Below, in pieces: positions 1-64,000 of a DNA stretch of 64,000 nt. Source of the stretch: Parcubacteria group bacterium. GTDB lineage: Bacteria > Patescibacteriota > Minisyncoccia > UBA10092. The notes beneath the pieces were generated by a model. That model saw only the letters and a list, made by a program, of their open reading frames with translations, made no database searches and was not told the DNA's origin. Every line of letters starts with the position of its first letter. Within the stretch, counting starts at the first letter, position 1. Location of the stretch: NCBI GenBank assembly GCA_016186325.1, contig JACPLW010000002.1, forward strand, positions 1,485 through 65,484, read 5' to 3'. The position numbers and the translations under genes were made by a program.

Positions 1-261
1 GTTCGAGGCCCTGATGGGCCCTCAGGCCCTAGAAGGGAGCTTGTCGAGGGGTCGCCGACATTTTTTATTTCCGGATAGCGCGCAATTAAAGCATTGGCGA
101 TTGTTCTGCTTGGCTCGTTTATGGAAGGATGGACCGAGATTCCCGCTTGTTTGTTCAAAACCACAACATCGTTGTCTTCATAAACAATAATAAGCGGAAT
201 ATTAAAATCCGGTTTTAATTTTAGTTGACTAGTCATAACGTTTAAACCAAACCGTCTCAAT

Positions 262-900
262 TTAGTCGGGCTTGTATTGTTTAATATATTTATTTTCTTC
301 AATCTGTTCATATCCCATTTTTTTAGCTAATGTCGTGGTCAAACCTTCGTATTGTCTATCTGAATTTTGACTCCTGGAGTTATCAACAATTTCGCTTCGT
401 AAACCACTGGCAGAAATTTTATCAGAATATTTTTTCATAATATTTTTAATAATTCCCCCTCTCATTAATAGCATTGCGCTTCCATACCCCAATCCTTCGT
501 AATCTTTATTGGTTTCGAATTCTCCCTTTACAGTGTTTTTTTCGAAATTGAACATTAATCTTGTCATAGAAATTTCACCTTCGTTGAATAGGCTTGTATT
601 TCCGATATTTGCTGGTGGAACTTCTTGGAATAAACCGACCCTAATCCATATATTTCCGGATTTTCTTGGATAAATTTCATACAATAAAGTAAATATTTTT
701 CCATCAATTTCCAGCGATTCTTCGAAGCGTAGCTGTTCCTGTAATGTAGATTGTAAAAGTCTATATGCGTGCTCCAATATTTTTCTGGTTGATTCTTTAG
801 AAATTTCTCCCTCTATCTCGAAATAACTTAAAATAAGTTTTAATTCTTCAGAATCTATAGTTTCTAATTTATGTAAACTATTCTTTGGCTCTTGCTCCAT
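262..900 (-). CDS. GNAT-family N-acetyltransferase-like protein
   Basis: 212-aa ORF; GLGYGSAMLL resembles the GNAT acetyl-CoA motif (Q/RxxGxG/A); otherwise unassigned. Confidence 0.4.
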   Translation of the reverse strand: MEQEPKNSLHKLETIDSEELKLILSYFEIEGEISKESTRKILEHAYRLLQSTLQEQLRFEESLEIDGKIFTLLYEIYPRKSGNIWIRVGLFQEVPPANIGNTSLFNEGEISMTRLMFNFEKNTVKGEFETNKDYEGLGYGSAMLLMRGGIIKNIMKKYSDKISASGLRSEIVDNSRSQNSDRQYEGLTTTLAKKMGYEQIEENKYIKQYKPD

Positions 901-932
901 AATATATGTTAAAATATTTATTTTCTAAAATG

Positions 933-1004
933 TGGGCGCAGAAGGGATCGAACCTTCGATCTTTACAATGTCAATGTAACGCTTTACCACTAAGCTATGC
1001 GCCC
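933..1004 (-). tRNA. tRNA-Val (anticodon GAC)
   Basis: Reverse-complement folds as a cloverleaf: acceptor GGGCGCA/TGCGCCC, anticodon loop TTGACAT, T-loop TTCGATC. Confidence 0.8.
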
Positions 1005-1221
1005 TTATTAAATTATCAACTTAGTGGTGTTTTTTGATTGAAGTTCGAACATTTTTTGACGAAAATCCGAATTCCGAATTTTAAAATCCACTCGCTCGGG
1101 CGGGCAAAAAGGAAGAGGGTTGGGGGGGAAGGAATTTTTGCCCGCCCTCGCTTTCCGATTCCGATTTTCCCGCCGCCGAATTTCGTGCCAGTAAAACTGG
1201 CGCGCCGCTTACATTTAAAGA

Positions 1222-2400
1222 TTATAATTCTTTTCCCTCGGCTTCAACTTCTTTCTTAAATTTTACCTTATCCAAATTTTCCAGTTGCTTTTCCGTTAAT
1301 CTTACATCAACAATTTTTCCGATACCAACTTTTAGCCCGGTGGCATTTAATAATCTAATCAAGGCCAATTGGTTCATAAGCTGATTTCGCATTTTCTCGT
1401 CTTGATTCAAAAAATCTGGGTTTTCTTCCAGCGCACTCATAGCTTCTTCCATTACTTGTTTATTTTCACCCTTAACAACGCTACCGAGTTTAAATGTCCA
1501 TTTGCCGTCTTGTTGATGAAATAAAACATTTTCCTGACCAACTAAATCAATAAATTTGCCCGATGCTTCAAAATATTCCTTGAATCTCAATAAAAATTCT
1601 CTCGCACAATCTGCAAATTCTTTATCTTTATCCGCTAGCTCAAAAATTGGTTTCAGCTTTTCGTTAAATTTCAAAAAATCTTTTTCATCAAATTCACCAC
1701 CGCCTAAAAGTGCCCTATTCATTTTGTCATAGACTTCTCTATTTTCCTCAATAGATGGGTCTCGCTCGGTATAGCCAGCACTAAAATCTTTTTTATTCGG
1801 GTCTTTAAAAATATCACTCGCTTCCTGTATTGAAATTACACCCTCAATATTTTGCGAAATACCGTTCTGCTCAACACTTATTTTTTGCACCATTACTTTT
1901 TCACGCAAGCAATGTTCTTGTCCGAAATGTTTGTATAATTGTTCATTTTTACCATTTTCACCTTCTACGTATTCATCTGCCATTTTTCTTATTTCAGGGG
2001 GCAACTCAGCTTGTCCAATACTGCTCGCTTTTTCTAAAGCACTTCTATTTAACTTTATAACAAAAGCTGGATTTTGGGGATAAATAAAAACATCATGAGT
2101 GCCACCATGTCCGACTCTTTGCAACTGATTAAAATCAATAAATCCTTCTTTGTTTGGCAATTCACTTATAAAGGATTGAATTTTTATATCTTCACTTTCT
2201 ATGCCGAACTGCTCTCTAATCTCCTCAATCTTATTTTCGTCATCAATTTTTCTTTGGATAGCTTCTATTCGCTTGGTGTTATCAACGCCCTCTTCTTGTG
2301 GCGGTTGACTTGAAACTATTTCAGCTTGTGGTATTTCCGCGGCTTTCTTCTCTTCTTCCGGATTTTTTGGTTGCCTAAATTTTACTTCAAAATTTTCCAT
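1222..2400 (-). CDS. hypothetical protein with protein-kinase-like N-lobe signature
   Basis: 392 aa; glycine-rich loop VGHGGTHDVF followed by VIK lysine; later IDLVGQENVLF resembles a catalytic loop; acidic N-terminus; lies between duplicated tRNA-Val copies. Confidence 0.45.
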   Translation of the reverse strand: MENFEVKFRQPKNPEEEKKAAEIPQAEIVSSQPPQEEGVDNTKRIEAIQRKIDDENKIEEIREQFGIESEDIKIQSFISELPNKEGFIDFNQLQRVGHGGTHDVFIYPQNPAFVIKLNRSALEKASSIGQAELPPEIRKMADEYVEGENGKNEQLYKHFGQEHCLREKVMVQKISVEQNGISQNIEGVISIQEASDIFKDPNKKDFSAGYTERDPSIEENREVYDKMNRALLGGGEFDEKDFLKFNEKLKPIFELADKDKEFADCAREFLLRFKEYFEASGKFIDLVGQENVLFHQQDGKWTFKLGSVVKGENKQVMEEAMSALEENPDFLNQDEKMRNQLMNQLALIRLLNATGLKVGIGKIVDVRLTEKQLENLDKVKFKKEVEAEGKEL

Positions 2401-2470
2401 AAAATTATTTCATTAAATCATCAATTGAAACACCTAGCCCTTTAGCAATTTTCGCCATAGTTTCAATTTG

Positions 2471-2545
2471 TGGGCGCATCTGGATTTGAACCAGAGACCT
2501 TCTCAATGTCAATGAGACGCTCTAACCGGGCTGAGCTATGCGCCC
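2471..2545 (-). tRNA. tRNA-Val (anticodon GAC), second diverged copy
   Basis: Cloverleaf on minus strand; anticodon loop TTGACAT; shares 5' 12 nt and 23-nt upstream flank with the copy at 933-1004. Confidence 0.8.
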
Positions 2546-2565
2546 TTATTAAATTATCAACTTAG

Positions 2566-2637
2566 TGGGCGCACTAGGATTCGAACCTAGAACCGGTCGT
2601 GTATAAGACGACTGCTCTGCCATTGAGCTATACGCCC
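2566..2637 (-). tRNA. tRNA-Ile (anticodon UAU)
   Basis: Minus-strand cloverleaf GGGCGTA...TGCGCCC; anticodon stem GTCGT/ACGAC; loop CTTATAC gives anticodon TAT. Confidence 0.65.
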
Positions 2638-2662
2638 GTTCAATCTATCATAATTTACAACA

Positions 2663-2690
2663 AAAATCCCGCTTTGGCAACGGGATTTTT
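2663..2690 (-). terminator. intrinsic terminator hairpin (bidirectional) downstream of ftsH
   Basis: AAAAATCCCG-CTTTGGCAA-CGGGATTTTT with flanking T/A runs. Confidence 0.6.
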
Positions 2691-2737
2691 GTTATTCCGA
2701 TTTTTAAATAAAAAATGATAAATAAATTATTTTCCGA

Positions 2738-2802
2738 AGCTTATGAAAGCGTTTTAGCATGGTTTCACCCCGCAGTTGCGGGGTGAATAAAACGCTTTCA
2801 TC
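2738..2802. repeat. nested palindrome containing a family-A hairpin (CACCCCGCAGTTGCGGGGTG)
   Basis: Outer arms ATGAAAGCGTTTTA / TAAAACGCTTTCAT enclose the inner CCCCGCAGTTGCGGGG palindrome. Confidence 0.6.
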
Positions 2803-2896
2803 GGACAGCGAGGTCGCCGCTGGGCGAATGAGCGCGCGAGAAAAATGATTTATTTATTATTTTAGCGCGCGAAGAAAAATGTGGCGAGAATTCCAA

Positions 2897-4738
2897 TTAC
2901 GCCCCAACCATAATCGCTTCAAACTCATCCCGTTCAATCGTTTCTTTTTCTATCAGCCGCATGGCAATTTCTTTAAGTTTTTTCCTTCTTTGGGAAATGA
3001 TTTTCTTTGCCGTGTCATAAGCAATAGAAAGAAAACTCGTAATTTCTCTGTCAATAAGCTGGGCTACCGATTCTGAATAGTTTTTTTCTGATCCGAGTCC
3101 TCTGCCTAGAAACACCATTTCGTTTTCTTCGCCCAAAGAAATTGGGCCTAGTTTTTCCGACATCCCAAATTCGGTAACCAACTTTCTCGCCAGGTCGGTT
3201 GCTTTTTTAAGATCACTCGCGGCACCGGTAGTAAGTTCTTTGAAAACAATTTTTTCGGCCGCATAGCCCCCCATCAAAACGGCAAGATCGGCCAAAAATT
3301 GGCCTTTGGAATGAAGATGGCGGTCTTCAATCGGGAGCTTTAAAGTATAGCCGGCGGCACTGCCACGGGAAACAATCGAAATTTTATGAACCGGGTCGGC
3401 ATTGGGCAAAACGCCGGCAACCAACGCATGGCCCGCTTCGTGATAAGAAGCAATTTCTTTTTCTTTTTCTGAAAGAATGTGGCTTTTGCGTTCCGGCCCT
3501 AAAAGAACTTTTTCAATGGCATAGTAAAAAGTTTCTTGCTCAACGATTTTTTTGTTCTGGCGGGCGGTTAAAATCGCCGCCTCGTTTATGACGTTAGCCA
3601 AATCGGCGCCGGAAAAACCCGGAGTTCTTTCGGCAACCCTTCTCAAGTTAACTTCCGGAGCCATGGGCTTATCAAGCGCGTGGATTTTTAAAATCGCCTC
3701 GCGATCGTTTATATCCGGAATATCAATCATGATTCGGCGGTCAAACCGTCCGGGGCGAAGCAACGCTGGATCCAAAATGTCGGGACGGTTTGTAGCCGCC
3801 ACAATAATAACGTTGGTCTCACGGTCAAACCCGTCCATTTCAACTAGAATTTGATTGAGCGTTTGCTCTCTTTCATCATGACCGCCGCCAAGGCCCGCGC
3901 CTCTTTGCCTGCCAACCGCGTCAATTTCGTCAATAAAAATGATAGAAGGTGCGAATTTTTTTGCCATATTGAATAAATCTCTAACTCTTGAAGCGCCAAC
4001 CCCGACAAACATTTCCACAAACTCGGAACCGGAAATGTAGAAAAAAGGCACGTTGGCTTCGCCGGCAACAGCTCGAGCTAAGAGGGTTTTGCCGGTGCCC
4101 GGCGCGCCTACAAGAAGAGCGCCTCTTGGAATTCTGGCGCCAATATCTAAAAATTTTTTTGGATTTTTCAAAAAATCAACAATTTCAACGAGTTCTTCCT
4201 TGGCTTCGTTCGCTCCGGCAACATCGGAAAACATAACTTTTTTGCGTCCATCAAACGGCCCGGAAAGTTTGGCTTGCGATTTGCCAAATGAAAATGCACC
4301 CATATTGGCGCGACCGGCCTGCCGCATCATGTACCATATTAAAAATCCGACGAAGATAAACGGCAAAATAATGGGAAGAACCGTGCCGGCCCAAAAACTA
4401 AAACCAACGCTTTGTTCAACTTGAATATTTACATTTTTTAACTTAGCGCCGTCAACGCCATAGTTTTTCAGGGTTTCGGAGAGCGAACTTTCAATTTCTT
4501 TTTTGGCAAAAAATTTATCGTTGTTTTTAGAAGTTATTTCCAAATCATCGTTTTTAACGACAATTTTCGAGATTTCTTCGTTATTTATTTTACTAACCAG
4601 CTCGGAAAGAGCAATCACGTTCGGCTTTTCAAAAGCCGAATTAAGATAAGCAAAAATAAACGCGATCAAAAATAACGCGCCCAAGACAATAAGAATCTGA
4701 TTGATAAACTTTTTATAATTGAATTTAATTATTTTCAT
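2897..4738 (-). CDS. ftsH: ATP-dependent zinc metalloprotease FtsH
   Basis: 613 aa; N-terminal TM segments; Walker A GAPGTGKT; Walker B IIFIDEID; zinc motif HEAGHA. Confidence 0.95.
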
Positions 4739-4789
4739 AATCGGTTTTTGGTTATATTATCATAAAATTCAGAAATAGGCAATTTAATA

Positions 4790-4857
4790 CCCCGTCCCGC
4801 AGCCCCGACGTTGTAGTCGGGGCTCCGACCATAATGCGTCGGAGCTGCGGGACGGGG
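4790..4857. repeat. composite multi-hairpin element (family A outer stem plus two inner hairpins)
   Basis: CCCCGTCCCGCAGC [CCCGAC..GTCGGG] [CTCCGAC..GTCGGAG] CTGCGGGACGGGG; second copy of the same architecture at 54098-54155. Confidence 0.6.
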
Positions 4858-4870
4858 TTATCCTAGAATC

Positions 4871-6208
4871 TTACAAATCTCTAATTTCTTGGCCATTATA
4901 ACCGCCTAAAACTCGAATACATTGGTTATGATCTCTAATTTTCCTCATCAGCCCTTGAAAAGCTGAAAGAGTGGCATGGGTAACAATTACCTGCCACGGA
5001 TTTATCTTGTATACCCATTCAGACAGCTCTTTTCCGGAAGCATGCGACGAGAGATGAAATCTCTCCACATCGCAATGTCTGGGAATTTGCTGACGGTTTA
5101 CTTGGAACTGATGGCCGCGCTCAAGCTCTAAGAGCCGCCGGCCGCCGGTGCCCTCTACTTGATAACCCGGCAAAAGCACCGCGCTTTTATGGTCTGTCAG
5201 AATGTGGGGCAGATAAAACATCGCGAGTCCGCCCTCAAGCATTCCATGGGAAGAAACGATTACCGCCGGACCGCTTTTAAGAAGTTCTTGGCGGTAAGCG
5301 TAGGCCTCTTCCTGCTCTTCGGGAACGGCAATCAAATTTCTGGGAAAAGCTAAGCCATTATCATTAGGACTCCATTCATTAGAGTCGTTGATGATACCGG
5401 CCGCCGTTCTAATCATCCCATCAATATGAACCGGAACATCAATTCCGGCCTTGGCTAAGCCATTGGCCAAAATAATGCCTATGTTCGGTCCAGTGATGGA
5501 AAAAGACGGGACCAAAACCTTTCCACCCCGGCCTAGAATCCCGATAACCCGATTAACAAACCGTTGTTCCTCATGTTCACGGTCCGGCAAATTCCGGTCG
5601 CCGTAAGTTCCCTCCGTGATTAAAACCTCCGGAGAAAAAATATCATTGATAACTTCAGCCCCCTTAATGGTCGGCTGGTCGTGAAAACTAATGTCTCCCG
5701 AATGAGTTATCCTAAAACCGCTTGGGGAAACGATATCGATGCTCGCCGCTCCATTAATGTGGCCGGATGACCGAAATCTCATTTTCCAGCCCGGCCAAGG
5801 CGAAAACCATTCCGGCTTATGGACTAACTTAAATCTTTTGGGACTCACCGCCTTACTTATATCGGAAGCGGAGAAATATATATCAACTTTTTCTCCTCTA
5901 TCCAGTTTACGAGTTACGACTTTGTAAGAATCCCACAAAAGCATGCGGGTAAAGCGCCAAGTAACTTTGGTGCTGTAAACAGGCGTATCGGGATGCGCGT
6001 TCGTAAAAAGAGGCAGCATTCCGATGTGGTCAAGATGGCCGTGAGTTAAAAGCAACGCATCAACATGGCCTTCCACTATCGGCGGAGGCAAAATCTTTCC
6101 GCCTCTTTGCACTGCTCCGCAGTCAATAACAATCCTTTTGTTGTCAAGTTCAATTAAGTAATGAGACCCCGAGATGGGGACTCCGCCACTGAGCGCAGTA
6201 AACCTCAC
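4871..6208 (-). CDS. MBL-fold beta-CASP ribonuclease (RNase J / CPSF-like)
   Basis: 445 aa; metallo-beta-lactamase motif HGHLDHIG; beta-CASP-like C-terminal region. Confidence 0.65.
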   Translation of the reverse strand: MRFTALSGGVPISGSHYLIELDNKRIVIDCGAVQRGGKILPPPIVEGHVDALLLTHGHLDHIGMLPLFTNAHPDTPVYSTKVTWRFTRMLLWDSYKVVTRKLDRGEKVDIYFSASDISKAVSPKRFKLVHKPEWFSPWPGWKMRFRSSGHINGAASIDIVSPSGFRITHSGDISFHDQPTIKGAEVINDIFSPEVLITEGTYGDRNLPDREHEEQRFVNRVIGILGRGGKVLVPSFSITGPNIGIILANGLAKAGIDVPVHIDGMIRTAAGIINDSNEWSPNDNGLAFPRNLIAVPEEQEEAYAYRQELLKSGPAVIVSSHGMLEGGLAMFYLPHILTDHKSAVLLPGYQVEGTGGRRLLELERGHQFQVNRQQIPRHCDVERFHLSSHASGKELSEWVYKINPWQVIVTHATLSAFQGLMRKIRDHNQCIRVLGGYNGQEIRDL

Positions 6209-6394
6209 CTTTCCCTCCTTTTGGGCTTTTCTTAAGTTTTTTATTTATTTTAAAACTGATATAAAAGAGCTGATAAATATCATTTATCCCAGGAATGTTG
6301 GAAACCGAGCTTCCAACATGATAGATAACATTTATCAGGTCTTTTTAAAAATTTTCCCGCCTTTGGCGGGATCAGCCTCGGGCTGAAAAAATTT

Positions 6395-6425
6395 GGGGCG
6401 GCGAGACCGAGTGTCTCGCCGCCCC
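6395..6425 (-). terminator. intrinsic terminator of GC-rich gene 6453-7508
   Basis: GGGGCGGCGAGAC-CGAGT-GTCTCGCCGCCCC followed on the minus strand by CCAAATTTTTTC. Confidence 0.6.
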
Positions 6426-6452
6426 GCCGCCCCCGCCAATTGCGAAGGGTTA

Positions 6453-7508
6453 TTACTTCTTGCCGCGAGCGCGGTCGCGCTTCCAGTCGGAACTCTTATG
6501 AGTTCCGAACTCAGCGCCGAAGGTGCGCCGGTTCGCGGCGCCGCCTTCCAGCGAGCGCGCCTGGCTGACGCGCCCGGCGCTCTCCGCCTCACGCTTGACC
6601 ACGAGGCGAAGCCCCGCGACCGTATAGAACGTGAGAACTGCCCGCCGCTCCACCCAGTCAGGGTGGTCTTGCGGCAGATCCTTGCGGGCCCGGAAGTCCT
6701 CGAGGGCCTCCGAGCGGCACGTGCCGCAGCAGCGAATGCCGTAGGCGAGCGTCTTGCCCGCCTCCTCGATCTTGACCACTCCCGGAGGGATTTCTCCCGG
6801 AGGGATTTCCCACGGGAAGTTCTCCGCGTCGGCGCGGAGAAGCTCGCCGGCGACGATGTCGCCGCCGTCGCCCTTGCCGTGCTGACGGCGGTGAAGCTTG
6901 CCATCGTCTCCCCGCTCGAGGAGGAAACGCTGGGTCAGCTCCACCGGCTCGTTGTAACCGCGATGCCGCGGAGTGGCGCACGGCATCTTCTTGCCGGCCA
7001 CGAGCGGATCGGGATCCGGCTGCTCGGCGACCAGCTCCGCGATCGCCGCCTTCTCCGCGGCCAGCTCGGAAAGATAGTGCCTGAACATGGACCGGGTGAT
7101 CTCCACCCCGTCCTTGGCCTCGGCAGCAAACCGCTGCCGAATCCCACGGACCGTCGCCTGGCCCTTGTAGAGCCCGGCGTCCCAGTCCGCCTGCATCTCG
7201 CTGTCGAAGAGCAGCCGGTCGTCGTTGGCCGGCCTGCTGCTGCCGTCCTTCTCGGCCTTCTCGCGCTTGCCGCGCGAGATGATCTCGGCCGTCGCAGCCT
7301 CGATCTCAGCCACGGTCACGTCGGCCGGCATCCGCGGCTTGACCACCTCCGAGGCGGCCCACACCGCGAAACCGAGCGACCACCCCTGCTTCTCGGCGAT
7401 ACGCTTGAGCGCCTCGATGACGCCCTGCTGGCTGAACCGCTTCTTGTCATCCGCTGCTACAACTATCTTCCTGGGCTTGGCCATGATTGGCCTCCGTTGT
7501 CCCGCCAA
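6453..7508 (-). CDS. hypothetical protein (GC-rich island gene, no recognisable family)
   Basis: 351-aa ORF; SD ACGGAGG 7 nt before ATG; strongly GC-rich unlike its flanks; tandem 15-bp duplication encodes PGEIPPGEIP; own consensus promoter and terminator. Confidence 0.5.
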   Translation of the reverse strand: MAGQRRPIMAKPRKIVVAADDKKRFSQQGVIEALKRIAEKQGWSLGFAVWAASEVVKPRMPADVTVAEIEAATAEIISRGKREKAEKDGSSRPANDDRLLFDSEMQADWDAGLYKGQATVRGIRQRFAAEAKDGVEITRSMFRHYLSELAAEKAAIAELVAEQPDPDPLVAGKKMPCATPRHRGYNEPVELTQRFLLERGDDGKLHRRQHGKGDGGDIVAGELLRADAENFPWEIPPGEIPPGVVKIEEAGKTLAYGIRCCGTCRSEALEDFRARKDLPQDHPDWVERRAVLTFYTVAGLRLVVKREAESAGRVSQARSLEGGAANRRTFGAEFGTHKSSDWKRDRARGKK

Positions 7509-7594
7509 AGGCAGGGACTTTTGTATTGGTTGTCGCTCTTGAGGGCCGTTATTGGCCTCTTGAGCTTAAACCCTGTTTAGGAACTATTAACCAC

Positions 7595-7622
7595 ATTATA
7601 TCAAATATACAGAATATGTCAA
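7595..7622 (-). promoter_or_regulatory. consensus sigma70 promoter (TTGACA-16-TATAAT) driving GC-rich gene 6453-7508
   Basis: Minus strand reads TTGACAtattctgtatatttgaTATAAT. Confidence 0.6.
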
Positions 7623-7648
7623 GTACCTACTTATGCCGGCAGGTAGGC

Positions 7649-7677
7649 TTGACAATATAGCTAAAAAGGCGTACTAT
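7649..7677 (+). promoter_or_regulatory. sigma70-like promoter (TTGACA-17-TACTAT) for the NUDIX gene, divergent from the previous promoter
   Basis: TTGACAatatagctaaaaaggcgTACTAT; the two divergent -35 boxes sit in an inverted repeat TGTCAAGTACCTAC / GTAGGCTTGACA. Confidence 0.5.
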
Positions 7678-7799
7678 AAAAACAATCCGAGCACCTGCTT
7701 TCGCTCGTCGTCGGCGGATCGTGTTTCGCCGAAGCCGAGCTTCAGCGAGGCGAAGGCGGGGAAGATTCTTTGACAACAATAATAAACAAGGAAGAGGCG

Positions 7800-8531
7800 A
7801 TGGAAACACTGCCTAAAACGATGTCTTGTTTCGGAGTGATTATAGAACATAATCAAAGCCCGCCAAGAATTTATCTGGTCCATAATACCGCAGACCCTTT
7901 GGGGCCGAATGGCGAGGAAGGCAAGCCGACTGGCTGGGGACTTCCCGGCGGCGGCAGTTTGGATGGCGAAAGCCCTGATGAAACTGTTCGCCGAGAAGTG
8001 CTTGGCGAAGCCGGATTGGTTACCGAAATTGCGACACGAGGAAAAAATTCCGAATTCGGCGAAATCCTTTTTGAAGATAAACCGCTCATCAATAACAAAG
8101 TTTACATTTTTCATCTTAAAAGGATTGGCGAGGGATTTAGAAATATTGAGGAAACCGGCGAAACCGGAAGGGTTATGCTGGCAGATTTGGGAAGCATTCT
8201 AAAAATGCCCTTGGCTATTAAGAACATCCGTCATGAAGACGGAACAACGGAACAAATCAAAAACCCGGAAGGGATTTATTTTTCCGTCAGAGAAAGAATT
8301 TTCGGGGTACTGGATTATCTGGGTTATGATTTTTATAATCTCATTCCCGATCTTGATAAACTAATCAGTGAAATCAGCCGAAAGGAAGTCGGTAATTACA
8401 TTTACAACTTGCTTGCCGAGGTGATTGCAAAAAAGAATGAACTTTACGAGCGCCGGGCGCGGCGTCTGCGACCTGACGACGACGAGCTTTTGGAAAGATA
8501 CAGCGAGTGGGCCGTAAGGCAGGAGGGATGA
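7800..8531 (+). CDS. NUDIX hydrolase
   Basis: Nudix box GWGLPGGGSLDGESPDETVRREVLGEAGL; SD AAGGAAGAGG precedes ATG 7800 (the ORF track starts at TTG 7770). Confidence 0.8.
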   Translation: METLPKTMSCFGVIIEHNQSPPRIYLVHNTADPLGPNGEEGKPTGWGLPGGGSLDGESPDETVRREVLGEAGLVTEIATRGKNSEFGEILFEDKPLINNKVYIFHLKRIGEGFRNIEETGETGRVMLADLGSILKMPLAIKNIRHEDGTTEQIKNPEGIYFSVRERIFGVLDYLGYDFYNLIPDLDKLISEISRKEVGNYIYNLLAEVIAKKNELYERRARRLRPDDDELLERYSEWAVRQEG

Positions 8532-8533
8532 CA

Positions 8534-9142
8534 ATGGGAGAGCAAAAGTTCGTCAGAATGTTTGGCCGACCCGAAATCCACATTACCGCCTGCGCTGTTA
8601 CCAGAGATCGGGATTTCAACAATGTTATTAGCGACATTATTATTGAGACCAACCAGTTTTGGGACAGATATCCTCCTCATCATGAAAGAGCGTTGCTTAA
8701 AATGTATCAACAGAACCCGGGAAAGAACCTGATTTGTAACGATAGTACTCAAACCCTAAGAATCCCGATGTTGTTTTTGGGCAATAATTCCAACGATGGC
8801 TGGGGAGAATTGCAATTCCTTATTAAAGCGCCGAGATTGGTGAGACTAGCCCGTCACCGCTGTTTTGATACCAGGGTCAATCAATGGGTTCCAGAAACTA
8901 AACTGATCCAGCCAAAAACCAATATGGAAACCCACGCTTATCTGGCCCTGCGGTTTTACCACAATAGTTATCTGCCGCCGAAGATGCCGAAAACGCGGCG
9001 ATGGTACTTTGAGCCGGTATATGTGTCAATAAGAAATTCGGATTTTTACAAAATTGATGTTTTGTGGGAAAAGGAAAAAATCAAGATTACGGTAACCGTA
9101 TTAGACAAAAATTCGCCCGAAATTCCGAAACATTTGAGGTAA
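8534..9142 (+). CDS. hypothetical protein
   Basis: SD AGGAGGG 4 nt before ATG 8534; about 203 aa; no recognisable motif. Confidence 0.55.
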   Translation: MGEQKFVRMFGRPEIHITACAVTRDRDFNNVISDIIIETNQFWDRYPPHHERALLKMYQQNPGKNLICNDSTQTLRIPMLFLGNNSNDGWGELQFLIKAPRLVRLARHRCFDTRVNQWVPETKLIQPKTNMETHAYLALRFYHNSYLPPKMPKTRRWYFEPVYVSIRNSDFYKIDVLWEKEKIKITVTVLDKNSPEIPKHLR

Positions 9143-9152
9143 ATAAATTCGC

Positions 9153-9178
9153 CCCGTCTGCAATTTGCAGGACGGGGT
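9153..9178. terminator. bidirectional terminator hairpin (family A variant CCCCGTCTGCAA..TTGCAGGACGGGG)
   Basis: GC stem followed by TATTTTT on plus and TTTATTT on minus. Confidence 0.6.
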
Positions 9179-9182
9179 ATTT

Positions 9183-10418
9183 TTAAACTTTTTCTTCTTT
9201 CCCGCCCGTCATTGCCTGCGCCTGCCCGCCAGTCGCTGATGCTCCAGGCATCTGCAGGCGGGGCTCAGACTGCTCACGGACAGGCAAAAGACCCAAACTC
9301 ATCCGGTGTTCATCGGGAATAAAAGTTAAAACTTGAAATTTATATTTTTTGCCCGCTTCAAGCGCGGCTTTCATTTTATCGCCTGTGCCAAACTCCGAAA
9401 TATGACAAAGTCCTTGCAAAGATTCGTTATCCGGACAAACCACCTCAACAAAAGCGCCAAATGGATTAAACTTTTTAACCAGACCTTCAACTGTTTTGCC
9501 TTTTTCAAAATGAGGAATGGCCACTTTCCAAGGATCGGGCTTTAACCGCTTTAAAGACAGAGAAATCCTGTCATTGGTGATGTCAATAATCTGGGCAGAA
9601 ACATCATCACCGACTTTCACAAAATCAGCCGGATTTTCTATTAATTGCCAATCAAGTTCGGAAATGTGAATTAGCCCTTCGAGCTTGTCTTCACCAGCGG
9701 GCTTGCCCTCCGTAACCACGCTTTGCGGGGTGAAGGAGGACCATTTTATAAACGCGCCCCAATCAACAATGCCGGAAATCTCACCTTTGACAATATCGCC
9801 TATTTGATAATGGCCGATGGCCTCTTTAAAGTTTTCTTCTTCGGCCGCTTTTTCCGAAACAATCAGTTTGCCTTCTTTAGAATCAAAGTCTAAAACGCGC
9901 ACCTTAAAGTCACAGCCTATGAATTTTAACAGCTCTTCTAATATCTTTGTTTTGTCTCCGCCCTCAACCCGCGGGTAATGTTCGTTTGAGAGCTGACTAA
10001 CCGGAAGAAATCCGGCAACGCCGCTGATTTCAATCATCAGTCCGCCGCGATTGGCGTTAATTATTTTTGTGACAACTGCTTTATTTGTCTTTTTCAGTTC
10101 ACGAATCAAATCCCATGATTTCTGACTTTGAGCTTCCGCGAGAGACAACTCTCTTAAACCGGCCTCATTTTCGACTTCCACAATTTTGGCAAAAACACTA
10201 TCGCCGATTTTCAGGTTCTTTATTATGTTTTGGGCATTGGCAAATTCTATGCCGTAAACAATGCCAATACCGAAAATGCCAAGATCAATATATAAATTCT
10301 TGGCGGTTTTATTTAGCACTCTTCCTTCAATTACCTCGCCGGCCTTGGGCATGTTAAATGCTTTTGGCAGTTTGGCCAGAAGATTTTGCATATTTAAAAT
10401 TCCTATTTGAGCTTCCAT
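9183..10418 (-). CDS. rpsA: 30S ribosomal protein S1 (four S1 domains)
   Basis: 411 aa with repeated S1 OB-fold signatures (GxV.G.V..I...GaFV); GC-rich C-terminal tail. Confidence 0.8.
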   Translation of the reverse strand: MEAQIGILNMQNLLAKLPKAFNMPKAGEVIEGRVLNKTAKNLYIDLGIFGIGIVYGIEFANAQNIIKNLKIGDSVFAKIVEVENEAGLRELSLAEAQSQKSWDLIRELKKTNKAVVTKIINANRGGLMIEISGVAGFLPVSQLSNEHYPRVEGGDKTKILEELLKFIGCDFKVRVLDFDSKEGKLIVSEKAAEEENFKEAIGHYQIGDIVKGEISGIVDWGAFIKWSSFTPQSVVTEGKPAGEDKLEGLIHISELDWQLIENPADFVKVGDDVSAQIIDITNDRISLSLKRLKPDPWKVAIPHFEKGKTVEGLVKKFNPFGAFVEVVCPDNESLQGLCHISEFGTGDKMKAALEAGKKYKFQVLTFIPDEHRMSLGLLPVREQSEPRLQMPGASATGGQAQAMTGGKEEKV

Positions 10419-10485
10419 ACCTCACCAAGGTTATCATAAAATATCTTCTTGTCAACTGTCATAAAATCTGATAACATTTTCTCAT

Positions 10486-11208
10486 ATGACAATTTCTTGG
10501 TATGGAGAGGCCTGCTTTTTACTTGAAAGCGGGGGCATAAGAATCTTAATCGAACCGCCGCAAAAAGAATCCGGAATTAATCCACCTCGCTTAAAAAGCG
10601 ATGTTTTGGTTTATTCCCGCCCCAAAGGGGCGCCGCCGGAGGCGAGCCTCGCCAAGGGCGGGAGGCTCGCCTCATCAAATGAGGCGGCGAAACCTCGCGC
10701 CGAGAGAGTGGCTTTTTCCGACCCAGAATCAGGAGCGTTTATAATCGAATCGCCGGGCGAATACGAAGTTAAGGGCGCCAATATCCTAGGGATTGCCGAC
10801 CCCGCAGCTGCGGGGCAAGCAAATATTATATATAGCATTGAAATGGACGAAATAAAAATCGCCCATCTCGGTTTTGCGAATAAAAAATTTAATAGTGAAA
10901 AATTAGCAGAGCTTGACGATCCGGACATTGTTCTCGCGCCTGTTGGCGGAGGCGACATTTTGGACGCCGAAGGAGCAATGAACGTTATAAACCAGCTGGA
11001 ACCGAGCATTGCCATTCCAATGCTCTATGATATAAAGGGATTGAAAACCAAAAAAGCCCCTCTTTCCATGTTTCTTAAAGAAAGCGAGGCGAAAGAATCT
11101 CCCCAGCCAAAATTAATAATTAAGAAAAAGGACTTGGTCGAGGAAGAAACAAAAATTATAATTTTATCCCCCTACGGGGGATCTCCCGCAGGGAGAGAAC
11201 AATCATAA
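10486..11208 (+). CDS. MBL-fold metal-dependent hydrolase-like protein (UPF0173-like) with GC-rich in-frame insertion
   Basis: N-terminus MTISWYGEACFLLE and C-terminal DIVLAPVGGGDILDAEGAMNVINQL..IPMLYD fit the family; central ~45 aa (GAPPEASLAKGGRLASSNEAAKPRAERVA) is encoded by GC-rich palindromic DNA. Confidence 0.55.
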   Translation: MTISWYGEACFLLESGGIRILIEPPQKESGINPPRLKSDVLVYSRPKGAPPEASLAKGGRLASSNEAAKPRAERVAFSDPESGAFIIESPGEYEVKGANILGIADPAAAGQANIIYSIEMDEIKIAHLGFANKKFNSEKLAELDDPDIVLAPVGGGDILDAEGAMNVINQLEPSIAIPMLYDIKGLKTKKAPLSMFLKESEAKESPQPKLIIKKKDLVEEETKIIILSPYGGSPAGREQS

Positions 11209-11456
11209 TGAAACGAATACTGGAAAACATCCAAACCAAACCTGGCGCCGTAAAACACGTAGTAATGTGGGTCGGAATTTTTTTAATAATGACCGCGATT
11301 TTTAGCTTTTGGCTTATGACTTTTTCCTGGCAAGTATCTCAAACTGCGGAAAATAACTCCGCTTCAGAACTTGAAAAAGAGCTGCCATCGGTTTTTAACA
11401 GTTTAAAATCACAGACCGGCCTTCTTTTTGAAACTATGAAAAACTTAGGCAAATAA
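11208..11456 (+). CDS. small membrane protein (hypothetical)
   Basis: 82 aa with one hydrophobic helix; start overlaps upstream stop (ATGA). Confidence 0.4.
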   Translation: MKRILENIQTKPGAVKHVVMWVGIFLIMTAIFSFWLMTFSWQVSQTAENNSASELEKELPSVFNSLKSQTGLLFETMKNLGK

Positions 11457-11506
11457 AATGGTCCCCCCACCCTTTGCGGATTTTGCTCTAAGTTTAAAAA
11501 TGGATA

Positions 11507-14044
11507 ATGACTAAAAAAATAATCACAAACTCTAAAGAAACCCCTAAAAACGAAAGAGATTCGCAAAACTTAAACTTATCCGCAAAGGGTGGGGGAGAAA
11601 CGGGCTACGTAAAACCGCGGGAAATCGTCCGCGAGATGGAAGATTCGTATCTTGAGTACGCGATGTCGGTTATTATTTCCCGCGCTCTTCCCGATGTCAG
11701 AGACGGACTAAAGCCGGTTCACCGCCGGATTCTTTATGCCATGCACGATCTGGGCCTGACCCATCAGGCAAAATTCCGCAAATCGGCTCTTGTTGTCGGC
11801 GAGGTTTTGGGTAAATATCATCCGCACGGCGATATTTCGGTTTACGACGCCTTAACCCGGTTGGCGCAGGACTTTTCTTTGCGTTACCCGCTGGTAAACG
11901 GACAAGGTAATTTCGGAAGCATTGACGCCGACGCGCCGGCGGCGATGCGTTACACGGAGGCGCGGCTTACTTCGCTCGCCGAGGAAATGCTAAAAGACAT
12001 AGATAAAAACACTGTAGATTTTATTGATAATTATGACGCCACCCGCAAAGAGCCAAAAGTTCTTCCGGCCGCTGTTCCCCAGCTTCTTTTAAACGGCACC
12101 GTGGGTATAGCCGTAGGTATGGCTACAAATATTCCGCCCCATAATCTTGGGGAGATAATTGACGCTACTTGCCAACTTATTAAACATCCTAAAAGTTCGG
12201 TTGAAGACCTTTTGGAATTCGTAAAGGGTCCCGACTTTCCGACCGGCGGCATTATTTATTCCAAAAAAGATATTGCCGCCGCTTACGCCACCGGTAGGGG
12301 GCCTATTATCGCCCGCGGCGTAGCCGAAGCGGTTGAGGATAAAAAAGGCCGCGCTCAAATAATAATTACCGAAATTCCGTATCAGGTAAATAAATCAACC
12401 CTTCTTGAAAAAATTGCCGAGCTTGTCAGCGAGAAAAAAATTGACGGTATCCGCGACTTACGCGACGAATCGGACAGGGAGGGCATGAGAATTGTCATTG
12501 AGCTCAAAAGCGACGCCGCGCCGCAAAAGATTTTGAATAACCTCTACAAGCACACCGATCTTCAAAAAACTTTCCACTTAAACATGCTGGCTTTAGTTGA
12601 CGAAATCCAACCGCAAGTTCTTTCGCTTAAGGCCGTTTTGGAATATTACCTAAAACACCGAGAAGAAGTGGTGGTGCGTCGCGTAAAATACGATTTGGTA
12701 AAAGCGCAAGAGCGAGCGCATATATTAGAGGGCTTAAAAAAAGCGCTTGATTCAATTGATGAAGTAATTAAGGTTATAAAGAAATCGCAAGACAGGAGCG
12801 AGGCCTTAAAAAATCTTATAAACAGGTTCAAACTCACGGAAATTCAGGGGAGCGCTATTTTGGAAATGAAACTTGCCACTCTAGCCAATCTTGAAAGAAA
12901 AAAGATTGAAGATGAACTTATTGAAAAGGTAAAATTGATTAAAGAATTGACCCTTATTTTAAAAAGCCGCGAAAAAATACTGGAAATAATTTATCAAGAG
13001 CTTCAGGCAATAAAAGAAAAATATAACGACCAGAGAAAAACGAAAGTTATGGCCTCGTCTCTGGGCGAATTCAGAGAAGAAGATTTGGTACCGCTTGAAG
13101 AAGCTGTCGTAGTCTTAACCGAATCCGGATACATTAAAAGAATGAATCCCTCTCTAGTCCGCTCACAGCATCGCGGCGGCAAGGGCATGACCGGAATGTC
13201 TACAAAAGAAGAGGACGCTGTCACCCACTTTGTTTCAGCAAAAACCCACGATAACGTTTTGTTCTTCACCAACACCGGCCGCGTTTTCCAAACTAAGGTC
13301 TGGGAAATTCCGGAGGCCAGCCGGCAATCGCGCGGCAAAGCCGCAGTAAACTTTTTGGCCTTGAGCGGCGATGAAAGAGTTAACGCGATTCTGACATACA
13401 ACGAAAAACAGCTAAAGGAGAAGGGCACTGAAAAGTTCTTGGTGATGGCAACCAAGAGCGGACTAGTCAAAAAAACACCGATCGCCGACTTCGGTTCGGT
13501 TCGTCATTCCGGCCTCATTGCCATAAAACTTAAGAAGGGCGACTCTCTCAAGTGGGTAAAAGGCTCTTCGGGCGAAGACCAAATAATTTTTGTAACTATG
13601 CTCGGGCAAGCGATAAGATTTTCGGAAAAAGACGCGCGGCCATTGGGGCGGGCGACAGCCGGAATGCATGGCATCCGCCTGCATCAGGGCGACGAAGTTG
13701 TCAGCATGGATGTAATAACCGCCTCGGCCGCAAAAGACCAAAACACCAAATTCTTGGTGATTATGGAAAACGGTTTCGGCAAAAAAACATTCATTAAATT
13801 TTACAAAAAACAAAACCGGGGCGGTTCCGGCGTTAAAACCGCTAAAGTTACCCCTAAGACCGGAAAAATCGTTTCGGCGTTCATTATAGGACCAGACACT
13901 AAGGAAATGATTGCCATTTCAAAAAAAGGCGTAGTAATCCGCCTTGATCTTGAGTCAATTTCAACCGTTTCACGTGTAACCCAAGGCGTCCGTATAATGA
14001 GAGTTGAAGCGGGAGATAAAGTAGTTTCAGCAACGTTGTTGTAG
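11507..14044 (+). CDS. gyrA: DNA gyrase subunit A
   Basis: 845 aa; [37 protein letters not shown]; full-length GyrA with C-terminal beta-pinwheel repeats. Confidence 0.95.
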
Positions 14045-14185
14045 CGACTTTACCATAGGAACTATTCTGCAGTGATCATATAGTGTATTTCAAAAGTTAC
14101 AACTTAAGAACCGATCGGAAATTAAGTTGTTAAAAATTTAAATTATGTCAAAACCTATAAAAGTTAAAAAGACATTAAAATAATT

Positions 14186-14213
14186 GAGGGCCCTCGCATT
14201 GCGCGGGGGCCCT
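14186..14213. terminator. bidirectional terminator (GGGCCC stem) after gyrA and after GC-rich gene 14224-14715
   Basis: AGGGCCCTCGCATTGCGCGGGGGCCCT followed by T-rich tracts on both strands. Confidence 0.55.
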
Positions 14214-14223
14214 TATATTTATT

Positions 14224-14715
14224 TCACCTGAGTCGCTTCTGGCAGCAACCCAGATCCCCCATCCATCCGCACGACGTGCGGAGATGGGCGATCCTACTGC
14301 TGCTCGTCACCCTGGGAGGAGACTCCATGGTGATGAACGGCACCGGCTCGACTGCCGCCGGCTTCCGTGGAGGAAGAGCGACGAGCTTGACGCTCACCAG
14401 CCGGCGCGGCCTCTCCTTCCTGGGCAGTGCCCAAGAATGGTGGCCGTTCGAAACTGCGTCCGCGGCCACACCAGCGAAGGTTGCGCCGTGCGCAACCTCC
14501 TCGAGGATTTCGCGGCGCTCCTTGCCCTGACGGTTGTAACCGCAGAGCAACTTGAACGGATCGGAACTATCGAGATTAAGGATAGACCCACGACGCGTGA
14601 TGCCGCGTGAGGCCTTACTCCCGATGAGTTTCGCATCTCCTCGCCGCCGCCGTCTCGTGTCCAGGCGGCGGTTGTTGCCGTCGTCGTAGGTGTTCCTGAA
14701 CCGCCCAAATTGCAT
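14224..14715 (-). CDS. hypothetical protein (GC-rich island gene)
   Basis: 163 aa; strong SD GAAGGAGGAGG 5 nt before ATG; Arg-rich; no recognisable family. Confidence 0.45.
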   Translation of the reverse strand: MQFGRFRNTYDDGNNRRLDTRRRRRGDAKLIGSKASRGITRRGSILNLDSSDPFKLLCGYNRQGKERREILEEVAHGATFAGVAADAVSNGHHSWALPRKERPRRLVSVKLVALPPRKPAAVEPVPFITMESPPRVTSSSRIAHLRTSCGWMGDLGCCQKRLR

Positions 14716-14750
14716 CTTCGCCTCCTCCTTCTTCTTTATTTAAAAAAACA

Positions 14751-14773
14751 GGGGGGGGTCGAACCGCCCCCCT
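14751..14773 (-). terminator. intrinsic terminator between the two GC-rich genes
   Basis: Minus strand GGGGGGCGGTTCGACCCCCCCC followed by TGTTTTTTT. Confidence 0.6.
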
Positions 14774-14779
14774 CGGATC

Positions 14780-15034
14780 CTAGACGACGACGCGCTTCGC
14801 GCTCGACGCGTGGAGCTCGTCGAGCGCCGCCTGGGTGAGGTTCTTGCGGACCCACATGTGGGCTCCGCAGAAGAGCGGCCGCACGCCCGGACGGCGCGCC
14901 TTCGTCGCGCGCTCGCCGCCGTTGCCCCGCTTCTGACGGCGGGGGTTGTCGCAATCGGCGACGCGGCACGACGCCTTGAAATGCGCGAGCCACTCTTCGC
15001 GAGGTGGAATGACGGCCACGATTTCGTAGCCCAT
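14780..15034 (-). CDS. hypothetical protein (GC-rich island gene)
   Basis: 84 aa; SD AAAGGAGAGAGG before ATG; Cys/His-containing. Confidence 0.45.
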   Translation of the reverse strand: MGYEIVAVIPPREEWLAHFKASCRVADCDNPRRQKRGNGGERATKARRPGVRPLFCGAHMWVRKNLTQAALDELHASSAKRVVV

Positions 15035-15109
15035 GGTCCTCTCTCCTTTTGCCCCGCAACTGCAGGGCTTGTAAGAGTTTCGTGAAAGAACGGTTAACTA
15101 TGCTTAATT

Positions 15110-15138
15110 ATTATAATCTATATTCAACAATTTGTCAA
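15110..15138 (-). promoter_or_regulatory. perfect consensus sigma70 promoter (TTGACA-17-TATAAT) for GC-rich genes 15034-14224
   Basis: Minus strand reads TTGACAaattgttgaatatagatTATAAT; the ~70-nt leader contains the family-A motif CCCTGCAGTTGCGGGG. Confidence 0.65.
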
Positions 15139-15172
15139 TACCGCGCCCAATGTGCTAAAATAGGCAACATAT

Positions 15173-16633
15173 ATGACTAAAGAAAGTTTAAATATCCCAA
15201 AAGAAGTTAGAGAAACAATAAAGGCGCTAAATGACGCGGGGTTTGAGGCGTATGCCGTTGGCGGGTGCGTGCGCGATTTTATTTTGGGCCGGGAACCGAA
15301 CGATTGGGATATAACCACCAACGCTAAACCGGATGAAATCCAGAAAATATTTAAAAACAGCGTTTACGAAAATGATTTTGGCACGGTAGCGATAAACACA
15401 GAAAGCCAAAACGAACGGCTTAAAATAATAGAAATTACCACTTACCGGATAGAAGAAAAATACACCGACAAAAGACACCCCGATGCCGTTAAATTCACGA
15501 CAAAGCTTGAAGACGATTTGGCAAGGCGCGATTTTACCGTAAACGCCATCGCTTACGACGGAAAAAAATTTATTGATCCTTTCGGCGGACAAAAAGACAT
15601 CGCCTCTAAAATTATCAGAACCGTTGGCAACCCGAAAGAAAGATTTAATGAAGATGCCTTGCGCCTGATGCGCGCCATCCGCTTCGCCGTCCAGCTGAAT
15701 TTTAAAATTGATAAAAAAACCGTAGAAGGTATTGGGGAAAATTCCGGCGATATCGTGGCCATATCCAAAGAGCGCATCCGCGACGAAGTAATAAAAATCA
15801 TAAAAACAGAAAACGCCATGGCCGGCATTGAGATGTTAAGCGAATTCGGGCTTTTGAAACACATCATGCCAGAAATGGAAGAAGGGATTAATGTGGGTCA
15901 AAACAAACATCATATTTATACCGTCTGGGAACATAATTTAAGAGCTTTAGATTGGGCAGCAAAAAATGATTATAAAATGGAAGTTAGAATGGCTTCCCTG
16001 CTTCACGATGTCGGAAAGCCCAGAGCCAAACAGGGAGACGGGCCCGATTCCACTTTTTATAATCATGAAGTAGTCGGCGCTAAAATGACCGCTCAAATTT
16101 TGGAACGGTTAAAGTTCCCTAAAAAATTCGTTGAAAAAGTAACGCTTTTGGTACGCTATCACTTATTTTACTATAATGTTGAAGAAGTCAGCGAAAGCTC
16201 GGTGCGCCGGCTGGTAAAAAACGTCGGTCCGGAAAACATGGACGATCTTTTGGAAGTAAGAATGGCCGATAGAAAAGGTTCGGGCGTCCCCAAAGCCGAG
16301 CCATATAAGTTGCGCCACCTCCGCGCTATTATTGAAAAAGTATCGCGCGACCCGATTTCTGTAAAAATGCTTAAAATCAACGGAAATGATTTAATGAAAG
16401 AGTTGAAAATGGAACCGGGGCCGCGCTTGGGCTATATACTAAATATCCTTCTTGACGAAGTTTTAGACAACCCGAATAAAAACACAAAGGAGCATCTTTT
16501 AGAGAACGCTAAAAAATTAAATAAAGAACCGCTTGAAAAACTGGAAAAATTATTTAAAATGGCTCAAGCTAAAACACAGGAAGCGGCGGAAGAAGAATTT
16601 AAGGGAATTAAGGAGAAATATTACGTAAAATGA
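15173..16633 (+). CDS. cca: CCA-adding tRNA nucleotidyltransferase with HD domain
   Basis: GGCVRDFILGREPNDWDITT head domain; HD motif LLHDVGK. Confidence 0.85.
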   Translation: MTKESLNIPKEVRETIKALNDAGFEAYAVGGCVRDFILGREPNDWDITTNAKPDEIQKIFKNSVYENDFGTVAINTESQNERLKIIEITTYRIEEKYTDKRHPDAVKFTTKLEDDLARRDFTVNAIAYDGKKFIDPFGGQKDIASKIIRTVGNPKERFNEDALRLMRAIRFAVQLNFKIDKKTVEGIGENSGDIVAISKERIRDEVIKIIKTENAMAGIEMLSEFGLLKHIMPEMEEGINVGQNKHHIYTVWEHNLRALDWAAKNDYKMEVRMASLLHDVGKPRAKQGDGPDSTFYNHEVVGAKMTAQILERLKFPKKFVEKVTLLVRYHLFYYNVEEVSESSVRRLVKNVGPENMDDLLEVRMADRKGSGVPKAEPYKLRHLRAIIEKVSRDPISVKMLKINGNDLMKELKMEPGPRLGYILNILLDEVLDNPNKNTKEHLLENAKKLNKEPLEKLEKLFKMAQAKTQEAAEEEFKGIKEKYYVK

Positions 16634-17496
16634 AACATCAAGAAAAATTAGGAAGGCCGGTCATTGAAGACCCGGAAAATGGGAAGGATAAAGAATTGGG
16701 CCAGCCGGTAATTGAAGAGGAATTTGAAAAGGAGTCGGTTGAAGCAACACTTGCCGTGGTTAGAGAAGCGCTTGAGGAATTTTACAGCCGCCGGTCAAGT
16801 CGCGAAGATCAAACTGCTCTCTTTTTGCAAACCATGCGTGATCCGACGGAGCCCCTTACGATATCTGTGGAAGAAATAAAAAAAGAAGATGGCGACGTAA
16901 CTATTCCGCTTGCCATATTAGAAGCGGTAAGAGGCGAGATACAGTACGAATACGATGCCTTGAACTCGTTTGAGCTTGACGCGGAAAACCGGAGCGAAAA
17001 TGAAAAAATTGAAACGCTGCGCCGAGATGACTTTGAAAAAGAACTGCATTATCAGGAAGCCAGCGACGTTCTTTTTTCACATGCCGATTATGAAAGGCCG
17101 ACCCACGACGATCTTTTGAAATACCTTAGCAAAATAAAAGGATATATTAGGAAACTTGCAAAAGAAGAAGAGGAAAAATATAAAGGCGCGGGAGAGAGCG
17201 AGAGCAAGAACAGGATTCTTCGTTCACGGCTTTTAACCGATGTCCCGGCAATCGAGAGGTATGAAACCGGACGGCATACAACCCGCGACTATCGGGAAAT
17301 TATGGATGCAATCGATGCTAATCTTTTGGGTTATCGGGACCAAATAGGCGCCGCACTTCTTCAGTATGCGAACGATCCGCAAGAAATGTTTGTAAGCTAT
17401 ATAAAACAGAGTCTTAAAGAAACCAGAAGGCTAGAACTTATTCTTTCACAGCTTGAAGGCGAGCGAAACGAACGTGTCGCCAAAAAACAGCCATAA
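16630..17496 (+). CDS. hypothetical acidic protein
   Basis: 288-aa ORF overlapping the cca stop (ATGA); no motif recognised. Confidence 0.55.
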   Translation: MKHQEKLGRPVIEDPENGKDKELGQPVIEEEFEKESVEATLAVVREALEEFYSRRSSREDQTALFLQTMRDPTEPLTISVEEIKKEDGDVTIPLAILEAVRGEIQYEYDALNSFELDAENRSENEKIETLRRDDFEKELHYQEASDVLFSHADYERPTHDDLLKYLSKIKGYIRKLAKEEEEKYKGAGESESKNRILRSRLLTDVPAIERYETGRHTTRDYREIMDAIDANLLGYRDQIGAALLQYANDPQEMFVSYIKQSLKETRRLELILSQLEGERNERVAKKQP

Positions 17497-17653
17497 TTTT
17501 ATCGGGGCATAGTATACCGGCAGTACGCAGAAGAAAAATTTTATTATTTCTATAATCGGGCAATTAAAATCTAAAACAGGGTGTGGTCTAGCAGCTATGA
17601 CGCCGGCTTCGGGAGTCGGAAATCGAGGGTGCAAGCCCCTCCACCCTGACAGG

Positions 17654-18550
17654 TCAAGCAGTAAGAAACTTTTTAAACTTATTTTTCAGGTTCTTCTCTG
17701 AAAATTCCTTAGGGTAAATGTCTTTAGAATAAATCGCTATTAAAGCAATTTTATTTTTATAACAAAGTTTCTTTTTTTCTTTTATGGCCCGGTCATATCT
17801 GGGGCTATCGTTTGCTAACCCAAAATATTCTACAAAAGTTTCTTTATTTTTAGCGAATACTTTCCAATCCGTTTTATGGTGTGTTTTTGGATAACACGCA
17901 TCTCTTTCGTGTAATATATTATTTTTATAAAGCCAGTTATCAATCAAAAGCTCCGAAACGGAATCGCATAAATGACCATCTATAGCCGTAGCATTAATAC
18001 GCCTATACATCCGATTGTCGTGTGAGCGATTGGGGATAAACCCTGCCGCCTGAATAGTATTATTCCAAGAACCAAAAATTTTTATACACGACTTAGTAAT
18101 TCTTTCCATCTCTCGCCTCGCGGGTACTCTTTCAAATTTCTGCGTAAACTGTTTTATGATATCTATAAGTTGTTCAGAGGTATGGCTCCTTGTTTCTATC
18201 CGGCACTTCATAGAGCAATATTTTAGATTTCCATTACCCTTTTTGAAATGCTCTTTGCAATTTATGCAAGTTTTTAATTGCGCCTTTCTCTTCGGACTTT
18301 TTTTATTATTTACTATTGCGGCACAAGACCGAGAACAATAACTATGTGGAGAGATTTCGTTGGGTGTTCGTTTGAAAATCTTGCCGCAATTTTCACATAT
18401 CAATTTTTGTTTTTTCGTTTTATAGTAGTATTCGCACTTTCTTGAACAATAAAAATTCCACTTAAATTTTAAATTTTCATTAAATCGACCGACACTTCGA
18501 TAAACTGGCTTTTTACAATTTTTACAAAAAACTTTTTTAAGATTGGTCAT
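17654..18550 (-). CDS. multi zinc-ribbon protein with possible nuclease-like C-terminal domain
   Basis: 298 aa; at least five CxxC pairs in the N-terminal half; C-terminal IDGHLCDSVSELLIDNWL...HERD weakly resembles endonuclease folds. Confidence 0.5.
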   Translation of the reverse strand: MTNLKKVFCKNCKKPVYRSVGRFNENLKFKWNFYCSRKCEYYYKTKKQKLICENCGKIFKRTPNEISPHSYCSRSCAAIVNNKKSPKRKAQLKTCINCKEHFKKGNGNLKYCSMKCRIETRSHTSEQLIDIIKQFTQKFERVPARREMERITKSCIKIFGSWNNTIQAAGFIPNRSHDNRMYRRINATAIDGHLCDSVSELLIDNWLYKNNILHERDACYPKTHHKTDWKVFAKNKETFVEYFGLANDSPRYDRAIKEKKKLCYKNKIALIAIYSKDIYPKEFSEKNLKNKFKKFLTA

Positions 18551-18746
18551 GGGTATTATTTACTATTTTGTGTTTTATAAATTAATGTTAAATTAAAAGA
18601 GCTTAGTCTTTATTGATTATACCATAAATGGGAGGATTTAGCACTGGTTCGATTCCCAATGCCCCGACCAGTTGAAATAAAACTATTTCGCTTTTGCAAT
18701 AGTTTAAAGTATGGTAGAGTTGTTGAATTAAGATGCGCAACAATAA

Positions 18747-19352
18747 ATGAACTTCCTTGAAGAATCCGTAAAAGAAGACCTAAGTCAGCCAAAGGATGAG
18801 GAAATTTTGATTTTATCGCTTGATAAGCCGGCGCTTTTTAAAATTTTAATTGACCGTTACGAAGCGGCTTTTTTAAGAAAAGCGTTTGATATCCTGAAAC
18901 AACATGAAGAGGCCGAGGATATAGTTCAGGAAACATTCGTAAAAATTTATTTTAACGCCAAAAAATTCAAAAAAATGGCGGGGATTGAGTTTAAGAGCTG
19001 GGCTTACAAGATCCTCGTAAATACCGCCATCAGCCGATATCGGAAAACGAGCAAAAAATGGCAGGCCGAATCTACCAATCCGCTTGATTTGGAGCTAGCA
19101 AGCGAGCGAAACTTATCAACCGAAGATATCGTTTTAGAAAGCGAGACAAAAAGCTTGGCGTCTGAATTATTGTCGCGCCTTCCCGAACAACTCGGCCGCT
19201 TGCTTTCAAAATACTATATTGAAGACAAGCCGTATAAGGATATAGCAAAAGAAGAGTCAATAACTGTTCCGGCCTTAAAAATGAAGTTATTTCGAGCCAA
19301 AAAAATTCTAAAAAATCTTACCAAAAACGATGAAAACGGACATAAAATATAA
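18747..19352 (+). CDS. RNA polymerase sigma-70 family (ECF-type) sigma factor
   Basis: Region 2 EDIVQETFVKIY...WAYKILVN; region 4 helix-turn-helix YKDIAKEESITVPALKMKLFRAKKIL. Confidence 0.75.
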   Translation: MNFLEESVKEDLSQPKDEEILILSLDKPALFKILIDRYEAAFLRKAFDILKQHEEAEDIVQETFVKIYFNAKKFKKMAGIEFKSWAYKILVNTAISRYRKTSKKWQAESTNPLDLELASERNLSTEDIVLESETKSLASELLSRLPEQLGRLLSKYYIEDKPYKDIAKEESITVPALKMKLFRAKKILKNLTKNDENGHKI

Positions 19353-19710
19353 AAATCAGTTAAGTGACCGCGTAATGAGGCGAGTTTATTTCATATGGTT
19401 TTCAAGGCGCGTTTTGCCTTATCTTGCGGCAGAAGCCATGTTGTTCTCGGCATTCCTTTATCTGATCGGCCAACAGGTTTACGTGGCCAAAGTTTTGGAA
19501 TATGCGACATCGGTATTGGCCTCAAATATAGCCCATCCGGCGACTTTTGCGTCTTTTGCTATAGACCTATTTATCAGAACCGGCATTGGCGTACAAATTT
19601 CAGTAATAGGCTCTTTAGCCATGGTTTTCTTTCTCTTTAGAAACTTAATCAGCTCCACGTTCCAACTAATGGCGGCAAAAGAAACCAAATTGAATAATCA
19701 GATGTTATAG
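19330..19710 (+). CDS. membrane protein, putative anti-sigma factor
   Basis: 126 aa; three hydrophobic helices; immediately follows and overlaps the sigma factor gene. Confidence 0.4.
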   Translation: MKTDIKYKNQLSDRVMRRVYFIWFSRRVLPYLAAEAMLFSAFLYLIGQQVYVAKVLEYATSVLASNIAHPATFASFAIDLFIRTGIGVQISVIGSLAMVFFLFRNLISSTFQLMAAKETKLNNQML

Positions 19711-19740
19711 AGTAGTAAAGGTCGTTTTTACAAAAATATT

Positions 19741-19780
19741 AAACAAACCAGTCCCGCATATGCGGGACTGGTTTGTTTTT
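19741..19780. terminator. perfect 19-bp-arm palindrome, bidirectional terminator
   Basis: AAACAAACCAGTCCCGCATATGCGGGACTGGTTTGTTT followed by TTTTT. Confidence 0.65.
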
Positions 19781-19795
19781 TCACTATAAATTTTA

Positions 19796-19866
19796 AGCGG
19801 GTAGGGGGAATCGAACCCCCGTCATTAGCTTGGAAAGCTAAGGTAATTCCATTATACGATACCCGC
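19796..19866 (-). tRNA. tRNA-Gly (anticodon UCC)
   Basis: Minus-strand cloverleaf; acceptor GCGGGTA/TACCCGC; anticodon loop TTTCCAA; T-arm GGGGG TTCGATT CCCCC. Confidence 0.75.
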
Positions 19867-19921
19867 CTTCGTCCCGCCTCGGCGGGACTTCGGCGGGGCA
19901 AGCCCGCCAAAACTAAAGCCA

Positions 19922-20194
19922 TTATCTTACCGCTTCTTTTAAGTTTTTTCCGGCGCGGAACTTTGGAACTTTTACCGCCGCAATCTGAATTTTTTCTCCG
20001 GTGCGGGGATTAACTCCAACCCGGGCCTTTCTTGATGAAACGCTAAAAGCGCCGAAACCGGTTAAAGAAACTTCTTCGCCTCTAGAAAGCGAGGATGTAA
20101 TTTCATCCAATGTAGCGTCTATAGCTCTTTCGGCTTCAGCTTTAGTAGAGCCGAGTTTTGCCGCTACCATATCAACTAATTTATCTTTGTTCAT
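19922..20194 (-). CDS. hup: DNA-binding protein HU
   Basis: 90 aa; GFGAF..RKAR.GRNP.TGE beta-arm signature. Confidence 0.9.
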   Translation of the reverse strand: MNKDKLVDMVAAKLGSTKAEAERAIDATLDEITSSLSRGEEVSLTGFGAFSVSSRKARVGVNPRTGEKIQIAAVKVPKFRAGKNLKEAVR

Positions 20195-20233
20195 ATGATT
20201 CTTTTAATAATACTATTTTAGATTTTATAATTT

Positions 20234-21757
20234 TTACCGAGCATACTCAATAGCTCTCGTTTCTCTAATAACGTTAACTTTAATTTCGCCCGGGTATTTC
20301 AGTTCGCTTTCAATTCTTTTGGCAATTTCCTTCGCCAATTGAAGCGCTTTCAAATCATCAATAGTCTGCGGAGCAACGAAAACCCTGATTTCCCGGCCGG
20401 CAGAAATGGCGTATGATTTTTCAACGCCTTCAAAAGAGTTAACAATACCCTCGAGTTCGGTAAGCCGCTTGACATAGTTTTCAATCGTATCGCGCCGCGC
20501 GCCGGGCCGGCCTCCGGAAATGCCGTCGGCGGCAGTTACGATATACGATTCAAGAGTAGAAAAAGGATAATCCTCATGATGCGACTCCATTCCTCTAATA
20601 ACGGCCTCATCAACGCCGTATTTTTTAAGAATTTTTCTTCCCAATTCAACATGGGTACCCTCAATTTCATGGTCAACCGCCTTGCCGATATCGTGGAGCA
20701 AGGCCGCTTTTTTAGAAATCTCAACATTGGCGCCGAGCTCCTTTGCCATCATTCCGGAGATATGAGCCATTTCAATTGAGTGAATAAGAACATTTTGACC
20801 GTAGCTGGTGCGAAACGCCAAACGGCCTAAAAGTACAACAATTTCTTTCGGCAAGCCTAAAATGCCGACCTCGTAAGCCGCGGCCTCACCTGCTTCCACC
20901 AATTTTTTGTTTACCTCTTTTTTTGCTTCTTCAACTTTTTCTTCAATTCTGGCCGGTTGAATCCGTCCGTCGCTCATCAGCTTTATTAAAGCGGTTTTAG
21001 CAATCTCCCGCCTTAACGGATCAAATGAAGAAAGAGTTATAGCTCCGGGCGTTTCATCAACTATTACTTCCACGCCGGTTAATCTTTCAAGCGTGCGGAT
21101 ATTGCGGCCTTCTTTTCCGATAATCCGACCCTTTAAATCGTCTGACGGAAGGTTAACAGTAGAAGTAGTAATTTCGCTAACGTGAGAGCGGGCGTATCTT
21201 TGAACCGCCACAGTCATAATTTCCCGCGCCCTTTTTTCCAACTCTTCAATTCGGTTTTTTTCCATTTTGGAAATAGCCGCAACAAGATCGGTTTTAGAAT
21301 CTTCTTCTACTTTTTTAAATAAACTGTTCTTCGCTTCTTCGCCCGACATTCCGGCAACATGTTCAAGCATTTCTTCGCTTTTTGCTTTGAAAACCTCGGC
21401 TTCTTGCTTGATGGTTTTAACCGCGTTAACCTGGCCTTCAATGTCCGCCTTCAAGTTTTCGAGCTCGCTTTCTTTCTGATCAATTTTTCTAATTTGAGAG
21501 TTTAATCGCTCTTCTTGGCGCGTTAAAACCGCGAGTTTTTCCCGCTCTTGATTTTTCGCGTCTTCAAAAATTTTTACTGCCTGGTCTTTTGCTTGAAGCA
21601 AAAGTTCTTTGCTTTTGGTTTTTGCTTCTTCAAGCTGGTTCTTGATCTTAGTTTCTGCCGAATTTAAACTTCTTGTAGCAAAAATCTGGCGAGTAAGATA
21701 GCCCAAAGCCGCACCCAATGCCAAGGCCAGGGCGCCGATTATAAAATAGAAGGTCAT
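20234..21757 (-). CDS. rny: ribonuclease Y
   Basis: 507 aa; N-terminal TM; coiled coil; KH domain (IIGKEGRNIR); HD domain (LLHDIGK...HH). Confidence 0.9.
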   Translation of the reverse strand: MTFYFIIGALALALGAALGYLTRQIFATRSLNSAETKIKNQLEEAKTKSKELLLQAKDQAVKIFEDAKNQEREKLAVLTRQEERLNSQIRKIDQKESELENLKADIEGQVNAVKTIKQEAEVFKAKSEEMLEHVAGMSGEEAKNSLFKKVEEDSKTDLVAAISKMEKNRIEELEKRAREIMTVAVQRYARSHVSEITTSTVNLPSDDLKGRIIGKEGRNIRTLERLTGVEVIVDETPGAITLSSFDPLRREIAKTALIKLMSDGRIQPARIEEKVEEAKKEVNKKLVEAGEAAAYEVGILGLPKEIVVLLGRLAFRTSYGQNVLIHSIEMAHISGMMAKELGANVEISKKAALLHDIGKAVDHEIEGTHVELGRKILKKYGVDEAVIRGMESHHEDYPFSTLESYIVTAADGISGGRPGARRDTIENYVKRLTELEGIVNSFEGVEKSYAISAGREIRVFVAPQTIDDLKALQLAKEIAKRIESELKYPGEIKVNVIRETRAIEYAR

Positions 21758-21960
21758 ATTGATATTTTCCTAAAATCTTTAAAGTCATTTTAGTACTTGT
21801 ACATGATAACAAAAATAAATATTTTTGTCAAAGGTGTTTATTTATGAAAAATTTGATTTAAAAAAAACCGCTTAATGACCAAGCGGAACTATTTTTATAA
21901 TTAGTTTTTTCTTTCTTTTAACGTTCTGCCGATTTTATATTCCGTCCCTATCTTTCTCTT

Positions 21961-22245
21961 TCATGCGCTGTCTCCTGTACGAAACAAATGACGAAATGGT
22001 TCAAGATATTTCTTAGAAATCTTCTTATCCCTGACTAGGGTCATAAGATCTCGGTTTTCCTTTGGATCTTTGTGATGAGCGGTAATAGTTGCGCCTTGTG
22101 TCTGTTCAAATAGTATCCACATATAGGTGCGGAGGGCATCGCTTATAACTTCAACGTTCTTTCGTCTTGTAATCTTAGTAAATTCTCTAATTGCATCAAC
22201 GGCTTTACCTGTAACTTCAATAGTTAATTTCTTTTTCTTTGCCAT
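21961..22245 (-). CDS. hypothetical protein (possible RHH/antitoxin-like)
   Basis: 94 aa from ATG 22245 (MAKKKKLTIEV); SD GGAGACAGAA; preceded by ~150-bp repeat copy 1. Confidence 0.45.
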   Translation of the reverse strand: MAKKKKLTIEVTGKAVDAIREFTKITRRKNVEVISDALRTYMWILFEQTQGATITAHHKDPKENRDLMTLVRDKKISKKYLEPFRHLFRTGDSA

Positions 22246-22295
22246 TTCTGTCTCCATTATCATTTGATTTAGTTTTTAAATAACAAACTTCGTTT

Positions 22296-22443
22296 AAAAC
22301 AAAAATAGCACCTGGTGCTATTTTTGTAAAGTGAGCGGGCCGCCTCGTCCGCCAACAAGGTTGGCGAGACGAGCGAGACATTGCACGCCCCTCCTTCGCC
22401 CCGCTTTGCGGGGCTTCGGACGGGCAAGCGTTAGAACTTGTTT
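22296..22443 (-). repeat. ~150-bp promoter-bearing repeat, copy 1 (family G)
   Basis: About 95 percent identical to 24361-24509; contains terminator-like hairpin AAAAATAGCACCWGGTGCTATTTTT, -35-like TTTACA and the GTGCAATGTC motif. Confidence 0.7.
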
Positions 22444-22506
22444 GGCGGGTGTAGTAAATGATTGGTTTGTGCCAAGTTTCAAATAAAAAATAGCCGCAGA
22501 GCGGCT

Positions 22507-22983
22507 TTATTTCTGATACCTCACAATATCTATACCCAAATCGATTGGGCCGAAAGCAAGGGGCAGAAGTTCCCTAATAGTAGTGAGAACAATTAACTCT
22601 TTCTTGGTGGTTGAAAGAACAATCTGTAAATCACAACCGGATATTTGGGATATTTCGTAAAGCACTTGTCTGCAACTTCCACAGGGTCCTGTAACCTCGG
22701 TCGTATCAAAGTTCTCACCACGAGCAATGACGGCAATGCCTATGAATTTTCGTATTCCCATTGCATTCGCCCTAAGTACCGCCGAGCGTTCTGCACAAAT
22801 TGTTGAACCATAAGCGGCGTTTTCAAAATTCGTTCCTGATATTAATTGTCCATCTTGTGCAATGAGCGTTGCCCCAACATAGAAGTGAGAATAAGGATTA
22901 TATGAATTTTTGAGAACTTCCAATGCTGAATTTAATGCTTCTCGTTGTAGTTGACTCAACAATTCATATTTTACTGTCTGCAT
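22507..22983 (-). CDS. cdd: cytidine deaminase
   Basis: Zinc motifs CAERSAV and PCGSCRQ; SD GTGGAGG before ATG 22983 (the ORF track starts at an upstream GTG). Confidence 0.8.
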   Translation of the reverse strand: MQTVKYELLSQLQREALNSALEVLKNSYNPYSHFYVGATLIAQDGQLISGTNFENAAYGSTICAERSAVLRANAMGIRKFIGIAVIARGENFDTTEVTGPCGSCRQVLYEISQISGCDLQIVLSTTKKELIVLTTIRELLPLAFGPIDLGIDIVRYQK

Positions 22984-23086
22984 TTTTGCCTCCACTATTA
23001 CTGCAGCATGAATGTGTCAACTGTAAATTGTATAACATATTTATTTTTTTGCAAGCAGTTTAAAATTTCCTTTCATCACTCGTAAC

Positions 23087-23118
23087 CGCAACAAAAACAA
23101 CCGCGCAATTGCGCGGTT
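23087..23118. terminator. perfect 32-bp palindrome, terminator-like
   Basis: AAAAACAACCGCGCAATTGCGCGGTTGTTTTT. Confidence 0.55.
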
Positions 23119-23174
23119 GTTTTTATAACAAGCAGGACATTGCACGCTTGCCCACATTGTTTATTTTTGTGAAA

Positions 23175-23205
23175 TGAGAAAACCGCATGGCGTACCATGC
23201 GGCTT
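23175..23205 (-). terminator. intrinsic terminator, second of a tandem pair after gene 23246-23830
   Basis: Minus strand GCCGCATGGTACGCCATGCGG followed by TTTTCTC. Confidence 0.55.
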
Positions 23206-23230
23206 CTCGGTGAACGTTGTTACCGAGTTG

Positions 23231-23252
23231 TTTCTACTGCGACGGCTAGTTA
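23231..23252 (-). terminator. hairpin at the stop codon of gene 23246-23830
   Basis: GCGACGGCTAGTTAGCCGTCG, 10-bp stem. Confidence 0.45.
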
Positions 23253-23830
23253 GCCGTCGATATCTTCATCCGTACCGTAGGTCGGTGGATGAAAAGAAGG
23301 TACATCATCATGGTGTTGCCAGTCAGGAATCCGACCGGCTGGATCAAGTGCTCCCAGTTAAGCGTTGGGATTGCGAGCATCGCGGGGATACAAGAAGCCC
23401 AGAAGAAGCACCAGCCTGCACGAGACTCATCCTGTGGCCTGTACCATATATTCACGAAAGTCGGGATTGTTCCGACCAATCCCGTGACTTGCGCCGCCAA
23501 CATTCCAAGAATGGGGCTGTCAAAAATCCCCCAGAGCGCGATGCCGACCAGCGCGCCTACGAGCGACCACGTGTCCACTCGCGTCCATCCTGACTTGCCG
23601 TACTTGAGCGACAGTAGGAAGACGAGACACGCTCCGGTGATCGCTCCGACAATTTGTCCATTCACTGCATCCTTCACATACATCCCCGCGAAGGTGATAC
23701 CGTCTATGACCAACCAGATCAACCACGAGGCTTTCATTGGTTGGGTCTGCCGCTTGATTATTGCGGCAACGTAGGGCACGAACCCTAGTAAGAAGATGAC
23801 TCCAGAGAGCTGTGACAGAAACGTCCGCAT
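23246..23830 (-). CDS. polytopic membrane protein (GC-rich, hypothetical)
   Basis: 194 aa; 5-6 hydrophobic helices; SD GGAGGTG before ATG; visibly GC-richer than the flanks. Confidence 0.55.
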   Translation of the reverse strand: MRTFLSQLSGVIFLLGFVPYVAAIIKRQTQPMKASWLIWLVIDGITFAGMYVKDAVNGQIVGAITGACLVFLLSLKYGKSGWTRVDTWSLVGALVGIALWGIFDSPILGMLAAQVTGLVGTIPTFVNIWYRPQDESRAGWCFFWASCIPAMLAIPTLNWEHLIQPVGFLTGNTMMMYLLFIHRPTVRMKISTAN

Positions 23831-23964
23831 TGCGCACCTCCATTTTGTCTGTGAGTGTTTGGGGATTTAATAAGTATGATCTCTGCGACACAATAAAGCT
23901 CAGGATTTCTTCAGCTCAATTGTGTCGCAGGGATGAATTTAAAGATCCAATATTGATACATGCA

Positions 23965-23994
23965 ATTATACCATATAAACTTGATGCTTGTCAA
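23965..23994 (-). promoter_or_regulatory. consensus sigma70 promoter (TTGACA-18-TATAAT) for membrane protein gene
   Basis: Minus strand reads TTGACAagcatcaagtttatatggTATAAT, immediately preceded by CGTGCAATGTCCCGCTCA; the leader holds a 12-bp inverted repeat CTGCGACACAAT/ATTGTGTCGCAG. Confidence 0.6.
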
Positions 23995-24101
23995 ATGAGC
24001 GGGACATTGCACGACGTTAGAACCTGTTTTGAGCAAAATAAAACTGCCCTGGTCTATGCCTTGTCGACAGTTGTTATGATAAAGTGATGGACAGAGTAGT
24101 A

Positions 24102-24320
24102 TTATCGATAATCTCGATTACCGGGTGGTTCTAAAATTAAGACACTGTTCTCGGAAATGTTTAATTCTTTAAGCTTTGGTTTCAAGCCACCGTAGTTGTC
24201 TTTTTCGTATTGCTCATCTAGAAGCCTTTTTGCTTCCAGCTCATCATTAGCAGTTATCAAGAGCACTTGAGGTGTGCTGTAGAAGTCTCTTTCACAGTAA
24301 AATACGCACTTGTTGGCCAT
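24102..24320 (-). CDS. hypothetical small protein
   Basis: 72-aa ORF; ~150-bp repeat copy 2 lies upstream. Confidence 0.4.
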   Translation of the reverse strand: MANKCVFYCERDFYSTPQVLLITANDELEAKRLLDEQYEKDNYGGLKPKLKELNISENSVLILEPPGNRDYR

Positions 24321-24360
24321 TTTTCTTCCCCTTGTCTCTTAACTTTTAAGATTAAAGAAC

Positions 24361-24509
24361 AAAACAAAAATAGCACCAGGTGCTATTTTTGTAAAGTGAG
24401 CGGGCCGCCTCGTCCGCCAACAAGGTTGGCGAGACGAGCGAGACACTGCACAACCCTCCTTCGCCCCGCTTTGCGGGGCTTCGGACGGACAAGCGTTAGA
24501 ACCTGTTTT
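24361..24509 (-). repeat. ~150-bp promoter-bearing repeat, copy 2 (family G)
   Basis: See copy 1; a partial copy lacking two internal hairpin modules lies at 23996-24045. Confidence 0.7.
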
Positions 24510-24616
24510 GAATAAAAGATTCAAAATACTTGGCATTCGCTACAGCGATTTAGTTACCCTATCGTGTATTGCACTATTTTTTTCGCCGTGATACAAAATA
24601 CCGTCAGGAGGCGAAA

Positions 24617-24946
24617 ATGGCCAAGGCGCATCTAAGTTCAATCTCTGTAACTATGCCAGACGGCGACATCCTAGTTTGTAGTATTAACTGCGGCGAACTC
24701 GTAGACGGGTTGAAGCTCATGTCCTCTCCGTCCGTGCGAGAAGTCCGCTTCAGCATAGTGGACGAAGAAGGAAGAGACGGAACTCTTCTTTTCGTTAAGG
24801 ATAGTCAACGAGCAATAGCGGTCTACGCGATTCCTATGGCTTTGCAAGATCCGAAGGTCTATTACGACAACCTTGCGACCCGAGCTAAAGCCGCTGCGAT
24901 GGGAGGAGTGATGGGCTGTCTCGAAGAGTTACGTGGAGATGATTGA
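24617..24946 (+). CDS. hypothetical protein
   Basis: 109 aa from ATG 24617 with SD CAGGAGGCG (the ORF track starts further upstream). Confidence 0.45.
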   Translation: MAKAHLSSISVTMPDGDILVCSINCGELVDGLKLMSSPSVREVRFSIVDEEGRDGTLLFVKDSQRAIAVYAIPMALQDPKVYYDNLATRAKAAAMGGVMGCLEELRGDD

Positions 24947-25056
24947 CGCATACGACGACCAAAGAGTATCTCGGCCGTCTTTTTACTTAGCGGTTAGATT
25001 TCTACCTACTTTTAATTCAGAACACCATATTATGTGCAGCACTCTGACGGCAAGCG

Positions 25057-25092
25057 GGTGAGCAGAATCGAACTGCCGTTAATCTTTTTAAG
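25057..25092 (-). other. tRNA 3'-end-like fragment (T-arm plus acceptor, resembles tRNA-Gly 3' end)
   Basis: Reverse complement GGCAG TTCGATT CTGCT CACCCGC T; no matching 5' half nearby. Confidence 0.4.
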
Positions 25093-25162
25093 ATAACGGG
25101 CTATCCACAAGACAAAACCGAACCATTGTGATATTATTTATAGGTGGTAACAACACGTCATT

Positions 25163-25834
25163 ATGCGTAATGATAAGCATATTGCTATAAAATTAAGAAA
25201 GCAAGGGAAAAGTTACAGTAAGATAAGCAAAGAGTTGAACGTGCCTAAAAGCACGTTGTCTGCTTGGCTTTCGGATATAAATTGGTCTAGGTTTATAAAA
25301 ATTGGTCTTACGAGAAGAGCTAATTATATTGCTAGAAAACGATTACGATCATACAATAAAAAACAGAAAATATTTTGGGAAGCGTGGCGAGCACAGGCAA
25401 GACAACAAGCTCGCAGTAGCTTTCCGAAACTTAAGTCAAATCCTCTCTTTATATCAGGAATAATGATTTATTGGGGCGAAGGTGATAGTAAAATAGAAAA
25501 TTCCAACGTCAGGATATCAAACACTAATCCAGATATGATCAGGGTTTTTAATTTATTTTTGCGGATAATTTGTAAGGTCCCAAAAGAAAAAATAAAAATG
25601 GCAATGATTTTATACCCTGATCTCAATGAAATCAAATGTAAAAATTTTTGGAGTAAGACTTCTGGTGTGCCTAAGGGTCAATTTATAAAAACTCAATTTA
25701 TCAGGGGTAAACATCCTACCAAAAGATTGACTCACGGAATTGCTTTAGTATACTACCCTAGTAGAGAACTAAAAGAAAAAATATTCGTCTGGATTGAGCT
25801 TTTCCACAAACAATTTCCGCTCATGCGGGTGTAG
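25163..25834 (+). CDS. HTH-domain protein, possible LAGLIDADG-like nuclease; paralog of 31894-32562
   Basis: N-terminal HTH LRKQGKSYSKISKELNVPKSTLSAWL; central IMIYWGEGDSK resembles a LAGLIDADG-type motif; 3' end overlaps tRNA-Gly. Confidence 0.5.
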   Translation: MRNDKHIAIKLRKQGKSYSKISKELNVPKSTLSAWLSDINWSRFIKIGLTRRANYIARKRLRSYNKKQKIFWEAWRAQARQQARSSFPKLKSNPLFISGIMIYWGEGDSKIENSNVRISNTNPDMIRVFNLFLRIICKVPKEKIKMAMILYPDLNEIKCKNFWSKTSGVPKGQFIKTQFIRGKHPTKRLTHGIALVYYPSRELKEKIFVWIELFHKQFPLMRV

Positions 25835-25898
25835 CACAATGGTAGTGCGCTTGGTTGCCAATCAAGATACGTGGGTTCGATTCCCATCACCCGCTCCA
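25825..25898 (+). tRNA. tRNA-Gly (anticodon GCC)
   Basis: Acceptor GCGGGTG/CACCCGC; anticodon loop TTGCCAA; T-loop TTCGATT; CCA encoded. Confidence 0.8.
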
Positions 25899-25905
25899 TA
25901 ACACA

Positions 25906-25930
25906 AAAAGCCCTGTAAATGGGCTTTTTG
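25906..25930 (+). terminator. intrinsic terminator
   Basis: AAAAAGCCCTGTAAATGGGCTTTTT. Confidence 0.65.
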
Positions 25931-26025
25931 TGTTGACCCACTTACCCATTGCCAAAAGATATTTTTTGCGTTATTATGATAGCACATAACGATAGTGGAT
26001 AAGTTGTTATTAATTTTACCTAATT

Positions 26026-26808
26026 ATGCGCACAAAAATAAGAAAAATCACTCAAATTTTGGCTTTATCGGGCCTTTTTGCCGTATTTAGCTTTATCGGT
26101 TTAAAGTTCGCCGTGGCCCAAGAATTGCCGATGACAACCGCCGCCGACAAAGTTCCGTCTCTTAAAATTTTGCCGGCCGGCTTTTATCAATTTAACAATT
26201 TAAACATTTTAAAAGGACCCACTTTGGATGAGCCGCCGGCGACCATAGAAGCCATTCAAAAAAATGAAGATTCCTGCGTCGTTTATGAAAACGGTAAAAC
26301 CGACCGTCCTTTACCATGTGTCTTTAATAGCGAAGCGAGCAATAACTTTATAATTCAGATAGATGAAAGAACGACACTTCTTGGCAGTAATCAAGAGCCG
26401 GCGCTTTTAAGCGATTTTGCGGCCGGCGATCATGTTAATGTTTTGGGTTGGCTATTGGCTGATTCAAAAACCATCCGGGCGGCTGTTTTAAGAAGTTTAG
26501 AACAGAATAAAGATTTTCATCAGTCATTTTCGGGAACTATAAAAAAAGTTGACGCCAACGGCTTTATAATAACTCTTGATAATGGCGATGAAATTTCGGT
26601 ACAAACCCCGATTGTTGAAGGAGCGCAAGTTACAGTAAAGGGCGTTTTTGATAAAGTTAATATGGCAGTAAGCAATGTTTTATCGATGGCTTTCAGGTCG
26701 AATATAGTATTGGAAGCTCCCGCGGAAAAACCGGGGGTAGAAAAACCGGCGCCGGCCGCCAAGCCCTCTATTTTGTTTAAGAATTTCCTCAAAGTTTTCG
26801 GATTGTAA
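26026..26808 (+). CDS. secreted hypothetical protein
   Basis: 260 aa; N-terminal signal peptide (LALSGLFAVFSFIGLKFAVA). Confidence 0.55.
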   Translation: MRTKIRKITQILALSGLFAVFSFIGLKFAVAQELPMTTAADKVPSLKILPAGFYQFNNLNILKGPTLDEPPATIEAIQKNEDSCVVYENGKTDRPLPCVFNSEASNNFIIQIDERTTLLGSNQEPALLSDFAAGDHVNVLGWLLADSKTIRAAVLRSLEQNKDFHQSFSGTIKKVDANGFIITLDNGDEISVQTPIVEGAQVTVKGVFDKVNMAVSNVLSMAFRSNIVLEAPAEKPGVEKPAPAAKPSILFKNFLKVFGL

Positions 26809-26834
26809 ATTACAATTAAACCAATTAAAAAAAT

Positions 26835-27056
26835 ATGAAAAAAGAAAAACTTATAAAAACTTACGATGGTAAAGATTATTGTTTTGGAGGCCTTGGATGC
26901 CCAATTGTTGAGTTTTCGCCGGGTAAAAAAATTGTTAAGTTAAGCGACCCGGAAAAACCGCAAAACGGGCAATTTACTATGGGGGCGGTAGAGTACAACT
27001 TATTAATTAAAAACGCCAAAAAAGTTAAGGAAAAGACAGTCAAAATTTTGAAGTAA
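26835..27056 (+). CDS. small hypothetical protein
   Basis: 73-aa ORF; SD-like AAAAATATG context. Confidence 0.4.
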   Translation: MKKEKLIKTYDGKDYCFGGLGCPIVEFSPGKKIVKLSDPEKPQNGQFTMGAVEYNLLIKNAKKVKEKTVKILK

Positions 27057-27057
27057 C

Positions 27058-27087
27058 AACCCCGCTCCGCAGTTGCGGGGCGGGGTT
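27058..27087 (+). terminator. intrinsic terminator (family A, 13-bp stem)
   Basis: AACCCCGCTCCGC-AGTT-GCGGGGCGGGGTT followed by GTTTTA. Confidence 0.7.
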
Positions 27088-27128
27088 GTTTTAAAGTTTA
27101 CACTGAGCGAGTAAAACGAGTCGAAGTG

Positions 27129-27199
27129 TGCCGCGGGGCAGAATCGAACTGCCTTCAGATGCTCTTCAGGCACCTGCTTTACCATTAAGCTACCGCGGC
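27129..27199 (-). tRNA. tRNA-Phe (anticodon GAA)
   Basis: Minus-strand cloverleaf; acceptor GCCGCGG/CCGCGGC; anticodon loop CTGAAGA; T-arm GGCAG TTCGATT CTGCC. Confidence 0.75.
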
Positions 27200-27246
27200 C
27201 TATTTTGGTTATTTTATCGTGTTTTCTATTCAAAAACAAGGCGTTT

Positions 27247-27732
27247 TTAGAGATCTCGTTTCAGCTTAGGATTCCACAGCGTCAATTCGATTTTTCTTTT
27301 CCCTCCGAATGTAAAGTGATGCCGGGCAGGGTAACCTGATTTAGACGTGTTACTTATTGCCTTATTACCACCTATATAGAAACCGATATGTTTATGCGCA
27401 TTACCATTTCTAAAATCTGTTTTTTCCCATACTATTACACTTCCGATTTCGGGTTTTTTTATTTCTTTCCATCCGGATTTTTTTAAATCCTTAACGGTAG
27501 AATCAACGGTCGCGTGCCCTTCTTTAATAAACCTAAACAACAGTAAAATTGACGAAACATAAAACGCGCATGAAAGTTCGCCGTTTCTCGTAATATCGGT
27601 TTTTTTGCCATTTACTTTTGCGTATAAATTACGAAACAGCTTAGAACCGACACTGTTTTTAATAACAGCAATATACGTGTCGAAAATAATTAGAATTACT
27701 TTTTGTTTTTTTGCTGAAGTCGCCGAATTCAT
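27247..27732 (-). CDS. putative papain-like (NlpC/P60 or CHAP-like) cysteine amidase
   Basis: 161 aa; candidate Cys (GELSCAFYVSS) and His (HIGFYIG) catalytic residues. Confidence 0.35.
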   Translation of the reverse strand: MNSATSAKKQKVILIIFDTYIAVIKNSVGSKLFRNLYAKVNGKKTDITRNGELSCAFYVSSILLLFRFIKEGHATVDSTVKDLKKSGWKEIKKPEIGSVIVWEKTDFRNGNAHKHIGFYIGGNKAISNTSKSGYPARHHFTFGGKRKIELTLWNPKLKRDL

Positions 27733-28319
27733 CGCTTCTCGTATTCTTTGTGCACTTTGCCGGATTTTTTAATTGACGGCGTGAGCGCTATTTTATCTTC
27801 GTCCCATTTGGCGGGGCAAACTTTTCCCGGATTTTTAGAAACGAACTCAAGCGCCTTGAGCTTGCGGAGCGTTTCAACAGCGCTTCGCCCGATCGAATCG
27901 GAAACAATGTCAACGGCGCGCAGTATGCCCCCTGGGTCAATAATAAAAGTTGCCCGCTCTGCCATGCCATTTTCTTCGCTATAAATGCCTAATTCTTTAG
28001 AAAAATTTCCATTATGGTCTGACGCGAGCGGATATTTAATTCCGGACAGCAGTTTTTCAATTTCCAGCCAAGCCTTGTGGGTATAAACCGTGTCGGTGCT
28101 CACTGCCACGATTTCAGCTTTGAGCTTTTTAAATTCGGGGTAAAGATGATTTAAATCGGCAAGTTCGGTCGGGCAAACAAAAGTAAAGTCCGCCGGATAG
28201 AACAAAATAACCGTCCATTTGCCGGCAAGGTCTTTTGAAGCGAGCCGCCCGACTTCGTCTTTAAGAGGCCAATAAACCTCCAAAGAGAAGTGGGGAAATT
28301 TTTTATCAATTTGAAACAT
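27729..28319 (-). CDS. peroxiredoxin (AhpC/TSA family)
   Basis: FTFVCPTE peroxidatic Cys motif; likely start at MFQIDKK (28319) rather than the ORF-track start, which would overlap the upstream gene. Confidence 0.85.
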   Translation of the reverse strand: MFQIDKKFPHFSLEVYWPLKDEVGRLASKDLAGKWTVILFYPADFTFVCPTELADLNHLYPEFKKLKAEIVAVSTDTVYTHKAWLEIEKLLSGIKYPLASDHNGNFSKELGIYSEENGMAERATFIIDPGGILRAVDIVSDSIGRSAVETLRKLKALEFVSKNPGKVCPAKWDEDKIALTPSIKKSGKVHKEYEKR

Positions 28320-28365
28320 AATTTTATATATTTTAATTTTACCAGAAAATCGTTGAAATGAAATA

Positions 28366-28397
28366 GGGACAGGCGGTGCTGAAACACTGCCTGTCCC
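28366..28397 (-). terminator. terminator hairpin after the sigma54-activator gene
   Basis: GGGACAGGC-N14-GCCTGTCCC. Confidence 0.5.
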
Positions 28398-28419
28398 CCC
28401 TGAATCTGACCGGCCGGCA

Positions 28420-29502
28420 TCAAACCTTGCCTTTCGAAATTTTCGTATCATTTCTCCAGCATCCCCGAGTACTACCCAATCCATACCTATGCAACTTACT
28501 GTACAAAGTTTTTAGGGCTATTCCAAGGCTTATAGCGGTTAGTTTTTTATCACCGCCCGAATTTTTTAGCGCCGCCGAAATCATCTCAGCCTCGAGACTG
28601 GCCATGGCCTCTGAGAGAGATCTGCCCCTCTCTGGATGAGAAACTGCGCTATTGACTTGATTGATTTGGGCAGATTCGCCAACCGCCACCTCGGTGTCCA
28701 TCTTACCAAGCGCGGTTCGCACTGCCTCAACGGTCAAAACCCCAATGTCTTTATTTGAAAACAACTTTGAATGTTTGATAACATTTTTCAGCTCGCGGAC
28801 ATTGCCCGGCCAGCGGTGCTGGCACAAAAGCGCGAGCACGCCTTCCTCAATCTCTTCCTCTTCAGATTCAGATATCTGAAGGAAATGGCGCGTAAGAAGC
28901 CCGAGATCGCCATCACGTTCCCGAAGCGGCACAATTGGCACGGGGAATTCGTAGAGCCGATAGAAGAGATCGCTGCGAAACTTGCCATTCTTAACCATTG
29001 CGTAAAGATTTGCGCCCGTCGCAACAATCAATCGAACATCCACCGGCCTGTACTTCGTCTCGCCGATTCTGCGAACCTCATGATTCTCGGTAGCCCGAAG
29101 AAACCGAGCCTGAAGATGCGGCGGCATATCCTCGACCTGATCAATAAAGAGTGTCCCGCCATTCGCGGCCTCAATAAGGCCTATTGCTGGATGATGTGCG
29201 CTTGTGAATGCGCCTCGATCATGGCCAAAGAGCTCGTTCTCCATAAGTTCCATTGCTAGCGAGGCACAATCAACTATAATGAACGGCTCATTCGCGCGAT
29301 TACTCATCGCGTGAATCTCATGCGCGGCCACTTCTTTGCCGACGCCGGTCTCGCCCTGGAGGACAATGGTTTCCTCCGTCGGCGCGAGCTGCTCAAGCGT
29401 CCTCTTCATCTTCTGTATTCCGGCGCTTTCTCCTATAAATCTGGACCATCTTACTTGAGTCTCTGTTCGCAATCCAATGCCTTGCATCCCAATCCTATTC
29501 AT
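28420..29502 (-). CDS. sigma-54-dependent transcriptional activator (AAA+ plus Fis-type HTH, no receiver domain)
   Basis: Walker A GETGVGKE; GAFTSA; ESELFGH; C-terminal HTH; SD GAGGGGGA before ATG. Confidence 0.85.
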   Translation of the reverse strand: MNRIGMQGIGLRTETQVRWSRFIGESAGIQKMKRTLEQLAPTEETIVLQGETGVGKEVAAHEIHAMSNRANEPFIIVDCASLAMELMENELFGHDRGAFTSAHHPAIGLIEAANGGTLFIDQVEDMPPHLQARFLRATENHEVRRIGETKYRPVDVRLIVATGANLYAMVKNGKFRSDLFYRLYEFPVPIVPLRERDGDLGLLTRHFLQISESEEEEIEEGVLALLCQHRWPGNVRELKNVIKHSKLFSNKDIGVLTVEAVRTALGKMDTEVAVGESAQINQVNSAVSHPERGRSLSEAMASLEAEMISAALKNSGGDKKLTAISLGIALKTLYSKLHRYGLGSTRGCWRNDTKISKGKV

Positions 29503-29642
29503 TATTATCCCCCTCGGTGTTAAGGTTCAACTTCCTGTCACTACCGACAAAATACAATAAAAACATAGAAAAGTCAAATAATAAAACAACTCGTAATTTA
29601 CTCTTTGAATTAATAAGGACGCGGCGTATTCAGGTGAGCCAT

Positions 29643-30395
29643 TTAAAAAAGATCAATTTTGCTTTTCCAATCGTCCATAATATTTACCATTTTCTCGTTA
29701 TCAGAACGGCCGAGTTTTTTCAACTGCTTCTTGTCGTCTACCCATTCGCCCCCGTCCCAATATTCAACATTGTCAAATACTGTTTTGTATAATGCTTTTT
29801 CACCGTACACGGTACCTACATAAAAATAATTCCTGACGGCTTTTTGAGCATGCCTCACACCGTCTAACATCAACCACATACCGAGTGACTGGAAAACAAG
29901 AGAAAGATCATAAAAAGAATACCAAAAATGAGTCATATCTTTATCTGAAACCTCAAAGACATAAGCTAATGGCTTATTATTCATACTATATGAAACTATG
30001 TCGGTTATAAGGCCATGATTGAGTATCGTTTTCAAACGCTCTTCAGGCATCACCAAGGGTCCATGCCGTTTTGAAAAATAATCAGAACAAAAATTAATGA
30101 AACCTTTGTTGCTTATGTCAAAATTCTTAAGTGGCACCAATTCGCGAATCAGTTTACCGTCAAATTTTCTTGCAACTCGGCGATTTTCGCTTGAAAGTTT
30201 AAATGACCCCAACGGAACACGCGCGCTTCGAGCCATATAAAAAATATCCTTAACTCCAGGACTGCCAGAATACGGCAAATAGCCGGCAGTATAGATGTCA
30301 GAGAGTTTGTCTTTTTTGTTCCGAATACAATAATTCGCGTAACCAAAAGAATATGTTTTATAATTGTGTCCAAATTCACTTTGAAACTTTTTCAT
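29643..30395 (-). CDS. arginyl/leucyl-tRNA--protein transferase-like (ATE/Bpt family)
   Basis: C-terminal YFYVGTVYGEKALYKTVF..VEYW resembles the ATE_C signature (YLGY...KM.YK..F). Confidence 0.45.
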   Translation of the reverse strand: MKKFQSEFGHNYKTYSFGYANYCIRNKKDKLSDIYTAGYLPYSGSPGVKDIFYMARSARVPLGSFKLSSENRRVARKFDGKLIRELVPLKNFDISNKGFINFCSDYFSKRHGPLVMPEERLKTILNHGLITDIVSYSMNNKPLAYVFEVSDKDMTHFWYSFYDLSLVFQSLGMWLMLDGVRHAQKAVRNYFYVGTVYGEKALYKTVFDNVEYWDGGEWVDDKKQLKKLGRSDNEKMVNIMDDWKSKIDLF

Positions 30396-31804
30396 TTTTT
30401 ATAATTTTCTTCTAACCACTTTGTTACCAACCCTACAAACCCGTCAAATCCTCCCGAGGACATGGCAAGCACTACCGAGTCCTTATCAACGTTATTCTCC
30501 ATTAATACTATTCCCTTTTGTATACTGTCAAATCCCCTAACCGAATGCCCCGCTTCACTTACTCTGTTTACTATCTCTTTCAATGTTAACCCGCTATCAT
30601 TCGGGGGTTTATATATAAAAATTTGATAAGCGCCGTCAAAAACTCTGTCGTACCAATCAATCGCTTCGCGACTTCTCCAACTTAAAGAGTGTGGCTCGAA
30701 CAAAATTATAAGCTTCTTGCCGGGAAAATGAGCTCTAACTGCTTCTATCGCCGACTTTGCCTTAGGAAGAGACGAACCAAATCCTTCATAAAACGGAACT
30801 GATGTTTTGTCTGATTTTTTGTCCAACCGCCTGTTAATTGCCTTGAAGGAAGCGATGGCTTCAGAAAATTCGCTTGGAACAACCAGATTCAGCGACAGCA
30901 ACAAGACGCCTGCGCCAAGAATATTCTCAACATTATGAAGCCCAAGTAAATTCGTCTTTACATTAACTATAAAACTCTCTCCCTTAAAAATATCGAAACA
31001 GGTTATCTCTCCTAATTTAATATTTTCAATATGCCAGTCGGCATTGCTCTTTGTACTGTAAAAATTTGTTTGTTCCTCAAGGCCGCATTTTGAAATTGTT
31101 TCTTTTACTCCTTCACCGTCGGCACATGCAACAATTAATCCGCCCGGAGGGATTGAGGATAGTAATTCAATAAATGGAGCTTTGTAGTCGTTATGGGTCT
31201 TAAATACATTAACGTGGTCGTGAGCCAAAGACGTCAGTAAAACATGCTTTGGATGATAATGTAAAAATTTAGACGAGTCGTCCCAGTTTGATGTTGGATA
31301 CTCATCACCCTCAAGCACGAATATATTACCGTCTCCCTTCTTGGAACTTTCATCGGGAGTATTGGGTATTGCGCCAATGAAGTAGCTGGGATCCTTTCCG
31401 GCATATTCAAGACACCATGCAACAAGAGCCGCGCAAGTTGATTTACCATAACTGCCAACTGCCACAACATTTTCTTTGCCTATATTTAGCTCTCCCAGAA
31501 CTTCGGGAAATGACTTTACCGAAACACCCGAAGAAAAAGCAGCCTCAACTTCTTTATTCTCTTCCTTCGTTAAACCAGAATGTCTGCCAATTATAATTAA
31601 GCTGGTATCCTTAGGAATATTGCTTGGACTGTATCCTTTTTTAAAATTGATGTTGTGTCTTTTTATGTATTCCGAAACGGGCGGATAAAAGTTGTCGTCA
31701 GAACCGCTCACCTGCCAACCATAGTCAATAAGCAGTTTTGCAACCGCGCTCATCCCAGCACCGCAAATACCAATAAAGTGAGCTTTTTTGTTTTGAGAAG
31801 ACAT
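30392..31804 (-). CDS. Mur ligase family protein (MurC/Mpl-like)
   Basis: HFIGICGAGMS N-terminal Rossmann; GSYGKSTC P-loop of Mur ligase middle domain. Confidence 0.65.
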   Translation of the reverse strand: MSSQNKKAHFIGICGAGMSAVAKLLIDYGWQVSGSDDNFYPPVSEYIKRHNINFKKGYSPSNIPKDTSLIIIGRHSGLTKEENKEVEAAFSSGVSVKSFPEVLGELNIGKENVVAVGSYGKSTCAALVAWCLEYAGKDPSYFIGAIPNTPDESSKKGDGNIFVLEGDEYPTSNWDDSSKFLHYHPKHVLLTSLAHDHVNVFKTHNDYKAPFIELLSSIPPGGLIVACADGEGVKETISKCGLEEQTNFYSTKSNADWHIENIKLGEITCFDIFKGESFIVNVKTNLLGLHNVENILGAGVLLLSLNLVVPSEFSEAIASFKAINRRLDKKSDKTSVPFYEGFGSSLPKAKSAIEAVRAHFPGKKLIILFEPHSLSWRSREAIDWYDRVFDGAYQIFIYKPPNDSGLTLKEIVNRVSEAGHSVRGFDSIQKGIVLMENNVDKDSVVLAMSSGGFDGFVGLVTKWLEENYKK

Positions 31805-31810
31805 TTTTCG

Positions 31811-31881
31811 GTGGACCTACGGGGAATCGGACCCCGGATTTGATCATGCCATGATCACGTGTTACCACTATACCATAGGCC
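31811..31881 (-). tRNA. tRNA-Ala (anticodon GGC)
   Basis: Acceptor GGGCCTA/TAGGTCC with G3.U70; anticodon loop ATGGCAT; unusual T-loop TCCGATT. Confidence 0.65.
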
Positions 31882-31893
31882 CCTATTGTAAAA

Positions 31894-32562
31894 TTAAATT
31901 ATTTCTGCAATTTTCATTAACTCATTAAATATATCTGCAGAAAAATAATCAATTCTGCAAACACCCTTATAATCCAATTTTTTGGATGGCCTCCCTAATG
32001 TTCTTGGATCTATTTGTGCTTTATAAAATTTTTTAAGAGGAATTCCTGTTGTTTTAGACCAAAATTTTTCTAGAGTTTTTATATCTTGGTCGGCTCTACA
32101 TTGTAAGGTGCATCGAAATTTATTTTCATCAATATTATAACAGCGTCGTAATAATCGTAAAAATAAGCTAATTACTTTTGGATCAGAGTTCCCGAAAACT
32201 ACGGAACAATTCGATTTTTTTCCTTCGCCCATATATAGCATTGCGACAACGATTTTAGCAATATTTTTATCTTCAATAAGTTTTTTAAGATGCCAAACGC
32301 GATCAGATACTAATTTTAAGTACTGTTCTCGTTTTTTTCTGTTTGTCGCCAAAGCCAATTTTCGACTTCTATTAACATTATCTATGACCCGATTTTTTAA
32401 TACTTGTTTTTGATCTTCAGACAATACAATATTTTTAAACCAAACTGATAACGTACTCTTGGAAATTGGATGATTTAATTTATTCTGAATTTCACCGTAT
32501 GTTTTTCCATTTTTTCGCAACAATACGGCTTTATTTTTTAAGTGGTAGTATCTTGATTTCAT
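31894..32562 (-). CDS. HTH-domain protein, possible LAGLIDADG-like nuclease; paralog of 25163-25834
   Basis: N-terminal HTH LRKNGKTYGEIQNKL..KSTLSVWF; AMLYMGEGKK; FWSKTTGIP shared with the paralog. Confidence 0.5.
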   Translation of the reverse strand: MKSRYYHLKNKAVLLRKNGKTYGEIQNKLNHPISKSTLSVWFKNIVLSEDQKQVLKNRVIDNVNRSRKLALATNRKKREQYLKLVSDRVWHLKKLIEDKNIAKIVVAMLYMGEGKKSNCSVVFGNSDPKVISLFLRLLRRCYNIDENKFRCTLQCRADQDIKTLEKFWSKTTGIPLKKFYKAQIDPRTLGRPSKKLDYKGVCRIDYFSADIFNELMKIAEII

Positions 32563-32604
32563 AAGCAGATTGTAATTGTACTATAGAACTATACCATGTT
32601 CAAG

Positions 32605-32925
32605 TCAACTCTTCAATTTTTGGTCGTCAAATCTATGCTTGTCTCTCGTCATCGATTTTCTAAAACTTTTCTTTATCGCCCTATCTAAATCAAGATTATT
32701 GGAATTGGCAAAACAAATTAAAGTATAAAGAATATCGCCGATTTCTTCCTCCAGGTCTTGTTCCGCTTCGGTTTTCTTTTTTGATTTTTTACCGTAAAGA
32801 TGGTTTACAATACGCGCAAACTCTCCACATTCTTCAAAAAGGCAGGCCAAAATAACCAATGGCGGCCAATATGGCCACTTGTTTTCTTTAAAAAATTTAT
32901 CTAATTCTTTTTGATATTTTTTCAT
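32605..32925 (-). CDS. MazG-like nucleoside triphosphate pyrophosphohydrolase
   Basis: EECGEFA...EEIGDILYTL signature. Confidence 0.65.
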   Translation of the reverse strand: MKKYQKELDKFFKENKWPYWPPLVILACLFEECGEFARIVNHLYGKKSKKKTEAEQDLEEEIGDILYTLICFANSNNLDLDRAIKKSFRKSMTRDKHRFDDQKLKS

Positions 32926-32928
32926 AAC

Positions 32929-33195
32929 TTATTCCCCAAGAAGTTCTTCGCGCTCGGAAATCTCCTGACGCAATTCTTCTACCTCAATTCTAAGAGTTTC
33001 TATTTCTTGAGCATTTGCACTCGCGTCTTTCTCTAATTCTGAAAGTTTTACTTCTCGTTCTTGCAACATTTCTTTTAAAGCAGGGATCTGATCGATCATT
33101 TCGGCAAAATCTTCGGGAGACATTTCCGCAGCGCCTTCCGTTTCTTCAACACTTTTTACTTCTTCTGACTTGTTTTGTGGCATTTCTATACTCAT
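32929..33195 (-). CDS. hypothetical acidic coiled-coil protein
   Basis: 88-aa ORF. Confidence 0.45.
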   Translation of the reverse strand: MSIEMPQNKSEEVKSVEETEGAAEMSPEDFAEMIDQIPALKEMLQEREVKLSELEKDASANAQEIETLRIEVEELRQEISEREELLGE

Positions 33196-33234
33196 ATGTT
33201 ATTTATCTTTATTTAATAATAAACATTAGCCCTA

Positions 33235-33306
33235 TGCCCTCGAGAGGAATTGGACCCCTATCTTACCCTTAGGACGGGTCTGCTCTGTCCGTTGAGCTAC
33301 GAGGGC
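33235..33306 (-). tRNA. tRNA-Arg (anticodon CCU)
   Basis: Acceptor GCCCTCG/CGAGGGC; anticodon loop GTCCTAA; T-loop TCCAATT. Confidence 0.6.
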
Positions 33307-33393
33307 AACATGAATAAAAATTAATTTGCGTTAACTGCGTTATATATTATACTATATATAAACAAACAATATTAAACCTTAAATTTTAATAAT

Positions 33394-34446
33394 ATGCCAG
33401 AAAAATCTCCTATTATAAAATTAGTTAAAAAATGCGCGCCGGCAGTTGTTTCAATTGTTATTGCCAAAGATCTTCCGAAATTGGAAAATTTTCCGGATTT
33501 TTTCCCTTTTTTGCCTTTTAATCCCGCCGAATTATACAAACAAATCCCGCCGGAAATGTTTGACGAACACGGGCGGGTGAAAATTGGCGGCGGTTCGGGA
33601 TTTATAATTTCCGAAGACGGCTTTGTTCTGACAAACAAGCATGTAGTGGTTGACCCGAAGGCCGATTACACGGTTGTAACCAATAATGGCGCGAAACATC
33701 ATGCTAAAGTTGTGGCTCGTGATCCAATTAATGACGTTGCTGTTCTTAAATTTGAAGGAAAAAGCCAGCCGTACATTGAACTAGGCGATTCTACAAATCT
33801 TGAGCTGGGGCAAACAGCTATCGCTATTGGCAACGCTTTGGGACAATTCCAGAATACTATTTCATCCGGAATCGTTTCCGGCCTTTCGCGAAACATTTCG
33901 GCTCAAACTGAAGTAGGTGGTCAGAAACAGGAATTGCGAGGCGTAATTCAAACCGATGCCGCAATCAACCCGGGAAATTCCGGCGGCCCATTGGTTGACA
34001 TTAACGGCGAAGCTATTGGAATTAACTCCGCCGTTGTTTTCGGCGCTCAAAACATTGGTTTCGCTATTCCCATAAATGCCGCAAAGAAAGCACTGGCCGA
34101 TATTAAAAAATATGGCCGCATCCGCGCCCCATTTTTAGGTTTGCGATACATATTAATAGATCCGGTTTTGAAAATGAGGCACAATTTACCGGTAGATTAC
34201 GGCGCCCTGGTTGTCCCCGAAGCCACGCCGGGTGATTACGGCGTTCTTCACAACAGTCCGGCAGAAAAAGCCGGAATAGAAGAACATGATATTATTTTGG
34301 AAGTCGACAACAAAAAAGTAACCAAAGATCTACCTCTTTCGGATATTATTCAAGCTCATGAAGTCGGCGATAAATTGGGCCTAAAATTGTTAAGACGGGG
34401 CGGAAAAGAACTGGAAACAACGATAGTTCTTGAGGAAATGAAGTAA
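33394..34446 (+). CDS. htrA: HtrA/DegP-family serine protease with PDZ domain
   Basis: Catalytic triad context TNKHVV, D, GNSGGPLVD; C-terminal PDZ. Confidence 0.85.
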   Translation: MPEKSPIIKLVKKCAPAVVSIVIAKDLPKLENFPDFFPFLPFNPAELYKQIPPEMFDEHGRVKIGGGSGFIISEDGFVLTNKHVVVDPKADYTVVTNNGAKHHAKVVARDPINDVAVLKFEGKSQPYIELGDSTNLELGQTAIAIGNALGQFQNTISSGIVSGLSRNISAQTEVGGQKQELRGVIQTDAAINPGNSGGPLVDINGEAIGINSAVVFGAQNIGFAIPINAAKKALADIKKYGRIRAPFLGLRYILIDPVLKMRHNLPVDYGALVVPEATPGDYGVLHNSPAEKAGIEEHDIILEVDNKKVTKDLPLSDIIQAHEVGDKLGLKLLRRGGKELETTIVLEEMK

Positions 34447-34527
34447 ATTTTAAAGATTTGACTTTTTGTTTGAAATTTCTTAACTTTTAAAGAAAGTTCT
34501 TAAAATCAACCCAAAATTGGAGAAAGA

Positions 34528-34779
34528 ATGGGCGGATTAAGGGCTTTGGAACTTTGTTTAGAGTGTAGTAACGCAATTGAAGTGATTACCGTAGATTCTG
34601 TAATGACACCGGGCAGATGCTGTCCGCAAGAAGTAGAATGCGTTCATTTAAATAGACACTGGCCGGGTTGCAAGGTTGGAGAGGATATCTTTTCGAGAGA
34701 ACCAGTATGCAATCAATTAGCTACAGGTTCTCCCACCAAAATTTTTCCTCCATTTAGAATTATTGCACAGTCCCAATAA
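34528..34779 (+). CDS. hypothetical Cys-rich small protein
   Basis: 83-aa ORF; SD GGAGAAAGA; weak evidence. Confidence 0.3.
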   Translation: MGGLRALELCLECSNAIEVITVDSVMTPGRCCPQEVECVHLNRHWPGCKVGEDIFSREPVCNQLATGSPTKIFPPFRIIAQSQ

Positions 34780-34800
34780 CCCCATAATTTCGGGGTTTAT

Positions 34801-34826
34801 CCCCACACCCATGCATGGGTGTGGGG
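34801..34826. terminator. perfect 13-bp-arm palindrome (CCCCACACCCATG/CATGGGTGTGGGG), bidirectional terminator
   Basis: Palindrome with no spacer between convergent genes. Confidence 0.55.
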
Positions 34827-34840
34827 ATTTACTTATTAAT

Positions 34841-35602
34841 TTATTCCGTTTTACCCTCAATTTTTTCAGGTCGGCATTTCCACAACATTTCAAATATTTG
34901 ACGCAAGGTTTTAGCCACATCCGGATTTTGCATAAAAACTCCTTGCATATGTCGAAGTGAAAATATCTGAATAAAATCATCACCGATTTCTATGGAAGAA
35001 TCGCTAAAATAATCTTTCGGATCCAGATATTTCATAGCCCATCCGAAATAACTCTCTCGCCCCTTATACCACGAAAGCGAAGGGTCATTCGGTGTCATGC
35101 CCCGAAGTTTAATGCCGGCTTTTTTGCAATCCTCATTCCATTGATGAAATATTTCCTGCATTTCAGGCGAAATATTTTCAGTTTCCCGCGCATAAAATCC
35201 GAGGATTTCCTGGCCGGCCATTCGTTTAACCGATTCGGTTATCATGTTTTTAATTCCTCGCTCGCCCTCATAATAGAGTGTTTTAAATTGCGGGCCGGTT
35301 TTATCTGCCATTGCCATAAGTTGAGGTAAAACACTTTTTGAAAGATTAAGGCGTTCTTCCGCTTCTGCAAAAAACTCATCAGGAGATTTTGCAATATATA
35401 GCTTTTTTCGTGTTCTGGGGATTTTTAACGCAAGACCCTTGTTTATAAGATTTTCAAGAATGACATATGTCGTGGGCCGCTTAACTTGCGCCTGATCAGC
35501 AATCATTTGAGCAGAACCGCGCCCAAATTGAACTAAAGCCATGTATACTTTAGCTTCTTTTTCATCAAGTCCTAAATTTTTTAACGCTTCTTCAATTTTC
35601 AT
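34841..35602 (-). CDS. TrmB-family transcriptional regulator
   Basis: N-terminal winged HTH LDEKEAKVYMALVQFGRGSAQMIADQAQVKRPTTYVILENL. Confidence 0.75.
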   Translation of the reverse strand: MKIEEALKNLGLDEKEAKVYMALVQFGRGSAQMIADQAQVKRPTTYVILENLINKGLALKIPRTRKKLYIAKSPDEFFAEAEERLNLSKSVLPQLMAMADKTGPQFKTLYYEGERGIKNMITESVKRMAGQEILGFYARETENISPEMQEIFHQWNEDCKKAGIKLRGMTPNDPSLSWYKGRESYFGWAMKYLDPKDYFSDSSIEIGDDFIQIFSLRHMQGVFMQNPDVAKTLRQIFEMLWKCRPEKIEGKTE

Positions 35603-35732
35603 AATAAGAACAGTATAGTCTATTTAAAAAAGTTTGTCAATAATTTTGACAAATAAATGTTGTAAAATGTAAAAATTGGCTTAAATTAAGGTAAAAGTTG
35701 AGCTTTTTTAGTTATAAATTCCGATATATTTA

Positions 35733-35761
35733 TTGACATAATCACAAATAAATGCTATACT
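35733..35761 (+). promoter_or_regulatory. consensus sigma70 promoter (TTGACA-17-TATACT) at the start of a GC-rich island
   Basis: TTGACAtaatcacaaataaatgcTATACT; ~120-nt GC-rich leader before the first SD. Confidence 0.65.
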
Positions 35762-35889
35762 ACAGGCAGAACATTAAGATTCATTAAACGTACTCCGAGC
35801 GCGAAAACTGATCTGGCACGCGAGAGGGCGCGGCGGATTGGCTAGTAGATAAGACTTGGGGGAATAACATCCATAAAGGAGGTGATTTC

Positions 35890-36180
35890 ATGGATAAACG
35901 GCACTGCTACCTTTCAGTAGCAGGCTGGCGCTACCCGCGTCATACCATCATTGATGGAAATGTCATCATGATGGAAGTGGCGATGGGAAGCTGCCAACAC
36001 TGTCCTACTTGCTCTCGGCGAGTAGAGATGGTGTCATCTCGGCTTCGGGGTACCAACTCCAAGTGGAGTTGGGAGGGGTTCGGTAACGGACTTTACCTCA
36101 AAGTCGAGATGCCCGATGACGCTGAACAAGTAGAACAATACTTGTCTCGGCTAATCGGAGTCTCTGTCTGGCTCAGATAG
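35890..36180 (+). CDS. hypothetical protein (GC-rich island ORF 1)
   Basis: 96 aa; SD AAGGAGGTGA 4 nt before ATG; CxxC..C motif. Confidence 0.45.
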   Translation: MDKRHCYLSVAGWRYPRHTIIDGNVIMMEVAMGSCQHCPTCSRRVEMVSSRLRGTNSKWSWEGFGNGLYLKVEMPDDAEQVEQYLSRLIGVSVWLR

Positions 36181-36352
36181 CTAGACAGAAAGCCAGTACC
36201 GGCGTCGGAGTGGAACCGACGTGACAACAGAAGGCTCGACTGACCCTCCACCAGTCGGACCAAACCAAGAGACGATTCCATATGCCGAGTCCGGTCGGCT
36301 TATCCCAGGAATCTCTCGGGGCGCGCGGCTGCCTTCAAAAGAAAACCGCAAT

Positions 36353-36418
36353 GGTCGAGCAAAAAACCGCTCGACCTCCCACCAAAGTTTTTGAAGCTTT
36401 CGAAAATTTTGGTGGGGG
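36353..36418 (+). repeat. family-B structured module, copy 1
   Basis: GGTCGAGC..GCTCGACC hairpin, then CCCACCAAAGTTT..AAATTTTGGTGGG arms with a G.U pair on the plus strand. Confidence 0.6.
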
Positions 36419-36474
36419 AATAATGAAAGTTCTTTAATCAAGAAATAAAAAAGAAGAGGGGGTGAGGCCTTATT

Positions 36475-36717
36475 GTGGTGAAATTCATCGTTACATGCGA
36501 TTGGATTGTCTTCGGAGATCGTCCTTTTGGCGGCGACATGCACACAGATGTCGCTCGCCGAAACGGCATCCCGAAAACATCCGTCCGGGGCGGTGGACTC
36601 TCCGATCTGACAGAGCGCCGGATATTTGGGACATCGTATGGTTTCGGATCATACGATCCCGAAGCAATCCGAGCGCTTCTGCCAGATTGGCAGATCGCCG
36701 AGCCCTCTGACTACTAG
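36475..36717 (+). CDS. hypothetical protein (GC-rich island ORF 2, GTG start)
   Basis: 80 aa; SD AAGAAGAGGGGGTGAGG 7 nt upstream of GTG. Confidence 0.4.
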   Translation: MVKFIVTCDWIVFGDRPFGGDMHTDVARRNGIPKTSVRGGGLSDLTERRIFGTSYGFGSYDPEAIRALLPDWQIAEPSDY

Positions 36718-36747
36718 AACAAATCCAAAATGGAAGGAGGTGAGTGC

Positions 36748-36882
36748 ATGGTAGAGGACATGGAGTTTTTCTTCGAGGAAGACGACATCGACATCTCCTT
36801 CGAGGAACTCGGACTCTGCCCCCACTGCGGAGCGGCAGATGACGAGGGATGTGAGGGTAGTTGCCCCAGCTTTCTGGAGTAA
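36748..36882 (+). CDS. small acidic Cys-rich peptide (44 aa)
   Basis: SD GGAGGTGA 5 nt before ATG; MVEDMEFFFEEDDIDISFEELGLCPHCGAADDEGCEGSCPSFLE. Confidence 0.4.
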   Translation: MVEDMEFFFEEDDIDISFEELGLCPHCGAADDEGCEGSCPSFLE

Positions 36883-37026
36883 CTGCCTCACTAACCCCAT
36901 CCATCGGGGATATAGGTGGAGTAGTCGGAGCCTGCGGTGTCCGACGAAAAACTCTGATGCAATGTTAGAGCGGCTAAAAAGCCGAATCAGGCTAGGAGAG
37001 TCCATAGAAACGGCAAAACTCTCCAC

Positions 37027-37107
37027 GGGTCGAGTGAAAAAAGAAATCTCGACCTCCTACCAAAGTTCTCAAAAAGTATTTTGAAAATTTTGGTAGTTTA
37101 TTTTTTT
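37027..37107 (+). terminator. family-B module copy 2 acting as intrinsic terminator
   Basis: GGGTCGAG..CTCGACC hairpin, then CTACCAAAG..TTTGGTAG stem followed by TTTATTTTTTT. Confidence 0.6.
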
Positions 37108-37242
37108 CTCTTTTTTAAGTGTTTGAAAAATTCGATTTGCCGCAATCGTTTTTTTGCTTCGGCAAGAGTTTTGTATGAACCGAAAGAACGGCCGGTAGTT
37201 TCTGATAAAACAACATACTTGCCTTTTATTTTTTTAATCATG

Positions 37243-37315
37243 GGGTGCCTAACGGGATTCGAACCCGTTCTTAGACTGCCACAGAGTCTAGTGCTGCCAT
37301 TACACCATAGGCACC
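37243..37315 (-). tRNA. tRNA-His (anticodon GUG)
   Basis: Acceptor GGTGCCT/AGGCACC; anticodon loop CTGTGGC; T-arm CGGGT TCGAATC CCGTT; no encoded G-1 seen. Confidence 0.6.
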
Positions 37316-37383
37316 ATACGCAAAGAAATATACGTTTTTAATTGACGCTTGTAAAATTTACCTGCCCAGAAACGAGGCATTAT

Positions 37384-37632
37384 TTATTCCTCTACCAAAA
37401 AAACTTCGAAGCCGTCGCCGATTTTTTCATCAACTTTTATTCCAACAATGTCGCCTTTTTTTGCCGAATCAATATCTTTATGTTCCATTTGCATTGAACT
37501 GACCGTTTGTTCAACTTCCTTGTCTCCGTGAACAAATTTAACTTTATCGCCAACAGCCAGCTTGCCTGAAAGCTCAATAATAGCAACACCTATGTTGCCG
37601 TAATAATGAGTAATTTTGCCGATTTTTTTCAT
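37384..37632 (-). CDS. small beta-barrel protein (EF-Tu domain-2-like, hypothetical)
   Basis: 82 aa; GDIVGIKV..GD beta-barrel-like signature. Confidence 0.4.
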   Translation of the reverse strand: MKKIGKITHYYGNIGVAIIELSGKLAVGDKVKFVHGDKEVEQTVSSMQMEHKDIDSAKKGDIVGIKVDEKIGDGFEVFLVEE

Positions 37633-37694
37633 AAAATGAATTTAATGCTAATTATAACTAATATATACCATAAAATTTCAATTATTACAATAAC

Positions 37695-37723
37695 TTGACA
37701 AGATTAGAGTTATTTGGTATAAT
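37695..37723 (+). promoter_or_regulatory. perfect consensus sigma70 promoter (TTGACA-17-TATAAT)
   Basis: TTGACAagattagagttatttggTATAAT; SD AGGAGAAG follows; drives 37762-37968. Confidence 0.7.
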
Positions 37724-37761
37724 TTAAATGCAGGATGTAAATTTCTCAGTAGGAGAAGAAA

Positions 37762-37968
37762 ATGCAGATCAGGAAGCAGTTGAGGCGGATGGCCAACGCG
37801 GCTAACGCGATCGCGGCGGGTCGCGAAAGGCCGATCACCCCGGAGCCAAACGGGTACGCCGGCGAGCATCACCGGATTCGCCACAAGTCCAACAAGGGAC
37901 CGCGGATGCGCGGTTCCGGGACCGCGCCGCGCCGCACGAAGAAGAAGGGTGGTGGCGCCGGCCAGTAG
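37762..37968 (+). CDS. small highly basic protein (GC-rich, hypothetical)
   Basis: 68 aa rich in R/K/G; perfect promoter, strong SD and strong terminator. Confidence 0.55.
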   Translation: MQIRKQLRRMANAANAIAAGRERPITPEPNGYAGEHHRIRHKSNKGPRMRGSGTAPRRTKKKGGGAGQ

Positions 37969-37987
37969 CCGGCGCCCCACACGCCTT

Positions 37988-38040
37988 GGAGCGATTCGTC
38001 CGTCAGTCGACGGACGGACTCGCTCCGGGGCGCTTTTTTT
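37988..38040 (+). terminator. intrinsic terminator
   Basis: GGAGCGATTCGTCCGTC..GACGGACGGACTCGCTCC hairpin then GGGGCGCTTTTTTT. Confidence 0.65.
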
Positions 38041-38431
38041 ATCCCCTCCTTACCACAGAAGCTTTGATGGTTTTGCAACCCCAATGTTGTTTTATAAGAC
38101 GAACGGTTTTTTTATCATCAAAATCCCGACAAGAATAGACGTCCATTGAAACGTAGCCTAACTCCGGCCAGGTATGAGCTGAAATGTGGCTTTCGTAAAT
38201 CATAACAAAACCAGAAAGTCCCCAATCGCCTTTTTTATCAGCTTCTTCGCAAAAAACCACGTAAGGAATCGTTAATTTTCGCATCCCGATTTTTTGGGGC
38301 AAATCGTTAAGAAAATCAAAAACTATTTTATGATTTTCGAGTTTTTTTCGCTCGATGCCGCGAGCGTCAATCATTAAATGTTTTCCGTAAACCTTATAGT
38401 TACTCTTCGATACGGTTTTTTTTCTGTTCAT
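38039..38431 (-). CDS. speH: S-adenosylmethionine decarboxylase proenzyme (SpeH type)
   Basis: Hallmark ESHISAHTWPE cleavage/active-site motif. Confidence 0.8.
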   Translation of the reverse strand: MNRKKTVSKSNYKVYGKHLMIDARGIERKKLENHKIVFDFLNDLPQKIGMRKLTIPYVVFCEEADKKGDWGLSGFVMIYESHISAHTWPELGYVSMDVYSCRDFDDKKTVRLIKQHWGCKTIKASVVRRG

Positions 38432-38567
38432 CGCATTTCAGTTTAAAAAATTTTTTGATATTAATGAACATTTTACAATACACTTTAAAAAGTGTAAACG
38501 TGTGGATAAATAAAATTAAGAAAAAACTTTACGGGAACAAGTTTTTCTTTGTTTACACCGAGCCTGC

Positions 38568-39137
38568 TTACTTTGTAAATTTGAAAGTGGAAAGTATTTG
38601 TTTAAGAATTTCTTTTGATTCAGATGTAACGGGTTGAAGGTTAAAGGTAACGACTCCTCCATTGGGATGAGAAATCCACGCGCTGGCACTGTCGTCAGCA
38701 CCCGTTCCCCAATCAATTGACGCGATAACTTTACCTATCTTAAACGATTCGCACCTCAAGGAATCATTGGGGTATGCGCTACAATAAGTTATTCCCATAA
38801 CACTAAGTTGGCTTTGGGAAATAAAGCCAAGAGTTATAACATACCCGTTATTATATTTCGCTCCTCCGTCACTTCCTTTTGGTAAATAACAAAGAGCGAG
38901 CGATGTATCCCCTAATTCTCTTTGCGATTCACAGGAGGTAGGCGGATATTGAAAAGAATAGTTCAAATTACTGTCGGTATATGTTTTCAAATTTACGGTT
39001 TTATCTGGCGTTGGTGACTGTTGCGCGACAGGTTCTGACTTCTTTACAAAAGCAAAGTATCCTACTGCGCCGGCAAGAGCGGCAACAATAAACAGAATCA
39101 AAATAATGTTTGCAAAATTTTTTCGGTTGATATTCAT
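38568..39137 (-). CDS. secreted hypothetical protein
   Basis: 189 aa with N-terminal signal/TM (ILILFIVAALAGAVGYFAFV). Confidence 0.5.
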   Translation of the reverse strand: MNINRKNFANIILILFIVAALAGAVGYFAFVKKSEPVAQQSPTPDKTVNLKTYTDSNLNYSFQYPPTSCESQRELGDTSLALCYLPKGSDGGAKYNNGYVITLGFISQSQLSVMGITYCSAYPNDSLRCESFKIGKVIASIDWGTGADDSASAWISHPNGGVVTFNLQPVTSESKEILKQILSTFKFTK

Positions 39138-39297
39138 ATGTTAGTTAACAATTTAATTTTTTGATTTTATGATTAAAAAACTTTCTCTTCCCTCTTTTTT
39201 ATATACTATCCGTAAAACACGGTCTCTGTCAAAATTTCAAATTTGTTTTCTGCGTGTTTAGTAAAAATTACCATAAAAATTAAATTTTTTACCGTTG

Positions 39298-39369
39298 CGC
39301 CCTCGAAGGGAATCGAACCCCTATCAACGCCTTAGAAGAGCGCTGCTCTGTCCATTGAGCTACGAGGGC
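39298..39369 (-). tRNA. tRNA-Arg (anticodon UCU)
   Basis: Acceptor GCCCTCG/CGAGGGC; anticodon loop CTTCTAA; T-loop TTCGATT. Confidence 0.75.
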
Positions 39370-39427
39370 AATAATTTAGAATAAACGTAAAATAACATAA
39401 AACGGGTTGAAATTCAACTAAAATTTT

Positions 39428-39498
39428 GCTATAATATTTAAAATATCGGGGTATAGTGTAATGGCAGCACGAGTCTTTTGGGAAGATTTAGTCTCGGT
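39428..39498 (+). tRNA. tRNA-Pro (anticodon UGG)
   Basis: Acceptor CGGGGTA/TACCCCG; anticodon loop TTTGGGA; T-arm CTCGG TTCGAAT CCGAG. Confidence 0.8.
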
Positions 39499-39527
39499 TC
39501 GAATCCGAGTACCCCGACAGAGAAAAA

Positions 39528-39559
39528 CTAAATTTTGGGCCTATAGTCTAGTGGTAGAA
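39528..39559 (+). tRNA. split tRNA-Ala, 5' half (acceptor, D-arm, 5' anticodon stem)
   Basis: GGGCCTA TA GTCT AGTGGTA GAAC A CGTCA TT...; pairs with the 3' half at 39973-40009. Confidence 0.55.
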
Positions 39560-39592
39560 CACGTCATTCGTCCCGATTTATTAAATTTTTAA

Positions 39593-39847
39593 ATGTTTTA
39601 TTGCTATATATTAAAATCGAGAATAAATGGTGCTTATTATGTAGGAAGTTGCCAAAGCATTGCTATAAGGCTTGACCAACATAATAAATTTTTAGTTCCT
39701 TCCACAAAAAGATATGTTCCATGGGATTTAGTCTATCAAGAAAAATTTGTTACATTAAAAGAAGCTAGAAACAAGGAACTAAAAATAAAGTCCTGGAAGA
39801 AAAGAAGTTCTATAGAAAAATTAGTTAAAACATTTCAAAATTTTTAA
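39593..39847 (+). CDS. GIY-YIG nuclease family protein
   Basis: FYCYILKS..NGAYYVGSC...R..QHN GIY-YIG motif; located inside the split tRNA-Ala gene. Confidence 0.8.
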   Translation: MFYCYILKSRINGAYYVGSCQSIAIRLDQHNKFLVPSTKRYVPWDLVYQEKFVTLKEARNKELKIKSWKKRSSIEKLVKTFQNF

Positions 39848-39883
39848 TAAATCGAGGATCCGCGATAACCTTGGTGGGCCCAG

Positions 39884-39957
39884 AGGGCCCATAGTTAAGT
39901 GGTATAACGGCGCATTCGCATTGCGTAAGCGGGAGTTCGATTCTCCCTGGGTCCACC
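39884..39957 (+). tRNA. tRNA-Ala (anticodon CGC), nested inside the split tRNA-Ala locus
   Basis: Acceptor GGGCCCA/TGGGTCC with G3.U70; anticodon loop TTCGCAT; CCA encoded; flanked by 15-bp inverted repeats CGATAACCTTGGTGG / CCACCAAGGTTATCG. Confidence 0.8.
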
Positions 39958-39972
39958 AAGGTTATCGGGACA

Positions 39973-40009
39973 TTGACGAAACGGCGGTCCGATTCCGCCT
40001 AGGTCCACC
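39973..40009 (+). tRNA. split tRNA-Ala, 3' half (3' anticodon stem, T-arm, acceptor, CCA)
   Basis: TGACG AAAC GGCGG TCCGATT CCGCC TAGGTCC A CCA; acceptor complements 39528-39534 including G3.U70. Confidence 0.55.
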
Positions 40010-40111
40010 AAACAGGAAATTGCAAGCAAGAGGGAGTCGCCTTGCCCGTCTCGCTCCCGCGCTCCGCGCGGAAAAATGGTGGCGCAATTCTTGAACAAGC
40101 CCTAAGAGGCT

Positions 40112-40136
40112 ATTTTGTTTTCTAAGAAAACAAAAT
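40112..40136 (+). terminator. hairpin terminator
   Basis: ATTTTGTTTTC-TAA-GAAAACAAAAT. Confidence 0.5.
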
Positions 40137-40145
40137 TCAAATAAT

Positions 40146-40212
40146 GACAAGGTTTTGGGCATAATTATTGAGGTTTTAGGCCATATTTTTGATTATGCCC
40201 AAAACCTTGACA
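40146..40212. promoter_or_regulatory. 21-bp inverted repeat overlapping the -35 box (candidate operator)
   Basis: TGACAAGGTTTTGGGCATAAT ..25 nt.. ATTATGCCCAAAACCTTGACA. Confidence 0.5.
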
Positions 40213-40235
40213 AACTGACGTAAATTTGCTATAAT
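40207..40235 (+). promoter_or_regulatory. perfect consensus sigma70 promoter (TTGACA-17-TATAAT)
   Basis: TTGACAaactgacgtaaatttgcTATAAT; ~215-nt leader to SD AAGGAGGAG. Confidence 0.7.
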
Positions 40236-40456
40236 AAAGATATAAAAATTGATGTAGTTTTAGATCAATTTTTGCTCTTGTTCTTTGCAAATTTGCGAGC
40301 GAATCTCCTTGAGATTTTGAAATGAGCAGCGCATTGAGTGGCTGAAACACCACTTGTTGCGCTAACAGATATTTAATGCACTGCTTATAACGAGTTAGAC
40401 CTCGTCGTGGTCGTGTAGGACACACGATTCAAAATCGCAAACCAAAGGAGGAGCCG

Positions 40457-41133
40457 ATGGAAGTAGGAGTGCTGTTCTCAAGCGACGGCATTCTGGCGCT
40501 AAACAAACCGCCCGGGATGTGCAGTCAGGGACCCAAGACTTCGGATATCCCGGAGTTGTGGGAACTGCTACGAACACACCACCCTGGCGGTCATGTCGCT
40601 CATCGGATCGATCAGTACACATCTGGTATCAATCTAGCTGGTGCTTCAAAACGGCAGATCAGTTATCTGATGCGTAACTGGCACCAGATCACGCGAAAGA
40701 ACTACCTGTCTGTCTCATCAACAACCCGACGTGGAGCGAGAAGGTTGTGGACACGCCCCTCAAGGGTAAGTCCGCAATCACTGCGTTCACGGTGCTTGAG
40801 CGTTCTGGATCGTTGGCGTTGATTCAATGCCAGCTAGTCCAAAACGGGCGGACTCATCAAATCCGGCGACACCTGAAGTCGATCGGTGCACCGATCGTCG
40901 GAGACCGAAAGTACAAGGGTCCGACAACCAGGGTGCGGTCTGGTCAACTGCTTCATGCGTGGCGCATGGAGGTCAGACTGCCGGACGATTCTGGTAAGCC
41001 CGGCCCTTGGATTACCATTCAGGCGCCGATCCCCAACGATTTCAAGCAGATCAACTTCGATTGGAGTCGCTGGGATGCCAACGCCAACACAACGCTGGAG
41101 ATCTGGGCAGTTCCCTCCGGTTGGCGACACTAA
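40457..41133 (+). pseudogene. RluA-family pseudouridine synthase, frameshifted (GC-rich)
   Basis: Frame 1 carries HRIDQYTSGINLAG (RluA catalytic Asp motif); frame 2 (40747-41133) carries the RluA C-terminal half (GRTHQIRRHL..GDRKY); frames overlap around 40747-40822. Confidence 0.65.
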
Positions 41134-41151
41134 CTCGCCCCTCTCAACTCA

Positions 41152-41194
41152 AAAGGCCCCCGTGGTAGCAACATCACCACGCGGGGCCTTTTTC
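41152..41194 (+). terminator. strong intrinsic terminator
   Basis: AAAGGCCCCCGTGGT..ACCACGCGGGGCCTTTTTC. Confidence 0.7.
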
Positions 41195-41213
41195 ATTTTT
41201 ACAAAGAACTTTT

Positions 41214-41242
41214 GATAGCAGAAAAATAATTTTTCTGCTATC
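41214..41242. terminator. second hairpin (perfect palindrome)
   Basis: GATAGCAGAAAAATAATTTTTCTGCTATC. Confidence 0.45.
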
Positions 41243-41301
41243 ATCTAAAAGAAAATTTTTCATAAGATTTGATACAACGAACAGCAGAAATGCTGATTTT
41301 T

Positions 41302-41334
41302 TGTTTCACGTGAAACATTGTTTGACGTGAAACA
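41302..41334. promoter_or_regulatory. tandem 16-bp operator-like palindromes TGTTTCACGTGAAACA / TGTTTGACGTGAAACA
   Basis: Two adjacent copies ~45 nt upstream of the HIT gene; the same motif pair recurs at 42963-43002. Confidence 0.6.
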
Positions 41335-41389
41335 ATGTAATTGTTAATCTTCAACTCAAAGAAATTGGACTTTAAAATTGGGGGAAAAC

Positions 41390-42001
41390 ATGAATAGCAA
41401 TTGTGTTTTCTGCGACCGAACCAAGATTGAGGAGCGTATTATTGCCGAAACGGAAGATTGGTACTTAATAGCTACCATTGGCCAAATAACAGAAGGCGGC
41501 TATGTTCTCATAATCCCCAAGCGGCATGTACCTTGCGCCGGAGCGATGAAAGAGCAAGAGATTGTTAAAATGGACGACATATCGCGCATTGCAAGCGATT
41601 ACACAGAGGTAGAGTACGGCGTAAGACCTATCATCTTTGAACATGGCATTGTGGGCCAGACGATTCAACATGCCCATCTTCATCTTTTACCCGCCCGGAT
41701 TCGCATGTGCGGCAGAATCTATCGGGATTTTCCCAACGCGCAGATCTGCTTCTTAGATTCGCTCAAACTGCTTCGATGGACTTATGATGCAATGGGAGGA
41801 AAAAAGTATCTCCTTTGGAGCACCCCGGAAAACCTGTTGAAGACCGTTATTGATCCGCCAGCGCCGTTGCAATATTTACGGCTAATTGCAGCCGAACTTG
41901 TTGGCCATCCGGAGCGCGCAAATTGGCGCGATTGTGATCCTGAAACCGACAAAAAACTGTGGCAGGAGACCGTTAGCCGCCTTAAGCCATATTTTTCATG
42001 A
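41390..42001 (+). CDS. HIT-family (histidine triad-like) hydrolase
   Basis: IIPKRHV and QHAHLHLLP histidine-triad-like motifs; SD TGGGGGAAAAC before ATG 41390. Confidence 0.55.
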   Translation: MNSNCVFCDRTKIEERIIAETEDWYLIATIGQITEGGYVLIIPKRHVPCAGAMKEQEIVKMDDISRIASDYTEVEYGVRPIIFEHGIVGQTIQHAHLHLLPARIRMCGRIYRDFPNAQICFLDSLKLLRWTYDAMGGKKYLLWSTPENLLKTVIDPPAPLQYLRLIAAELVGHPERANWRDCDPETDKKLWQETVSRLKPYFS

Positions 42002-42031
42002 ATTTTAAAAAAATAACCCGAATAGCAAGCG

Positions 42032-42850
42032 CTATTCTGGGTTTTTTAATTTTTTATTCCTTAATAACAGGCGTATTTTGTACATTTTATCTTCATATTC
42101 CGCTTGAAAAACCTCATGAAGATAAAATCCTAAAGAAACAAGTTGAATTATCAGAAGAATAATACCTGTATAAAGGTAAAAATTGTTTTTCCATATTATG
42201 CCGGCTAAATAGAAAATCATGCTGAAAGCGGTAAGACCGGTGTGAAACCGCGCCCCGATCGTCGTTACTAAGTCATTTAGCAGAAATTCTTGCATAAACT
42301 CAAAATACAGCTGATCCCGCCTTTCGCGACGCTTTTCTCGCTGATAAAGCCACGTACCCAGCAAAATCAAAAACATACATGTTGCAGTGACTAGTAGAAT
42401 CGTGTTCATAATAAATAATGCCGGCCATCCAAACGATTTTGTCGCGTAAATGCTTAAAAATATCATCCATAAGATAAGTAAAAAATCTCTGGTATGATCC
42501 AAGAGAGTCCCCAAAGCTGTAACTTCATTGTTATTTCTCGCGACTGGGCCGTCTAAAAGATCGGTAATCCACGCAAAAGCTAAAAGCCATACTTGACGCC
42601 CAACATCATCCCCAAAATAAAACAGATCAAAAATCGCCCAAATAAGAACAACGAATCCCACCACGGTTAAATGATTTGCTCTTATTCCTATGGCTGCAAA
42701 AATATCGGTTATTTTTGTCCGCTTAAAGAACCGGTCGCGCCACTTTTTCTCAAGCGGTGTCCAATATCCCTCCTTCGTTAAAGCTTCCGCTGACGCCAAG
42801 GCTTTGGCGGACAAGTCGGCGGGCAAGCTCTCTTTTTCCTCTTCGGCCAT
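42032..42850 (-). CDS. CDP-alcohol phosphatidyltransferase family membrane protein
   Basis: DLLDGPVARNNNEVTALGTLLDHTRDFLL matches D-G-x2-A-R-x8-G-x3-D-x3-D; multiple TM helices. Confidence 0.6.
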   Translation of the reverse strand: MAEEEKESLPADLSAKALASAEALTKEGYWTPLEKKWRDRFFKRTKITDIFAAIGIRANHLTVVGFVVLIWAIFDLFYFGDDVGRQVWLLAFAWITDLLDGPVARNNNEVTALGTLLDHTRDFLLILWMIFLSIYATKSFGWPALFIMNTILLVTATCMFLILLGTWLYQREKRRERRDQLYFEFMQEFLLNDLVTTIGARFHTGLTAFSMIFYLAGIIWKNNFYLYTGIILLIIQLVSLGFYLHEVFQAEYEDKMYKIRLLLRNKKLKNPE

Positions 42851-42962
42851 TATTGTCCCTCCAAGTTTTTAAGGGTCTGATTTTTAATAAAAGAGTAAAC
42901 GAAATGTGAAAAAAAATCAATCTGCCAGCTGGTAAATTGATTTTTTTTCACCACAAATGATA

Positions 42963-43002
42963 TGTTTCACGTGTAACATTTGATAATGTTACACGTGAAA
43001 CA
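42963..43002. promoter_or_regulatory. second pair of TGTTTCACGTGNAACA operator-like palindromes
   Basis: TGTTTCACGTGTAACA and TGTTACACGTGAAACA, mutually reverse-complementary, between divergent genes 42850(-) and 43003(+). Confidence 0.6.
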
Positions 43003-43407
43003 ATGACCACCGAGAAACAAAACATAGGAAGATTAGGTGAAGATATTGCCGTAAAATACCTTGAAAACAAAGGTTATAGCATTTTAACTCGCAATTATCG
43101 CAAGCCATGGGGCGAAATTGACGTAATCGCATCGGAAAACGTTGGTAAAAACCAGTTCTTGGCTCTAAAGAGCCAAGAACTGGTTTTTTTTGAAGTCAAA
43201 ACCCAAAACCAAAGATTTGAATGGCGGCCGGAAGAAAATATAACAAGACATAAAAAACACCAATTATCAAGAATTGTCGCAACTTACATGAAAGAACATG
43301 AAATTTCAGAAAGTCAAGATTGGAGAATTGACGTTTTGGCAATAAAACTAGACTTTGAAACAAAAAATGCTCAAATTGAGCACATCAAAAACATTGCTCT
43401 AAATTAA
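43003..43407 (+). CDS. YraN/UPF0102 family endonuclease
   Basis: GEDIAVKYLENKGYSILTRNYR..GEIDVIA..VFFEVKT. Confidence 0.8.
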   Translation: MTTEKQNIGRLGEDIAVKYLENKGYSILTRNYRKPWGEIDVIASENVGKNQFLALKSQELVFFEVKTQNQRFEWRPEENITRHKKHQLSRIVATYMKEHEISESQDWRIDVLAIKLDFETKNAQIEHIKNIALN

Positions 43408-43465
43408 ATCCACTTATCCCCAACTTACCCACCCCTCCGCCCAGAAATTGGGCGAGGCTTGCCCT

Positions 43466-43488
43466 GCAACTGCGGGATGGCAAAACTA
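43466..43488. repeat. family-D palindrome CTATTGATGTCGGACATCAATAG
   Basis: Perfect 11-bp arms; related copies at 59145-59166, 60407-60429, 63332-63352. Confidence 0.6.
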
Positions 43489-43590
43489 TTGATGTCGGAC
43501 ATCAATAGTGGGTGTTGACAGCAAAGTTTAAAGTTATATGCTATGAGCATAAACAGAACTTTAAAATTTTAAGAGAGAAGGGTCTCTGAA

Positions 43591-44826
43591 ATGGGAAAGA
43601 AAACGCAACGTTTAGTTGAATTAGCCCATAAGCACTTGCCCAGAAATTACGCTCCACCGGATGATCTTGTTTTAAGAAGAGGACATGGCTGTTATCTTGA
43701 AGACGTTAATGGTAATACCTACCTTGATATGCTTTCTTGCTATTCTGCCGCAAACTCCGGTTACGGCAATAAATCGGCAAATACGGCAATATTACGGCAA
43801 ATTGCCAAAGGTATTTTGTGCAACGCCAATTGTTTCTGGGAAGAGCAGAAAATTCTTTTTGCCCATGACTTGGCCAAATTCTGCAACGATTTTGGCTTAA
43901 ACGGACTTGATGTAGTTTTACCTATGAATAGCGGCGCCGAAGCGGTTGAAACGGCTATAAAAATAGCGCGTAAATGGCGTTACTGTTATTTAGCAAAAGG
44001 TATTGCCTATGACACAGCAGAAATTATTTGCTGCGAAAACAACTTTCATGGCAGAACTCTCGGCGCTATTAGCATGTCAACAGTAGATCAATATAAAAAA
44101 TACTTTGGTCCGCTAATCCCAGGCATAAAAATCGTTCCTTTCGGTAATGTAGACGCTTTAAAAAAGACAATTAATAACAATACAGCCGCATTTTTAGTTG
44201 AACCGATACAAGGCGAGGGCGGAGTTATTATCCCGCCCAATGACTACCTTTCCGAAGTAAGGAAAATTTGCGATGAACAAAATGTTTTATTTATTTTGGA
44301 TGAAATCCAGAGCGGTTTTGGCCGAACCGGTAGAATGTTTGCCTGCAACTACGATAATGTTGTTCCGGATATGATAATTTTGGGCAAGGCCTTGGGCGGC
44401 GGACTTCCGATTTCCGCGGTTGTCGGCAAAGAAGAGATAATGGATGTTCTTGATCCGGGAGATCACGGTTCTACATTTGGCGGCAATCCTTTGGCTTGCG
44501 CCGCGGCGCGGGCCTCGCTAAGTTTTATGCGGCGCCGTCGGCCGGATAGGCGAGCGGCTGAATTAGGGTTTTACTTTAAAAATAAGCTTAACAAGGTGGC
44601 GGCGCAAAGTCCGCACATTAAAGAAATAAGAGCACTTGGTCTTTGGATTGGCATTGAAGTTCACCATAGCGGCCCAACGGCTCATGAATTTTGCAAAGAG
44701 CTTTATAAAGAGAAAATACTCTGCAAAGAAACTAGAGAATATACCATTCGCATGAGCCCGCCCCTTACAATCACTAGAAAAGAGCTTGATTTTGCGCTTT
44801 CAAAAATCCAAAAAGTTTTTACATAA
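43591..44826 (+). CDS. class-III aminotransferase (ornithine/acetylornithine aminotransferase-like)
   Basis: ILDEIQSGFGRTGRMFA PLP-lysine region; GGGLPISAV. Confidence 0.85.
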   Translation: MGKKTQRLVELAHKHLPRNYAPPDDLVLRRGHGCYLEDVNGNTYLDMLSCYSAANSGYGNKSANTAILRQIAKGILCNANCFWEEQKILFAHDLAKFCNDFGLNGLDVVLPMNSGAEAVETAIKIARKWRYCYLAKGIAYDTAEIICCENNFHGRTLGAISMSTVDQYKKYFGPLIPGIKIVPFGNVDALKKTINNNTAAFLVEPIQGEGGVIIPPNDYLSEVRKICDEQNVLFILDEIQSGFGRTGRMFACNYDNVVPDMIILGKALGGGLPISAVVGKEEIMDVLDPGDHGSTFGGNPLACAAARASLSFMRRRRPDRRAAELGFYFKNKLNKVAAQSPHIKEIRALGLWIGIEVHHSGPTAHEFCKELYKEKILCKETREYTIRMSPPLTITRKELDFALSKIQKVFT

Positions 44827-44834
44827 TAAATTTT

Positions 44835-44860
44835 ACCTCCATTGCATTTGGAGGTTTTAT
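44835..44860 (+). terminator. intrinsic terminator
   Basis: ACCTCCATTGCATTTGGAGGT followed by TTTTATT. Confidence 0.65.
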
Positions 44861-44880
44861 TATGTAAATTTATAGCCATA

Positions 44881-44953
44881 GGGCGACTAGCTCAATCGGC
44901 AGAGCGTCTCGTTTACACCGAGAAGGCAATAGGTTCGAATCCTATGTCGCCCA
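44881..44953 (+). tRNA. tRNA-Val (anticodon UAC)
   Basis: Acceptor GGGCGAC/GTCGCCC; anticodon loop TTTACAC; T-arm ATAGG TTCGAAT CCTAT. Confidence 0.8.
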
Positions 44954-45123
44954 TAATTTAGCAAAGTGGGCCAAAGCCAAATGTTTGGCTTTGGCGGGAA
45001 TTTTAGTGAGCTTTAGCGAGCGTTAAAAAATTCCCCGGAAGAGCGACTCGTTTATTCCCGATTTGTCTAAAAATTCAAGTTCTTGTAGAATTTTTAGCAA
45101 CAAATCGCAATCCCGCTTAAAGT

Positions 45124-45197
45124 GGGCGCATAGCTCAGCTGGTTAGAGCGTCGCATTTACACTGCGAAGGCCCTCCGTTCGAATCGGAGTGCGCCCA
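45124..45197 (+). tRNA. tRNA-Val (anticodon UAC), second copy
   Basis: Acceptor GGGCGCA/TGCGCCC; anticodon loop TTTACAC; T-arm CTCCG TTCGAAT CGGAG. Confidence 0.8.
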
Positions 45198-45247
45198 CTT
45201 TGTGCGGGACACCGAGTAGGTCCGAGGTTCAATCCCTCGAACGCCCA
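45198..45247 (+). other. tRNA 3'-fragment (T-arm CGAGG TTCAATC CCTCG plus acceptor AACGCCC A) directly abutting tRNA-Val
   Basis: No matching 5' half; lies between tRNA-Val and a tyrosine recombinase gene. Confidence 0.4.
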
Positions 45248-45339
45248 TCAAAATTTGATATTTGACACAACAAAAATAAGAAGTTATAATAGAAAAATTA
45301 GATCCGATAGCTCTTTTCAAATGTAAATGAGGGAACTAA

Positions 45340-45642
45340 ATGGCGACATCTGTTGGTAAAGCGGCCTCTAGAAAATCTGACAACTCCGAGCTTGTAAAAG
45401 CTCAGAAGAAAATAAAAAAATTAGAGGGTCTTTTGGCGATAGAACTTGAAAGAGCCGCCGAACTTCTGAAAGAAAACACGGAGCTTGAATCAAAGTTAGA
45501 AGAAACTCGTAAACAGCGTGATTGCTGGCAAAAACTTTACAGAGAGATAAATCCGGACAAAAAGATTGACTGTAATCGGCAGAATGCCCTAATTGTGAGG
45601 GGTGAAATAGATATGAGCGAAGTATTGGGACAGGAAAAATAA
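45340..45642 (+). CDS. hypothetical coiled-coil protein
   Basis: 100-aa ORF; SD GAGGGA. Confidence 0.4.
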   Translation: MATSVGKAASRKSDNSELVKAQKKIKKLEGLLAIELERAAELLKENTELESKLEETRKQRDCWQKLYREINPDKKIDCNRQNALIVRGEIDMSEVLGQEK

Positions 45643-45699
45643 AAAGATTAAAAGTCCCAGTATTACACTCCGTGAGACAAGCGTTGTCTTATGGGGTTT

Positions 45700-46596
45700 T
45701 TATTTTCTCTGTTTTCCGTGAAAAGCGTTGTGGACTTCTCTTAATTTTTTATCGGTTATGTGGGTGTAAATTTGAGTCGTGGTTATATTTGAGTGTCCCA
45801 AAAGTTCCTGAACCGAGCGGATATCGGCGCCATTCATTAAAAGATCTGTGGCAAACGAGTGGCGCAAAGTATGGGGCGTGACTTTTTTTGAAAGCCCGGC
45901 TTTAGCCGCATAATGCTTCATCAACCGTTCAACACTTCGGCTTGTCAACCGCAGATTATCGGTCTTGGCCGGATTTTTTGTTTGCCTGATGAAAAGTGCC
46001 TCGTCAACGTCCTCTCGTCTTTCCAAATAGTTTTTTAGCGCTTCTTTGGCGGTATCGGAGATGAAAACCAGGCGGACTTTATCTCCTTTGCCGCGCACCG
46101 AAAACTCGCCGGATTTAAGGTTGACCGAATCGCGGTTTAAATTGCAAAGTTCAGAAACCCGCAGTCCGGTGGAAAATAATAGTTCCAAGATAGCTTTATC
46201 ACGAGCGTTGGTTGGAGATGTTAGTAGGCGCTCAATTTCGTTCCCTTCAAGGAAAGATACCTGCCTCTCCGATTGTTTCCCCAGCTCAATTTTGTCGGCC
46301 GGCATAACCTTGAAATCCCGCCGTGCCAGATATTTTAAAAAATTCCTAAGCCCTATTAAATAATAATTCTGGGTGATCTTTTTAAGCCCTCTTCCGTCCT
46401 GATTTGCCTGCCGGTTCAGCCAAAGACGGTATTGCCTGACCATTTCCGGTGTGATTTGTTCCGGTTTTAAAACCTTAGAAAACTCAAAGAATTTTTTTAA
46501 ATACCGTTCGTAATTCACCCGCGTTTTAATTGACCGGTTTTTTTCTATTTCCAGATAATCCAAATAGTCTTTTAGCAATTCGCCTATGTTTGTCAT
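45700..46596 (-). CDS. tyrosine site-specific recombinase (XerC/XerD-like)
   Basis: RHSFATDLLMNGADIRSVQELLGHSNITTTQIYTHI with catalytic R..H..Y. Confidence 0.85.
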   Translation of the reverse strand: MTNIGELLKDYLDYLEIEKNRSIKTRVNYERYLKKFFEFSKVLKPEQITPEMVRQYRLWLNRQANQDGRGLKKITQNYYLIGLRNFLKYLARRDFKVMPADKIELGKQSERQVSFLEGNEIERLLTSPTNARDKAILELLFSTGLRVSELCNLNRDSVNLKSGEFSVRGKGDKVRLVFISDTAKEALKNYLERREDVDEALFIRQTKNPAKTDNLRLTSRSVERLMKHYAAKAGLSKKVTPHTLRHSFATDLLMNGADIRSVQELLGHSNITTTQIYTHITDKKLREVHNAFHGKQRK

Positions 46597-46640
46597 TATT
46601 TTGATAATAAAATATTTTCCGACATTCTACAACGACAGAA

Positions 46641-46680
46641 AAATGTAGCTCCTCCGGCGATCGCCGGAGGAGCTACATTT
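46641..46680. repeat. perfect 40-bp palindrome between divergent xer-like and rpsO genes
   Basis: AAATGTAGCTCCTCCGGCGATCGCCGGAGGAGCTACATTT. Confidence 0.6.
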
Positions 46681-46726
46681 TTATAATCTTTACTAGACTA
46701 GAATTATATGATATTATCTTCATACG

Positions 46727-46993
46727 ATGCTAAAAACCAAGGAAAAGTCAAAAATTATTGAGAAACATAAGATTCATCCGACCGATACCGGTTCGACTGA
46801 TGTCCAGATTGCCATTTTAAGCGAAGAAATCGAAAGATTGGCAAAACACCTCAAAAAACACGCCAAAGACAACCACTCGCGGCGCGGGCTTTTGGGAATG
46901 GTTTCCCAAAGAAAACAGCTTTTGAGCTACCTGCAGAAAACCAACGAAAAAAGATATAACACTTTGGTTAAAAAGGTGGGATTAAAAAAGTAA
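46727..46993 (+). CDS. rpsO: 30S ribosomal protein S15
   Basis: 88 aa; TGSTDVQIAILSEEI...HSRRGLL signature. Confidence 0.9.
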   Translation: MLKTKEKSKIIEKHKIHPTDTGSTDVQIAILSEEIERLAKHLKKHAKDNHSRRGLLGMVSQRKQLLSYLQKTNEKRYNTLVKKVGLKK

Positions 46994-47533
46994 ATGCCAA
47001 TAATAAAACATAAAGACCAGCGTGTCGCGATTTTAATAGATGTCCAAAACCTTTACCACTCGGCAAAAAACATTTACAATGGCCGGGTAAATTTTTCCAA
47101 AGTTCTGGAAGCAGCTTTGGCGGGCCGAAAGTTGGTTCGCGCCTTGGCTTACGTGATAAAAACCGAAACTGGGGAAGAATCGGCGTTTTTTGAAGCATTA
47201 ACCAAAATGGGGATTGAAACAAAGATAAAAGATCTTCAAATTTTCCCCGGCGGCATGAAAAAAGGCGACTGGGATGTGGGAATGGCGGTAGACGCGATTC
47301 GACTTAGCGAATTCACGATAGATTCAATAGTACTTGGTACCGGCGATGGCGACTTTGTCCCGCTGGTTGACTATCTAAGAGGAAGGGGCCGTCAAGTGGA
47401 GGTTATTGCTTTTGGCAGATCTACTTCGGCAAAGCTAAGAGAGGCGGCGGATGATTTTATCGACATGTCGGCCGACCCAAGAAAGTTCACAATCCCAATA
47501 AAGAAATCCAAACGGAAACCAATGAAAAAATAA
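46994..47533 (+). CDS. NYN-domain (LabA-like) protein
   Basis: VAILIDVQNLY...GTGDGDFVPLV. Confidence 0.65.
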   Translation: MPIIKHKDQRVAILIDVQNLYHSAKNIYNGRVNFSKVLEAALAGRKLVRALAYVIKTETGEESAFFEALTKMGIETKIKDLQIFPGGMKKGDWDVGMAVDAIRLSEFTIDSIVLGTGDGDFVPLVDYLRGRGRQVEVIAFGRSTSAKLREAADDFIDMSADPRKFTIPIKKSKRKPMKK

Positions 47534-47637
47534 TTAAAAAAATTAAATAAAATAATAATTAATGGTTCGTCTGTGGATAGGTAGTTCAGGACCTTTAGGT
47601 GCTGACCTAAAATCTATAGACGGACCTGCAAAAAATA

Positions 47638-49748
47638 TGCAGGAAGTAAAAAAATATTCTCTGGATTTTGCCCCGCCATCAGCGGGACGAGCCGGCCAGA
47701 CGCTAAAAATTGAAATAGGCAAACTGGCAAGTCAAGCTAATGGCGCCGTAACCGCACAACTCGGTGATACGGTAGTTTTGGCAACGTGCGTAATGTCAAA
47801 AAATCAGAAAATCGGAGTGAATTATATGCCGCTCACGGTTGATTATGAAGAAAAGTTTTATGCCCGCGGCAAAATTTTGGGCTCAAGATTTATGAGGCGG
47901 GAAGGCCGGCCTTCGGATGAAGCCATTCTAAACGGCCGTTTGATTGACCGGGCCCTGCGTCCGCTTTTTGATACAAGTATTCGCAATGAAATTCAAATTG
48001 TCACCACGGTTCTTTCGGTAGACGATAAAAATGACCCGGATATCGTTGCCATGATCGCTTCCTCGATAGCTCTTGCGATTTCTGACATCCCGTGGAACGG
48101 GCCTATCGCGGCTGTAAGAATTGGTCGCGCCGATTCAAAATGGATCTTGAATCCGAGTTTTGAAGAACGCCGATCGGGCATTACCGATTTAGTTGTTTCG
48201 GTCTCTCCGGACTTAAAAATAAATATGATCGAGGCCGGCGGATCTGAAATAAAAGAAGAAGAACTTTTGGAAGGATTCAAATTCGCCGAAGAAACTCTTA
48301 AAAATATCGTTGAGTTTATCAAAAAGATCGCCGGTGATTTTAATACACCAAAAGCGACGGCTGTTCTTGAGGCTACCGATAGCGAACTAGAAGAAAAAGC
48401 AAATGAATTTTTAAATGAAGACAACGCTCTTGAGAGCGCTCTTAACGAAAAGAAAAAAACGCAGTTGTGGATGAATTTAGACGTTTTAAAAGAAAAATTG
48501 ACGGCTTATATCAATACCATTGATGAATCAAAAGTAAAAATGGCAGAAAACTTTTTTGAAAAGGCAGTTGATAAAATGGTTCATAAAAATATTTTGGAAA
48601 AAGAATTGAGGCCAGACGGGAGATCTCTCGACGAATTGAGAGATTTAAGTTCTGAAATATCGTTTCTTCCCCGCACCCACGGTAGCGGCCTATTTCAGAG
48701 AGGCGAAACCCAAGTTTTGTCGGTTTTGACTTTGGGCGCTCCTTCCGATGAACTTATTATTGAGGGAATGGTAATAAGCACTAAAAAACACTTTGTCCAC
48801 CAATATAACTTTCCGCCTTTTTCGGTCGGAGAAATTGGCCGGATGGGCGGGCCGAAAAGAAGAGATATAGGCCATGGCGCTTTAGCCGAAAAAGCGCTTC
48901 AAATGATGGTGCCTGAAAAAGAAGAATTTCCTTATGCCATAAGAATCGTCTCCGAAGTTTTATCGTCCAACGGTTCTTCATCTATGGCATCAACTTGCGC
49001 CTCAACATTGGCGCTTATGGATGCCGGCGTGCCTCTTAAAAAACCGGTGGCCGGCATCGCCATGGGTTTGATGAGCGACGGGAAAAACGTTCATAAAATT
49101 TTAACCGACATTCAAGGCCCGGAAGACCACTATGGCGACATGGATTTTAAAGTGGCCGGCACGCGCGACGGTGTTACCGCCCTGCAAATGGATGTAAAAA
49201 TTGATGGAGTGGATATAGAAACACTCGAAAAAGCCCTGGCGCAGGCAAAAAAAGCGCGGCTCCAAATTTTGGATCATATGGCAAAAACCATCGCCGAGCC
49301 AAAAAAAGAATTATCGCCACTCGCGCCAAGAATTATTACCATGCAAGTTCATGTTGACAAAATTAGAGAGGTTATCGGCCCGGGCGGCAAAGTGATTAAC
49401 GATATCATCGCCAAAACCGGCGCCACGGTTGACATTGAAGATTCCGGCTTAATTTTCATAACCGCCGAAAATGAAGAAAGCGGGCTCAAAGCCAAACAAA
49501 TGGTTGAAGATATCGTTAAAGAGTACAAAATCGGCGATATCGTCACCGGTAAAGTAATTCAAATTCTTGATTTTGGCGCCATTGTTGAAATTGGCCGCGG
49601 AAAAGACGGAATGATACACATTTCGGAGCTCGCTCCGCGCCGAGTAGAAAAAGTCACCGACATCGTAAACATCGGCGACGAAGTAACAGTGAAAATAAAG
49701 AGGGTTGAAGGCGGAAAAATCAGTTTGTCGTTAAAAGACGTGAGTTAA
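47638..49748 (+). CDS. pnp: polynucleotide phosphorylase
   Basis: RNase PH domains, KH and S1; start taken at MQEVKKYSLDF (family-typical N-terminus); the ORF track extends to ATG 47562 across a stem-loop leader. Confidence 0.9.
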
Positions 49749-49760
49749 GAAATATAAAAT

Positions 49761-50135
49761 ATGAACGAGAATTTGCCAAAATCTGAAACTAACGAAGAAA
49801 GTGAGAAACATCTATTAAGTGACGCAAAACGTGTAATAAATTCTATGTGGAAAAAAGCGATGGACGCGGGCGATCTTCCATTGAGCGTAGATCCGAGTTA
49901 TCAGGTTTGGCTAGAAGATTTGGAAAAGCGTAAAAGCGAATTCGCAAGAGTTTTGTTTAACAAAGCTAGAGAATCGGTTGGAGAGGATAAACTTCGTTCA
50001 GCGCAGACACTTAAACATCTTATGGAGCTTCTCAATAACTCGGAGCGGCACGAATTGTTAAAAGAACTCATGACAACAGATGAAGCGATACAAAAATTGA
50101 TTGCGGATGCGGAGCAGCAGGTGAGATCAAAATAA
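49761..50135 (+). CDS. hypothetical protein
   Basis: 124-aa ORF within the inserted segment after pnp. Confidence 0.45.
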   Translation: MNENLPKSETNEESEKHLLSDAKRVINSMWKKAMDAGDLPLSVDPSYQVWLEDLEKRKSEFARVLFNKARESVGEDKLRSAQTLKHLMELLNNSERHELLKELMTTDEAIQKLIADAEQQVRSK

Positions 50136-50151
50136 ATACTTCTCAATCAAA

Positions 50152-50190
50152 TTACGGATTTTCAACCGATCGGAATAATGTCCGTAATTT
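50152..50190. repeat. 39-bp direct repeat copy 1 (ATTACGGATTTTCAACCGATCGGAATAATGTCCGTAATT)
   Basis: 38/39 identical to 50855-50893; internally an imperfect inverted repeat ATTACGGA..TCCGTAAT. Confidence 0.7.
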
Positions 50191-50233
50191 GAAGTAAGTG
50201 CAAAAATAAATAAAGTTCTTTTTATAAAAATTT

Positions 50234-50782
50234 TTATAGACGAAATCTCTCTTTAAGATCTAACTCAATATCAACATCTTTAATTCTTAAAAATCTTACG
50301 TAGGGAGCGAGGTTAAACATTTCTACAATAAAATCTATTTCATTTTTACATTCATATGGATGAATAAATACACTTTTCTGCATTGGGTAAAAGCCAAGCT
50401 CTTTTAACTTAGCTGCCAGGGCTTTTCTCCCAACATTTTTATCTTCGGGTATATCAAAAATTACTAAACGCCATAATTTGTCCCATTGCGTTGGTTTTTT
50501 AATTTCTATTTTATCCAAATCATATTTTAAAATTCTGCTTTTCCCTTTTGCGCTCAAAGTAAGCATAACCGTTCCGTCTTTATCTTCTTTATAGTCAACA
50601 AGCTTTGATCGGTACAATCTTTTTATTGCTTCTCTTAAATACCGCTCATTTATTTTTCCCCATTCTTTAGAAACTTTCTTTAGAATACGAAAATAATGAT
50701 CTGGCCGACGTGTTAAAGATAAAGCAAATCCAGCTTCTAAGAGAAGTAAAACTTTTTTACTTGCCGGTCCTAAATGTTTCAT
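50234..50782 (-). CDS. hypothetical protein with wHTH-like N-terminal and Cas2/VapD-like C-terminal signature
   Basis: 182 aa; C-terminal WRLVIFDIPEDKNVGRKALAAKLKELGFYPMQKSVFIHP resembles the Cas2-fold core; no cas genes or CRISPR nearby. Confidence 0.45.
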   Translation of the reverse strand: MKHLGPASKKVLLLLEAGFALSLTRRPDHYFRILKKVSKEWGKINERYLREAIKRLYRSKLVDYKEDKDGTVMLTLSAKGKSRILKYDLDKIEIKKPTQWDKLWRLVIFDIPEDKNVGRKALAAKLKELGFYPMQKSVFIHPYECKNEIDFIVEMFNLAPYVRFLRIKDVDIELDLKERFRL

Positions 50783-50854
50783 GTATTTCCTTTACTTTAT
50801 TATTTTTGATAATTTAATTTTTTTTATTATTTAAATTTAAATAATATCACAAAG

Positions 50855-50893
50855 ATTACGGATTTTCAACCGATCGGAATAATATCCGTAATT
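50855..50893. repeat. 39-bp direct repeat copy 2
   Basis: See copy 1. Confidence 0.7.
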
Positions 50894-51004
50894 GGCAATA
50901 GACACAAAAATAGAAAAATCAGTTTGTCGCTGAAGGATGCCGCAGATAGAAAATAGAAACAAAAAAAAGCCGTTGGAATTATATCCCACCGGCAAGAAGT
51001 TATT

Positions 51005-51181
51005 TTATCTTCTAACTTTAGCTCCGCAATCCCAGCAACGCTTATCGTCACTTGTCCAAGTATCGTGATCACAAGCAAATTTACCAACATCTTCAACAGG
51101 AATTATTTTCTCAAAGCCCCTTGAACGAATCCGGAGTACAAGATATTTACCTTGCGCATCACGCCGATACTCTGTTTTCAT
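51005..51181 (-). CDS. small zinc-ribbon protein (58 aa)
   Basis: SD AAGGAGG 4 nt before ATG; CDHD...CWDCG. Confidence 0.45.
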   Translation of the reverse strand: MKTEYRRDAQGKYLVLRIRSRGFEKIIPVEDVGKFACDHDTWTSDDKRCWDCGAKVRR

Positions 51182-51218
51182 GTTGCCTCCTTGGAGTTGA
51201 AGAGTGCCCCCCAGGGGC

Positions 51219-51401
51219 TTATCTGAAAACATGGCACATATCGTAATCTTTTTTAACTCTTGTCGCGCTATAGCCAGAGATTAGGCGAGCTTCTCGATAC
51301 GCTTGAGGTAAAAATGTATCACATCTTGGCGAGCACCAATTTTTATGGTCTTTTATTTCTTTCTCAACGGCTTTTCGCAGTTCTTGGACAGTTTTTTTCA
51401 T
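51219..51401 (-). CDS. small hypothetical protein (60 aa)
   Basis: SD GAGGAGG before ATG; tandem with 51005-51181. Confidence 0.45.
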   Translation of the reverse strand: MKKTVQELRKAVEKEIKDHKNWCSPRCDTFLPQAYREARLISGYSATRVKKDYDMCHVFR

Positions 51402-51549
51402 AACGCCTCCTCGTTGTTAAAAAACAGAAAAAGTGCTGTGAACAGAGTCTATAACACAACAGTTTTAAACTCAAGTTTTATGTTGCTGTGGATAAACGAA
51501 CAACATTGTCCTGCAGCTGCGAGGTGGTTTTTATGTTATAATAAAAATA

Positions 51550-52650
51550 ATGGCAGACCCAACTACACAAAAAGACGAAAATATTGTTATTCGGACAATG
51601 AAAAGCGACCTGGAAGACTTGAACAATCCTCGTCCAAAAAAAGAGAAGGAACCGATTCCGGTAATGCCGGCGGGATCTATTTCTAAAGAGACGCAATACA
51701 AGGCACCTCAAATGCCAACGCTCCCGCCACTGCCAAAAATAGAAGAGAAAACTAAACCGCCTATTTTAATTGTTCCGCAAAAAATTATTCCTCCAAAGGA
51801 GATCACTGAAATCCCCGCGAGACCTATATATAAAGCTATGCCCGCGTTGATTAAGATTGGCGCCATCGGATTGGGCGTAATTTTAATCACGATTTTTGGA
51901 CTTTATGGCTATTGGAAAGTTTTTATTCAAACTGAACCGCCGGCGCCACCCGTTATTACGCCTAGCGCCACAACCACTGTTCCCGGATTTCCTATAACGC
52001 CATCCGCTACCACAACAGCACCCATAAAATTCTTCAATAAACTACCGAACAAAACGGTGACAATTGATTTGTCTTCAAAAACACCGGGCGCGCTAATTCA
52101 AGCATTACAATCTGAAGCGGCTGTAAGCGAGACACGCGCTTCGGTAAAACAAATTAAAGTAACCTACCTGGGGAAATCTATAACTGCTCAAGAATTCTTT
52201 GACTTGATGTCTATCTTCGCTCCACAGAATTTTCTGTCAAACTATGAAAATGAATTTGCTTTTACTTTTTTCTATCACTTATACCAGCAAAAAAACGAAG
52301 TGCGGCCAATTTTGATTTTAAAAACCAAAAACCGAGACTTGGCTCAAACCCAGCTGCAAGATTGGGAAAAAACCAGCTTAATAAGCGATATGTACCCTTT
52401 GTTTTTATTAGATTTTAAATTACCAACAATAAAATCTTTTAAATCTTACTTATTTATCAATCAACCTGTCCGATATCTAAACATTAATGTCCCGTACGCT
52501 TCATTAAGCTACACAATCTATAACGACTTTGTTATTTTATCGACTTCCAGTGCCGGAATGTTTGTAATTTTGCAAGACTTGACGGGACAAAGCATTTCCG
52601 CCGATTACTTAAAGCGTCTCGAGGCTTCACTCGGAAATTTAACCAGATAA
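51550..52650 (+). CDS. membrane-anchored Pro/Thr-rich hypothetical protein
   Basis: 366 aa; TM helix AIGLGVILITIFGLYGYW; PT-rich linker. Confidence 0.5.
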   Translation: MADPTTQKDENIVIRTMKSDLEDLNNPRPKKEKEPIPVMPAGSISKETQYKAPQMPTLPPLPKIEEKTKPPILIVPQKIIPPKEITEIPARPIYKAMPALIKIGAIGLGVILITIFGLYGYWKVFIQTEPPAPPVITPSATTTVPGFPITPSATTTAPIKFFNKLPNKTVTIDLSSKTPGALIQALQSEAAVSETRASVKQIKVTYLGKSITAQEFFDLMSIFAPQNFLSNYENEFAFTFFYHLYQQKNEVRPILILKTKNRDLAQTQLQDWEKTSLISDMYPLFLLDFKLPTIKSFKSYLFINQPVRYLNINVPYASLSYTIYNDFVILSTSSAGMFVILQDLTGQSISADYLKRLEASLGNLTR

Positions 52651-53787
52651 AAAACTCTTTAGCCTTAGAATTCTAAACAAGGATTCATCGATTCTCTTTT
52701 CCGTAATCTCCTTATTGAGCACGGCTTTTTTTAATTGGTTTAAAATTTTAACTTGTTTTTCCGGCGTGAAAGTACTGATAAGCATATCCGCGCCGGCATT
52801 AATAGAATCTACGGCAACTTGTTCGATTGAGCCTCCAACCGATGCCATTTCAAGATCATCGGTAATAATCACGCCCTCAAACTGAAGTTGTTTTCTCAAA
52901 ATACCACCAAGCATTTCTGAAGACAGCGTAGAGGGTTTTTGACTTATAAAAGGAATGGCAATGTGGGCAGTCATAATTGCAGGAACCCGGCTGTCAAGCA
53001 GTATTTTTTTAAATGGTACCAGGTTAATGTCAAATGTTTCCTTATTGATTCTTAGCAACGCTTTATTATTGTGAGGATCCGATAAAATGTCGCTATATCC
53101 CGGAAAATGTTTAACAACCGGCATTACGCCGCCCTTGATATAGCCGTTTACCATAGCTCCCCCTAATTTGCCGCTGTTTTCAGGAGTAGTCTCAAATGTC
53201 CGATGATAAAGATAAGAATTTTTATCCGAAACATAATCCAGAATCGGCGAAAAATTCATATTCACGCCTAATTCTTTCAGTTCTTGCGCTCTTTTAAAAG
53301 CGACGCTTTCTGCTTGAGCTATGCTGATAATTTTGTTTTGCGGCGTTAATTCGCTCAAAAATTTAAAACGCACCATAACCCCTCCTTCTTGATCGGTGGC
53401 AATCAAAAGCGGAATTTGAGAAATTGATTGTAAATCACTAATGAGTTTTCTGACTTGGTTTCGATTTTCTACATTACGGCCCAGTAAATTTATGCCGCCA
53501 ACATGATACTGCTTAATCATCTTTTCAACATGGCTATCGACATATTCATTTTCAAAGCCGATAATCATCATTTGCCCGATTTTTTCATCCAAAGACATTT
53601 TAGAAATTTTTAACTTAACAGGGTCATCTATTGGCGATTTTAAATTTGTTAATTGATTTGGTTCTTTTTCAGATTTTCCTTGCTCCGTACTACCAATAAA
53701 ATAAAATACTGTACTGCCTGCAACTGCGATAAACAACGCGATGATTAAAATATTCTTAAACATACAAACATAATATACCATGGCCAT
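52639..53787 (-). CDS. nagZ: beta-N-acetylhexosaminidase (GH3 family, NagZ-like)
   Basis: KIGQMMIIGFE; ATDQEGGVMVRF; KHFPGYS. Confidence 0.8.
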   Translation of the reverse strand: MAMVYYVCMFKNILIIALFIAVAGSTVFYFIGSTEQGKSEKEPNQLTNLKSPIDDPVKLKISKMSLDEKIGQMMIIGFENEYVDSHVEKMIKQYHVGGINLLGRNVENRNQVRKLISDLQSISQIPLLIATDQEGGVMVRFKFLSELTPQNKIISIAQAESVAFKRAQELKELGVNMNFSPILDYVSDKNSYLYHRTFETTPENSGKLGGAMVNGYIKGGVMPVVKHFPGYSDILSDPHNNKALLRINKETFDINLVPFKKILLDSRVPAIMTAHIAIPFISQKPSTLSSEMLGGILRKQLQFEGVIITDDLEMASVGGSIEQVAVDSINAGADMLISTFTPEKQVKILNQLKKAVLNKEITEKRIDESLFRILRLKSFLSG

Positions 53788-54057
53788 GTGGATAATTGGT
53801 TATTGACAAAACAACAACATGGTGCTAAGCTTATTATAAGTCCTCGTTTCTGATCTGTTAAAAGTTATCCTGGTATTCGTACTGGGAAAAGGCTATCTGC
53901 TAGCCAAAATTGATTAGCTCTTTTCAAAAATTTAGGTCTTGTACCGCAGAGCGGAACAAGGACATTAGGATAGAGAAAGCAGACTCTATCCATACAAGGG
54001 CGACCAACACCCATTTAAACAATAGTTTTACGGGTTCTAACGGCGCCCTTTTTCGTT

Positions 54058-54090
54058 GTTGTCAAAAATTTAATAATTTTTGGTATAACA
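54058..54090 (+). promoter_or_regulatory. sigma70-like promoter TTGTCA-18-TATAAC upstream of composite element and dksA-like gene
   Basis: TTGTCAaaaatttaataatttttggTATAAC. Confidence 0.45.
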
Positions 54091-54097
54091 AACAGAA

Positions 54098-54155
54098 CCC
54101 CGCAATCCCGATATTACAGTCGGGACTCCGACCCCAGAGGCGTCGGAGCTGCGGG
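54098..54155 (+). repeat. composite multi-hairpin element, copy 2 (in the dksA-like 5' UTR)
   Basis: CCCCGCAATCC [CCGA..TCGGG] [CTCCGAC..GTCGGAG] CTGCGGG; same architecture as 4790-4857. Confidence 0.6.
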
Positions 54156-54208
54156 ATTTATACGTTATTGTTGACCGCTTTTTAATTTTCGTATACTATC
54201 TAACCATT

Positions 54209-54607
54209 ATGTTAGACCAACAAACTTTAGAGGAATTAAAATCTGCGCTTGATAAAGAGCGTGAAATTCTAATTGGTGAATTAGAAACCATCGCTACGCC
54301 CGATCCTCACTTAAAGGACGACTGGAACGTCAAACATGAAGAATGGAGTGAAAATCAAATAACAAGCGAGGAAACGCTTGAAAGCGATGAGAGCGTCAAC
54401 GAATCAGACGAAGATATGAAAAATAAAGCTCTTTCCGACCATCTTGAATTAAGATTGAGAGATGTAAATAATGCTTTAAAACGCATGGAAGACGGAACCT
54501 ATGGGACTTGCGAAGTTTGCCAAGAACCAATCGCGCTTGAACGGCTAAAAGCCAACCCGGCAGCTTCAACCGATGTAGAACATGCTGTGAAAAATCATGG
54601 CATCTAA
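54209..54607 (+). CDS. DksA/TraR-family C4 zinc-finger protein
   Basis: C-terminal CEVCQEPIALERL; coiled-coil N-terminus. Confidence 0.7.
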   Translation: MLDQQTLEELKSALDKEREILIGELETIATPDPHLKDDWNVKHEEWSENQITSEETLESDESVNESDEDMKNKALSDHLELRLRDVNNALKRMEDGTYGTCEVCQEPIALERLKANPAASTDVEHAVKNHGI

Positions 54608-63912: not shown

Positions 63913-64000
63913 GCATATTTGCTGTGATATGGAATCTTTTCAAGATATTCCCGAAGATGCCCAACCTCGTGGTTTATACAGGGATAATCGCCCATCCGGA

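What the first reader, a model, noticed from the sequence alone, without database searches (positions are those of the whole stretch)
39528..40009. tRNA-Ala gene split in the anticodon loop by a 0.41-kb insert carrying a GIY-YIG endonuclease gene and a complete nested tRNA-Ala(CGC)
39528-39559 encodes acceptor GGGCCTA, D-arm and 5' anticodon stem CGTCA. 39973-40009 encodes the matching 3' anticodon stem TGACG, a T-arm, acceptor TAGGTCC (complementary to the 5' half including the Ala identity pair G3.U70) and CCA. Between them sit an AT-rich GIY-YIG ORF (39593-39847) and an intact tRNA-Ala(CGC) (39884-39957) bracketed by 15-bp inverted repeats (CGATAACCTTGGTGG / CCACCAAGGTTATCG) that overlap its CCA end. 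The exon ends can also pair (CGTCCCGA / TCGGGACG). Candidate explanations: a degenerate intron or homing-endonuclease element in the anticodon loop; a mobile insertion that brought its own replacement tRNA-Ala; or a genuinely split tRNA. The insert is too short and too AT-rich for a canonical group I core plus ORF, so none of these is standard.
Basis: seen in the sequence. Interest (0 to 1): 0.85.

Follow-up and report, generated by a model that had tools for sequence, protein, structure and literature searches.

The report
Mobile cassette replacing a tRNA gene
A 400-bp selfish DNA element that encodes a tiny nuclease has inserted exactly into the anticodon of an alanine tRNA gene of an uncultured Parcubacteria (CPR) bacterium and carries its own working copy of that tRNA; the same self-compensating design recurs in dozens of related genomes, and I found no description of it in the literature I could search.

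Summary
A resident tRNA-Ala(CGC) gene (39537-39570 plus 39971-40010) is interrupted between anticodon positions 35 and 36 by a 400-bp insert (39571-39970). Removing the insert restores colinearity with syntenic relatives that have an uninterrupted gene (69/71 identical); there is no target-site duplication.

The insert has terminal inverted repeats TCCCGAT/ATCGGGA and folds into two hairpins. One encloses an 84-aa GIY-YIG nuclease gene of the Slx1/UPF0213 type (dN/dS 0.06-0.16). The other encloses an intact tRNA-Ala(CGC) of a different sequence type, closest to the tRNA carried by the most similar elements elsewhere.

The same architecture recurs in 25 non-redundant tRNA-Ala(CGC/TGC) loci, always with matching anticodons. 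It also occurs as ORF-less derivatives (one carries tRNA-Val(TAC) at 45055-45209 in this window), as three-level nests, and in tRNA-Glu/Gln/Pro and protein genes with partial replacement copies.

It is not a group I intron, not an archaeal-type intron and not a functional split tRNA. It is best read as a nuclease-driven mobile cassette that compensates for its own insertion, the bacterial tRNA counterpart of fungal mitochondrial mobile-ORF elements. How it moves is inferred, not shown.

The parts
39407..39435 (+). Promoter-like site (TTGAAA-17-TATAAT preceded by TG) upstream of tRNA-Pro; likely drives tRNA-Pro, the outer 5' half, the ORF and the inner tRNA as one transcript (inferred)
   Evidence: 11 of 12 consensus matches. 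No comparable site lies inside the element and no intrinsic terminator was found in 39150-40500.
39447..39518 (+). tRNA-Pro(TGG), the upstream neighbour; gives the synteny anchor with the empty-site loci L064 and L059
39537..39570 (+). Outer (resident) tRNA-Ala(CGC), 5' half, positions 1-35, ending ...CGTCATTCG
   Evidence: Identical over all 34 nt to the uninterrupted gene in syntenic L064.
39571..39970 (+). Inserted element, 400 bp, termini TCCCGAT...ATCGGGA, no target-site duplication
   Evidence: Deleting exactly these bases restores colinearity with L064 and L059. The boundaries cannot be shifted by even 1 nt. The same termini occur in 25 non-redundant loci.
39571..39592 (+). Left terminal repeat, also the 5' UTR of the ORF and the left arm of hairpin 1 (TCCCGATTTATTAAATTTTTAA)
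   Evidence: Single-strand fold. Conserved in homologous loci.
39593..39847 (+). GIY-YIG nuclease gene, 84 aa, Slx1/UPF0213 type
   Evidence: Pfam PF01541, E 2.4e-13. PDB sequence hits UPF0213 1zg2 and 1ywl, then Slx1. AlphaFold2 pLDDT 93.4. Foldseek top hits 1zg2 and Slx1 7cq3, rmsd 2.0 A, 36% identity. dN/dS 0.06-0.16.
39826..39858 (+). Right arm of hairpin 1 (...CATTTCAAAATTTTTAATAAATCGAGGA); overlaps the last codons (TFQNF) and the stop codon
39851..39866 (.). Imperfect palindrome ATCGAGGATCCGCGAT at the junction of the two hairpin modules; it looks like a right end abutting a left end
   Evidence: the only copy in the window. Conserved as ATCG[A/T/C]GGATCC[G/A/T]CGA in sister loci.
39859..39877 (+). 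Left arm of hairpin 2 (TCC-G-CGATAACCTTGGTGG)
39885..39958 (+). Inner, intact tRNA-Ala(CGC) with G3.U70, A73 and encoded CCA: the presumed functional replacement gene
   Evidence: ARAGORN. Rfam 66.8 bits. Differs at 2 of 74 positions from the inner tRNA of L074 and is 91.7% identical to that of L001, but only 75-82% identical to the resident type.
39953..39970 (+). Right arm of hairpin 2 plus the right terminus (CCACCAAGGTTATCGGGA); it starts inside the inner tRNA's ACCA end, so the stem extends the acceptor stem coaxially
39971..40010 (+). Outer (resident) tRNA-Ala(CGC), 3' half, positions 36-76 including CCA
   Evidence: 35 of 37 positions identical to L064.
45055..45209 (+). Sister element without an ORF: two hairpins, the second enclosing an intact tRNA-Val(TAC) at 45124-45198. 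It sits at 35/36 (TTTA|CAC) of a decayed tRNA-Val(TAC) relic (5' piece about 45039-45054, 3' half 45210-45247)
   Evidence: ARAGORN does not rebuild this relic, so it counts as decayed.

Best explanation
The region is a resident tRNA-Ala(CGC) gene invaded by a 400-bp selfish mobile cassette.

Shown:
- The cassette sits exactly between anticodon positions 35 and 36, without target-site duplication.
- Relatives with the same gene order have the uninterrupted gene.
- The cassette has terminal inverted repeats (TCCCGAT/ATCGGGA) and two hairpin modules.
- Module 1 encloses a conserved 84-aa GIY-YIG nuclease gene of the Slx1/UPF0213 clade, which is under purifying selection.
- Module 2 encloses a complete tRNA-Ala(CGC) of a different sequence type, which travels with the nuclease gene.

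Inferred:
- The nuclease makes or provokes a break in tRNA-gene DNA at loop-encoding positions.
- The cassette is copied into the break from a donor copy by recombination-dependent repair (homing).
- Because the insertion destroys an essential tRNA gene, only cassettes that carry an intact copy of that tRNA survive.
- The split outer halves are therefore a displaced pseudogene, and the inner tRNA is the functional gene. It is probably transcribed from the resident promoter upstream of tRNA-Pro and released by RNase P and 3' processing.
- Repeated invasions of the currently intact copy build nested relics and turn over tRNA genes horizontally.
For: 1. Empty sites.
- Deleting 39571-39970 aligns the window with L064 and L059 across tRNA-Pro(TGG), the spacer and an uninterrupted tRNA-Ala(CGC), 69/71 identical to L064.
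- Gene order is shared with L064: tRNA-His region, tRNA-Arg(TCT), tRNA-Pro, tRNA-Ala.
- 20 of 22 metagenome contigs carrying the 5'-half 22-mer have the uninterrupted gene; 2 have elements at the same position.

2. Resident versus cargo.
- The outer joined sequence is 90-97% identical to those intact genes.
- The inner tRNA is only 75-82% identical to them, and the differences in the stems are compensatory (CGTCA/TGACG against GCGCA/TGCGT; GGCGG/CCGCC against GGGAG/CTCCC).
- The inner tRNA is 91.7% identical to the cargo of L001 and differs at 2 of 74 positions from the cargo of L074. Those are the loci with the most similar nuclease genes.

3. Recurrence.
- 44 of 51 genomic loci that encode a relative have a same-strand tRNA starting between -20 and +150 nt of the ORF end.
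- In 25 non-redundant elements in tRNA-Ala genes, the outer remnant (TTCG| or TTTG|) and the inner anticodon (CGC or TGC) always agree.

4. Outer halves are dispensable.
- Only 4 of the 52 protein-anchored loci rejoin into a tRNA that ARAGORN accepts.
- The others lack the 3' half (L065, L012, L042, L018), have broken stems (L013), or carry extra ORF-less double hairpins in the D-loop, T-loop or stems (L006, L014, L074, L076, L077).

5. Re-invasion. In L004 an inner tRNA is itself split at TTCG| by an element that holds a further intact tRNA.

6. Recombination-type spread. In one genome the element sits in two paralogous protein genes. The near-identical tract is the element plus 26 nt upstream and about 43 nt downstream, against 50-65% identity in the gene bodies.

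7. The protein is functional. dN/dS is 0.06-0.16 at dS 0.7-2.2 and catalytic positions are invariant. The fold is confident and closest to UPF0213 and Slx1.

8. Structure. The single-strand fold gives the outer cloverleaf arms plus a three-way junction with both hairpins, z = -5.97. Among 29 distinct hairpin-2 stem sequences every stem is complementary.

9. Precedent. Fungal mitochondrial mobile-ORF elements carry an endonuclease gene plus a foreign replacement piece of the target gene and leave the native piece as a relic (PMC3630166).
Against: - No nuclease activity or target has been demonstrated.
- The protein is only a catalytic domain of the structure-specific Slx1 type. It lacks the DNA-binding domain of classical GIY-YIG homing enzymes.
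- The inner tRNA has the same anticodon loop (CATTCGCATTG) as the target, so its protection from cleavage is unexplained.
- The outer halves are surprisingly well kept. They are 3-6% diverged among the window, L074, L077, L065 and L070, although the nuclease genes differ by dS 0.7-2.2. This fits repeated homing into intact alleles, but it would also fit selection on the outer halves.
- The closest empty site lies in a genome only 83-90% identical in flanking DNA, so no within-species presence/absence polymorphism was seen.
- No phage or plasmid carrier was found.
- Donor and recipient tRNA types share little homology beyond the loop, which is awkward for purely homology-driven homing.
Confidence: 0.75

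Rival explanations
1. The insert is an intervening sequence removed at the RNA level, a new kind of bacterial tRNA intron. Its terminal repeats pair next to the anticodon stem, a host enzyme cuts there, a ligase rejoins the halves, and the outer tRNA-Ala stays functional alongside the inner one.
For: - The termini pair (G35:C36 plus TCCCGAT/ATCGGGA) and bring the exon ends together.
- The outer halves of the window, L070, L016 and L021 are intact, and outer halves are conserved more than expected for neutral relics.
- ORF-less double hairpins sit only in loops of tRNA sequences.
- In CPR rRNA genes, GIY-YIG genes lie in insertions that are neither group I nor group II introns, mostly at stem-loop tips or bases (PMC11270868).
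- Position 35/36 is also used by true group I introns in Patescibacteria (PMC13011429).
Against: - No ribozyme family matches even at E<=10.
- The 5' exon ends in G and the insert ends in A, which is wrong for group I.
- The two junctions lie opposite each other in a continuous helix with no bulge-helix-bulge.
- RNase III leaves ends that are not religated in known cases.
- Every element in a tRNA carries or abuts an intact copy with the same anticodon, which would be needless if splicing worked.
- Outer halves are deleted or broken in many sister loci.
Confidence: 0.07
2. The arrangement is a stable, domesticated expression module and no longer a moving element. The outer halves pair into an acceptor/T-arm scaffold that directs processing or stabilises the nuclease mRNA and the inner pre-tRNA, and they are kept by selection.
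For: - The outer 5' half is conserved despite saturated synonymous divergence of the ORFs.
- The only good promoter lies upstream of tRNA-Pro, so the ORF depends on read-through via the outer 5' half.
- The whole region folds into a cloverleaf-like frame with z = -5.97.
Against: - Flanking genes differ among the closest elements (window, L074, L076, L077, L065).
- Empty alleles are common.
- The outer 3' half is absent in L065 and others, which abolishes any scaffold.
- There is co-conversion-like spread into paralogues and there are nested invasions.
Confidence: 0.1
3. This is a local accident rather than a cassette: a tandem duplication of tRNA-Ala followed by an unrelated GIY-YIG insertion and rearrangement, so the inner tRNA is not cargo.
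For: - In some loci the outer and inner sequences are identical or nearly so (L010 36/36, L024 34/36), as expected after local duplication.
- L002 and L017 show the ORF between two direct tRNA copies.
Against: - In the window the inner and outer tRNAs differ by compensatory stem changes, and each matches a different set of foreign sequences.
- The exact boundaries, the terminal repeats and the placement of the tRNA inside hairpin 2 recur in 25 loci with different flanks.
- L070 shows the same cassette without an ORF in otherwise intact halves.
Confidence: 0.04
4. The nested structure is an assembly chimera of repeated tRNA sequences in a metagenome-assembled genome.
For: The window comes from a MAG, and tRNA repeats can mislead assemblers.
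Against: The same architecture, with different sequences, appears in more than 25 independent assemblies from different projects, including a closed chromosome (L018, OY970216.1).
Confidence: 0.01

Closest known systems
Mobile ORF elements (mORFs) of fungal mitochondria (Allomyces macrogynus atp6; Glomus atp6, atp9, cox2, nad3)
   Same: A free-standing endonuclease gene (GIY-YIG or LAGLIDADG) inserts into an essential gene. It brings a foreign replacement copy of the disrupted part. The native part stays behind as a relic that matches close relatives, while the carried part is divergent (PMC3630166). The tRNA-Glu/Gln/Pro loci and the protein-gene loci seen here follow the same partial-replacement scheme.
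   Different: Here the host is bacterial and the target is a tRNA gene cut in the anticodon. The window's element carries a whole gene rather than a gene end. It has terminal inverted repeats and a two-hairpin architecture. The nuclease is a bare 84-aa Slx1-like domain.
Free-standing GIY-YIG homing endonucleases of phage T4 (SegB in the tRNA gene cluster); 'intronless homing'
   Same: A GIY-YIG gene lies next to tRNA genes and promotes inheritance of itself and of flanking tRNA genes by cleaving the rival genome (abstract of PMC2330249).
   Different: SegB is a larger enzyme of the I-TevI lineage and sits between genes, not inside one. It has no terminal repeats and leaves no split relic. No phage relatives of the present protein were found.
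Group I introns at position 35/36 of Patescibacteria tRNA-Asn and tRNA-Asp
   Same: Same phylum, same unusual insertion position in the anticodon, and same consequence that annotation tools miss the interrupted gene (PMC13011429).
   Different: [quoted passage not shown] The present insert has no ribozyme core, has G...A ends and carries a spare tRNA.
Stand-alone bacterial Slx1-family / UPF0213 GIY-YIG proteins (BH0048, EF2693) and eukaryotic Slx1
   Same: These are the best sequence and structure matches: a minimal GIY-YIG domain without accessory domains. Dunin-Horkawicz et al. 2006 raised the question whether further GIY-YIG members act as molecular parasites (PMC1564403).
   Different: No function, target or mobile context is established for the bacterial proteins. 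Slx1 is a structure-specific repair nuclease that needs Slx4.
GIY-YIG-encoding, non-intron insertions in CPR rRNA genes
   Same: Same bacterial radiation. GIY-YIG genes lie in insertions that match neither group I nor group II introns, and most insertions are at tips or bases of stem-loops (PMC11270868).
   Different: Those are in rRNA genes and no replacement copy is reported. Whether they share the TCCCGAT/ATCGGGA double-hairpin frame was not tested here.
Genomic islands and prophages that integrate into tRNA genes and restore the gene end (own knowledge)
   Same: The element carries a copy of the part of the tRNA gene that it displaces, so an intact gene remains.
   Different: Those elements use tyrosine or serine integrases and att sites at the 3' end of the gene and are kilobases long. 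This one has a nuclease only, sits in the anticodon and is 400 bp.
Archaeal split and multi-intron tRNA genes (own knowledge)
   Same: tRNA genes are interrupted in the D-, anticodon- and T-loops, sometimes several times.
   Different: The archaeal cases rely on bulge-helix-bulge motifs and a splicing endonuclease, and the interrupted gene is the functional one. Here there is no such motif and an intact copy always accompanies the relic.

Membership tests
GIY-YIG nuclease superfamily, Slx1/UPF0213 clade | GIY and YIG motifs plus the conserved Arg and Glu of the catalytic domain (Pfam PF01541) | tested here: met
   PF01541 at E 2.4e-13, 50.6 bits against a cut-off of 22.6. Y5, Y15, Y16, G18, R26, H30 and E62 are invariant in 26 relatives.
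GIY-YIG nuclease superfamily, Slx1/UPF0213 clade | Closer to the Slx1/UPF0213 lineage than to the UvrC/I-TevI lineage; minimal domain without accessory domains | tested here: met
   PDB profile search: 1zg2 5.3e-7, 1ywl 4.2e-5, Slx1 3.8e-4, I-TevI 5.6e-3. Foldseek: 1zg2, then Slx1 7cq3 at rmsd 2.0 A and 36% identity; I-TevI only at E 0.7. The protein is 84 aa.
GIY-YIG nuclease superfamily, Slx1/UPF0213 clade | Nuclease activity | not testable with these tools
   Only inferred, from conserved catalytic residues and dN/dS of 0.06-0.16.
Group I intron | Catalytic core P3-P9 detectable with the Rfam Intron_gpI model | tested here: not met
   No match at gathering score in the window, nor at E<=10 in 39380-40480. 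Outside the ORF and the tRNA only about 70 nt remain.
Group I intron | U as the last base of the 5' exon and G as the last base of the intron | tested here: not met
   The 5' exon ends in G (39570) and the insert ends in A (39970). The boundaries are fixed by the empty-site alignment.
Group II intron | Domain V/VI RNA and a reverse-transcriptase ORF | tested here: not met
   No Rfam match. The only ORF is a GIY-YIG domain.
Archaeal/eukaryal-type tRNA intron | Bulge-helix-bulge motif at the two exon-intron junctions | tested here: not met
   In the fold the junction bases TTCG and CAT are unpaired at a three-way junction. In the alternative pairing the two junctions face each other in a continuous helix.
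Split tRNA (functional halves) | The halves are the only source of that tRNA | tested here: not met
   An intact tRNA-Ala(CGC) lies between the halves, and the same holds in all 25 sister elements.
Homing-endonuclease mobile ORF element with a replacement copy of its target | Endonuclease ORF plus an intact, divergent copy of the disrupted gene inside the insert, with the native gene left as a relic | tested here: met
Homing-endonuclease mobile ORF element with a replacement copy of its target | Uninterrupted alleles at the same site in relatives; precise insertion without target-site duplication | tested here: met
   L064 and L059 are syntenic and uninterrupted. L055/L058 against L070 is a second empty/filled pair with the same downstream gene.
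Homing-endonuclease mobile ORF element with a replacement copy of its target | Co-conversion of flanking sequence on spread | tested here: inconclusive
   Seen for the element in two paralogous protein genes (L008/L009). It cannot be judged for the window's tRNA site.
Homing-endonuclease mobile ORF element with a replacement copy of its target | The encoded enzyme cleaves the empty allele | not testable with these tools
   Needs biochemistry.
Terminal-inverted-repeat DNA transposon / MITE | Terminal inverted repeats and non-autonomous short derivatives | tested here: met
   TCCCGAT/ATCGGGA termini. ORF-less derivatives at L070, L006, L014, L074 and window 45055-45209.
Terminal-inverted-repeat DNA transposon / MITE | Target-site duplication and a transposase (DDE or similar) | tested here: not met
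   No duplication at the window site. The only protein is a GIY-YIG domain.

The most novel reading that the evidence does not exclude
The Slx1-like mini-nuclease and its TCCCGAT/ATCGGGA double-hairpin frame form a previously unrecognised class of bacterial mobile element. It recognises DNA structure rather than sequence, namely the loop-encoding tips of the hairpin-prone DNA of tRNA, rRNA and some protein genes. It inserts without target duplication through hairpin or cruciform intermediates, and it survives in essential genes by carrying a replacement copy. If so, it drives continual horizontal replacement of tRNA genes across CPR bacteria and some Bacteroidota, and it assigns a function to the large UPF0213 family. 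A still bolder variant is that the ORF-less hairpin inserts are also removed from RNA, which would make them a new type of bacterial intervening sequence.
Probability: 0.3. Interest if true: 0.9.

Novelty: new variant of a known kind. Interest (0 to 1): 0.8.

Why it matters
- It shows how a selfish element can colonise the most constrained spot of an essential gene, the anticodon, by bringing a spare gene. It extends the mobile-ORF principle from fungal mitochondria to bacterial tRNA genes.
- It explains duplicated tRNA genes of different sequence types, tRNA fragments and 'missing' tRNAs in CPR genomes, all of which are annotation pitfalls. It also implies that tRNA genes themselves are exchanged horizontally as cargo.
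- It gives the first concrete biological context for the widespread stand-alone Slx1/UPF0213 GIY-YIG proteins: 15,169 cluster representatives at E<=1e-3.
- An 84-aa nuclease that apparently finds tRNA-gene loops is a well-defined target for biochemistry, and possibly a compact tool.

Tried and rejected
- **Group I or II intron, other ribozymes.** Rfam at gathering score on the whole window and at E<=10 on 39380-40480 gave only tRNAs and noise.
- **Bulge-helix-bulge intron.** Rejected from the fold and the junction geometry.
- **Signs of decay in the outer tRNA.** The D-stem C12.A23 mismatch and the T-loop TCCGATT were rejected as decay signs because uninterrupted genes share them.
- **Exact look-up of the window protein.** Not on record, although a 100% identical NCBI entry exists (P0001).
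- **Phage or plasmid carriers.** None in IMG/VR or INPHARED. Only distant plasmid/chromid hits, one of them a GIY-YIG gene between sufB and sufC in Azospirillum with no tRNA.
- **A second GIY-YIG gene in the window.** The weak tblastn hit at 62346-62507 lies inside an unrelated 245-aa ORF.
- **MAFFT alignment of filled and empty sites.** It aligned the empty genes to the inner tRNA and was uninformative. I replaced it with a pairwise alignment of the window with the insert removed.
- **Literature.** Nine full-text searches for GIY-YIG with tRNA genes, nested or disrupted tRNAs, UPF0213/Slx1 and CPR found no description of this arrangement. The nearest papers are cited under Closest known systems.
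Full report
**1. What is in the sequence**

The window comes from a Parcubacteria-group (CPR/Patescibacteria) metagenome-assembled genome; the nuclease protein is 100% identical to an NCBI entry of that origin.

Reading 39000-40600 and locating the motifs gives this order on the + strand:
- a promoter-like site at 39407-39435;
- tRNA-Pro(TGG) at 39447-39518;
- a 5' tRNA half at 39537-39570, GGGCCTATAGTCTAGTGGTAGAACACGTCATTCG;
- a 400-bp insert at 39571-39970;
- a 3' tRNA half at 39971-40010, CATTGACGAAACGGCGGTCCGATTCCGCCTAGGTCCACCA.

Everything else stands. Joining TTCG to CAT gives a sequence that ARAGORN calls tRNA-Ala(cgc), with the same anticodon loop (TTCGCAT) as the nested tRNA.

The insert holds:
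- an 84-codon ORF at 39593-39847 that matches Pfam GIY-YIG at E 2.4e-13;
- an intact tRNA-Ala(CGC) at 39885-39958 (Rfam 66.8 bits).

**2. It is an insertion into a resident gene**

A scan of metagenome contigs with a 22-mer from the 5' half returned 22 loci.
- Twenty carry an uninterrupted tRNA-Ala(CGC) reading ...ACGTCATTCG|CATTGACGAG..., exactly the predicted join.
- Two carry elements at the same position.

L064 and L059 share gene order with the window: the tRNA-His region, tRNA-Arg(TCT) on the minus strand, tRNA-Pro(TGG) and tRNA-Ala(CGC), at 83-90% identity. When window 39571-39970 is deleted, the remainder aligns colinearly with both, and the tRNA is 69/71 identical to that of L064.

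The boundaries cannot be moved by a single base, and there is no target-site duplication. L070 (filled, ORF-less) and L055/L058 (empty) share the same downstream gene and form a second filled/empty pair.

**3. Resident gene versus cargo gene**

The joined outer sequence is 90-97% identical to the uninterrupted genes. The 22-mer part of that identity is forced by the search.

The inner tRNA is only 75-82% identical to them. It differs from the outer gene by compensatory changes in the anticodon and T stems, so both were shaped as working tRNAs in different lineages.

The inner tRNA is instead closest to the tRNAs carried by the elements with the most similar nuclease genes: 91.7% to L001, and 2 differences in 74 to L074/L075. 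The closest elements (P0003 = L074/75, P0002 = L076, P0005 = L077/78, P0004 = L065) all combine the same outer type with this inner type, yet lie next to different genes.

Elsewhere the roles are reversed. In L062 and L069 the window's outer type is the intact inner gene of a different hairpin cassette, lodged in a relic of the window's inner type.

**4. Anatomy of the element**

The termini are inverted repeats, TCCCGAT...ATCGGGA. Inside there are two hairpin modules.
- **Module 1.** The left end plus the AT-rich 5' UTR pairs with the last codons of the ORF and ...TAAATCG-A-GGA, enclosing the ORF.
- **Module 2.** TCC-G-CGATAACCTTGGTGG pairs with CCACCAAGGTTATCG-GGA, enclosing the tRNA. This stem starts at the tRNA's ACCA end and therefore extends the acceptor stem coaxially.
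- **Junction.** The junction of the modules, ATCGAGGATCCGCGAT (39851-39866), is an imperfect palindrome that looks like a right end abutting a left end.

Folding 39537-40010 as a single strand gives the outer acceptor, D, anticodon and T arms and a three-way junction bearing both hairpins. The z-score is -5.97 against shuffles.

Across loci, hairpin 2 has 29 distinct stem sequences, all complementary. They contain 291 Watson-Crick pairs and 13 G.T pairs, 11 of which are the G3.U70 pair of the enclosed tRNA-Ala. The near absence of wobble pairs suggests a constraint at the DNA level, but this is an inference.

**5. The protein**

The 26 closest relatives are 49-83% identical to the window protein (P0001, identical to it, is not in the alignment), with invariant catalytic positions. 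Pairwise dN/dS is 0.06-0.16 at dS 0.7-2.2, so the protein is maintained by selection.

A profile search of PDB sequences finds the stand-alone UPF0213 proteins BH0048 and EF2693 first, then Slx1, then I-TevI. The AlphaFold2 model (pLDDT 93.4) matches 1zg2 and the Slx1 nuclease domain (7cq3, rmsd 2.0 A, 36% identity), with I-TevI far behind.

The enzyme is therefore a bare catalytic domain of the structure-specific Slx1 lineage, not a classical homing enzyme with a DNA-binding domain. The family is large: 15,169 cluster representatives at E<=1e-3 and 2,944 at 1e-10. Many annotated members have N-terminal extensions of 20-60 aa. In three checked cases (P0007, P0013, P0015) these translate the upstream tRNA relic; for example FVPI corresponds to TTCGTCCCGATT.

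**6. Recurrence and variants**

Of 51 genomic loci that encode a relative (mostly CPR, two Bacteroidota), 44 have a same-strand tRNA beginning within -20 to +150 nt of the ORF end. These are Ala(CGC) 12, Ala(TGC) 11, Glu 13, Gln 3, Pro(GGG) 2, and Gly, Ile and Leu 1 each.

In 25 non-redundant elements in tRNA-Ala genes the outer remnant ends TTCG| with an inner CGC or TTTG| with an inner TGC, without exception.

Variants:
- **ORF-less elements** with an intact tRNA: L070, and window 45055-45209 with tRNA-Val(TAC) at TTTA|CAC.
- **Empty double hairpins** in D-loops, T-loops or stems of relic tRNAs: L006, L014, L074, L076, L077.
- **A three-level nest**: L004, where an inner tRNA is itself split at TTCG|.
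- **Partial-copy subfamilies** in tRNA-Glu, Gln, Gly and Pro. Here the ORF's stop codon lies in the D-loop of the intact tRNA, and only a partial 5' copy of that tRNA lies upstream.
- **Elements in or next to protein genes** (L008/L009, L022, L005, L028), with a short displaced copy of the gene's 5' end.

In L008/L009 the near-identical tract between two paralogous genes of one genome is the element plus 26 nt upstream and about 43 nt downstream. The gene bodies are only 50-65% identical, a co-conversion-like signature.

**7. Are the outer halves functional?**

Against function:
- Only the window, L007, L016 and L021 rejoin into an ARAGORN tRNA among the 52 protein-anchored loci.
- In the others the 3' half is gone (L065, L012, L042, L018), stems no longer pair (L013), or extra hairpins interrupt the loops.
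- An intact copy with the same anticodon is always present.

For function:
- The outer halves of the window, L074, L077, L065 and L070 differ by only 3-6%, although their ORFs are saturated at synonymous sites.

The simplest reconciliation is the classical homing cycle. Elements keep entering intact alleles, whose sequence is conserved because it is functional in element-free genomes, and such alleles are abundant in the same environments. I cannot exclude selection on the outer halves themselves.

**8. What it is not**

- No group I or II intron or other ribozyme matches at E<=10.
- The boundary bases (G...A) are wrong for group I.
- There is no bulge-helix-bulge.
- It is not an assembly artefact, because more than 25 independent assemblies show the same design.

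**9. Mechanism proposed**

Shown:
- a precise insertion at 35/36;
- terminal repeats;
- a conserved nuclease gene;
- a cargo tRNA that co-varies with the nuclease gene;
- nested and ORF-less derivatives;
- empty alleles in relatives.

Inferred:
- The nuclease breaks tRNA-gene DNA at loop-encoding positions. Given its Slx1 affinity and the exclusive loop location of the insertions, it possibly recognises extruded or single-stranded hairpins.
- The cassette is copied in from a donor by repair.
- The carried tRNA rescues the cell.
- The resident promoter upstream of tRNA-Pro then expresses the ORF and the inner tRNA.
- RNase P and 3' processing release the inner tRNA.
- Replication slippage or nuclease action on the long palindromes generates the ORF-less forms.

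Unexplained:
- how the inner tRNA, which has the same loop, avoids cleavage (L004 shows that sometimes it does not);
- why the stems are perfectly Watson-Crick;
- how an element crosses between tRNA types that share little homology.

**10. Relation to known systems and novelty**

The logic is that of fungal mitochondrial mobile-ORF elements: an endonuclease gene plus a foreign replacement piece of the target, with the native piece left as a relic (PMC3630166). It also resembles intronless homing by phage T4 SegB in a tRNA cluster (PMC2330249).

[quoted passage not shown] They are also known to have GIY-YIG genes in non-intron insertions of rRNA genes (PMC11270868). The stand-alone Slx1-like proteins were described as minimal domains of unknown role (PMC1564403).

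None of the nine literature searches found a description of tRNA genes nested within tRNA genes, or of this nuclease family as a tRNA-gene-replacing cassette. I rate it a new variant of a known kind, with high interest. There is a 30% chance that it represents a distinct, structure-guided class of mobile element.

Noticed in passing
window 44881-45250: A second nested tRNA. An ORF-less two-hairpin element (45055-45209) carries an intact tRNA-Val(TAC) (45124-45198) inside a decayed tRNA-Val(TAC) relic split at 35/36. A further intact tRNA-Val(TAC) of a third sequence type lies at 44881-44953. Extra hairpins (about 44966-45038) sit in the relic's 5' part.
   Followed up: partly
window 932-1030 and 2470-2570 (minus strand): Two tRNA-Val(GAC) genes of clearly different sequence type are each preceded by the same 24-nt spacer CCACTAAGTTGATAATTTAATAAG. 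At 2546-2637 the spacer follows tRNA-Ile(TAT); at 1005-1030 it follows only a ...CACCA remnant. This looks like another partial duplication or replacement of a tRNA gene.
   Followed up: no
window 40457-41133: An RluA-type pseudouridine synthase (Pfam PF00849) is split over two overlapping frames (40457-40822 and 40747-41133), so it is either frameshifted or a sequencing error. Its GC content is 51-57% against about 35% around it.
   Followed up: partly
window 40137-40235: An approximately 80-nt near-perfect palindrome (40137-40218) overlaps a perfect sigma-70 consensus promoter (TTGACA-17-TATAAT preceded by TG, 40207-40235). This lies about 220 nt upstream of the pseudouridine synthase start. 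The long leader was not examined.
   Followed up: no
window 37696-38030: A GC-rich island (up to 63% GC) follows what reads as a consensus promoter (about 37696-37725; seen by eye, not scanned). It contains a small Arg/Gly-rich ORF starting at ATG 37763 and has no convincing Rfam match. It is conserved in part in related contigs (L066, L073).
   Followed up: partly
L062 about 1740-1900; L069 about 1400-1570 (oriented copies): A different hairpin cassette (inverted repeat CACCCCGTTAGACAT / ATGTCTAACGGGG, no TCCCGAT ends, no ORF nearby) carries the window's outer-type tRNA-Ala(CGC) inside a relic of the window's inner type. At least two unrelated cassette families therefore nest tRNA-Ala genes.
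   Followed up: no
L054, L029, L034, L035, L045 and window 39987-39993: T-loops reading TCCGA (C at position 55, normally U/pseudouridine) occur in otherwise intact CPR tRNA genes. This may be a lineage peculiarity of tRNA structure or modification.
   Followed up: no
L022 2960-3330; L008/L009 2950-3340: The same element sits in short displaced copies of the 5' ends of protein genes, immediately upstream of the intact gene start: rpmE-like MKKDIHP... in L022, and a Cys-rich protein in two paralogues in L008/L009. The right flank is always CA(A/T).
   Followed up: partly
L079 (Azospirillum lipoferum 4B replicon AZO_p3, 255506-255799): A distant stand-alone GIY-YIG gene (39% identity) sits between sufB and sufC of a conserved operon, with no tRNA context. 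This is typical of a free-standing selfish nuclease gene.
   Followed up: no

Follow-up and report, generated by a model that had tools for sequence, protein, structure and literature searches.

Four nearly identical 16-bp palindromes lie within 1.7 kb of one another in a 64-kb stretch of DNA (hereafter called the window) from a member of the Parcubacteria group, and their presence raises the question of which protein recognizes them and what purpose they serve. A preliminary description of this DNA had presented them as two tandem pairs of operators for a dimeric or tetrameric repressor. The four sites, which we designate parS-1 to parS-4 in anticipation of their identification, are found exactly at the positions given there, and no strand is assigned to any of them. 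The first, parS-1 (positions 41302–41317), is the perfect palindrome TGTTTCACGTGAAACA; parS-2 (41319–41334; TGTTTGACGTGAAACA) follows 1 bp after it and carries the single deviation C6G. In the second pair, parS-3 (42963–42978; TGTTTCACGTGTAACA) deviates by A12T and parS-4 (42987–43002; TGTTACACGTGAAACA) by T5A, the latter being the exact reverse complement of the former. Together parS-3 and parS-4 form a composite palindrome of 40 bp (42963–43002) with 18-bp arms and a 4-nt centre. Measured from centre to centre, the two sites of pair 1 are 17 bp apart and those of pair 2 are 24 bp apart. The dyads are near-identical, as had been claimed, with no more than one mismatch to TGTTTCACGTGAAACA in any of the four.

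The occurrence of these sites is far above chance. When the 64-kb window was searched for the 16-mer at ≤3 mismatches, 5 matches were obtained vs. 0.31 expected, a number that was reached in 0 of 100 shuffles; for the 14-bp core at ≤1 mismatch, the corresponding values were 5 and 0.00. The half-site GTTTCAC is not enriched outside the full sites (9 observed vs. 6.9 ± 2.8 expected); the four full sites account for five of the nine half-sites, and a site in gyrA, which is considered below, for one more. The setting is chromosomal, as evidenced by the presence of gyrA, rpsO, pnp and 15 tRNA genes in the window.

The motif is already known and is not a new regulatory box. A match at all 16 positions was observed between parS-1 and the parS consensus TGTTNCACGTGAAACA, while parS-2, parS-3 and parS-4 each differ from it at one position. 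This consensus, which is bound by ParB/Spo0J, is listed for B. subtilis and C. glutamicum; the consensus reported for Hyphomonas neptunium, TGTTTCACGTGAAACA, is the identical 16-mer, and close variants are given for Streptococcus, Mycobacterium, Caulobacter, Vibrio, Pseudomonas, Deinococcus and Thermus (PMC7022226, Table 1). The parS site of V. cholerae chrI is NGTTNCACGTGAAACN. A full-text search of the literature for the core string pointed in the same direction, with the ParB/parS centromere predominating among the matches listed. Since the match is a perfect one to the most widespread bacterial centromere, a coincidental resemblance is very unlikely. We consider it highly probable that the four palindromes are chromosomal parS sites, i.e., the centromere-like loading sites for ParB of a ParABS system, in a Parcubacteria genome related to Azambacteria. 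Boxes of the LacI, DeoR/GlpR, FabR, Rex, TyrR and LexA types were also compared with the palindrome; none of them matches, and the identity as parS makes these candidates moot.

To relate the 16-mer to genuine parB genes, we used a control set consisting of the best 80 metagenomic loci by closeness to B. subtilis Spo0J, each anchored on parB and covering 4 kb to either side. The query was a ParB alignment of the B. subtilis, M. xanthus and T. thermophilus sequences from PDB matches. These best 80 loci are Firmicutes-like and none is CPR-like. The 16-mer was present at ≤1 mismatch in 39 of the 80 parB-anchored loci, amounting to 71 sites of which 40 were exact, and shuffled sequences yielded 0. 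The box that the preliminary description had left without a name is, on the strength of the consensus match and of these parB-linked copies elsewhere, the canonical chromosomal parS. In the control loci, 21 of 43 pairs of neighbouring parS sites were ≤100 bp apart, typically by 31–54 bp, so that an arrangement in tandem pairs is nothing unusual for parS. The two pairs in the window, at 17 and 24 bp, are nonetheless tighter than all 43 control pairs, for which the minimum is 31 bp; this observation counts against the parS reading, and the two sites of a pair might not both be bound at once.

The repeat analysis revealed that the two pairs have only the 16-mer in common and that their flanks are unrelated, and further copies of the 16-mer or of its core were not found in the 64-kb window beyond the gyrA site. 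The sites are thus not part of a longer repeat unrelated to promoters, a result that, according to the preliminary description, would have refuted the operator reading, and there are no dispersed copies. The composite palindromes do have considerable potential for secondary structure: as single-stranded DNA, hairpins of −19.6 kcal/mol (pair 2) and −13.2 kcal/mol were predicted (z = −7.8 and −4.9), and a terminator scan flags 43002–42963. These values would be in keeping with a structural element such as a cruciform, a terminator or a 5′-UTR RNA hairpin, or with a variant of this explanation in which the sites are copies of a REP/MITE-like repeat. However, the two divergent genes next to pair 2 both have it on their upstream side, where there is nothing to terminate, and the relatives that possess a single site retain the 16-mer without the long pair-2 hairpin. 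It is the exact sequence that has been conserved in them and not merely the ability to pair, and the repeat itself is reduced to the 16-mer core between unrelated flanks, which argues against the REP/MITE variant. A search of Rfam at a permissive threshold detected no RNA family at the sites. An explanation by structure or by a mobile repeat is, in our judgement, extremely improbable.

The identities of the genes around the parS cluster were confirmed with Pfam. Downstream of pair 1 is a HIT-family hydrolase gene on the + strand (41390–42001; PF01230, E = 4e-8), and a CDP-alcohol phosphatidyltransferase gene is located between the pairs on the − strand (42032–42850; PF01066, E = 6e-12). On the other side of pair 2 is yraN (UPF0102; 43003–43407, + strand; PF02021, E = 2e-22), at the 5′ end of which the parS cluster has its conserved anchor in this lineage, followed by a class-III aminotransferase gene (43591–44826, + strand; Pfam). 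The placement of pair 1 upstream of the HIT gene and of pair 2 between the divergent transferase and yraN genes was therefore correctly described. Two details require amendment. First, parS-4 had been said to overlap the start codon of yraN; the last base of the site is 43002 and the first of the ATG is 43003, which makes the two adjacent without overlap. Second, the two pairs had been thought to flank three genes; only the HIT and transferase genes are bracketed, and yraN is just outside pair 2.

The YraN and GyrA proteins encoded in the window are 100% identical to those of a Parcubacteria-group MAG, with Candidatus Azambacteria as the nearest relatives, and our comparative set consisted of 16 yraN-anchored loci and 4 gyrA-anchored loci of this lineage. 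A parS site at ≤2 mismatches precedes the yraN start by 16–41 bp in L001/L006, L003, L004, L005, L007, L008, L009 and L015, the last being a Patescibacteria genome whose YraN shares no more than 43% identity. In L007, yraN is preceded by the mirror-image pair seen as parS-3/parS-4 in the window, and degenerate remnants of parS, for example TGTTCCACGTGAAAAT, occupy the same spot in L002, L010, L012 and L013. When the regions upstream of yraN were aligned, the parS next to the ATG was the only conserved block, the remaining spacer being unalignable, and the gene upstream of the parS-yraN junction varied, including the CDP-OH transferase, ornithine carbamoyltransferase (OTCase), an MJ0043_C-domain protein and small ORFs. 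A comparison with relatives had been suggested along with the original description, and its outcome is that parS is retained upstream of yraN while the flanks diverge. Upstream of HIT, pair 1 has been conserved in L001/L006 and L008; L007 has retained just the second of its sites. The G variant of parS-2 is shared by L001/L006 and L007, and L008 shows variation at both sites of pair 1. An additional site between the HIT and transferase genes is present in L001/L006 and L008. Such variation in the number and position of sites among relatives is as expected for parS turnover. That the spelling is perfect or within one mismatch in many diverged genomes, despite scrambled flanks, is indicative of purifying selection on the 16-mer and on canonical ParB specificity.

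These comparisons also bear on the proposal of a small regulon, made up of the HIT, CDP-alcohol phosphatidyltransferase and yraN genes, under a dimeric or tetrameric transcription factor of its own, in which case the likeness to parS would be a coincidence. The sites are indeed intergenic, promoter-proximal, palindromic, arranged in tandem pairs and conserved, all of which would suit an operator, yet the perfect 16/16 agreement with parS speaks against such a factor. A nearby regulator gene, which the preliminary description had recommended looking for, was searched for in the window and in the relatives and none is linked to the sites: Pfam analysis found no DNA-binding gene adjacent to them in the window, and among the relatives a TrmB-family gene is nearby only in L001. 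Nor is there a stable regulon. The neighbours of the site vary in L002–L005, with HIT and CDP-OH absent or replaced near the site in L002, L003 and L005; no stable set of targets was found across the relatives, in which yraN alone keeps the site, and no further copies are present at other promoters in the 64 kb. We consider a dedicated factor highly improbable, and the claim of a repressor with a small regulon finds no support, as no regulator is linked and the site persists next to changing neighbours. The interpretation of the dyads survives in part. Judged by their sequence, they would be conserved sites for HTH dimers in promoter-proximal, intergenic positions; the role known for such sites is, however, chromosome segregation and condensin loading, not control of transcription.

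A different form of regulation would be compatible with the parS identity, namely that ParB bound at these sites also represses the HIT and yraN promoters locally and that the placement at yraN was selected for this purpose. A putative sigma-70-type HIT promoter (41322–41350, + strand) has its −35 element TTGACG (41322–41327) inside parS-2, separated by a 17-nt spacer, the proper distance, from a conserved extended −10 element consisting of TGT and TAATCT (41342–41350). The deviation C6G in parS-2 is precisely what creates this −35 hexamer, and the upstream block TTTGACGTGAAACA...AATTGTTAATCTT was found by alignment to be conserved across 4 genomes. At the other pair, parS-4 abuts the yraN ATG and leaves no room for a leader, and the juxtaposition of parS and yraN persists across relatives even at 43% YraN identity. 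There is precedent for such an effect, as ParB of P. aeruginosa represses the adjacent genes PA0011 and PA0013 from the intergenic sites parS3 and parS4, and the plasmid protein KorB is a global repressor. On the other hand, loss of Spo0J in B. subtilis leaves the expression of the genes adjoining parS unchanged, and few effects were seen in V. cholerae and S. pneumoniae. The promoters themselves are inferred: a simple promoter scan did not flag the putative HIT promoter, the −10 element of which matches at 3/6 positions only, and the promoter-like matches in the region equal the shuffle expectation without any excess. Furthermore, the linkage of parS to yraN needs no selection, since breakpoints rarely fall within a gap of 0–40 bp.

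Local repression of this kind, with selection on the position at yraN, is accordingly put forward as a tentative possibility that we think somewhat unlikely, while a dampening of the HIT and yraN promoters as a side effect, with bound ParB hindering RNA polymerase, is possible. A more elaborate proposal for this lineage of ultra-small genomes would be that ParB occludes the HIT −35 element from parS-2 and the yraN initiation region from parS-4, so that expression of YraN (a predicted nuclease) and of the HIT hydrolase is coupled to ParB occupancy or to CTP status, and that the parS-yraN junction was selected for this coupling; we find this doubtful. In the extreme variant, the lineage may have no canonical ParB and another protein may read parS.

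A possible fifth parS, which was missed in the preliminary description, is situated at 13966–13981 (CGTTTCACGTGTAACC; no strand assigned), within gyrA and close to the 3′ end of that gene. It has the same 14-bp core as parS-3, and the two other mismatches are at poorly constrained outer positions. The peptide encoded by this site, TVSRVT, is invariant among the relatives compared. L097, the closest relative (92% GyrA identity), has the parS spelling as well, which has been lost via synonymous codons in L098–L100 (81–83% GyrA identity). As a parS, the gyrA-internal site is thus at best a recent addition.

Genes for the proteins that would act at these sites were searched for by tblastn, and neither the 64-kb window nor the 16 yraN loci and 4 gyrA loci yielded parB, parA or dnaA; Pfam likewise revealed no ParB domain in 29 ORFs from the window. 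The Spo0J probe shows full identity with PDB 6SDK across residues 21–218, and the probes were validated in the 80 control loci, where Spo0J matched in 80 and Soj in 72 and where a dnaA was recovered with the DnaA probe. With the probes validated in this manner, the absences of parB, parA and dnaA are genuine within the sampled DNA. Any parAB operon of the host genome must lie at least 21–41 kb from the cluster, which counts against the parS reading. No cluster of DnaA boxes was found in the window, and the GC skew has no clear minimum over the 64 kb. The gene gyrA lies 27 kb from the cluster.

These results raise the alternative that the sites are relics or have been re-used, canonical ParB having been lost and the sites now decaying or being bound by another protein. 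The failure to find parB or parA in about 64 kb and 20 related loci would be consistent with such a loss, as would the degenerate sites in the more distant relatives L010–L013, and some lineages with reduced genomes, e.g., Mycoplasmataceae, lack par genes. Only a small fraction of any genome was sampled, however, and a parS need not adjoin parB. The perfect or one-mismatch spelling in many diverged genomes, in the face of scrambled flanks, is also difficult to reconcile with decay, and the retention of the canonical spelling speaks for the existence of a ParB with standard specificity in the lineage. We therefore regard a relic or re-used parS as very unlikely.

If the four palindromes are functional parS sites, their mode of action may be outlined from established knowledge of the ParB family, as set out in PMC7022226. 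Each 16-bp site would bind one ParB dimer through the HTH domains. At parS, ParB together with CTP would form a closed clamp that leaves the site and slides onto the flanking DNA, and repeated loading would build a partition complex spanning several kb. This complex would be moved by ParA, if present, and would load SMC condensin. The arrangement of four sites as two back-to-back pairs in 1.7 kb should provide a higher loading rate and robustness to the loss of a site. For the host of the present sequence, we infer ParB binding, spreading and proximity to the origin.

The identification has practical consequences. Since the box is the universal ParB centromere, it is to be removed from searches for new regulons. 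The cluster marks a segregation locus, probably in the origin-proximal domain, and can help to orient or check fragmented MAG assemblies. Retention of parS would imply that ParB-dependent segregation and condensin loading have been kept in very small genomes, a matter on which we found no discussion in the literature searched. Through the overlap with promoters, an action of ParB on adjacent genes could be tested at little cost. Some interest remains beyond the motif itself, in that a CPR lineage has kept parS, that the site holds a fixed place next to the start of yraN, that its copies are paired unusually closely and that they overlap two putative promoters.

In comparison with the chromosomal parS sites of B. 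subtilis, C. glutamicum, H. neptunium and V. cholerae, the sites of the window are alike in being 16-bp palindromes that are identical or within one mismatch, and in occurring as several clustered copies per chromosome in intergenic or coding DNA. They differ in that many of the known sites adjoin parB, whereas the present cluster has no parAB or dnaA within the 21–41 kb of the window on either side, nor do its counterparts in the relatives within ±10 kb. The host is also unlike the known parS hosts, being one of the uncultivated Parcubacteria, and no description of ParABS in CPR/Patescibacteria was found in the literature searched. The tandem parS arrays of the Firmicutes-like control loci (e.g., L048, L075 and L094) resemble those of the window in having 2–4 near-perfect copies of the 16-mer at short, regular intervals; these arrays, however, have periods of 31–54 bp and a parB within 4 kb, while the sites of the window are almost contiguous and far from parB. 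The parS3 and parS4 sites of P. aeruginosa are genuine centromere sites in promoter regions with a geometry like that of parS-2 relative to the HIT −35 element and of parS-4 relative to the yraN start; repression was measured there, whereas here it is deduced from position, and the genes are different. Lastly, the Noc-binding site NBS (ATTTCCCGGGAAAT) and the KorB operator OB (TTTAGCSGCTAAA) are comparable in being palindromes of 16 bp or 13 bp that are bound by CTP-dependent clamps of the ParB fold, KorB being a transcriptional repressor; they differ in sequence, and it is parS, rather than NBS or OB, that the sites of the window match.

A 16-bp sequence resembling parS, the palindromic site bound by ParB, was identified inside gyrA (11507–14044, forward strand) at window positions 13966–13981. 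This sequence, CGTTTCACGTGTAACC, shares its 14-bp core with parS-3, one of the two sites between the CDP-alcohol phosphatidyltransferase gene and yraN, and in GyrA it specifies the peptide TVSRVT, which is invariant. L097, the closest of the four related loci anchored on gyrA, has the same parS spelling as the window, whereas synonymous changes have removed it from the other three (L098–L100). The gyrA site may be a recent fifth parS or, alternatively, the product of chance codon choice.

Among the related loci anchored on yraN, L001 and L006 both carry a segment of approximately 46 bp on either side of the CDP-alcohol phosphatidyltransferase gene, the two copies being inverted relative to each other (positions 9000–9060 and 10000–10060 in both loci). 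The center of this segment is a perfect parS. The copy upstream of yraN appears to have inserted into a former parS-like sequence (TGTTACA...GTGCAACA). The inverted segments may reflect either a duplication of parS or recombination between parS sites. In another of these loci, L002, direct and inverted CATTACCGAAAC-like repeats are densely arrayed at 9890–9960, directly upstream of a degenerate parS and yraN.

The coding sequence of the window yraN itself contains an inverted repeat without mismatches (43147–43188), its 20-bp arms separated by 2 nt, which coincides with an 11-residue in-frame insertion (the ENVGKNQFLALK region) that is missing from YraN orthologs of 123 amino acids. This looks like a small palindromic insertion that has been tolerated in frame.

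Just upstream of the first parS pair, an RluA-type pseudouridine synthase (40457–41133) is divided between two overlapping reading frames, with the N-terminal part at 40457–40822 and the C-terminal part at 40747–41133 each matching PF00849. Intact PseudoU_synth_2 genes found elsewhere in relatives encode proteins of 236–326 amino acids. The split reading frame indicates that the gene is a pseudogene with a frameshift, or else that an error arose in sequencing.

Six GC-rich islands were observed in the window (6300–7700, 14100–15150, 35800–37250, 37650–38030, 39950–41200 and 60250–61500), with 50–62% GC versus about 36–45% in their surroundings. No credible ORFs were found in them, and a search against Rfam gave no match, even at E ≤ 0.01. 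Their longest ORFs had no match in Pfam except for the pseudouridine synthase fragments in 39950–41200, and comparison of the islands with one another revealed essentially no similarity. Possible explanations are non-coding RNAs with a defined structure, foreign genes that have decayed, or chimeras from the assembly.

Two paralogous proteins of approximately 222 amino acids each are encoded at 25163–25834 (forward strand) and 31894–32562 (reverse strand), the first directly adjoining the gene for tRNA-Gly (25825) and the second that for tRNA-Ala (31810). Both proteins begin with a similar, HTH-like N-terminus; the product of 25163–25834, the one paralog scanned with Pfam, matched HTH_23/homeodomain-like. 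A similar HTH_23 gene is also present in L100. The pair may be mobile-element remnants or a homing-endonuclease-like gene.

Next to yraN, the gene for the xerC/D-like recombinase carries parS-like sequences toward its 3′ end in L002 (10516–10531 and 10767–10782), L005 (10595–10610) and L012 (10797–10812). The orthologous stretch of the window (approximately 45710–45730, peptide AFHGKQ) is degenerate. L002 has a second spelling, TGTTTCACGGGAAACA, within this gene. The L012 site, CGTTTCCCGTGAAACT, is weaker, with three mismatches to the parS consensus and two to the Thermus type, while the sequence common to L002 and L005, TGTTTCCCGTGAAACG, differs at a single position from the Thermus-type parS, TGTTTCCCGTGAAACA.

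Follow-up and report, generated by a model that had tools for sequence, protein, structure and literature searches.

At the 3' end of pnp, the window (the whole 64-kb stretch of DNA analysed here) carries an islet whose core is probably a self-contained, self-repressing regulator cassette, lying in a hotspot of recombination where pnp ends. The core consists of a gene for a 182-aa protein bracketed by two palindromes, an arrangement that recurs across a CPR family and was not found in the literature searched, where no paper paired PaaX with Cas2-like, Patescibacteria or Candidate Phyla Radiation. The family consists of two-domain 'mini-PaaX' proteins, with each gene copy bracketed by its own palindrome of about 40 bp. 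CPR/Patescibacteria genomes are tiny and regulator-poor, and gene gain and loss in them are little understood.

An islet in the last codons of pnp

The pnp (polynucleotide phosphorylase) ORF spans 47562..49748 on the plus strand. Its true start is probably 47637, which gives a 703-aa Pnp, the same as in relatives (700–704 aa), and the Pfam domains RNase_PH, KH and S1 were found in an identical pnp gene (L001). This functional copy now ends ...KISLSLKDVS*. Its last codons at 49714-49738, the still-recognisable repeated portion of the left terminus in the window, reappear at 50913-50937, where 22 of 25 bases agree and 17 nt in a row match exactly; the three mismatches are all synonymous (TTA/CTG, AAA/AAG and GAC/GAT). 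The left, attL-like copy of the duplicated terminus (49689..49748, plus strand) leads into the new tail VS*, and the displaced original terminus, an attR-like remnant at 50913..50956 on the same strand, can be read in frame as ...KISLSLKDAADRK* up to its end at 50956. The amino acids of this remnant are identical to the genuine Pnp C-terminus of the closest metagenomic relative of the window pnp (L080; 86% identity over the last 265 aa), in which pnp ends ...GGKISLSLKDAADRK* and is followed about 90 bp later by a homologue of the window's 366-aa gene. Since this empty site ends in GGKISLSLKDAADRK*, the displaced copy in the window is the original pnp end. Positions 49739-50912 are therefore an islet integrated in the last pnp codons, with VS* as the substitute tail and the original AADRK* lying 1.2 kb downstream; the annotation of the pnp C-terminus in the window is corrected accordingly. 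The original prediction had proposed an insertion with a displaced terminus and a search for an empty site in related genomes, and the L080 allele, bearing the predicted AADRK tail directly before the 366-aa gene homologue, bears this out.

The 28-bp target duplication that had also been proposed is not a target-site duplication of transposase type. In relatives the displaced copy begins at the codons VKIKRVEGG, equivalent to window position 49689, and the duplicated terminus measures 50–55 nt, with unlike tails on the two copies (50/50 positions identical in L010). Judged from the sequences, a terminus duplication of 50–55 nt with differing tails is the signature of att-type or Campbell-type integration. 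Four relatives (L006, L010, L160 and L162) share the layout pnp, cargo, palindrome, regulator gene, palindrome, pnp remnant, the cargo and tails differing in each. Tails of ADRK-type, VS/MS/VN-type and INQ-type are mixed and matched on the two copies between relatives, and in L162 the remnant carries the pnp allele KRIEGG against KRVENG in the functional copy. In a rough pnp tree, the empty or solo alleles of L080, L167 and L082 nest inside cassette-bearing clades, and because of this position they may be losses; gains are presumed.

Both genes described between the pnp-end repeats are present, the cargo ORF at 49761..50135 on the plus strand and the regulator gene at 50234..50782 on the minus strand. 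The cargo ORF (124 aa) belongs to a small family of 27 proteins, gave no Pfam, NCBIfam or PADLOC match above noise, and occurs behind pnp both in L167, which lacks the regulator gene there, and in L163-L166, which have it. Beyond the remnant, a further insertion relative to L080 (50957..51480, minus strand), which is not present in L080, L163 or L167, contains two small minus-strand ORFs of 75 aa (51005..51232) and 60 aa (51219..51401; conserved in L006), neither with family matches. Elsewhere, the interval between pnp and the 366-aa gene holds HicBA (L082), a RelBE-like pair (L162) or small ORFs. The best reading of these comparisons is that the region is a recombination hotspot with turnover of small cargo genes and toxin-antitoxin pairs.

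Profile searches of the islet ORFs gave no recombinase match and no element-encoded integrase. The sole tyrosine recombinase in the window is an Xer-type gene at 45700-46596 (XerA model 253.6 bits, above cutoff), which L080 and L082, the genomes with an empty site, carry in the same syntenic position; integron-integrase models scored far below their cutoffs on it, and the window holds no integron integrase. An Rfam scan of the window, L006, L010 and L080 returned only tRNAs, the islet being empty, and PADLOC defence-system models gave weak Cas2 matches for the 182-aa protein and none for the cargo ORFs. Considering that only one family locus was found in 2.9 million viral contigs, there is no evidence for a phage vehicle. 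Repeated gene ends with this topology also turn up at unrelated genes: L036 has three copies of the ychF 3' end, and L039 has a duplication of 174 bp from the 5' end of a phosphomutase gene.

A winged-helix/Cas2-like protein between two palindromes

The winged-helix N-terminus and Cas2/VapD-like C-terminus foreseen for the minus-strand product are both supported. PF20803 (PaaX_M, Cas2-like) matches residues 98-170 of the 182-aa protein (E 1.2e-19; 70.6 bits against a cutoff of 24), so that in the proposed search against PaaX and Cas2 profiles the PaaX middle domain passes, while the Cas2 models stay just below their cutoffs (PF09827, 22.1 vs 23.8; TIGR01573, 23.7 vs 24.5). TIGR02277 aligns only over model positions 32-148 of 279, with 34 bits against a cutoff of 264.6, and Pfam gave no PaaX_C match in the protein, which ends at residue 182. 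A sequence search of the PDB returned a marginal Cas2 match only. An AlphaFold run with 18 close homologues reached pLDDT 56 and was superseded by one with 90 sequences (pLDDT 86), which shows an H-H-H-E-E order over residues 6-76. Foldseek ranked E. coli PaaX (8a39) and Rv0674 (3kfw) highest, then Cas2 and VapD, with 143 columns aligned to 8a39, the N-terminal domain included. On this model, the protein is a winged helix followed by a Cas2-like domain, that is, a PaaX without the effector-binding C-terminal domain. Profile and fold searches gave no Y1_Tnp or HUH family match.

In the 90-sequence alignment, W100, D110, R119 and S137 of the Cas2-like domain are invariant, as is G80 near the end of the winged helix, and the other winged-helix positions are variable. 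Profile alignment to 3exc places D110 on the Asp of the Cas2 YDV motif. The invariant Cas2-type Asp, together with a QKSVF motif, hints at more than a dimerisation role.

The 39-bp direct repeat reported to bracket the gene, itself an imperfect inverted repeat, was found at 50151-50189 and 50855-50893 with one mismatch between the copies and no match in 100 shuffles; beyond the 39-mer, the similarity reaches 64 nt at 84% identity. Each copy has 9-bp outer arms separated by 21 nt (9-N21-9) around a central CCGATCGG. Copy 1 (ATTACGGAT-N21-GTCCGTAAT) lies downstream of the regulator gene and is predicted to be a second binding site and/or an insulator; three independent Logan contigs, from three sequencing runs, stop 5–6 nt outside it. 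Copy 2, upstream of the gene, is the predicted auto-operator. The predicted sigma-70 promoter of the gene (50841..50869, minus strand; TTGAAA, 17 nt, TG-n-TATTAT) is the best promoter-like site in 49600-51600, with 10/12 positions plus an extended TG, and its -35 box lies inside copy 2. Compared with shuffled sequences, copy 1 folds with z = -3.2, and copy 2 and the solo copies with z = -0.9 to -1.9. No T-run terminator was called at either copy, and the window has no CRISPR-like tandem array.

The suggestion that the 39-mer might be attC-like or MITE-like was not upheld. Searches of the 64-kb window for the 39-mer (<=3 mismatches), its core and its half-site found no dispersed copies, the half-site AATTACGGA occurring inside the two repeats only, so that the additional copies asked for are lacking; the window total is two copies and one related solo copy. 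We rejected a MITE or transposon identity on this count, the repeat being always gene-linked and a family-wide companion of the regulator protein. An attC or integron identity was rejected given the lack of IntI, the syntenic Xer-type gene in empty-site genomes and a cassette with its own promoter, which lies inside the repeat. By eye, and judged without a formal attC model, no GTTRRRY core can be seen in the 39-mer, whose centre is the symmetric CCGATCGG.

The same organization is found throughout the family, whose retrieved members are almost all labelled Patescibacteria and form 3,654 clusters at 50% identity, with several copies per genome. Palindromes of roughly 40 bp flank the homologous gene on both sides in 65/70 Patescibacteria loci; at these, arm pairing averages 16.6 and 17.0 of 22 pairs, compared with 5.7 (sd 2.2) at random centres. 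The segment between the flanking repeats is the gene itself (516–963 bp). The centre, C-N-A-T-N-G, is near-invariant (C, A, T and G 94–99% conserved), and the arms are locus-specific, differing even among paralogues within one genome (e.g. L013, L017 and L023). A -35/-10 arrangement occurs in 22/65 upstream copies vs 2/65 downstream copies, and the downstream copy is the more palindromic in 32 loci, the upstream copy in 19. Arrays are also present: in L060 a 196-aa gene is followed by the regulator gene, with a palindrome before, between and after them, and L073 has several palindromes. Members lie in small variable islets at the ends of the essential genes pnp, gyrA and ychF, and the neighbours of the regulator gene include pnp, an NYN-domain gene, rpsO, an Xer-type recombinase, a glycoside hydrolase 3 gene, a DksA-like gene and small uncharacterised ORFs. 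The GC content of the regulator gene region is 29–33% vs 42–50% for pnp.

At the pnp site of L167 a single palindrome is found; the sequence to its left matches that left of copy 1, and the sequence to its right matches that right of copy 2. From this comparison, the gene plus one palindrome (704 bp; 50151..50854) behaves as a discrete presence/absence unit. A solo palindrome of the same kind (ACAACTTAA-GAACCGATCGGAAA-TTAAGTTGT; 14096..14133) lies in the window between gyrA and the CCA-adding enzyme gene, a site occupied by a palindrome-flanked paralogue in five relatives (L008 and L013-L016). By eye, this solo palindrome is 84% like the L017-type and is not of the type that occupies the site in relatives.

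Self-repression weighed against recombination, hairpins and duplication

In the account that we consider the more probable, a dimer of the 182-aa protein would bind the 39-bp palindromes on both sides of its own gene, the conserved Cas2-like dimer sitting over the near-invariant centre C-N-A-T-N-G and the variable winged-helix domains reading the locus-specific arms. Arm reading by the winged helix is not demonstrated, because the putative recognition helix (INER.LR..I..LY.SK) does not vary within the close subfamily, though some arm positions do. The upstream palindrome holds the -35 box of the gene's own promoter, and binding there would therefore turn the regulator gene off, an autorepression like that of PaaX at Px. 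The downstream palindrome would be a second binding site, acting by looping, as a road-block or by termination of convergent transcription from pnp. The gene and one palindrome may be gained or lost as a unit via recombination between palindromes, and the larger islet may have entered through recombination in a stretch of about 50 nt at the pnp terminus, by a site-specific (att-type) or a homologous (Campbell-type) route. Against this account, a regulator apparently controlling only itself has no obvious cellular purpose, and no further site was found in 64 kb.

Could the palindromes instead be primarily recombination sites, with the gene and one palindrome excising as a circle and integrating at a solo palindrome? 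The enzyme would be a host recombinase (the single Xer-type) or the protein's own Cas2-like domain nicking the C-N-A-T-N-G centre, and the mechanistic kin would be integron cassettes, pdif modules and repeat duplication at the CRISPR array. We consider this unlikely, although several observations point towards it: the presence/absence unit is bounded exactly by palindromes, two arms around a symmetric core of 6–8 bp with a near-invariant centre resemble recombinase sites, palindromes and genes form arrays in L060 and L073, contigs of three sequencing runs break just beyond copy 1, the gyrA solo palindrome does not match (by eye) the relatives' occupant, the Asp at the Cas2 catalytic position is invariant and the family is multi-copy per genome. 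However, same-site copies fall into orthologous groups whose divergence parallels that of pnp (82–91% vs 82–86%), and therefore inheritance appears mostly vertical. Direct repeats of 39–44 bp can delete without a dedicated enzyme, and one host recombinase is unlikely to recognise all the sites when the arms of paralogues differ within one genome. Moreover, viral contigs are nearly devoid of the family, the cassette has no linked recombinase and no circular junction was observed. Less likely still is an autonomous recombination module composed of the protein and the two palindromes, in which the dimer would nick or bridge C-N-A-T-N-G and re-insert the unit at solo palindromes, the repeat being duplicated on insertion as a CRISPR repeat is upon spacer insertion. 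If true, this would amount to a mobile cassette system built on a Cas2 domain and confined largely to CPR bacteria, perhaps with a link to the ancestry of the adaptation module, and it would seed variable islets at the ends of housekeeping genes.

It is also quite improbable that the palindromes are mainly nucleic-acid hairpins, that is, bidirectional terminators or insulators isolating a gene wedged among closely spaced housekeeping genes, with the likeness between copies a by-product of duplication and not of protein binding. Many downstream copies are indeed perfect, with 20–22-bp arms 3–150 nt past the stop codon and A-rich and T-rich flanks; copy 1 in the window folds better than shuffles, and the downstream copy is more often the more palindromic one (32 loci vs 19). 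Yet the upstream copy, lying upstream of and overlapping the promoter, is outside the gene's transcript, for copy 2 and the solo copies folding shows no significant gain over shuffled sequences, neither copy 1 nor copy 2 has a called T-run terminator, the centre is conserved in sequence beyond pairing alone and the span equals that of the PaaX operator. As improbable, in our estimate, is an origin of the repeated pnp terminus from a local tandem duplication that later diverged and underwent gene conversion, with L080 a secondary precise deletion. The empty alleles within occupied clades of the pnp tree, the mixed tails and the identical L010 copies, suggesting ongoing conversion, would agree with it, but the deviating remnant allele of L162, the low GC of the regulator region and the recurrence of the topology at ychF (L036) and phosphomutase (L039) argue against it, as do the sequences after the two window copies, between which no similarity was noted by eye.

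If the family members are only self-repressing regulators, as in our preferred account, they would provide a clean natural set of orthogonal protein-operator pairs and would also explain the Cas2-like domain in PaaX. If the palindromes also serve as recombination sites, both the cassette system and this activity of the Cas2 fold would be new. For the window itself, a recombination hotspot is identified.

Comparison with known systems

PaaX is a GntR-type repressor of phenylacetate catabolism, and it is the best sequence-profile and fold match of the 182-aa protein (8a39; Rv0674, 3kfw). The E. coli PaaX operator, TGATTC(N27)GAATCA, spans 39 bp, and PaaX represses its own promoter, Px (PMC9493321). 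The window 39-mer, at which binding is predicted, likewise consists of inverted repeats with a long spacer and a 39-bp span (9+21+9), and copy 2 resembles the Px site in overlapping the gene's own promoter, with the -35 box within it. In contrast to PaaX, the protein has 182 aa instead of about 305–316, lacks the C-terminal domain for the effector (phenylacetyl-CoA), has no paa (phenylacetate) genes nearby and still has the FDIP Asp of Cas2 type as well as the QKSVF motif; two operator-like copies bracket its gene, which is multi-copy per genome with locus-specific sites.

Cas2 is a ferredoxin-fold nuclease and adaptation scaffold, and VapD is a toxin. The C-terminal domain of the 182-aa protein shares with them the fold, the motifs and the invariant Asp at the end of strand 1, and a gene between two partly palindromic repeats of about 40 bp has a superficial likeness to a CRISPR repeat-spacer-repeat unit. 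Unlike Cas2 and VapD, the domain is fused to a DNA-binding domain and has no VapX partner; no cas1 was seen among the neighbouring genes of the individually examined loci, and we know of no nuclease activity in this family. IS200/IS605 and REP-RAYT elements were rejected as relatives, the protein being a winged helix plus Cas2-like domain with no Y1_Tnp or HUH match.

Integron cassettes (attC) and the pdif modules of Acinetobacter are likewise single genes delimited by imperfect palindromes, with solo sites and small arrays. The cassette described here differs in having no IntI, attI or Pc, no attC features noted by eye, a promoter inside the site, and sites that lack the Xer 11-6-11 layout and differ between paralogues in one genome. 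With integrative islands at gene 3' ends, the islet shares a direct repeat of the target terminus, a substitute end, an empty-site allele, variable cargo including toxin-antitoxin pairs and serial accretion (ychF in L036). It differs from them in its size of only about 1.2–1.8 kb, in encoding no integrase and in a topology that also occurs at a 5' end (L039), and homologous Campbell-type integration fits the islet as well as the integrative-island model does.

Insertion in the 3′ end of pnp

The longest pnp ORF (47562..49748, plus strand) encodes 728 aa; because the proteins of relatives have 700–704 aa, the real start is probably at 47637, and the first 25 codons (47562-47636) would remain untranslated. 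The last codons of the gene (49714-49738) recur at 50913-50937; the two copies agree at 22 of 25 bases, with an exact run of 17 nt, and the three differences are all synonymous. Read in frame, this second copy gives KISLSLKDAADRK* and ends at 50956. Between the two copies lie a 124-aa ORF (49761..50135, plus strand), a 39-nt imperfect palindrome (50151-50189), a 182-aa ORF on the minus strand (50234..50782), hereafter the regulator gene, and a second copy of the 39-mer (50855-50893) with one mismatch to the first. No equal match to this pair was obtained in 100 shuffles, and the full repeat covers 64 nt with 84% identity. The region of the regulator gene has a GC content of 29–33%, versus 42–50% in pnp. 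The repeated pnp end, both ORFs and the paired 39-mer of the original prediction were all located, and every element of it is therefore real.

The C-terminal 265 residues of the pnp product served as query in a scan of metagenome contigs for relatives. In the closest of them by pnp (L080, 86% identity), the gene ends in ...GGKISLSLKDAADRK*, a peptide identical to the translation of the window's displaced copy, and is followed after ~90 bp by a homologue of the 366-aa gene found at 51550 in the window, with no regulator gene between. This empty site confirms the predicted insertion at the pnp 3′ end with displacement of the original terminus. In L082 (78%), pnp ends in AGTK* and a HicB/HicA pair takes the place of the regulator gene. 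Relative to L080, the window has two extra blocks, one inside the pnp end (49739-50912) and one at ~50957-51480. The latter contains two minus-strand ORFs, one of 75 aa (51005..51232, with a C-terminal CxxC motif and a likely start at Met18) and one of 60 aa (51219..51401, 77% conserved in L006); both are absent from L080, L163 and L167, and profile searches gave no family match for either.

An identical 182-aa protein is encoded on five Logan contigs, all with the window's own arrangement, and homologues with 82–91% identity lie behind pnp in L006, L010/L011, L160/L161, L162 and L163-L166. The shared order is pnp, a variable cargo, a palindrome, the regulator gene (convergent with pnp), a palindrome and the displaced pnp end. 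The window and L163-L166 have the 124-aa ORF as cargo; L010 has a 59-aa gene in its place, L162 a 55-aa ORF and L006 non-coding DNA. The displaced copy starts with the codons (V)KIKRVEGGKISLSLKD in all cases, and in L010 it is identical to the functional end at 50 of 50 bases. The tails of these copies are of three kinds, xADRK-like, VS/VR/MS/VN-like and [AI]NQ, paired differently on functional and displaced copies among genomes; the remnant in L162 is another pnp allele (KRIEGG) than the functional copy (KRVENG). Between the second palindrome and the remnant of L162 (~2890-3360, minus strand), translations inspected by eye revealed a RelB-like ORF and a RelE-like toxin gene, the latter broken by an in-frame stop codon.

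The cargo slot of L006 shows, between the pnp stop and the first palindrome (~4740-4860) on the strand opposite pnp, a promoter-like TTGATA-17-TATAAT followed by ~85 nt of GC-rich, apparently structured sequence with a terminal T-run. This may be a small RNA gene; the structured stretch has no match in Rfam.

Comparable duplications occur at other genes. The 3′ end of ychF is present three times in L036 (2611-2681, 3789-3851 and 4636-4708), bracketing a regulator cassette and a block with a 107-aa ORF and a probable HicA/HicB pair, a call that comes from reading the translations and not from a profile match; this triplication suggests serial integration at a single gene end. In L039, a 174-bp duplication (3087-3260 and 4593-4766, 86% identical) corresponds to the 5′ end of an apparent phosphohexomutase gene, and the duplicated ends flank a 160-aa ORF and a regulator gene; the downstream palindrome was not found at this locus. 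Separately, a 42-nt segment of L054 occurs at 2751-2792 and 4942-4983 (93% identical) inside two unrelated ORFs, encoding ..DAEN(N/D)IR(L/V)NPFNNPR.. in both, and could be a small in-frame mobile insertion.

The duplication had originally been described as a target duplication of ~28 bp. The signature is not that of a transposase target-site duplication. The topology at the pnp end, at ychF and in L039 is the one left when DNA integrates by recombination in a small part of its target gene, which could have been site-specific, of the att type, or the homologous, Campbell-type integration of a circle bearing a piece of the host gene. No integrase was found in any islet examined (the window, the pnp relatives, L036 and L039), and the only tyrosine recombinase of the window (45700-46596) is of the Xer type and occupies the same syntenic place in the empty-site genomes L080 and L082.

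A PaaX-like protein of reduced size

In the Pfam search, residues 98–170 of the 182-aa protein matched the central Cas2-like domain of PaaX (PF20803, 1.2e-19). The Cas2 models fell just under their cutoffs (PF09827, 22.1 versus 23.8; TIGR01573, 23.7 versus 24.5), and the PaaX equivalog model covered just positions 32–148 of 279, with a score far below cutoff. An AlphaFold model built with 90 diverse homologues (pLDDT 86) consists of a winged helix (H-H-H-E-E, residues 6–76), a linker helix and a beta-alpha-beta-beta-alpha-beta domain, and Foldseek ranked E. coli PaaX (8a39) first, then Rv0674 (3kfw), then Cas2 proteins and VapD. The winged helix and Cas2/VapD-like C-terminal part proposed from the sequence are thus borne out, and, judging by the Pfam and Foldseek results, the modelled protein is a PaaX without the C-terminal effector domain (mini-PaaX).

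Residues W100, D110, R119 and S137, all in the Cas2-like domain, are invariant in the 90-sequence alignment, and D110 corresponds to the Asp that closes strand 1 in Cas2. G80, near the end of the winged-helix region, is also invariant; other positions there vary. The family comprises 3,654 clusters at 50% identity (E<=1e-3), with a typical length of 180–200 aa. It is practically absent from the viral contigs scanned, and the 67 loci obtained from species genomes, with up to three copies of the gene per genome, are nearly all labelled Patescibacteria, one short contig being labelled otherwise.

Paired and solitary palindromes

For the flank comparison, the regulator gene was located in 67 further loci and, with the window and three relatives included, 70 loci were compared. 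A palindrome of ~40 bp is present on both flanks in 65 of them. Arm pairing averages 16.6 and 17.0 of 22 on the two flanks, against 5.7 (sd 2.2) at random centres in the same loci, 0.09% of which reach 15. The copies within each locus are alike, with a centre-to-centre spacing of 516–963 bp (median 650), and perfect palindromes of 40–50 bp are common (for example, in L028, L030, L053 and L055). The arms vary among loci and among paralogues of one genome (L013, L017 and L023), while the centre is a near-invariant C-N-A-T-N-G (C 0.99, A 0.94, T 0.97, G 0.98), in the form CGATCG, CTATAG or CCATGG. The more perfect palindrome is the downstream copy in 32 loci and the upstream copy in 19.

The 39-mer had been likened to attC sites or MITEs, which found no support. 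The search for further 39-mers returned no dispersed copies, the half-site being confined to the repeats within the 64-kb window, and there is no IntI, attI or Pc, the cassette having its own predicted promoter. A CRISPR element (no array, no cas1), an IS200/REP-type unit (no HUH protein) and a known RNA (no match in Rfam) were likewise discarded. Hairpin stability of the window palindrome is unremarkable, copy 1 excepted.

The cassette forms a discrete unit. In L167, which belongs to the genome of L013, L017 and L023, pnp has the tail VVDKR* and is followed by a 123-aa cargo homologue (76% identity), a solo palindrome AATTACTGTTTTTCAACCGATCGGAAAAATAATCGTAATT and the 366-aa gene. The left flank of this palindrome matches that of copy 1 in the window (..tcaatcaAATTAC) and its right flank that of copy 2 (GTAATTggyaata..), so the differing unit consists of the gene and a single palindrome (704 bp in the window). 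The window itself has a solo palindrome (14096-14133) between gyrA (11507..14044) and the CCA-adding enzyme gene (15173..), a position occupied by a palindrome-flanked paralogue in L008/L009 and L013-L016; compared by eye, it is ~84% like the L017 type, not the type that occupies the site in relatives. Larger arrays also exist, such as palindrome, 196-aa gene, palindrome, regulator gene, palindrome in L060, and three upstream and two downstream copies in L073.

Three Logan contigs from different runs (L002, L004 and L005) stop 5–6 nt past palindrome 1, so the assembly graph branches there, and the contig of L007 begins inside the upstream palindrome; these breaks suggest strain-level variation exactly at the palindromes. 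The source runs are SRR12113383, SRR12113384, SRR12113420, SRR12113424 and SRR12113430, and SRR12113422 contributes L168, an allele that lacks the cassette. Deletion between direct repeats of 39–44 bp would explain the solo copies without a dedicated enzyme. In a rough pnp tree (neighbour joining, 219 shared residues), empty and solo alleles nest inside cassette-bearing clades, and regulator proteins from a given site have diverged at about the same pace as pnp; both observations point to mostly vertical inheritance with losses, gains not being directly demonstrated.

Adjoining the gyrA-site palindrome, a block strikingly GC-rich by eye (14224-15034) contains two minus-strand ORFs (14224..14715 and 14780..15034) and looks like recently acquired foreign DNA. 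A 42-aa ORF in the corresponding position of L008 has the same leader and MGY..V..P start as the 84-aa ORF of this block.

A putative operator and its likeness to the PaaX site

The top promoter-like site in 49600-51600 lies on the minus strand and reads TTGAAA (50869-50864), 17 nt and TG-n-TATTAT (to 50841); its -35 box is within the upstream palindrome (copy 2), and the predicted transcription start falls ~7 nt past TATTAT, near 50834. The same -35/-10 layout, 3–5 nt from the palindrome centre, is present at 22 of 65 upstream versus 2 of 65 downstream copies. On these sequence patterns, the simplest reading would be that the palindrome is the cognate site of the regulator protein; the upstream copy would then serve as auto-operator of the regulator gene, and the downstream copy would provide another site, used in looping, as a road-block or in termination. 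Winged helices and arms both vary, and the Cas2-like core and the palindrome centre are both invariant; this matched pattern suggests a regulator dimer centred on the dyad, whose winged helices would have to reach arms ~30 bp apart. The putative recognition helix does not vary in the closest subfamily, though some arm positions differ there. Another palindrome, TGTTTCACGTGAAACA, has tandem copies at 41301-41338 and 42958-43002, close to either end of the gene pair 41378..42001 / 42032..42850, and may serve another regulator as operator.

The factual core of the original prediction was right as to the insertion, the displaced pnp end, the winged-helix and Cas2-like protein and the 39-nt repeats. 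The best-supported reading combines an islet that entered the pnp terminus at a recombination hotspot with a self-contained, probably self-repressing mini-PaaX cassette flanked by operator-type palindromes of its own. This cassette layout is general in a large regulator family found almost entirely in CPR bacteria. No description of palindrome-bracketed mini-PaaX genes was found within the accessible literature. In E. coli, PaaX represses its own promoter, and its operator, TGATTC(N27)GAATCA, spans 39 bp (PMC9493321). The window palindrome resembles this operator, its 9+21+9 layout giving the same 39-bp span as the E. coli site.
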